A DNA stretch of 64,000 nt from Eledone cirrhosa (lineage: Eukaryota), in the NCBI GenBank assembly GCA_964016885.1, contig OZ024756.1:23064001-23128000 (forward strand), read 5' to 3'. Within the stretch, counting starts at the first letter, position 1, and each line of letters opens with the position of its first letter. The notes under the pieces are model-generated. The model did no database searches, was not told the origin of the DNA, and was given only the letters and a program-made list of their open reading frames with translations. Position numbers and translations under genes: made by a program. Positions 1-64,000 of the stretch are shown piece by piece.

Positions 1-140
1 TTCGATATAACCTACCTTCTACTCGCGCCAAATTGCTGGATTTGTGCATAAACTAGAAATCATTACGGGGTCGATAAAATAAAGTACCAGTAATGCACTG
101 GGTAATTGCTGGCCTTGTGCCTAAAGTAGAAACAATTATT
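1..140 (+). mobile_element. 3' fragments of tRNA-derived SINE family 1
   Basis: Contains GGGGTCGATAAAATAAAGTACCAGTAATGCACTGGGTAATTGCTGGCCTTGTGCCTAAAGTAGAAACAATTATT, shared with more than 15 copies in the window. Confidence 0.85.
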
Positions 141-639
141 TATTGGTTGTTTGAGGTTGATTTGTTTGTTTTTTTTTACGTTTCTTTATTTGCGTATAAT
201 AATATAAGTTGGCGATTTTTAACTGCGTGTATCAAGTTTAAAATACATTCACAGTAGGGTCAACACAAAGGGTTGACGACCGTAATATATTACCTCAAAC
301 ACAACACCATGGTGAGTATGACGTATTCGGTGAGTATGAAGGCCTTAAAACATTTGTCCTTTTAAATGTGTGTTTTGGTTGTTGTTGTTTTGTTTTTTTT
401 CTTTTTAGTTTTATACTTATATATTTAACTGTTCGTTGCAATGTAATTTTAGTCCATTATAGATGAACATGAACTTTTTACATTGCAGTGAGTTCTACTT
501 GCCTCACAAGCTAATATACATTATAACATTTAATGTGCTATGGATCTGGGAATATCATATTACTATCTCCATCGCCGCCATCAAGTTCTTCGTTATCCTT
601 TTCAATCCAAATAAACTTCGTCACCAATGCAATCATAAT

Positions 640-1165
640 TATAAATATCATTATTATTATTAGTAGTAGTAGTAGTAGTAGTAGTAGTTACTATTGTTAT
701 TATTATTATTATTAAGATTATTATTATTATCATTATCACAACCTTAGTAATTGTCACCTTTATCAACACCACCATCATCCATTTTCACAGCTTTAGCATC
801 ATTTTGATCGTAATCCTTTTTGATGACCCGTAATGTCACATCTATAATCCTTTTCATCCTAATCACTATCAATCATCACCATCAAGCATCATCATCACCA
901 TCATCATCATCGCCATCATCATAGCCATCATTTCCTCCATATCAATAACAAATTTTCCACACATCACCACCACCAGAACCATCACAAGAATCATCAACTT
1001 TATTAACAATATCACCACCACCATCATCTTTACTGCCATCACCATCACAATCACCACCATCTTTAATACCAACATCACCACCTCCATCATCGCCTTCATC
1101 ATTATTATAAACACCCCCACCACCATCGCCATCACCTTTATTATCAATATCACCATTACAATCTT
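640..1165. repeat. (ATT)n/(TAG)n and degenerate (CAT/CAC)n microsatellites
   Basis: Trinucleotide runs seen directly. Confidence 0.9.
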
Positions 1166-1259
1166 CGTAATAAACCTCTTTGTTTGTAGGGGTTTTGATA
1201 TTGTAGTTGGTGTTGAGTTTGCTGTGCTGGATATAAGGTAAGTAATGCAATTTGTTGGT

Positions 1260-1715
1260 TTGCCTGTCGATCCAAGTAGCTTTCTGTGTCTTGATCTACG
1301 CTTTCATCCGAATAGTATCTCGCTCCCATGAGCTACCTATTGATCCAAGTATAGTTTATTTGTCTTGATCTATGTTTTGATCCGACTATTATTTCTTTGT
1401 TGGTGGATTGGCAGTATCGGTAGAGAGTCGGACACCATGCTTTGCAGCATAGAGTTACACCCCTTTATGGTCTGAGTTCAAATCCCGCCGAGGTTAACTT
1501 TGCCTTTCATCCTTATAAGGTCGATAAAATAAAGCACCAGTAATGCGCAGGGATAATTGCTGGCCTTGTGTCAAAAATAGAAACAATTATTTCTCTGTCA
1601 TGATCTACCTATTGAGCCGAGTATAGTTTCTGTGTCTTCATCTATGCTTTGATCCGAGTATCATTTCTCTATCATGAGCTACCTATTGATCCGATTATAG
1701 TTTCTGCGTCATGAT
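1260..1715. repeat. Degenerate ~37-bp minisatellite interrupted by a SINE
   Basis: CTACCTATTGATCC(A/G)AGTATAGTTTCTGTGTC-like units recur on both sides of the SINE. Confidence 0.65.
1401..1592 (+). mobile_element. tRNA-derived SINE family 1, near full length
   Basis: A-box-like TGGCAGTATCGG, B-box GAGTTCAAATCC, conserved body GTTAACTTTGCCTTTCATCC..GTCGATAAAAT, ATT tail; probable TSD ATTATTTCT(T/C)TGT at 1388-1400 and 1586-1598. Confidence 0.9.
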
Positions 1716-2374
1716 GTGTGTGTGTGAGTGTGTGTGAGTGTGTGTGAGCGTGTTGGTTGATTGGTTTCTTTGATTATTTTATTTGTTTTGATCTGTGTAT
1801 CTTTCTATGTTTATTTTTTCTTCTTTAATCTACCTTTAAATTTGTGCATTTTTGTTGATCCACATTTTGCTGTGGTGGATTTTTTATCTTCATCTGAGCA
1901 TATGTTGATTAATGCAAACACTTCATCATTCGATCGTCGTTCCAGCAATGTCCATACTGCCTTTGATTCTTGTACATTCATTTTAGGTGAGGAGGTCCCA
2001 ACATATTTTGGGACAGGGGTTACCCCCAGCCAATTGATTTTAAGAAAGATATTTATTCAAGTTTTATAAAACAAACAGCTAGTTTGACTAGAGTTTGGTT
2101 GATAACAGGTCCAGATGAAGAGTTTTAGATATACCTTCTTGTTATTGCTATTGTTTAGCTACCGACCCACCCACCATTCAGCCCTAATTGAGAAGTCACA
2201 ATAAATTACATTCCTAAAATGATCCTTAATCTCAATTCCAGATATAGGATAATGTAGTTCAACATGTAAGATGTAGCCTTTCTTTATAAAGATGGTTACC
2301 TGTGATGTGAAAATAGATTTCGTAGTTGTTACTTGCATGTGGAATAACTGCATAGAAGTTCACTCATTGCATCT

Positions 2375-2690
2375 TTTCAATGTATCCTTCCAGTGTGTTC
2401 TTTCTTCGTATTATCTCAATGTATCCTTCACGTGTATCCTTCCAGTGTATCCTTCCCGTATGTCCTTCCAGTTTGTTTTTTCTTCGTAACATCATATCAA
2501 TGTGTCCTTCCAATGAATCCTTCCAGTGTGTCCTTCCAGCTTATTACTTCTGTGTATCCTTTCTTTGTAACCTTTCACTATAACCTTCCAGTGTATTCTT
2601 CCACTATAACCTTCCAGTGTATCCTTTCCGTATATCCTCTCACTGTTTCCTTTCCTTCCAGTGAATCCGTCCAGTGTATCATTTCTTTGT
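2375..2690. repeat. Degenerate CCTTCCAGTGTAT minisatellite
   Basis: Motif recurs many times between two diverged ~60-bp direct repeats at 2287-2350 and 2690-2750. Confidence 0.7.
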
Positions 2691-2974
2691 AAAGATGGTT
2701 ACGTGCTATGTGAGGTAGATCGCGTAGCTATTCCTTGCATGTGAACTGACTCCAGTCTCCATAGCAGCTCAATCTCTGTCAGATTGATAAGTCGGTGCAG
2801 CCTGTATCGTTCAGGAAGCTCAGCAATAGATGAAGCTTCCCGGTGAACGTTATGAAATCAAAATAACAACGTGATGTAAATTAGAATAATCATGGCGGAA
2901 TTTAGGAAATTGTGCAATGGCGACTGTCAGGCGGAAATGAATATTTCTTGAGAACGTAATTGACAGGTGGAACT

Positions 2975-3310
2975 GCTGGTGGTGGTGGTGTTTGTGGTGC
3001 TGGTGGTGGTGCTGTTTGTGGTGCTGGTGGTGGTGCTTCTGTCGGTGGTGGTGCTGGTGGTGTTGCTGTCGGTGGTGCTGGTGGTGGTGCTTCTGTCGGT
3101 GGTGGTGCTGGTGGTGTTGCTGTCGGTGGTGCTGGTTCTGTCAGTGATGCTACTGGTGGTGGTGGTGGTGGTGCTCCTGTTTGTGATGGTGCTGCTGTCG
3201 GTGATGGTGCTGCTGGTGGTGGTGCTGCTGTCGATGATGTTACTGCTGGTGGTGGTGCTGCTGGTGGTGGTGCTGCTGTCGATGATGTTACTGCTGGTGG
3301 TGGTGCTGCT
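2975..3310. repeat. GGT/GCT trinucleotide-based minisatellite
   Basis: Repeated GCTGTCGGTGGTG(G/C)TGCTGGTGGT units. Confidence 0.85.
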
Positions 3311-3419
3311 GAGTGTGTAGAAAGGCGCATGCGCGTAATGTGTGTGTGTGTGTATAAGAGCCCATGCGTAAATGTGTGTGTATAAGGGCGCATGCGTGTA
3401 TGTGTATAAGGGTGCATGT

Positions 3420-4404
3420 GTGTGTTTGTAGTTGTGTGGGTATGTCTCTTTTATGTGTGTGTATATATGTGATTGAGTTAAAATGTGTGTGTGTGCGCGT
3501 GTGTATGTATGTGTGTATGTATGTGTGTATGTGTGCGCGTAGTTGTGTGGGTATGTCTCTTTTATGTGTCTGTGTATAAATGTGATTGAGTTAAAATGTG
3601 TGTGTGTGCGTGTGTGCGTGTGTGTATGTATGTGTGTATGTATGTGTGTGTATGTGTGTTTGTAGTTGTGTGGGTATGTCTCTTTTATGTGTGTGTATAT
3701 ATGTGATTGAGTTAAAATGTGTGTGTGTGCGCGTGTGTATGTATGTGTGTATGTATGTGTGTATGTGTGCGCGTAGTTGTGTGGGTATGTCTCTTTTATG
3801 TGTCTGTGTATAAATGTGATTGAGTTAAAATGTGTGTGTGTGCGTGTGTGCGTGTGTGTATGTATGTGTGTATGTATGTGTGTGTATGTGTGTTTGTAGT
3901 TGTGTGGGTATGTCTCTTTTATGTGTCTCTGTATAAATGTGATTGAGTTAAATGTGTGTGTGTATGTGTGTATGAGTATGTGTGAATGTGTGCGTGTTTT
4001 CGTGTGTGTATGTATGTGTGTATGTATGTGTGTGTATGTGTGTTTGTAGTTGTGTGGGTATGTCTCTTTTATGTGTCTGTATAAATGTGATTGAGTTAAA
4101 ATGTGTGTGTGTGTGTATGAGTATGTGTGCATGTATGAGTATGTGTATGTGTGTATGAGTAGATGTGCATGTATGAGTGTGTGCGTGTGTGTGTATGTGT
4201 GTGCGTAGTTGTGTGGGTATGTCTCTTTTATGTGTCTGCATAAATCTGCTTGAGTTGAAATGTGTGTGCGTGTGTGCGTGTATGAGTGTGTGTATGTGTG
4301 TATGTGTGTGCGTAGTTGTGTGGGTATGTCTCTTTTATGTGTCTGCATAAATGTGCTTGAGTTGAAGTAGGTGTGTGTGCGTGTGTGTGTGTGTGCGTGT
4401 ATGA

Positions 4405-4437
<33 letters not shown>

Positions 4438-4660
4438 CATGTGTGTGTGTGTGCATGTGTATGTGTGTATGTGTGTGTGTGTAGTTGTCTGGGTATGTCT
4501 CTTTTATGTGTCTGTACAAATGTGATTGAGTTGAAATGTGTGTGTGCGTGTATGTGTGTGTGTGTGTGCGTGTGTATGTGTGTGCGTGTGTATGAGCGTG
4601 TATGCGTGTGTATGAGTGTGTGCGTGTATGCGTGTGCATGTATACGTGTGCGTGTGTCGG
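3420..4660. repeat. ~115-bp minisatellite: a fixed ~55-bp core spaced by (TG/TATG)n
   Basis: Core GTAGTTGTGTGGGTATGTCTCTTTTATGTGT..GATTGAGTTAAAATG occurs about 9 times. Confidence 0.9.
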
Positions 4661-4998
4661 TGTCTGCGTTGTAGGTGCAGGTTGACCCATAATTGATGTA
4701 ACAGTTAAAATGCTATACGTAAATATATACGAATTCAAATATCTACATATTCAAATATTTGTTTTTTGTGTACTGTGTGAGGTATGGTGTACATGTGTGT
4801 GTGTGGCTGTGTGCGTGTGTATGTGTGTAGCTGTGTGTCTGTGTGCGTGTGTGTGGCTTTCATACTTGCTTCGATGCTACAGAAATCCCATCAGCTGTCG
4901 ACATCTAGAAATTCGGATAAGTTACTCGGTATAAATGCATGAGGTACTGTCTTCTTTGTTTATCTACAAACGCTAACATGCTATCTTAAAAAAAAAAT

Positions 4999-5100
4999 TT
5001 GAAAACACCGGTTCTCATCCGATCACCGAAGTTAAGCAACGTTAAGCCTACTTAGTATTTAGATGGGTGACCGTTTGGGAAACCAAGGTGTTGTAAGCAT
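4999..5100 (+). rRNA. 5S_rRNA: 5S rRNA-derived copy, 5'-truncated and diverged (probable pseudogene)
   Basis: TTGAAAACACCGGTTCTCATCCGATCACCGAAGTTAAGCAACG..TTAGTATTTAGATGGGTGACCGTTTGGGAAACCAAGGTGTTGTAAGC matches invertebrate 5S from about nt 19 to the end; T-run at 5114-5127. Confidence 0.88.
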
Positions 5101-5604
5101 CCCTAATTATTATTTTTTTTTTTTTTTCCCTTCGTTTTTAACAACATTCTTCAATTACATCTAACTCTTATTTATCATATCTATATGAATTAATATAAAT
5201 TTAGCAATATAAATATACCTATCAATTAAATTAATTTATTTTCTTTTTATAGATGTAAATTCCTTATGTTTTAAATAAGATTGATATTTTTCACTAACAC
5301 ATTTATCGTAAAATGTTATTCTCCTTAGATTTTAACATTAGCATTATTCTTTTATAACATCAAATTTTCGTGTACCTTTCACCAGCTTGACCTATTTTCA
5401 ATCCCAAAGTAATCTTTTCATTCAAAATTCTCTTTCCATTCAAAACTGAAGTCTGCTTTCCTCTACCCCTAAATTAAATTTCTATTACTACTATTCTATC
5501 ATCTTGACCACTTACTACCTTTCTATTGGTCAATTCAAAACCTGTTCCCAAACAGACCTATTATATTAAATCTTTGTTGGGTTTTTTTTTTTTAATAAAC
5601 AAAT

Positions 5605-5741
5605 ATCATTATTTCTGAAGACAGCATATATATGTGTAGGTGTGTATATTCCCTCTGATAGTTTGTAAAAATTTTACATAGATCTATATGATATACATAC
5701 CAACACACACATATATATCCTAGAAACGATCGTAAAATGAT
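5605..5741 (+). ncRNA. Type I hammerhead-like motif with ~100-nt stem II (decayed)
   Basis: CTGAAGA at 5615-5621; GAAACGATC at 5723-5731; imperfect long stem II (CATATATATGTGT/ACACATATATATC); imperfect stem I ATCATT/AATGAT. Confidence 0.5.
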
Positions 5742-6012
5742 GAATTTTTTAATTTAAGGAACTGTTTCTTTGTTTTTATTCATTATTTTTATTAATTTAT
5801 CTTGACTCTGTTTTCCTGTGTTTTTCATCGAAAAAAATTTGAATACATCTTCTCTTTTCATGATATTTGGATTACATTGAGTTCTTCATACGGATTGGAC
5901 AGTACCGTATATTTTGGTAGATTTATCTACATATATATATAGTTCAATGAAATAACAAACAGATGTACGAATAGTCTTATTAGTTTCACGCTTTATATGG
6001 AAAGGGGGAAAA

Positions 6013-6046
6013 TTCGACATGTCGGGCTTTAGCTCTTCTTCGGGAG
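6013..6046 (-). ncRNA. Decayed minimal hammerhead (PLE pLTR-like)
   Basis: Minus strand reads CTC-CCGAAGA-AGAGCTAAAGCCC-GACATGTC-GAA; the core is mutated; similar to the motif at 40898-40931. Confidence 0.45.
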
Positions 6047-6084
6047 TACAAAATTAGAGACAGAACCACAAAGGTTAGATACTA

Positions 6085-6764
<680 letters not shown>

Positions 6765-6843
6765 GCAAATTAGGCTGCTCAGCCGTTAATTTTCATAAGG
6801 AAAGTATATACTTTCGAACGTTCAACTATCTGGCAGATGGGTA

Positions 6844-6888
6844 AACGGTGCTGATGATAGCTAACAAGCTTGAAACTAGTACATCGTT
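6844..6888 (+). ncRNA. Minimal type I hammerhead ribozyme
   Basis: Stem I AACGGTG/CATCGTT; CTGATGA; stem II AGCT-AACA-AGCT (closed by U.U); GAAA; palindromic stem III ACTAGT; GUA cleavage triplet, cut after 6881. Confidence 0.8.
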
Positions 6889-7044
6889 CCTGTGTCAGTG
6901 TTGAACAAAAAGGTGACGTGGTTGCCTTAACACCGTATGGCATAAATTCAGGCTGTTCAGTTTGTTTACAAACGAACAAAGCGACGTTAGCGCCGCTAAA
7001 CTGATACGTGCATATATGTATGTGTACCTGTATGCATATGTATA

Positions 7045-7084
<40 letters not shown>

Positions 7085-7321
7085 CATGCTACTGTACGTC
7101 TGTATACATATATGTATGTACGTATACATGCATACTTACATTTAAGTAAGTGCCATACTAAGAGTGAGAAATGAAATTTCGTTTTCATTTTGTTTTAATT
7201 TATCGTTTTCGGTATGCCTAACCGATTTAACTCACTCAATATGCAAATTAGGCTGCTCAGCCGTTAATTTTCATAAGGAAAGTATATACTTTCGAACGTT
7301 CAACTATCTGGCAGATGGGTA

Positions 7322-7366
7322 AACGGTGCTGATGATAGCTAACAAGCTTGAAACTAGTACATCGTT
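7322..7366 (+). ncRNA. Minimal type I hammerhead ribozyme (second tandem copy)
   Basis: Identical to 6844-6888 at an offset of 478 nt. Confidence 0.8.
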
Positions 7367-7522
7367 CCTGTGTCAGTGTTGAACAAAAAGGTGACGTGGT
7401 TGCCTTAACACCGTATGGCATAAATTCAGGCTGTTCAGTTTGTTTACAAACGAACAAAGCGACGTTAGCGCCGCTAAACTGATACGTGCATATATGTATG
7501 TGTACCTGTATGCATATGTATA

Positions 7523-7564
<42 letters not shown>

Positions 7565-7677
7565 CATGCTACTGTACGTCTGTATACATATATGTATGTA
7601 CGTATACATGCATACTTACATTTAAGTAAGTGCCATACTAAGAGTGAGAAATGAAATTTCGTTTTCATTTTGTTTTA

Positions 7678-7722
<45 letters not shown>

Positions 7723-7744
7723 TAAATATATATATAAATATATA

Positions 7745-7980
7745 TATAAGCCTCCTACAATCACGAATGACAATGGATTTGCGCCTAGAAAGTTCCCTTC
7801 CAAGGAACAAGCCTTAACAAAGTGTTTTATTTTTAGGAAGACCAGCATTCGCCCATGCACACCGATGTTGTCCAAAGGAAAAGGCAATGATTGGTACAGC
7901 TTGACACCAGTGATGTCGCAACTGCTCCTGAGATCGAACCCACAACCTCGTGATTGTGAGCCCAACGCTCTAACCACTAA
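7745..7980 (-). mobile_element. tRNA-derived SINE (CORE-type family, internally deleted)
   Basis: Minus-strand head TAGTGGTTAGAGCGTTGGGCTCACAATCACGAGGTTGTGGGTTCGATCTC; body homologous to 28660-28942. Confidence 0.75.
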
Positions 7981-8124
7981 GGAATCGACATCAACACCAT
8001 CAGGAACCTCAGGGAGATTCAGCTTGACAGTGTCAACACTGGACCTTTCAACTACTGTTGAATGCATTCGTCTGGTTTCCACGCAGTCTCCGTCGTCTCT
8101 GCAATTTTATAATCTTGATCGTCC

Positions 8125-8445
8125 TACCATCATCATCACCACCATCATCATGACCACTACTATCACCATCATCACGACCATCATCACCAACTTCACCATC
8201 ATCACCAACTTCACCATCACCATCACCATCACCATCACCACCATCATCACCATCACCACCACCACCACCATCATCAATCACCACCATCATCATCATCACC
8301 ACCACACCACCATCACCATCACCATCATCACCATCACCACCACCACCACCATCATCATCATCACCATCACCACCACATCATCACCATCACTATCACCACC
8401 ATCACTACCATCATCATCACCGCCATCATCATTATCATCACCACC
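8125..8445. repeat. (CAT/CAC)n microsatellite; related tract at 10237-10420
   Basis: Seen directly. Confidence 0.9.
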
Positions 8446-8521
8446 GTTAGTTAAACAATCACCAATAACTTCCAGAACTATTAGGAAATTATGTTTATCG
8501 CCGGATATTGATGAATATATT

Positions 8522-8585
<64 letters not shown>

Positions 8586-9545
8586 GTTTCTCTATAACTT
8601 TCACTCTGTCCGCCATCTTCATTTTATTATTAGTTTCTTCCCGCCGACAGTCCATTTTTTATAGTAACTGTGTGTGTGTGGTTTGTGTCCGCTTACATCA
8701 CATCTCATTTTATATTCAATTTCTCTCTCGCTTTCCCATCTCTCTCATCCTTCTCATTCTCTTTCTTTCTCCCGTCTTACTCTATTTCTTTCTTTCTCCC
8801 ATTTCTTTCTTTCTTTCTTTCTTCCATGTCACCCTCTCTACTTTTCTTTCTTTCTCCCATATCTGTCTTTCTTCCATCTCACTCTCTCTCTCATATATAT
8901 ATATATATATTTTTTTTTTTTTTCGCCCATCTGTCTTCCATCTCTCTCTCTCTCTTATATATATTTCTTTCTCCCATCTCACTCCCATGCTCTCTCTCTT
9001 TATCTATCTATATTTCCCTCTTGGGCAATACAATATCAGTCTGTTCTCTCATTCCTTTAATTTTCATAGACATAGAGTTATATTATGAAGTATCACTTAA
9101 ATCACTGCGCACTCTCAGCAATTATGTCCTTGGCTACCATTAACTAAGATCCAACAAGCTAGCTTCATGTCCGTCTAACTACTATATAGCACTCGACATG
9201 AATTTCAGCGTTCCACTTCATATTTCATCCCTGTAAGGCATTCAGAGATTATTATTCGCCTCCTTTCAAAGATACTAATTGTTTCTCACGGATATATATA
9301 TAGTTATGTGCTAATATGCACTAGAATGAAGAGCATTAGCCTTAATGATCCGAAACCGTAGTGCTTTACAAAGGTTGACTGAGGAAATGAGACTGTCCGT
9401 CTCCCCGTTGTTTTTTCCAGTGTATCTCCTATCTTGAAACTATTACGCACGCACACATAATAGAGAGAGAGAGAGAAAGAGAGAGAAAGAGAGAGAGAAA
9501 GAGAGAGAAAGAGAGAAAGAGCAAGAGAGAAAGAGAACGAGAGAA

Positions 9546-9623
<78 letters not shown>

Positions 9624-10477
9624 AGTGACTGATTAATTGCTTTCTACACTATTAGTCAATTTATACAACAATCATTCGTGAGATCAACAATTTCTATATG
9701 TTGAGTGACTAAATGAATAACTAACTGCCTTTAATTCAACAGCAGCTGATGTGGTGACTAGCCAGTTAAACATCTAGATTTCCCTTGATGTAAGTAGTAA
9801 TAAATATCTCATACAGACTTCCGCCTGTACCATGTAACCCAGGACAACCTGCTTCATGGTCGAGTGGTCGACGATAAAACCGGCTCCTCCACCAGACTCT
9901 GGACCGGTGAAGAGTATTAGTGGAAACTCCAGCGGCACAAAAAAAAAAGAAACAAGAGCTGAAAAAGGGGTGTGGATGAACTCTTCAGACTTAATGGCCA
10001 TCCACTCCAACTATGGATTAAATAGCCTTACCAACCCGAAACTGGCCAAGCACCAATGACAAACGCACTACCCGCTCCTAGAATCGAACATACGACCTCG
10101 TCGTTGTGAGCCCAACCCTCTGAACACTCTGGCAACACCATCAGGAATCTCAGGGAGATTCAGCTTGACATTGACAACATTGGATCTTTGAATAGAGTAG
10201 AATACATTCGTCTGGCTTCCACGCAGTTTCCGTCTCTACCACCACCACCACCACCACCACCACCACCACCATCATCATCACCATCACCACCATCACCATC
10301 ATCACCACCACCACCATCATCACCACCACCATCATCATCACCACCACTAACCCCACTATCACCACCATCCTCATCACCACTATCACCACTATCACCACCA
10401 TCATCATCACCACCATCACCGCCGTTAGTTAAACAATCACCAATAACTTCCAGAACTATTAGGAAATTATGTTTATC

Positions 10478-10527
10478 GCCGGATATTGATGAATATATTA
10501 ACTCTTTTGATTCCTCATAACGGCCGA
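10478..10527 (-). ncRNA. Decayed hammerhead in a pLTR-like repeat (family also at 29150-29270)
   Basis: Minus strand reads GCCG-TTATGAG..CAATATC-CGGC-GATAAA: stem I intact, core mutated; upstream GTGCTCATGCGCG..ATGCTATGAAA..TTATAAAAT is shared with the + strand near 29183-29225. Confidence 0.4.
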
Positions 10528-10675
10528 TAGCAACTTCCTTTTTCCACATTTAAAGGGTCTTCGCCCCATTTTATAAGCTTTTTCATAGCATCTCCGCGCA
10601 TGAGCACAACACTCTTTATCTTTTTAGCGCTTTGAGAAAGTCCGAGTGATCGGCTACATATATACGTTGTTTGTT

Positions 10676-10717
<42 letters not shown>

Positions 10718-10781
10718 GTAGTTTGGAGCCAGAACGCAGAAAGCCAGAAGAAATACCGCTAAGCACTTGATACAACGCTCT

Positions 10782-10970
10782 AATAATTGTTTCTACGTTA
10801 GGCACAAGGCCAGCAATTACCCAGTGTATTACTGGTACTTTATTTTATCGACCTCGTAAGGATGAAAGGCAAAGTTAACCTCGGCGCTCTAATAGTACCT
10901 TAAACTGGTACTTTTTTTATCGACCTTGGAAAGATGAAAGACAATGTTGACTTCAGCTAGATACGAATGC
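10782..10970 (-). mobile_element. SINE family 1 fragments
   Basis: Reverse complement of the family 1 tail and body. Confidence 0.8.
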
Positions 10971-10984
10971 ATACATACATGCTC

Positions 10985-11405
10985 CCGTAACTGCAATGGA
11001 GTCGGAGGGGCACCGCACTGACATACGGCGTTTCTTAAGGCATTTTAAGCCTGGCGGAGCCCATCCTTCTCATAAGTCAGAACACAGTAGAAAAGAAGGT
11101 GAGAGAGAGAAAGTGAGACAGAGATATAGAGGAAGAGAGAGACAGTGAGAAAGAGATATAGAGGAAGTGATAAAGTGAGAGAGAAAGCTAGAAAGATATA
11201 TAGAGGAAATGAGAAAGTGAGAGAGAGGAAGATAGAAAGAGATATAGAGAGAAAGAATTGATCCCAGTACTAGACTGGGTTTTTTTTTTTGTCGACCACG
11301 AAAGGTCGAAAGACACAGTTGACCTCGGTGGTATTTGAAATCAGAAAGCTGAAATGAATACCACAAAGTATTTTATCCGACGTTCTAACGACCAATTCGT
11401 TGCCT
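10985..11405 (-). mobile_element. SINE family 2 (family-1-like head, (TC)n, distinct tail)
   Basis: Same layout as 15542-15870 and 44184-44480. Confidence 0.6.
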
Positions 11406-11429
11406 GTAAATACGAATAAAGAACGAACG

Positions 11430-11712
11430 TTAATCTAATCTAATATGGCCGAGTTTACACTGGCAAATAAAAACCTAAGAGCATTGGATTTGGTGTACTT
11501 CATATTTGTTTCGGTTACTGAATACAATCAGGAGTCGCTGCTTTTCTTGAAGGTCAATAGTTCTCTTCTAACTCGAGAAGGAGCGCCTTTCCATTGTCAA
11601 TTTGCATTGATCATCTACAAAGCCACATTGTTCTCAGAACTACTACACCAGTCTTTCGATACGTGCAGCTGGAACTACTGCCACCCATTTATTTGGCAGG
11701 ATTTTTTTTTTT
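11430..11712 (-). mobile_element. RTE-derived non-autonomous retroelement, 3' part
   Basis: Clearly homologous to the reverse complement of 42160-42444; (ATTAG)n tail. Confidence 0.7.
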
Positions 11713-12813
11713 AAACGAACATGCTATGTTAACGTTCTTCCAATTCACCATTCTGTTAGTGTGAGTGTGTGAATGTTCCATCTCGATGTAGTGTAGGTTA
11801 TGTGTTTGTGTGTATGTCTGTATGTGTTTGTTTGTGCGTGTGTATGTGTGGGTGTCTGCGTGTAGGTGTATGTATGTTCGTGTGTGTATATTCGTGTTTG
11901 TGTGTATATGCATCTTTGCGTCATTCACCATTTTCTTTTTCAGTTTTGACCCTACCACTCATTCTTCTATCACCTATCTCTCTACCTATCTCTCCTTATC
12001 TCACCCTATCTCCCTCCCAATCCCTCCCCTTTCATGAAAATTTGCTTCATTGAAACGAAAATATTCTTGATTAAAATACTGAATGAAGCAGACGATAACA
12101 CAGAATGGAGATGAATCTGAACAATAACACCATTGCAGACGATCAAGCGAACCGGAAATGTAATACAATTAGATCAAATATTTTCATTAATTTTCAAATA
12201 TTTTTACCTTTAAATTCGATATCTGGTTCTTTTTTTATACCAAGTGATTTCCGATTTACAACAAACCCTACTCAATATTTTAGTATATACGAAAACAAAA
12301 AATAGAATAAAGACATTGTTCTCCTTCGTCTTCAAATTTACTTTTGCAAAATATGTTTGCCTCTTTGGAGACAGCTACGTCAATACAAGACGGCTGGATA
12401 CAAGAAATAAATAAATTGTTGCTCTCTCTCTCTCTCTCTCTATCACACATACTTTTGCTCTGTCTCTCTTCTCTTTATTTCTATTTTAGTCACTCATATC
12501 ACACTTCTTTTTTTTCCTATCTCCAGACAAACATCAAGACTCAGACATGTTTCATATCATGTCATATATCTATTAATGATATTTGTTTATATATATATTT
12601 TTCATTCATATATATTTTTATTTGTCTGACCCCAATTTTCTTGGTCGTATTTTTGGCTGTGCGAATGATTGTTTAAGCATCGTCTCAGTGTTTTGGTATT
12701 AAACGTTAGTTATAGCTCTGGTTTATCCGAACTATTGAGCACTTTGCCGCACATTTCGAAGATTGTGTTTCGTTATTTCGTGGGCCGAAGTTCCGATTCT
12801 CGATAATTTATTT

Positions 12814-12866
<53 letters not shown>

Positions 12867-13924
12867 CAAACGATAAACGTTCTAACGATTCTGCCAATTC
12901 GCCGCCTACACATATATACATACATGCATGCACGGCACATTAGATTTCTGAACTCCATCCAGCTTATGAAATGCATTCCACACACATAGAATCGCGTACA
13001 CAAGACAAAAATACTAGACCTAAACGAATACTGCAAAGCATGTTATCCAACGTTCTAACGGCTCTACCATTTCGCCGCATTAACAGTATTTACAGAGGAG
13101 ATTTTAAAGGAAATTAAAATTTAAAAATAGACGCTTTTATTATCAATTAGCAACTGTATATTACATTGCTCGGAAAATATAACATGCTAAATAAATATAA
13201 TCGCATTTATTCACTAAATTTTGAATAAATTGCTTTAAAATAATTGCTGAGAATTTGCAGCTGGTCTGTGAATGTTGATTCCCTCAAAATTATTTTGCTA
13301 GAATGTAAATGGGTTACATACAACTTAGATCAAATGTACATACATTCATGTTTATATATTAAAAGAAAATACAGTTTTTAAGCACTGGAGTTAAAATTAA
13401 TGAAATATTTATGAGTTAAGGTATTCGAATTACAGTCGAGTATCTAATGTAAAGTTTTAATTGACAAAATTACTTTCATACAACGTTTGTTTAAACAGCT
13501 GTACTAAAGAATGGAATAATAATGTTCGTGTTTCTATATATATTCAACGGACTGGCTTTATTCAACATGAAACTATAATTACTCCCTGTATATAAGATAT
13601 ATAGAATACTTTTCTATGTAGGTCAGAATTACTGTACATAAATGACATAACAAAACATGTAAATCTTGCACATAAACTAAATGATATGGTAAGTAAATAT
13701 TATACTTGACACTAATTAGACATCAATACTTATATTCCTGTGAATTCATTATTGTGCTATCAAGACATTGTATAGAACTATGGCTACGTTGTAACGTTAG
13801 TCGAAAAGTGGAACACTCCTCGTTAAAAGTGACGGAGGCGCATTTCACTTGCTGTATGCTTACAGATTTAAATTAATTTCCTGAACTGTGTATGTGTTGA
13901 AACCCCGTTGATGGTAACGAGTGT

Positions 13925-14352
13925 TCCTCCTCCTCCTCCTTCTTCTTCTTCTTCATCCCCTTATTCCCGGGAGTGTGGTGGGAGCAGTGCCCTCAAATAC
14001 TCCTTCCAGCGGATCCTGACAGAAGCAAATGATCCGGCTGAATCTCCAAGCTAGACCAACCGAGCTCATGAATGTTATCCAACTCTCTTGCTAATGGTCT
14101 ACCCCTGAGTCTCCTAGCGATTGGTTTTGCTGCAAAGATCTCCCCAGCTATTCTTTCCTGAGACATTCTAACCACGTGTCCATAATACCGAGGCTGTGAT
14201 CTCTCATTTCAGAGACGTAGTGGCTCTACCTTGAGCTGCTCTCTAATCTCCGAGCTACGCACTCTATCGAGTAACGTTAATCCAAAGACCCACAGAGGAA
14301 CCCCATTTCGGTCTCTTGTATTTACGATCGCATTCTTTCTGTCATTACCGAA
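13925..14352 (-). mobile_element. RTE-clade LINE 3' remnant
   Basis: Translates to ..GLTLLDRVRSSEIREQLKVE.. and ..VRMSQERIA..RRLRGRP..LDNIHELGW; simple-repeat tail. Confidence 0.85.
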
Positions 14353-14434
14353 TTGAAGAGTGTTCCAGTTGTTCAAATAATGAAACATCCCGTTCGTGAT
14401 ATTAGCAGGCAAGTGTCTATGCATTCTTCAGATA

Positions 14435-14636
14435 TGTTTACCTTTAACGTAGATCTCAGGGAGATTTAGCGTGACACAAATATGACAAGGCTGACCCCTT
14501 AAAATACAGATACAACTGACTGGAAAGGAGTTAAATGAAATAAAATATCTTGCTGAAGGACACAACTCCTGCCGGAAATCGAACTCAAGTCCTTACGGCC
14601 GTGAGCGAAACGCTCTACCAATTAAACCACGTGCCT
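14435..14636 (-). mobile_element. CORE-type tRNA SINE, decayed
   Basis: GAAATAAAATATCTTGCTGAAGGACACAAC..AATCGAACTC..ACCACGTGCC. Confidence 0.65.
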
Positions 14637-15039
14637 TTTCAATGTCCTGAAACATATGGCCTATGTTCATTGACCTAGTTAAACAGATTTCAATCAGGAA
14701 TTCTATATTCATAACTGGGGTTCTGCCCTACATACATGATGGACTTGACCTAGAAAGGTTGGTAATTCGGATAATATATCGTTTACGAAGTTGAAGTATT
14801 ATACGAATTTACGTCTGACCTATAAAACCAATGTCGTATAAACTTACAGAAGTATATATGGTGTTAGCTGTGTGGTTGAAGAGTTAGCTTCCTCGCCTTA
14901 TTGTGTCAGGTTCAGTGACATTGTGAGACAGCCAAACAAGTGTCTTCTTTGGGAGAGAAAACTAGGAGTCATAACAAGTATCCATATGAATCACTACCTC
15001 CTTACGGACAACTGACGCTGCACACCAGGTCCGAACACA

Positions 15040-15330
15040 AAAGAGCCGAACTCTCACTGTCATCGCCTCCATCTCTCTCGCCTTCCCCATCTCTCTGTAT
15101 TATGAGCAAATGGGGTCCCACGTTCTGGCCGCCCCACGACCCCAGCTGACAGAATGGAGAAGGCGTTTTCCCGGAGGATGATAAGGGAGATGCACTGGAA
15201 GAGCCATTCCATCTTGCGAGGCTCACACCTGCGACTAGCCAGCTCAGCGCCTATGGTGGTGAGTAGGGAGGTCGCCCTAGGGCCAAGGACACCAGAAGTC
15301 TCCACTGTTAGGGGTTCGACTGCAAACCAC
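15040..15330 (-). mobile_element. CRE-like non-LTR retrotransposon C-terminal (RLE) remnant
   Basis: VETSGVLGPRATSLL..RRCEPRKMEWLFQCISLIILRENAFSIL resembles the ET.G.WG..LQR.S.A.QRGNA motif; homologous to 36420-36800. Confidence 0.75.
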
Positions 15331-15541
15331 TATAGTCTCCTTCGGTTAACTAAAGTGCTGCAAGCTCATTACTAGTTTTTCCAGCATTGGATTGAGACGG
15401 CAATATATTTGTTAAACCAGCCTCTCTTGCTAAGACCTAAATGTGTCCCGTGTTACCCTGTGCGAAGAACGATGTGGTACGATTATATTTTTATGCCACC
15501 TGAACATATTGCAGTTTTTGGTGGTCACATTCGCTCCGGTT

Positions 15542-15708
15542 AAGGCGGTGAGTTGGTAGAGTCGTTAGAAACTCGGATAGAATGCTTTATGGTATTAGGT
15601 TCTGGCTCTCGACTCTCTCATTTCAAATCCCACCGAGACCAACTTTGCCTTTCAGCATTCCAAGATGGATAAAAAAAAATAGCAGTCTACTACTGGGGTG
15701 ATTCTTCA

Positions 15709-15739
<31 letters not shown>

Positions 15740-15870
15740 GGAAGAAATCTGCTGTACTTAGACCTAGAGGGGGGGATCGGCTCAGTCAGATTTAAAATAC
15801 TCTAAAAATCAACGTAGTTCAATACGGCGCCCCTATGACTCTCTCGGGAGTTAAAGGCCCATGAAATAGA
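15542..15870 (+). mobile_element. SINE family 2
   Basis: Head GGCGGTGAGTTGGTAGAGTCGTTAG..TTCAAATCCC, then (TC)n, then tail GGAAGAAATCTGCTGTACTTAGACCTAGAGG. Confidence 0.8.
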
Positions 15871-15882
15871 AGTATAGAAATC

Positions 15883-16016
15883 AATAATTGTTTCTACTTT
15901 AGGCACAAGGCCAGCAATTACCCAGTGCATTACTGGTACTTTATTTTATCAACCCCGTAAGGATGAAAGGCAAAGTCAACCTCGGCGGGATTTGAACTCA
16001 GATCGTAAAGGGACGT
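15883..16016 (-). mobile_element. SINE family 1
   Basis: Reverse complement of the tail through the B-box. Confidence 0.85.
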
Positions 16017-16773
<757 letters not shown>

Positions 16774-16801
16774 ATCAAAAGATGGTTAAAGGAGTTCCAT
16801 G

Positions 16802-16872
16802 TATTTTATTATGCGCATTTCAAAAACAAACATCATCATGCAATAATATTTGTGTTTTCATCAGATAAAACA
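16802..16872 (-). ncRNA. Type I hammerhead ribozyme (left arm)
   Basis: Exact reverse complement of 16998-17068. Confidence 0.85.
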
Positions 16873-16997
16873 GGAGAACATGATATGAAGGCTAAAAAAT
16901 ACTTGTGAATAGTGCAGTTTTAAATCAACATATCATATATGTTGATTTAAAACTGCACTATCCACAAGTGTTTTTTAGCCTTCATATCATGTTCTCC

Positions 16998-17068
16998 TGT
17001 TTTATCTGATGAAAACACAAATATTATTGCATGATGATGTTTGTTTTTGAAATGCGCATAATAAAATA
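16998..17068 (+). ncRNA. Type I hammerhead ribozyme (right arm)
   Basis: Stem I TGTTTTAT/ATAAAATA; CTGATGA at 17006-17012; ~15-bp stem II with G.U pairs; GAAA at 17049-17052; palindromic stem III ATGCGCAT; AUA cleavage triplet, cut after 17060. Confidence 0.85.
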
Positions 17069-17191
17069 CATGGAACTCCTTTAACCATCTTTTGATCTTA
17101 TATATTATGTATACTCCAGTCCTACAAACTGTAGAGTGCTTCTTATCCGATATCTGCATTGCTTTATTGTACTACAATAAAACTCACCTCC

Positions 17192-17194
<3 letters not shown>

Positions 17195-17274
<80 letters not shown>

Positions 17275-17755
17275 ATGTGTGTATGTATGTGTATGTGTGT
17301 ATGTATGTATATGTGTGCATGCATTCAAAAGTACATACAACTGTCAAACATTAACTAAATAAGCTGCCAATAAATGTAAGCTTTTCTTAAATCGTTAGTT
17401 GTCATAAATTGATTTTATGATAATATTATCTATTTATCTCTTTGTCTATTTTTTTTCTCTCTTCCTGTGCGTATGTCTGTATATCTGTGTGAGAGAGTGT
17501 GTGGGAGGGTGGGTCTGTATGTGTATATATACATATATATATGCATATATATATATATATATAAAAACATACATATTCACACATATATATATATATATAC
17601 AAGCATATATATATATATATACATACATATATACACATATATATATACATATATATATACACATATATATATATACATACAAATATATATATACATACAT
17701 ATATATATACACATATATATATACATACATATATACACATATATATATAGATACA

Positions 17756-17796
<41 letters not shown>

Positions 17797-18018
17797 ACAC
17801 ATATATATATATATACACATATATATACATATATATATACATACATATATATATATATACATACATATATATATACACACATATATATATACACACATAT
17901 ATACACATATATATATATATACATACATATATATATACACATATATATACACATATATATATATATATACATACATATATATATACACATATATGTATAC
18001 ACATACATATATACACAC

Positions 18019-18115
<97 letters not shown>
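17195..18115. repeat. (TA)n/(TACA)n microsatellite blocks
   Basis: Seen directly. Confidence 0.9.
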
Positions 18116-18119
18116 TTCT

Positions 18120-18829
18120 ATTTTAGTTTACTAGTGTGTGTTTACAACACTGACCTAAGAGAAGTATAAATAAATAAATAAATAAATAAATACATACATA
18201 CACAAGCACAATAACAACAAACATATAAACACACACTAGTAAACTAAGATAGAATACAATAACCAATACACAGTCACCCAAACACGAACACACATCAAAC
18301 AAAACACTATACACACACGCAAACGCATGCGCAGAGAAGACAAAAAAATAAACAAATAAATAAATAAACTGACTAAATAAAGATGGCGTAGGCATAGAAT
18401 GCAACGGGAGGAAACATAATAGCACCACTAACGACGTTGCAGATGTGCAACGAAAGAACTTTGTTAGGCTATATTTATGTGTTTGTGTCTATATTGTATC
18501 TGTATTTTTTACCGTTGGTCAATCAATGGTAACATTGAGGACCGAATAAATTAAATTAACCGATATAAAAGACACAAGCGAAAACCAACTAAACAGTGAG
18601 TGTGTTCTGTTATTAATTCTGGCAATATTATTACATATATATAGATACATATATATACATATATATACATATATACATACATACATATACATATATACAT
18701 ATATATGTATATATATGTATATATATGTATCTATATATATGTAATAATATTGCCAGAATTAATAACAGAACACACTCACTGTTTGCTTGGTTTTCGCTTG
18801 TGTCTTTTATATCGGTTAATTTAATTTAT
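18120..18829 (+). mobile_element. pLTR-like element with decayed HHR (18428-18462) and inverted duplication of its 3' end
   Basis: CTAACGA-C-GTTGCA-GATG-TGCAAC-GAAA; 18546-18640 is inverted at 18735-18829; homologous to 32887-33160 and 40280-40705. Confidence 0.7.
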
Positions 18830-19592
<763 letters not shown>

Positions 19593-19929
19593 TGGGTGTA
19601 TGTGTGAGTATACAAAACTGGTCGACCATATGAAATGTAAACTAGCCAATTCATTAACGACTAAGTCTTCTTCCTTCCAATACAACGAATGCATTCATTC
19701 ATATATTTCACGAATGCTATTAGACTCATGCCGCCTCATACATGCATTTCTGGTGATCAGGCAAAATCCAATACTGACCAGGCTTTCAATAAAACTATTC
19801 AAGCACTCACAGACATCTATCTTTACATCCTCGCTCAACTGAATGGAAATATAAGCCAAAGAAATGGAACCGCTACACGACGGCACGATTTCGCTAAAAA
19901 TAGCAGCCAAATCTCTTTCAAATTAGACA

Positions 19930-19976
<47 letters not shown>

Positions 19977-20026
19977 CCTGTCACTATCTACCCACCAAAT
20001 TATACATTATACTGTAAACAAAAATA

Positions 20027-20332
20027 TAATTGTTTCTATTTTTGGCACAAGGCCAGCAAATACCTAGTACATTACTGGTACTTTATTTTATCGACATGAA
20101 AGGCAAAGTTAACCTCGGCGGGATTTGAACTCAGACCATAAAGGGCCGTAACTCTTTGCTGCAAAGCATGGCGGCCGACCCTCTACCGATGCTGCCTATC
20201 CAAGAAATATATAATTGTTTCTACAATAGGCACAAGGCCAGCAATTATCCCAGTGTATTACTGGTACTTTATTTTATCGACCCCCGTTAGGATGAAAGGC
20301 AAAGTTAATCTCGACGGGATTTGAACTCAGAA
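20027..20332 (-). mobile_element. Two adjacent SINE family 1 copies
   Basis: Copies at 20027-20200 and 20212-20332. Confidence 0.85.
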
Positions 20333-20424
20333 TGATCTCGAGTGGTAAATGTTTGTAAAAGAGTTCTTCCCCGTGTGTCACAATAAAAAGAAATTTATAC
20401 AAAGCAATGATAAACTTAATCATT

Positions 20425-20825
20425 TTCTTAGCCCACTTAATTCTGGGAATGTCTTGGAGGCAGAGTCTGCAAACGCCTTCCAGCGGGTCCTGTCAGAAGC
20501 AACCGTCCCCAACTGATCCGGCTGGATTCCCAAACGAGACCAGCCAAGCTCATGGATGTTATCCAACCATCTTTCTCGGGGTCTACCCCTAGGTCTCCTG
20601 CCGGCTGGTTTTGTCCGTAAAATCTGTCTAGCGATTCTTTCCTGAGACATTAAAACCACATACCCATAGTATCGGAGCTATGATCTGTTGATTCGGAGAA
20701 AATGTAGCTCTACCTGGAGTGACTCTCTCATCTCCAAGCTACACACTTTATCGAGTTATGTTACTCCAAATACCCTTCCGAGGAACCCCATTCCAGCCGC
20801 TTGTATTCGCGATCGTATTCTCACT
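20425..20825 (-). mobile_element. RTE-clade LINE 3' remnant
   Basis: MSQERIARQILRTKPAGRRPRGRPRERWLDNIHELGWSRLG; same family as 13925-14352. Confidence 0.9.
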
Positions 20826-22139
20826 TAAAATGCATTGAAATATTTTTTATATGCTTGAATGTTGTTATAATATAATTCCGCTTGTCTATGCTACTGTAGT
20901 TGGAGTCATCAATATTATTTTCAAATTCACACAGATGCATTTGAAAAATTCTCGCCGAAATCAAAGTTTTACTTTTTTCTTTTTTTTGTGGTCTAGTGGT
21001 AGTTGGTATTAGAGACGATGGAAACCCTGACCCGAGGTTCAATCTTCGTAAGGATCTAGAGTAACGGTGTCTTACTAATTTTGTTTTTAATGATGGTACC
21101 CTAGCATGGACTCAGTCAGTTGACCAGATCAAGAAAAAGAGTAAGATTTTAATGGTGGCATTTTTGCTGCAAAATCTTCATTGCTGTGGTTAGTAAGATA
21201 TTGGCATACTACCACATTCAAAAATATCGATTAGACTCATGCCTTTTATTAACTATGAGTTAATATTTTTCGAATACACTTATTAATAGATCAATTTGGT
21301 GCAATACTTCTCTGCACCATATTTAATTCAGTTTGTATGCAATATTTTATTTCAAATATTTTCACTTTTTTTGTATTTATATTTTGCGTACAAATTCCTC
21401 GTATATATTTGAAATTAGGTTTCTCTTTGCACACATATTACCATTCTTTCTATATTTTACATGTTCCTAGTTATAAACTAGAGTGATGTGACGCATGTTT
21501 CTTAATACAAATTTACAAAACTGGGACACCACATTATAATCCATCTTTATAAACCACTTCATGTGACTTCACCAATTTCTATCGTATTATCTGCATGATT
21601 AATATTCCAGTTTCCCTTTGCGAGAGACAGCTAATAAGATTAGGAAAAGGTTTTCAATTGTGTAAGCCACTATTAGGATAGCTAAAGAATTATTTTTATC
21701 TAATTTAAGAATAGGATTCATTGAATACCAATGGTTCGAGCTTCAAAATAATCAAATATATATAATAAACCCCATACAAAACCTTATTTACCGCTTCCTT
21801 TTAACTTAATTAGACTGAAAATTAAGGATGGCGGCACCAATCCTATTTCAAATAAAAAAATAATATCAAAAAATAAATTAAAACACCAGTAAAACAAAAG
21901 GTATTTCTTTAAAGATATAACCGGCAGAGAATCTTTTCCTTTGATTCAGTAAAAACAATCTATATTAAGCGCACAAAAAGAGAATTTTCTGTAATTTGTT
22001 ACAAGAAAATATCTACCGAAAAAAAGGCCTAGATGGAGACATGATAGAGAAGTGACATTTTATATGGTGTAAATAACTAACGTGAATTTAGTTACATGGA
22101 GGTGTCCTAACTTAACATAAAGTTTGATACGTTTGACAG

Positions 22140-22430
22140 AGGTAAAGTTTGATTAATTTATATATTAAAATGTACCAGTTAAATACTGGAGTTGATTCTG
22201 CCTCCATATCTTTCTCACCTCATTCCTCTCTCTTTCTCTCTATCTCTCTCTCTCATTTTCTATCCTTATATGGAAGAAATCTGCTGTGTACAGACCTGGA
22301 GGGAGATGGACTCTGCTAGGCTTAAAATGCCAAAAGAAAACGTGTTGTGTACAGACTTGGAGAGATGGACTCAGCCAGGCTTAAAATCCCCCCCAAAAGC
22401 TGTGTGTTACCCACGACCCTGGAATAAGTT
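22140..22430 (+). mobile_element. SINE family 2, decayed, with tail duplication
   Basis: (TC)n followed by GGAAGAAATCTGCTGTGTACAGACCTGG. Confidence 0.55.
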
Positions 22431-22599
22431 GGTGAAGAAGAAGAGAAGAACTTATAATGTTCTGGAGGATGGTCTTCATATAGAGAGCTTTTCATTTCGG
22501 ATATAAGTTAAATTTGCGAAATCAGAAATTACAAGGGGCGGCTAAAATGTTTATAAGCTGACCAGGATTCTTTCATGGAATGACCAAATGAGAAACCCT

Positions 22600-22740
22600 T
22601 TGCTTTCTCAGTTGAGTATACTGGATCAACGTGAATTGAAATGTTTCGTTCAAAAACACAACAAAGAAATCCAGTCAAGGAATTGGACCCACGACAGTAT
22701 GATCGTAAGTCCAACATCTTTATCACTAGACCCCGAGCCT
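22600..22740 (-). mobile_element. CORE-type SINE head abutting the satellite
   Basis: Homologous to 40095-40212 and to the reverse complement of 50057-50200. Confidence 0.75.
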
Positions 22741-25468
22741 CATCAAACCGGGAAACAGTTTAAGTCTACTACCAGAAAAATTGTGGAAAGGTCCCTCAAA
22801 CGTGCTTTTACGCAACTTACATTTCCCAGTAAGCCTCGAGCCTTATCAAACCTGGAAACTGTTTAAGTGTACTACCGCAAAACTGGACGGTCCCTGGGAC
22901 GTGCCTCATCAAACCGGGAAATAGTTTAAGTCTACTACCACAAAACTGGAACGATCCCTCGGACGTGCTTTCACAAAGCTTCCATTTCCCAGTAAGCCTC
23001 GAGCCTTATCAAACCTGGAAACTGTTTAAGTGTACTACCGCAAAACTGGACGGTCCCTGGGACGTGCCTCATCAAACCGGGAAATAGTTTAAGTCTACTA
23101 CCAGAAAAATTGTGGAAAGGTCCCTCGAACGTGCTTTTACGCAACTTACATTTCCCAGTAAGCCTCGAACCTTATCAAACCTGGAAACTGTTTAAGTGTA
23201 CTACCGCAAAACTGGACGGTCCCTGGGACGTGCCTCATCAAACCGGGAAATAGTTTAAGTCTACTACCACAAAACTGGAACGATCCCTCGGACGTGCTTT
23301 CACAAAGCTTCCATTTCCCAGTAAGCCTCGAGCCTTATCAAACCTGGAAACTGTTTAAGTGTACTACCGCAAAACTGGACGGTCCCTGGGACGTGCCTCA
23401 TCAAACCGGGAAATAGTTTAAGTCTACTACCAGAAAAATTGTGGAAAGGTCCCTCGAACGTGCTTTTACGCAACTTACATTTCCCAGTAAGCCTCGAGCC
23501 TTATCAAACCTGGAAACTGTTTAAGTGTACTACCGCAAAACTGGACGGTCCCTGGGACGTGCCTCATCAAACCGGGAAAATAGTTTAAGTCTACTACCAG
23601 AAAAATTGTGGAAAGGTCCCTCGAACGTGCTTTTACGCAACTTACATTTCCCAGTAAGCCTCGAGCCTTATCAAACCTGGAAACTGTTTAAGTGTACTAC
23701 CGCAAAACTGGACGGTCCCTGGGACGTGCCTCATCAAACCGGGAAATAGTTTAAGTCTACTACCACAAAACTGGAACGATCCCTCGGACGTGCTTTCACA
23801 AAGCTTCCATTTCCCAGTAAGCCTCGAGCCTTATCAAACCTGGAAACTGTTTAAGTGTACTACCGCAAAACTGGACGGTCCCTGGGACGTGCCTCATCAA
23901 ACCGGGAAATAGTTTAAGTCTACTACCAGAAAAATTGTGGAAAGGTCCCTCGAACGTGCTTTTACGCAACTTACATTTCCCAGTAAGCCTCGAACCTTAT
24001 CAAACCTGGAAACTGTTTAAGTGTACTACCGCAAAACTGGACGGTCCCTGGGACGTGCCTCATCAAACCGGGAAATAGTTTAAGTCTACTACCAGAAAAA
24101 TTGTGGAAAGGTCCCTCGAACGTGCTTTTACGCAACTTACATTTCCCAGTAAGCCTCGAACCTTATCAAACCTGGAAACTGTTTAAGTGTACTACCGCAA
24201 AACTGGACGGTCCCTGGGACGTGCCTCATCAAACCGGGAAATAGTTTAAGTCTACTACCACAAAACTGGAACGATCCCTCGGACGTGCTTTCACAAAGCT
24301 TCCATTTCCCAGTAAGCCTCGAGCCTTATCAAACCTGGAAACTGTTTAAGTGTACTACCGCAAAACTGGACGGTCCCTGGGACGTGCCTCATCAAACCGG
24401 GAAATAGTTTAAGTCTACTACCAGAAAAATTGTGGAAAGGTCCCTCGAACGTGCTTTTACGCAACTTACATTTCCCAGTAAGCCTCGAGCCTTATCAAAC
24501 CTGGAAACTGTTTAAGTGTACTACCGCAAAACTGGACGGTCCCTGGGACGTGCCTCATCAAACCGGGAAAATAGTTTAAGTCTACTACCAGAAAAATTGT
24601 GGAAAGGTCCCTCGAACGTGCTTTTACGCAACTTACATTTCCCAGTAAGCCTCGAGCCTTATCAAACCTGGAAACTGTTTAAGTGTACTACCGCAAAACT
24701 GGACGGTCCCTGGGACGTGCCTCATCAAACCGGGAAATAGTTTAAGTCTACTACCACAAAACTGGAACGATCCCTCGGACGTGCTTTCACAAAGCTTCCA
24801 TTTCCCAGTAAGCCTCGAGCCTTATCAAACCTGGAAACTGTTTAAGTGTACTACCGCAAAACTGGACGGTCCCTGGGACGTGCCTCATCAAACCGGGAAA
24901 TAGTTTAAGTCTACTACCAGAAAAATTGTGGAAAGGTCCCTCGAACGTGCTTTTACGCAACTTACATTTCCCAGTAAGCCTCGAACCTTATCAAACCTGG
25001 AAACTGTTTAAGTGTACTACCGCAAAACTGGACGGTCCCTGGGACGTGCCTCATCAAACCGGGAAATAGTTTAAGTCTACTACCAGAAAAATTGTGGAAA
25101 GGTCCCTCGAACGTGCTTTTACGCAACTTACATTTCCCAGTAAGCCTCGAACCTTATCAAACCTGGAAACTGTTTAAGTGTACTACCGCAAAACTGGACG
25201 GTCCCTGGGACGTGCCTCATCAAACCGGGAAATAGTTTAAGTCTACTACCAGAAAAATTGTGGAAAGGTCCCTCGAACGTGCTTTTACGCAACTTACATT
25301 TCCCAGTAAGCCTCGAACCTTATCAAACCTGGAAACTGTTTAAGTGTACTACCGCAAAACTGGACGGTCCCTGGGACGTGCCTCATCAAACCGGGAAATA
25401 GTTTAAGTCTACTACCACAAAACTGGAACGATCCCTCGGGCGTGCTTTCACAAAGCTTCCATTTCCCA
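22735..25468. repeat. Satellite array, ~16.5 units of 163-167 bp, with a 991-bp higher-order repeat
   Basis: CATCAAACCGGGAAA recurs at 22741, 22907, 23070, 23236, 23399, 23565, 23732, 23895, 24061, 24227, 24390, 24556, 24723, 24886, 25052, 25218 and 25384. Confidence 0.97.
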
Positions 25469-25723
25469 CAAGGTCACGCTGCTCCACTATATTTATGCGA
25501 TGATAACAATAGCCTGCATCTGATCATTGCTAATATAATCATACCACGTCATACCACTATAGCATTACTGTTTATCATTCATTACCATCTGTAAGAATTA
25601 TCGAGCACAATGCTATAACAAAGAAATATATGAGTGTTATGATAATAACAATAACTTTAACGCATGCAATAAAAAATATTTCAGATATCTGTCATAATTT
25701 TTTTTCTGATACAGGATAATATT

Positions 25724-25769
25724 GAGAGAGAGAGAGAGACAGAGAGAGAGAGACAGAGAGAGAGACAGA

Positions 25770-25821
<52 letters not shown>

Positions 25822-26162
25822 GAGATAGAGAGAGAGAGACAGAGAGAGAGACAGAGAGAGAGACAGAGAGAGAGAGACAGAGTGTGTGTGTGTGTGTGTG
25901 TGTGGGTGTGTGGGTGCACATACATATATACATACTTGCATATATACATGTGTGTGTATGTATGTATGTATATATATATATATATGTATGTATCTACGTA
26001 TTATGTCTGTATACATACATACATACATACATACATACATACATACATACACGTGTGTGGTGTATTCTGGCGTTAACTCATTATCTTAAAAATGGAGTTT
26101 TTGCAGTGAAACATATATTGTCAGTATAAACACACATACACAAACACACATATGTAATATAA

Positions 26163-26235
<73 letters not shown>

Positions 26236-26240
26236 CACAC
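25724..26240. repeat. (GA)n, (TG)n, (TACA)n, (GACA)n microsatellites
   Basis: Seen directly. Confidence 0.9.
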
Positions 26241-26899
26241 ATGAACTCTCATGAAAAGAGATGTGTCGAAGTGCATCCTATTATCTCTAAATGTTAAAAC
26301 GTTGCCATTCTTTAGAGATTGTTTAATTAAGACGTAGAGGAAAATATGTACTGAGGTTGATAACATTGACTAAACCATTTGTATACTATGCTCCAGTATG
26401 GCCGTAAGTCCAATAACTGAAACTAGTAAAAACAAGGGAGAAGTAAAAAGTTGTATCAGTGTAAAAGAGAAGGTTTTTTTTATGTTATAGAAAAAAATAT
26501 TTAGACAATAAAAGAACAAAATAGTTTAAGACAAATAAATATTGGTTATAAATATGTAGAAATTGTGGCGTCGTAAAACAAAAAGCAGACGCAAGTGTAT
26601 TTATATCTCAACAGATAATATAAAGATGTGTTATATATAAATATACTATGGTGATGCGGAATATATAGATATACTATAGTGATGTGGTATACACACAGTA
26701 AACAGCGGAAGCCACGTGTTGTCCCTCTCCGACATAACCTTCTCTTTTCCTCGAAAACCCCTAGTTGATGGATGCAAAATCCGAAATATAGGGACTATTA
26801 AATCACTTCCAAGGTAACAATCTCGTCTTATTATTTTTTTTTTTACACTTTTCCTGCGTTCCTTTACGCTCTCCACGTCTCTTTCTACACTTCCTCTTA

Positions 26900-27297
26900 C
26901 ATCTGACGCTCTACCGATTTCTGCTAATCTACCGCCCGCCCTTGTATATTATATTAACGATTTCTAGTATAGGCACAAGGCCAACAATTTTGAGTGAGGT
27001 GAAAGTCAATTAAATCGACACCAGTGCATCACTGGTACTTTGTTTTATTGACCTCGTAAGGATGGAAGGTAAAGTCAACCTCGCCGGGATTTGAACTCAG
27101 AAAGTAAAGGGCCATAACTATGCTGCAAAGCATGACGTCTGACACTCTACCGATACTGCCAATACACCGGCCTATATTAATATGTATAAATATATTATAA
27201 TAATTGATTCTACATTTGGCACAAGGCCAGCAATTATCCCAGTGTATTACTGGTACTTTATTTTATCGACCCCGTAAGGATGAAAGGCAAAGTTGAC
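26900..27297 (-). mobile_element. Cluster of SINE family 1 copies
   Basis: Head fragment, a full copy at 26955-27170, and a 3' copy at 27200-27297. Confidence 0.85.
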
Positions 27298-27629
27298 GAG
27301 TAATAACTATACTATCATAATGACTTATTACTATACTATTATGGTGAGTTACTTATATATTACTATACTATAATGATATGTTACTTATATATAATACTAT
27401 ACTATAATGTTATTTATATACAATACTATAATGTGTTCTATATATATAATACTATAATTATGTTATATTGGGTCGTCAAGTATGAAATTTGTAGAAATTT
27501 TTTTTTTTATTTCTACTAATTTCATACTTCACTATCCAATATATAACTATACTATAATGATACGTTACTTATATTTCACCACATAGATTATTGGTATTGG
27601 TATGGTATTGTCTCGTAACTTCTGATAGA

Positions 27630-27900
27630 GATGTAGGGACGCCGTAGTAACATAGGGGGATTTGGGGACAGAACCAATCCCTCTCCAGATCTGAACACAG
27701 CAGATTTGTTTTTCCAGAGAATGTTAGAATGTGAGAGAGAAAATAAGCGAGAAATAGATATAGAGGAAAAAATTGTTCGCAGTACTAGATTGGTACTTTT
27801 TTATCGACTCCGAATGGATGAAGGCAAAGTTCATCTCGGCAGAATTTGAACTGAGGGAGAAGAAAGCCTAAAAGAATATAGCAAAGCCAATTCGCTGCCT
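27630..27900 (-). mobile_element. SINE family 2
   Basis: Reverse complement of the 15542-15870 layout. Confidence 0.7.
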
Positions 27901-28659
27901 TCAGAAAGATTATTACCAATTCCGATTCTTTATATTAATCCTTTTATAGAATCTCTCTGAAATTATTTGTAAAATATTTTGACAAAAAGGTTCCAGAAGT
28001 TAACAGTATATACTTGTATGTGCGTTTGTGTTCCAGTGTATATGTGTGAGTGAGCGCTTGCGTGCGTGTGTGTTTGTGTGAAAAAGCGAGAGAGAGAGGG
28101 GGGTGGGAATCGTGTATATCTGTGCGTTCGTGGGTTCATATGTATGTGCCCGTATATTGTTTCATTTAGGTATGTATTTATGAATTTATACATACATGAA
28201 CGCATGCATACGTATGCACATATCAGCAAGTTGTGCTGCAATTGAACAAAAGATATTCTAAACGCAGAAACGTCCCCTAAACGATTGACAAGATATAGAT
28301 AATAGGATCTTCTTATTTAATGACAAGATGGTGGAGACTGTTGCTTCAACGTTTCAACTCGACCCGCTTTTCATACAGTGGAAATATCAAAAGAGGTGAT
28401 TTACGAATTGAAAGAGCATTTCTCTGTTGTAAAGGATATGAGCTTGGTCTTTTGGCGCCATCAAATGTATAAGCAAGAAAAAGAATAAAGAATATAAAAG
28501 TAAAATAATATTTAAATAATAATTTTACAAACTCATGAATATTGAGTGGTTTTTCTGCATTCTAAACATCAAAATCATGCATTTGTATTATCATTGGTTA
28601 ATATTTATAAGATATATAATGCTGACATATAACAAATATATATCAAAATAAAGTATAAT

Positions 28660-28942
28660 TCGGCCATGAATCACAATGGTATTTGCCCCTAGCAAGTTCC
28701 TTTCCAAGGCACAAGACCAGCAGTCCTCCATGCATACTAGTCACACTTCTCCACGCCACTGGTGTTTTCCAATGAAAAGGCAATGGCCAGTACAGCTTGG
28801 CACCAGTGACGTCGCAACTCATTTCTGCAGCTCAGTAAACTGGAGCAACGTGAAATAAAGTGGCTTGCTCAAGAACACATCACCCGGTCAGAAAATCGAA
28901 TACATATCACGATTGCGAATCCGACATTAACCACTAAGCCTT
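28660..28942 (-). mobile_element. CORE-type tRNA SINE
   Basis: CTGGAGCAACGTGAAATAAAGTGGCTTGCTCAAGAACAC (CORE-like) plus a tRNA-like head. Confidence 0.8.
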
Positions 28943-29092
28943 CACATATAACTAAAGAAAGCTAATAAAAAGCTACTAGATTAAATTATGGAAACAATCA
29001 GATAAATCAGTAAGGAGTTGTATGTATATATAAATATATACATATATATATATATACACACATATATATATATATATATATATGCGCGTGTG

Positions 29093-29151
<59 letters not shown>

Positions 29152-29744
29152 GATAGAATAAAGCACCAAAGCGAGAGAATTGGGTGCTCATGCGCGTAGA
29201 TGCTATGAAATAACTTATAAAATAGGGTGAAGACCTTTAACAAACGGGATAATAAGTTGCTTGCATACATATATATATTCACACAAACACGTATGTATAC
29301 ACGCAGACATAATCATATTTAGAAATATATATTTATGTGTATACATAGATAGACATGTTTATGTTCCGATATTTATAGGTATGGGACAAGTGAGTGAGTG
29401 TGTTTCTGTGAGTGTGTGAGTGTGCGCGCACGCGTGCGTGTCTGCGTGCTAAAATGCTATTTATTCGTGATTATTTTTTCGCAGAGGAACAAGATTAATA
29501 TCCTCATTCCACTGCTCACGGCTTATTTGCATCTAAATATAGTTATTTAGTAATTAGTTTATATAAATATTTTAATTTTCTCCAATCTTTTCATAATTCA
29601 ATTTCCTAAATGTTTATACATTTATTATAGCTTGACAATATGAATTATGCCATCAAGATACGAACCTGAAATTAGGATTCATTCGAGAAAAGGTTTATCA
29701 TTCATGAGGTTTTAATTCCATTTTCTTTCCTCACTATTTTGTTT

Positions 29745-30152
29745 TGATTGGCAGTATCGGTAGAGCGTCAGACACCATGCCTTGTAGCATATAGTTAAGG
29801 CACTTTACGTTCCGAGTTCAAATCCTGCTGAGGTTAACTTTGCCTTTCATCCTTACCGGGTCGATAAAATAACGTACCAGTCACGCACTGGGGTCGATTT
29901 AATCGACTTTCCCCTCCCCCAAAATTGCTGGCCTTGTGCCTATATAAGAAACCATTATTTTGTTTTGATTGGCAGTATCGGTAGAGCGTCAGACACCATG
30001 CTTTGCAGCATAGAGTTATGGCCCTTTATGATCTGAGTTCAAATCCTGCCGAGGTTAACTTTGCCTTTTATCGTTACGGGGTCGATAAAACAAAACACCA
30101 GTAATACACTGGGGTTATCGCTGGCTTTGTGCCAAAAGTAGAAACAATTATT
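29745..30152 (+). mobile_element. Two head-to-tail SINE family 1 copies
   Basis: A long variant (with GTCGATTTAATCGAC hairpin) followed by a short variant. Confidence 0.9.
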
Positions 30153-30667
30153 GTGTTTATAATTATATATTCTCTTTGTTTTTTTCCGTTTTCACCAGTA
30201 ATGACATCACTACTGGAGCATGTTATATTCTTTTTTACAATATAAAAAAAAATGGTGTTTGAATTTAGTAATAACTTCTTATATGCCAACTTTCTCTTTT
30301 ATGTTTCATAGAAAATCTTGAGAATCGGTCATATCACTATTTGATAAGCCAAATCTGGCGAAACCTTTAAATGAGATCTAATTCCTGAGATCTTATTAAT
30401 CAGTCGCCTGAGGATTCGGATTGTGAAACTCCGAATGACGACACACAAACTCACACATACATACATACACAGATTCAGCCATGAATGTATATATATATAT
30501 ATATGTGTGTGTGTGTGCTAATCTTGTGCCTAGATATATAAAAGGGAATATTAGTGGAAATATTAGAAAACAGAGTGTCATAGCTGCTGCTGTTGTTATT
30601 ATTAAAGTTGAATTTTGTACCAAACATTAACAAAGAAAACGAAAAAAAATAGTATTACTAACGAAGA

Positions 30668-31352
30668 GGGCGGTAGATTGGCAGTATCAGTAGAGAGTCG
30701 GACGCCATGCTTTCCAGCATAGAGTTATGTCCCTTTAGGTCTGAGTTCAAATCCCGCTGAGGTTAACTTTGCTTTTCATCCTTACGGGATCGATAAAATA
30801 AAGTACCAGAAATGCACTGGGTGATTGCTGGCCTTGTGCCAAAAGTAGAAACAATTATTTTAGTTCGGTGGATTGGCAGTACCGATAGAACGTCAGAAAC
30901 CATTCTTTACAGTATAGCGTTATGGCCCTTTACGTTCTCAGTTCAAATCCTGCCGCGGTTAACTTTGCTTTTCATCCTTACGGCGTCGATAAAATAAAGC
31001 ACCAGTAATGCACTGGGGTAATTGCTGGCCTTGTGATAAAAGTTTTAATACTACTGCTACAAGGAGGGGGGGGGGGGGGATTAGCAGTACAATATCGGTA
31101 GAGCGTCGGACAATAATAATATGCTTTGTGGCATTGAGTTACGCCATGCTTTGTGGCATTGAGTTACGCCATGCTTTGCAGCATATAGTTATGTCCCTTT
31201 ACGTTCTGAGTTCAAATACCACCGAGGTTAGCTTTGCATTCATTCTTACGGAGTCAATAAAAGAAAGTACCAGTAACGCACTGGGGTCAATTTGATCGAC
31301 TTTCCCCTCCCTCCAAATTGCTGGCCTTGTGCCTATTGTAAAATTTATTATT
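30668..31352 (+). mobile_element. Three head-to-tail SINE family 1 copies
   Basis: Copies at about 30668-30862, 30866-31045 and 31080-31352. Confidence 0.9.
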
Positions 31353-31412
31353 ATTAGAACTGTTATAATTATCGTTGTTTTTTTTATTACTGCAATACTA
31401 ATTTTCGTATAT

Positions 31413-31875
31413 TACATCTATAGTTTATCACCTGTTATAGTACATTTAATATCACCGTTATTTGTAATATATGATATGTGATAATTTTTGTTTATTTTTA
31501 TATCTATGTATATGTATGTGTGTATACATCTATAGTTTATCACCTGTTATAGTACATTTAATATCACTGTTATTTGTAATATATTATATGTGATAATTTT
31601 TGTTTATTTTTATATCTATGTATATGTATGTGTATGTGTGTATACATCTATAGTTTATCACCTGTTATAGTACATTTAATATCACCGTTATTTGTAATAT
31701 ATGATATGTGATAATTTTTGTTTATTTTTATATCTATGTATATGTATGTGTATGTGTGTATACATCTATAGTTTATCACCTGTTATATAGTACATTTAAT
31801 ATCACTGTTATTTGTAATATATTATATGTGATAATTTTTGTTTATTTTTATATCTATGTATATGTATGTGTGTAT
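31413..31875. repeat. Four-copy 112-118-bp AT-rich tandem repeat
   Basis: TACATCTATAGTTTATCACCTGTTAT at about 31413, 31525, 31643 and 31761, with alternating variants. Confidence 0.95.
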
Positions 31876-32487
31876 ATATAAATGTATATGTATGTCTATA
31901 TATGTGTATATATGTGTGTATATATGTGTGTATATATGTGTGTATATATGTGTGTATATATGTGTGTGTATATATGTGTGTATATATGTGTGTATATATG
32001 TGTGTGTGTTTAATGTTTGATTATAATGTAGTATTTTTCTAGCATCACCATCATCGTCTTCATTATTCTAAATTGTGTTGTTGTTGTTGTTGATGATGTC
32101 ATGGTAGTTGTTCTTGCCCTTGACCACGACAGCGACTGGACCGCAATCATAAAAGAAGGCCGCCAATACTGTCTCCACAAGACATAATGGCACCAGACTG
32201 ACCAGGGGCATAGGAACTAACGATTGCAGAGGAAATAATGGACCACATGCTGAGATTTATTGGTAAACATATCAACAATTAAGTGTTGGAACTTTACCCA
32301 GAGCTTACAAAATCAACTAATCAAAATCGGATACATCTACTACTAAAATCTAATAAATATAGAGATTCATATGCCTGGTGCCATCAAACAGGATGGTTAT
32401 ACATGGCCAGCAGCATTTACCATTGATTACATAACTGCGCCAATAAAGCAATTATGGTGAAATTATCCCGTCTTAACTACTCTTATT

Positions 32488-32547
<60 letters not shown>

Positions 32548-32550
<3 letters not shown>

Positions 32551-32730
32551 AGGACAATGCGAAGTGAATATGTTAGGGTCCTTAATTAATTGAGCCGTTA
32601 TACATAGTTCAATGACGAGAGATATCGTGATTTCTTCAAACAGAAATCACGATATCTATCGTCATGGAAATATGTATAACGGCTCAATTAATTAAGGACC
32701 CTAACATCTTCAACCTCGCATTTTCCTCTT
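32548..32730. repeat. 183-bp fold-back palindrome next to (TA)n
   Basis: ~88-bp arms around a TTCAAAC loop; the right arm carries GAAATATGTA (HHR 3'-half-like) at 32667-32676. Confidence 0.85.
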
Positions 32731-32812
32731 TATAAATATACTCTGTCATCCTTCTTTTTAGGAAGTAATATGACATTGAGTGCTAGAAGTGAATTGTATT
32801 CTTGTATACCGA

Positions 32813-32848
<36 letters not shown>

Positions 32849-32886
32849 TAGCGAGGTTTTTTATATGAAATCGTGTGTCGAAACAA

Positions 32887-33152
32887 ATATTGTTATACTT
32901 GGGGAGGGTCATATTTGTGTAATATTGCCAGAATTAATAACAGAATTAAATTATGTAAACTATATATATGTGTTTGTGTCTATATTGTATCTGTATTATT
33001 TTTGACCGTCGGTCAGTCAATGGCAACATTGAGGACCGAGTAAGTTAGATCGCAGATATAAAAGACAGCGAGAAGCGAAAACCAACCAAACAGTGAGTGT
33101 GTTCTGTTATTAATTCTGGCAATATTACACAAATATGACCCTCCCCAAGTAT

Positions 33153-33160
<8 letters not shown>
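32887..33160. mobile_element. Element with 59-bp terminal inverted repeats (18120/40280 family)
   Basis: ATATTGTTATACTTGGGGAGGGTCATATTTGTGTAATATTGCCAGAATTAATAACAGAA is inverted at 33102-33160. Confidence 0.85.
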
Positions 33161-33195
<35 letters not shown>

Positions 33196-33200
33196 ACAAG

Positions 33201-33367
33201 ACGAAGGCTAGATTTCATAATTTCTTTAATTATACAATAGCCAGGACGTATTTCTGTTGTCCGCATGACATAGATTGCCTCATGGTATCGTGATGTAGCC
33301 ATCTCACAACAGAAATATCTATTATGGTTAATGTGTAAATAAAGAAATTATGAAATCTAGCCTTCGT
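33201..33367. repeat. Imperfect fold-back next to (TA)n
   Basis: ACGAAGGCTAGATTTCATAATTTCTTTA is perfectly inverted at 33340-33367; the match extends imperfectly inward. Confidence 0.8.
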
Positions 33368-34054
33368 ATTTTTATATTGATGTATTTAACGCTGTCATAC
33401 GACACCAAATCAAAATTGATAGAATACATATAACGTTGAGTGCTTTTCCCATATTGAAGCATGATTTTCTTTATCACAGCACCTGCTACTATTTAGGAAA
33501 CACCCTATAACACATACGAACAGAGAGAGAGATGCGGGAAGAGAGAGACAAAGAGGTAAACATCTATAATGCCTAATATAAAAACGTGTGTGGTGTACGA
33601 ATGTGTGTTTAAAATGTTGCTTGTTTTATGCAATGATGTATACCAATAAACATTGTTTCTGTCAAGTTGTATTTCAACTCCAACCAGGCTGTCTTTCTCA
33701 AGCAACTTTATATTCAGGCAAAAAAGGTAAATTGCCACCAGCAATTTTATGGCTTACAAGTTTTATCGATAGTCTCATATGTCGCTTAATTATTGCCTGC
33801 CTGAAGCAATTATTTTGTAACAGCATTGTACTCTTTGGTTGGTTTATTTTTTATGCCTTGTATTTTTGCCAACGTTTCCTTATAGCTTTGTGAAATCGCA
33901 TTCAGTTTTCTCAGAATATAGTAGTTGTTTTTTTTTATTAAACTTCATACACTTAATATGTATGTGCTACATTAGGTTGCAGGCTGCAGTTATGGCTACC
34001 ACTGTAGGAATATATTGGATATCCTACATATGTGTGTGTCTGTCTGTGTATGTT

Positions 34055-34086
<32 letters not shown>

Positions 34087-34324
34087 ACAGAGTGTTGTAG
34101 TTTGCATAAAGCATTGTTGAATAGGAAACAAATTTAAATAATTTTGAAAACCAAACAATGCACTAGAAAGATAATTAAAATTGCTAAGATTCTTTTGTTA
34201 TCTTAGCAATTTTGAAATGAATAGGGCCTTAATTCCTGGGGGAGTAGCAGAGGCGGCAGTGAAGGAGAGAGAAGAAGAACCGATCAGAGTACATTATTTA
34301 TCTACCGATACTGACAATCCTTAT

Positions 34325-34532
34325 AATAATGATTTCTAGTATAAGCACAAGGCCAGTAATTGGGGGGGGGGTGAAGTCGATTAAATCGACTCCAGTGAGT
34401 GACTGGTACTTTATTTTATCGACTCCGTAAGGATGAAAGGCAAAGTTAACCTTGGTGGGATTTGAACTCAGATCCTAAAGGGGCGTAACTCTATGCTGCA
34501 AATTATGGTGTCCGACTCTCTACCGATTCTTC
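34325..34532 (-). mobile_element. SINE family 1, long variant
   Basis: Reverse complement of the consensus. Confidence 0.9.
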
Positions 34533-35098
34533 CAAAAATAATAATAATGGCTTCTTTATTAGCCACAACGGCGATGAGAGAATGGATATTTCAAGAATAA
34601 AATAACAACCATTGACACTTATTCTTAATCGATTCCGGAATGTTGTAATGCTGAGTCGAACCTATCCGGAAATAAACTCCGAATGTAAATGAATATGTGT
34701 AATTAAATATCTCCAAGTATTTAATTGCTTCATCAATTCTACATTCCTGTGATTTCACACATGATTTCTTTGTGGCACAAGTCGATATACTTCGGGAAAT
34801 CATTTTATCGATCTCTATATGGTAATTTTATCGACCTTAGACATCGGAACGCTGCACTTCTGAACCCGCAAGATTTGAGTAATTTGTTCTCTCATGAATG
34901 TTGTGCACTCAGATGTCGTTGGTTTTCAACGGACGAAACATCGGTTCACTACCTTTTTCTATAGCCACAATGCCAAGAGAGTGCCTGAGCAATTCAAGTA
35001 GGATAACTACTGCCAGGTAGCTTTCTTCGATATAACGGTTTATCGAGAATTTCCATGGCTTTACTCACCTTAAATCTTACCCTTACACACACAATATA

Positions 35099-35142
<44 letters not shown>

Positions 35143-35181
35143 AAGAAGGGAGAGTGCTCTATATATGCTACAGAGCTAGCT

Positions 35182-35353
35182 AATTATGTAATAAACAACA
35201 CAATACAATTATTCCATTTACCAAAGGTTTCACGAAGACAGGCGAGCTCGACAGAGACGTCTGAAATCGTTCATCAGAAGGAAATGAGCTCGCCTGTCTT
35301 CGTGAAAACTTTGGTAAATGGAATAATTGTATTGTCTTGTTTATTACATAATT
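35182..35353. mobile_element. Fold-back element carrying a hammerhead
   Basis: 68-bp arms at 35182-35249 and 35286-35353. Confidence 0.85.
35212..35283 (-). ncRNA. Type I hammerhead ribozyme
   Basis: Minus strand reads TTCCTT-CTGATGA-ACGA..TCGT-GAAA-CCTTTGG-TA-AATGGAA; stem III is A-U, C-G, C-G with a UUU loop; stem I has one bulge. Confidence 0.75.
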
Positions 35354-35383
35354 TTATATATATATATATACACATATATATGT

Positions 35384-35427
<44 letters not shown>

Positions 35428-35713
35428 GGACTGACCCAGTTTTAAACTAGTTAGATCCTTATTCAACTGAGTACTCGATACTTGGGATAGTAGAGTATGA
35501 CTATATTAGATAGAGTCAGGACCCGACGGCTGAACTAGTTAAAACGGCAAGAGCTCAGCTGTCGTGCCCCGGTCATTTCTCATATATATATATATATAAT
35601 TCTTAGTTTATCTAATTTTACATGGAGGGATGTGTCCTTATTCGGAATACCCTCAACTTCCTGAATAGCTATATATATAATTTAAAATAGTAAAGAAATA
35701 CAACTGTTTTAGT

Positions 35714-35764
35714 TCTGTTACATGGATAAGTTCCGACTCTACGACAGTTGGATCGTCAGCAGTT
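35714..35764 (-). ncRNA. Decayed hammerhead
   Basis: Minus strand reads CTGACGA-TCCAACT..AGTCGGA, then a disrupted GAAA, then CATGTA-ACAG. Confidence 0.4.
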
Positions 35765-36419
35765 GCAAATATTTCTCTATCTGTGAAAGCTATCAAATAT
35801 ATCGATTATATCAAATATGATATTAAACGGACAGCTGTAGCCACTCTCGATAATGATTTTCTTTTTACTATTGGAACAGATGTTGTTGATAAAACTAATG
35901 CTACATCATTATCTCACGTTGGTGAGTCTGTGAAATGTTCCTCAAGGTCTTTAAATGATTCTAAAAAAACTCTTACTACATTGTCGTAAAAAATAACATA
36001 TAGTTATGGAAACTGTGACAAAAATAAAAACATTTCCTATGACAAAATTCTTAATTCAGTGATAGAAAAAAATTAAATGCTGGTTTCACGTACGTTTGAT
36101 GAGAAAGGAAAAAATAGCATTTTTTAAAATCCTACGCTCGAAATCACATTTTATCCCCTCTCTTCTAAATTATACGGCAGATTTAGAGAAAGTTGTAACG
36201 GTCTTGCAGTTGTGATACTACTTTGACAACCATAACTTTAGAATGACTACAGTACAGTCAGAAGAAGGAGATTTATTCGAAAGCAAAGAACAAACCTTAT
36301 TTAGTAAGAAAAAAAATGTTAAAAGGGGGAAACAAAAGGAAAGAAAGAATAGGGAAATATAGAAAAAAAAGAGAAAGAAAGAAGAAATAGAACGGGAAAG
36401 GGAGGGGATGGCAAGAGCT

Positions 36420-36800
36420 CTGGTGTCGCAGAGAGAGGGGAGGGTGAAGGGGGAGGGTGATTGGGCTTTGGGCCTAGGGCAAGGAGGGCTGCGCCCCACG
36501 GACAAGACGGCAAAAGCATTCCCCCCGGACGTTGGCCAGTGACACCCACTGCAACAGCCACACAACCTCACGGGGCTCCCTCCTGAGAAGGAGGAGCTCG
36601 GCAGTACGGGGTCCAAGTAAGCCTGAGGTATGGACGGCGACCAGTGCGAAGAGGAAGCGGCCGGTGAAACCCCTGTATTTGTTTATTTTGCTTTCTTCTG
36701 CGAGGCGGGCTGCGATACCGGGTTTTGTGGCCGAAGCCACTAAGTTGGAGGCGGAGAATGTGTCGCAGCAGGTGGCGTCCTAGATGAGAGATCTATCTCC
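36420..36800 (-). mobile_element. CRE-like non-LTR retrotransposon RLE-domain remnant
   Basis: SLI*DATCCDTFSASNL..AARLAEESKINKYRGFTGRFLFALVAVHTSGLLGP..LLQWVSLANVRG(NA). Confidence 0.8.
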
Positions 36801-37289
36801 TTCGGTGCTTGCCATCTCCGCGGTCTAGGCCTGCTGGCTCCATTAAATAACTCCATAAAATAACTACCTAATCCCTAAGTAATAGAAAAATACTTCATTT
36901 ATGGAAGTTCGTAACATATAACAATACCTTATTCTCACAAACGTACGATGAGTCTTCCTTACCTTATGTCATGCGTGTAATTAAGCCTAATCAACCGATA
37001 AATCCTTCTCACATACGTAAGATCTCCCGTCTATTGGAATGCTTGCCAATGTACTTTAAATGACCTCTTCTTCGTTTTGATATTTCGAATGTATTCCTAC
37101 TACAATCCGTGGGTCTCTGTAGTAAAGTGTCTAATTTATCTCTTCTCTGAGTTTGGAATACTGTCACTTATTCATTCAACTGACAAATTGAAACGGATCC
37201 AAAATAACCATGGTGTTTCATTAAGCTGTACGCTTATATATAATCCATTTCAGAAATGTGTAATGGTATTATATATAAAGCTAGTCATT

Positions 37290-37400
37290 GATAGTAAAAT
37301 ACCAAATATTTCACAACAGTAGAATGTGTTGTTTTTGTGCGTAATATGGCTACAAACACATCTCGCGAAAGGCGCTTCTCATGTTTAAGACAAAACTTCT
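37290..37400 (+). pseudogene. hAT transposase C-terminal dimerisation motif remnant
   Basis: ATNTSRERRFSCLR resembles the hAT motif ATS..CER.FS.L. Confidence 0.5.
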
Positions 37401-37759
37401 ACCGGATCAATTCTCCCCCACTTGGTTTTTAGAACCTGGTATAGTATATCTAAGTTGTCATGTGCGTAATTAAAAATTCGAATCCCTAGTAAGAGACAAA
37501 ACGAAATGGTGCCCACGAAAGGTTTATAAATGGCAAGAACACTTAATTTCAATTAAGAACTATCTCCCACCTGACTAGATGTACATCAAATTATACAAGT
37601 AACTGGACATATGGTCAGTTCAACCTTTAATGTCAGTGATACACACCTACTCTTAAATTTGATAGTTCTAACTATTGCAATAAATGATTTGTTGTTTCCC
37701 AGTCGAAACTTGTGTTTTTTTTCACTGGCTAGTTTGTGTATATTATCTACCTTCTATCA

Positions 37760-39415
37760 AAATGGGTGATGAAATGCAAGATTTCAATAAAAAGAAAACG
37801 AAATGTTATGTGCAGAAATTCAAAGGAAAACGGCAGAAAGATTCCAGATTTAAGGATTGGCTTTAGCAAGATAAAGAAGCTGTGTATTCTGGAATGCTAC
37901 TCTGAGATATGTAAATAAATCCATGTTAATGAAACATAAATCTTCTATAAGATATAATAGCAGTTTTCATATTGATAAATCTGTTATTGATATTATTTAA
38001 TTCATTACGGAAAAATATTCGACGGGGAATGAATAAAAGAGGCATATATGAATTGTGTATTGCTGGCTCATAATATTACTGAACAAATTATTCCATTTAC
38101 AGACATTAGTCGTCTTCTGTTTATTTGTTAGGCGAGCATTTCCAAAGAGTAACATTGCGAAGAGAAATTATGAATGAAGAAATACAAATCATTCGTATGT
38201 TATTCAAGGTGGGATAGGTTTTCACAAAAAAAAAGAAAATGTGATAAAAGATATCGCCAAGACAGAAACGTTTTCTATTTTCTATCCTAACTTATAAAAC
38301 TCCAGGCATTTCTGTAACCAAAATGTTAGCTATAGTTGCCAGATAATTGGATTTGCAATAAACATGATATTGTAGTTGCAACGTAAAATACTGTAGTTGT
38401 TGAAAAGGTAACAGCTTTTGATCTTTATTGTGCTATCAAATTTATGTAGCGAGAAAATAAATATTCCTTTAGAAAATATTATCAGACTCACAAGAAATAA
38501 TTATTCATCCATGATGAGAACGAAAATGGGTTCGGGAAAATATTGAAAGGTTATGTGTCTCTTATTATTTTACTCTTTGTACAAATCATGCTATTAGTGC
38601 ATTGCCCTCATATTTCTATTGCAGCAGTAGCAAGAACTACCACGACTTGTATTGAAAAAGTGATAGTGACAACTTGTAATAACATAATTGCGCAGAAAAG
38701 TTGGCAGTTTCGAGAAGCATATTATAGAAGTAATGTTACTATAAATTTGATGCTTCACTAATTTATATCCAGAGTGAATCGAAATTTGACAAGTTTTGTA
38801 CCATGAGAAGCTATGAAATATTAAACACACATTGCCTCAGAAGGTGAATTTACTTAAAGTTGCATTCACCTATAATCATTCTATATTTAAAGATATCAGA
38901 ATATAAAATCTCTTGAGTATCTTTATTAGAGAGGAATTCATGATGTTTACAATGAAGAAAATAAAAAGTATATTTAATCAATGAACCTTTTTGATGATAA
39001 AAATCACTGTTCGAAACATTAAAACTGATCGTTTGAAATTCCTAGTGGGATTTATGTTCGAATGAGAAAGACATTTTCCTTTCATTGAATTTACAATTAT
39101 TTCAAAACTAATGTTTTAGACCCAAAGGTATCGCCAGGAATGAACATATCTGCTATATCTATCATTCCAATAGCTGTGCTTTTCGCATCCATTGTGTCAG
39201 AAAGCAAACTAAGATGATTTTGACGAAGGGGGAGTTACCTTTTATAGTAAGCAATTTACACATCTCTGCAGAATATATTTCTATATACCTGTACAAGTTA
39301 AATGATATAAAAGATTGACTTTATAATCCAAAATATGATTTGTTATATAATCTACAAATGAAATTAGGTCGAACTCAGTTATATTTCTATTTTTATAATA
39401 TTAGTAGCTATTCTT
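37760..39415 (+). pseudogene. Highly decayed hAT-type transposase
   Basis: N-terminal YVQKFK..DSRFKDWL, then frameshifted blocks resembling ITE..IPF, KMLAIVAR and NIPLENII. Confidence 0.55.
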
Positions 39416-39570
39416 CTAACTCTCATTAGCAGCTATGGTTCCAACTCTCATTAGCAGCTATGGTTCTAACTCTCGTTAGTAGCTATGGTTCCAACTCTCG
39501 TTAGTAGATATGGTTCTAACTCTCGTTAGTAGATATGGTTCCAACTCTCGTTAGCAGTTATGGTTCTAAT
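39414..39570. repeat. 25-bp minisatellite, six copies
   Basis: C(T/C)AACTCTC(A/G)TTAG(C/T)AGNTATGGTT with alternating CT/CC starts. Confidence 0.95.
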
Positions 39571-39680
39571 CGTAGTGTGGAGAATCCACAATCTGTAAAT
39601 CAACAAAAATGTGTAAATTTCTTCAGGTCTAAACATAGCCGATTTCTTCCAGAGAGAGCGAGAGAGAATAAAACAGGTTG

Positions 39681-39729
<49 letters not shown>

Positions 39730-39841
39730 AGAAGAATCGATCTCCGTATTCACCATTTCCCATTTTTAGAGGGTTTTAAACCCCATCAGGCTAAACATTC
39801 TTTAGTCAAAAATACGACAAAAGCTTCTATTTCTAACAAAG

Positions 39842-40212
<371 letters not shown>

Positions 40213-40222
40213 TCTCTCTACA

Positions 40223-40279
<57 letters not shown>

Positions 40280-40282
<3 letters not shown>

Positions 40283-40698
40283 GAAAACACACACAGGACA
40301 AAATGAAAACACACACACACATAGAACAAACAACCAACCAACAATAAATAAATAAATAAATAAACAAATAGATAAATGAACACAAACACACACAGACACC
40401 CGGATGTGGCGCATGCGCAAACTGAGCACACAACACACACACAGAAACAAAATGGCGTAGGATAGAAGAAAGGAAAGGCACAGAAACAAAGAAAGGAATC
40501 CCCAGTCACTGAAGAGGTCACAGAGTGTGTGACGAAAGGACTATGACTATATATAAACAACTATCTGGTTGTGGAACCAACCAACCAACCAGAAATTTAT
40601 AAGTTTGTAGATTTGTAAATTTATAAATATATAATAAATTGAAGTGAAAGCAACTGGTGCGTGTGTTTCTTATTGGCAGCATGACCCTCCCAAAGTAT

Positions 40699-40705
<7 letters not shown>
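40280..40705 (+). mobile_element. pLTR-like element between (TA)n tracts, carrying a hammerhead
   Basis: Ends in ATGACCCTCCCAAAGTATAACAATAT, as at 33135-33160; shares CGCATGCGC and ATGGCGTAGG with the 18120 element. Confidence 0.7.
40504..40548 (+). ncRNA. Minimal type I hammerhead ribozyme
   Basis: AGTCA-CTGAAGA-G-GTCACA-GAGTG-TGTGAC-GAAA-GGAC-TA-TGACT. Confidence 0.75.
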
Positions 40706-40758
<53 letters not shown>

Positions 40759-40897
40759 TCCATCCAACCACCACCTCTACACGCCTCACATCTTTTCACC
40801 ACTTGTTAACTTTTATTTTCCAGCTCATGTATTATTTTTATTCCACAACCTCTCCTCACTCACTCTTGGAGTTCATCCTCCTCCTCCTTCCAACTAC

Positions 40898-40931
40898 TCT
40901 CCTGGTGAAGGGTTTATGCCCGAAACGTCGC
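40898..40931 (+). ncRNA. Decayed minimal hammerhead
   Basis: CTGGTGA-A-GGGT-TTAT-GCCC-GAAACGTC; A6 is mutated and stem I is broken. Confidence 0.5.
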
Positions 40932-41006
40932 ACTAGACACCCCACTCCCAATAAGCGTGAACCTAATACCTTTCGTAACTTGTACTCCTGAGTTGTTGTT
41001 TTTTAC

Positions 41007-41038
<32 letters not shown>

Positions 41039-64000: not shown

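Follow-up and report, generated by a model that had tools for sequence, protein, structure and literature searches.

The 64,000-nucleotide stretch of Eledone cirrhosa DNA analyzed here (the window) contains a palindrome with a hammerhead ribozyme motif on both strands, which raises the question of whether this structure is an RNA device, in which long-hairpin formation and ribozyme folding are played against each other, or the trace of the event that inserted it. Our analysis points to the second answer: the palindrome consists of two head-to-head copies of a high-copy hammerhead repeat in a (TA)n microsatellite, and probably arose when the short pLTR end of a Penelope-like element (PLE) was inserted in a single, recent event by a PLE enzyme encoded elsewhere.

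Self-comparison of the window confirmed the 329-base palindrome reported in the initial annotation, with two 163-bp arms, two mismatches, and a 3-nt loop (Table 1). Its centre scored 161, as compared to 4 for the runner-up centre in the window, and none of 20 shuffled windows yielded a close inverted repeat; pairing between the arms extends six further bases into ATATAT, reaching 16765/17105. Both mismatched pairs (16900/16970 and 16908/16962) are transitions. The left arm carries both departures from the family consensus, and the right-arm positions 16962 and 16970 are absent from the 18 variable places of the family. While the left arm adjoins (TA)n directly, the right arm continues for 96 nt (17100–17195) before (TA)n is reached; this one-sided tail and the (TA)n target belong to the element and had been overlooked in the initial annotation. 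Of the unmasked positions in the window, 2.4% are located within 10 nt of (TA)4, and (TA)n is present on both flanks of the palindrome, where any target-site duplication is unreadable.

Table 1. Features of the palindromic locus and its surroundings (positions in the window).
Feature	Position	Strand	Remarks
Left microsatellite	16016–16770		(TA)n-rich; likely insertion target; read from sequence
Left arm	16771–16933	-	inverted short-ended copy, tail absent; holds non-consensus bases 16900 and 16908
Type I dimer-type hammerhead, left arm	16802–16872	-	C3 at 16864; predicted cut after 16810
Head-to-head junction	16934–16936		3-nt loop CAT between ATAT runs
Right arm	16937–17099	+	forward arm of high-copy repeat family; family left edge at about 16937
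Type I dimer-type hammerhead, right arm	16998–17068	+	predicted cut after A17060
One-sided tail	17100–17195	+	96 nt; present in about a third of family depth
Predicted bulged tail stem	17112–17140	+	TACTC 17112–17116 / GAGTG 17134–17138; 3′ bulge of 2 nt at 17132–17133; inner stem 17117–17120/17128–17131
AATAAA	17176–17181	+	15 nt before tail end; possible polyadenylation signal, weak
Right microsatellite	17196–17259		(TA)n; read from sequence

The family to which the arms belong was surveyed by aligning four of 24 listed sequencing runs to positions 16925–17190. Contigs were obtained from three of them, namely X1 (which may be the source sample), X6 (a different sample from the same organism, library kind unrecorded), and X4 (another organism); from the fourth, X22, none of 12,836,656 reads aligned, which has no weight as a test. 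Part of the arm and tail is present in 20 runs from 15 studies, none of them listed as RNA; half or more of the arm and tail words were found in 10 rows, representing seven organism labels and six studies, and the 10 of 20 rows with under half the words were not counted as evidence. With 4,200 aligned contigs in X1, 509 in X6, and 30 in X4, the arm is plainly a high-copy repeat, summed contig depth being no measure of copy number. Twelve of the 30 X4 contigs are at least 99% identical to the arm and tail; possible explanations of these near-identical copies are that the organisms are close kin, that the repeat was transferred horizontally, or that the samples contained foreign DNA. The arm family may already be named in Repbase or Dfam.

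Family depth begins at about 16937 in all three runs, and six of the 24 listed pieces start at exactly this position. Sixteen X1 contigs carry unlike sequence before 16937 (agreement 0.54), and the summed depth over 16925–16933 in X1 is 0.25% of that over 16943–16951. At the other end, depth drops to one third (ratio 0.33) across 17096–17113, and the number of contigs passing into (TA)n is 58 at 17113 and three at 17188; 3′ ends in the family fall into two classes. A head-to-head junction unlike the focal one is present in a single X6 contig (depth 3), where different intervening bases connect 16936 to 16971 of the opposite strand. In one X1 contig, 16971 is linked to 17097, and the three joints listed include no end-to-start joint. 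The exact focal junction has depth in X1 only, the zero depth of X6 and X4 at 16925–16933 being a hole that proves nothing.

These data bear on two alternative origins of the palindrome. A fold-back read or assembly artefact, for which the missing exact junction in the independent samples could be cited, is highly unlikely: two transitions distinguish the arms, their outer ends and flanks are not alike, they are only 163 bp long and stop at the natural end of the family, and an opposite-strand joint is present in a contig of another sample (X6). Moreover, other palindromes of like architecture in the window are 74–97% matched, and such diverged palindromes cannot be read artefacts. It is also unlikely, if somewhat less so, that the palindrome is itself mobile, as a self-propagating hairpin that is either MITE-like or a PLE-mobilised hairpin RNA. 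Palindromic repeat families do exist (e.g., Harbinger in Xenopus; PMC5625713), the edge at 16937 is sharp in three runs, and the summed depth of the X1 loop bin (1,920, again no copy number) exceeds the contig depth of one copy (about 15–40). However, this loop-bin depth is the same 0.25% of the arm depth, the sequence before 16937 is heterogeneous, X6 holds a second junction type, and the one-sided tail breaks terminal symmetry. The end of a DNA transposon would not tolerate such broken symmetry. A MITE would show symmetric ends and a fixed centre common to its copies; we found a one-sided tail and heterogeneous centres.

Both arms carry a complete type I hammerhead core (CUGANGA, GAA, A15.1–U16.1, and H17). 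On the plus strand, C3 to A9 read CTGATGA (17006–17012), followed by GAA (17049–17051), A15.1 (17052), U16.1 (17059), and A17060 as H17. Stem I consists of 8 bp (16998–17005/17061–17068) with one G·U pair, stem II of 15 bp within 17013–17048 with three G·U pairs and one C·U mismatch, and stem III of the 8-nt palindrome ATGCGCAT (17052–17059). The minus-strand motif is identical to the plus-strand motif; both hammerheads point outward and their C3 positions are 142 bp apart. Our final, energy-based hammerhead descriptor matched four places in the window as compared to one in 100 shuffles, and a palindromic stem III was present in none of the shuffle matches; this descriptor overlooks looser candidates at 6851/7329, 35277, 46456, and 57434, while a descriptor in which stem II must begin with four consecutive pairs misses the focal hammerhead. 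The pair closing stem II is A-U here, in place of the G10.1–C11.1 pair described as highly conserved (Cervera 2014, PMC4209133); family variants at this pair include G at 17013 (7-contig X1 consensus) and C before GAAA (7-contig X6 consensus). Searches against Rfam identified no hammerhead at the gathering score or among the 71 matches at E ≤ 10. At the locus, Rfam gave no match at the gathering score, with 77.8 bits for the best hairpin match (160 needed); the Rfam miRNA matches were rejected as generic hairpin matches below threshold.

Judged by its self-complementary stem III, the predicted ribozyme is a dimer-type hammerhead of PLEs. In a single copy, stem III forms with a folding probability of about 0.001, and the two-strand 8-bp duplex has a predicted energy of −10.5 kcal/mol; the "intact" hammerhead claimed for each arm therefore holds for the type I core of both arms, but only in the sense of a dimer-type motif. 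Single dimer-type motifs were reported to give no cleavage and dimers little (PMC4209133), as also stated in a review (PMC6765202), and the Anolis PLE ribozyme is described as cutting only with protein present and as dispensable for insertion (PMC11167929). By analogy, a single copy of the predicted ribozyme is not expected to cut; an isolated arm that failed to cleave would thus refute nothing.

Stem II had been described as wobble-rich, with many G·U pairs that suggested selection on RNA. The 15 bp and the presence of G·U pairs were verified, "many" amounting to three of 15; these pairs reflect the history of the family rather than this locus, whose two ribozyme copies are identical, and the argument for selection was not upheld. 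As a proof of RNA selection the G·U pairs were also rejected on another count: in a 7-contig variant consensus compared by hand, five of five stem II changes keep pairing with the 3′ strand of this copy, but all five are transitions, which break pairing at only two of 15 positions, so that the outcome has a chance of about 0.5 and is not strong evidence.

In a read-through transcript, the long hairpin foreseen in the initial annotation is indeed predicted, with −260 kcal/mol for the full palindrome versus about −10 kcal/mol for the ribozyme fold. The proposed competition between the two was not borne out, as transcription yields the antisense arm first and the hairpin is favoured by more than 200 kcal/mol; the folding probability of stem II is 2.5e-19 from the moment stem II is transcribed. 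Since the hairpin leaves the ribozyme fold at about 1e-19, a switch would have no balance to act on. In the isolated arm, stem I and stem II form with probabilities of 0.83 and 0.88, respectively, and stem I drops to 0.09 with the tail added. Stem II has a predicted energy of −9.1 kcal/mol in sense and −2.5 kcal/mol in antisense orientation. The ribozyme helices reach probabilities of 0.8–0.9 when transcription starts to the right of about 16880, and a transcript begun at the centre would carry the sense ribozyme only. These folding models suggest that the outcome for the ribozyme would be set by the transcription start site and not by a conformational balance.

Three of the 18 variable places of the family differ strongly between the two samples of this organism. 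The changes 17059 T>C (15.6%), 17061 A>G (5.4%), and 17068 A>G (6.2%) in X6 have shares of 0.03% or less in X1, i.e., they are 176- to 3,124-fold commoner in X6, while the other 15 places are similar in X6 and X1 (0.4–6.7-fold). All three are located in the paired arm and are of the types expected from A-to-I editing of either arm; no prior report of three A>G/T>C changes nearly private to X6 was found in a literature search. Against editing, all three fall within a stretch of 10 nt, which a single expressed variant copy would also explain, and X6 is another sample. The small size of X6 suggests that it is an RNA library, and A-to-I editing has about an even chance of being the explanation. 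The proposed role of the palindrome as a source of dsRNA or siRNA and as an ADAR substrate is in line with an editing-like signal at the level of the family in one library, though it would be a by-product rather than a selected switch.

A functional RNA switch or self-silencing device, in which the host or the element exploits the hairpin–ribozyme balance, is very unlikely. Better folding of the sense stem II, formation of the ribozyme helices from start sites right of about 16880, and the changes enriched in X6 would fit such a device. By contrast, each transcript holds one sense ribozyme and stem III requires a partner, the palindrome junction is rare in the family (the depth ratio of 0.25% given above), and no gene was found in the window (none of 265 open frames matched Pfam). 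The same shape is present in unrelated repeats of the window whose arms break off inside the ribozyme, and arms cut in this way argue against a ribozyme switch. The self-silencing switch proposed for this locus is thus left unsupported by the folding, and PLE insertion explains the geometry.

Insertion of a PLE accounts for several features at once. PLE insertions are described as often having an inverted 5′-truncated copy at the 5′ end, a tail of 30–40 bp at one end, and a bias for microsatellites (10.1101/2021.04.23.441226; PMC8557442; PMC8969392), and head-to-head palindromic PLE junctions have been described and ascribed to self-priming (PMC3846280). The head-to-head inverted copy, the tail at one end, the hammerhead in the repeat, and the microsatellite target of EN+ PLEs were all found here; the inverted-pLTR-plus-tail architecture is thus already known for PLEs, and the focal locus is a young, clean example of it. 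The locus shares with the EN+ PLE insertions described by Arkhipova 2013 (PMC3846280) and Craig 2021 (PMC8557442) the head-to-head copies, the palindromic junction, the one-end tail, the hammerhead, and a Neptune- or Naiad-like (TA)n bias; unlike those, it has no ORF between the arms, a tail of 96 nt as compared to the 30–40 in print, and two arms that begin at the same 5′ position. Since Naiads are without hammerheads, the clade would be Neptune-like. The Pfam search linked no RT or GIY-YIG gene in the window to the family, and a truncated or non-autonomous copy is expected to lack an RT ORF within 64 kb; no matches were obtained when metagenome and viral contigs were scanned for patterns.

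Minimal, dimer-type PLE hammerheads are among the closest known systems. In Schistosoma, dual minimal hammerheads are located 100–700 bp apart on opposite strands (PMC4209133), and the minimal PLE hammerheads reported there (Cervera & de la Pena 2014) resemble the present ones in their type I core, short palindromic stem III, and opposite-strand pairs; they differ in having a stem I of 4–5 bp (8 bp here), a stem II of 7–8 bp (15 bp here), and G10.1–C11.1 in place of the A-U found here. The Poseidon element of Anolis (PAc; Frangieh 2024, PMC11167929) resembles our element in its AT-rich target, two 3′ ends bounding the tail, a predicted tail stem-loop, and an intact hammerhead within inserted copies, i.e., an uncleaved template; the PAc ORF starts in stem II, whereas the corresponding ATG frame ends after 14 codons here, and the target here is (TA)n.

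Likeness to animal non-LTR retrozymes, which are short, non-coding, likely PLE-derived, and carry a type I hammerhead (10.64898/2026.07.22.740005), suggests a further origin, in which a retrozyme monomer underwent a later inverted duplication through DNA repair unrelated to insertion. This would agree with a unit that measures about 260 nt, carries a type I hammerhead, and lacks an ORF, and retrozyme monomers are described as common and derived from pLTRs (10.64898/2026.07.22.740005). Retrozymes are head-to-tail by definition in that source, whereas the arms here are head-to-head and the window contains no tandem or direct copy of the unit; the short 3′ end of the family is exactly where the left arm stops and meets (TA)n, like an independently primed end; and recurrence of this pattern in several unrelated elements speaks for a mechanism acting at insertion. 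We consider this origin highly unlikely, and the least probable of those discussed.

The insertion that we favour would start with a PLE enzyme that binds the RNA at the bulged tail stem and nicks (TA)n on both strands. cDNA synthesis on the uncleaved RNA would be primed at each nick, once from the short end (17099–17113) and once from the tail end (17195), and the two cDNAs would run to the 5′ edge of the RNA (16937) and be joined there; such twin priming would yield exactly this orientation and the one-sided tail. On the plus strand, the left (TA)n enters the element antisense from the short end, and on the minus strand the right (TA)n enters it antisense from the tail end, so that each arm looks like a first-strand cDNA for which the adjoining flank served as primer. 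Cleavage and extension of both strands of AT-rich DNA were reported for a purified PLE protein, which starts at two internal RNA sites bounding the tail and uses uncleaved RNA as template (PMC11167929); priming of both strands by the protein and two internal starts on the RNA favour twin priming over fold-back. Twin priming with cDNA ends joined at the 5′ edge is, in our judgement, somewhat favoured by these considerations. Fold-back of one cDNA at the central ATAT has a smaller though real share of the probability: the symmetric arms, the 3-nt loop, and the self-complementary ATAT are equally compatible with it and with twin priming. Twin priming is favoured by other copies whose arms are unequal and separated by spacers, and fold-back by the 3-nt loop. 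The intact hammerhead in each arm implies templates that were uncut or religated.

In this PLE insertion the ribozyme would be a passenger: cleavage would require another copy of it and probably PLE protein, and any read-through transcript is predicted to bury it completely; read-through transcripts would be ADAR and Dicer substrates as a by-product. Related fates are described elsewhere: in flies, inverted Penelope regions are matched by siRNAs (PMC3681739), and heavy editing affects a lizard Penelope as well as palindromic frog repeats (Porath 2017, PMC5625713). The palindrome shares with these hyper-edited repeats (Xenopus Harbinger and lizard Penelope) and inverted Penelope regions the self-folding and the predicted long dsRNA; editing and small RNAs were shown there, whereas the signal here is indirect and comes from one library of unrecorded kind.

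The window contains 13 rows of close inverted repeats (11 after merging three that overlap), 74–100% matched. Palindromes at 32556, 33203, 35189, and 57704 are unrelated in sequence and have (TA)n at one end and a tail at the other; their arms keep GAAA–stem III remnants (recognized by eye) or a whole hammerhead. Overall, repeats of unrelated sequence with a hammerhead or its remnant are located at 32548–32810, 33196–33445, 35143–35353, 45901–46210, 57241–57520, 57693–58060, and 59310–59515, most of which have inverted arms and a tail on one side only; the motif GAGTGCT is present, in the orientation of the element, in six of the seven. Solo hammerhead-like motifs at 40500–40550 (plus strand) and 46330–46465 (minus strand) end in (TA)n and are without this tail motif. 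Two 265-bp copies (6769–7033 and 7247–7511), 100% identical and 478 bp apart, each have a hammerhead-like core with a palindromic stem III (ACTAGT), and could be either a head-to-tail pair able to dimerise or an assembly duplication.

Other repeats and RNA-like sequences were also identified in the window. A related repeat at 18469–18823 and 32880–33157 has short inverted ends adjoining (TA)n and no clear hammerhead. One repeat at 52192–52330 and 58433–59113 forms a complex cluster of direct and inverted copies split by TA runs. A tandem array (22734–25468) consists of units of about 166 bp with a mutual similarity of 94%, and the search revealed no hammerhead in it; diverged single units are located near 40100 and 50000. 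A dispersed SINE-like repeat, which we take to resemble an octopus repeat, is present in many copies (59–144, 1385–1598, 10782–10886, 15866–16015, 20017–20334, 27018–27297, 29732–31363, 52419–52604, and others). A 5S rRNA-like copy (4984–5099; 65 bits) has a decayed 5′ end and is probably a pseudogene.

Alignment of three tails revealed a common GAGTGCT with ACTC upstream. This motif occurs 11 times in the window as compared to 3.3 expected, and none of 100 shuffles reached 11. With the three discovery elements removed, GAGTGCT adjoins two of eight other inverted repeats (P about 0.01) and is located 143–187 nt behind two of 10 other hammerhead-like cores (P about 0.02). It is one-sided in all five inverted repeats that have it, and four of the 11 sites do not fit in orientation (9188, 19802, 35152, and 59683). 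Six of the seven fitting sites, i.e., sites in six unrelated elements, have the ACTC partner, and in all six a 2-nt 3′ bulge gives the longest inner stem (4, 6, 2, 5, 1, and 6 bp), although the inner sequences differ. Shuffling of the tail stem in held-out elements gave P values of 0.003, 0.0005, and, in the third, 0.36. None of the 18 variable family places is located in the tail stem (about 1.6 expected; not significant), and folding z-scores of whole tails are weak (−0.3 to −1.5), the signal consisting of motif and bulge and not of energy. A 2-contig X6 consensus has an A-run after the tail end, 15 nt past AATAAA (agreement 0.67; weak). A literature search found no description of a bulged ACTC/GAGTG tail stem, and a full-text search for GAGTGCT with "Penelope" gave nothing on PLE RNA by title.

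The conserved motif and bulge make the predicted tail stem a candidate recognition or binding site of a PLE reverse transcriptase. A broader model, which we regard as possible but short of probable, is that this genome hosts unrelated short, non-autonomous PLE passengers that share the bulged tail stem (2-nt 3′ bulge and covarying inner stem), which would recruit a (TA)n-targeting PLE enzyme; twin priming from both sides of the stem would then make ribozyme-silencing hairpins genome-wide, A-to-I edited on both arms. The palindrome as initially reported matters little by itself; the value of the locus is as a minimal model, with a shared 5′ edge, two 3′ ends bounding a tail, and a tail stem common to unrelated neighbours. 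The formation of PLE inverted repeats and tails has been named as an open question (10.1101/2021.04.23.441226), and if the tail stem is the enzyme binding site, the origin of both would become testable with an RNA of 260 nt. PLE insertions in this animal would, in that case, also be marked as a dense source of long dsRNA.
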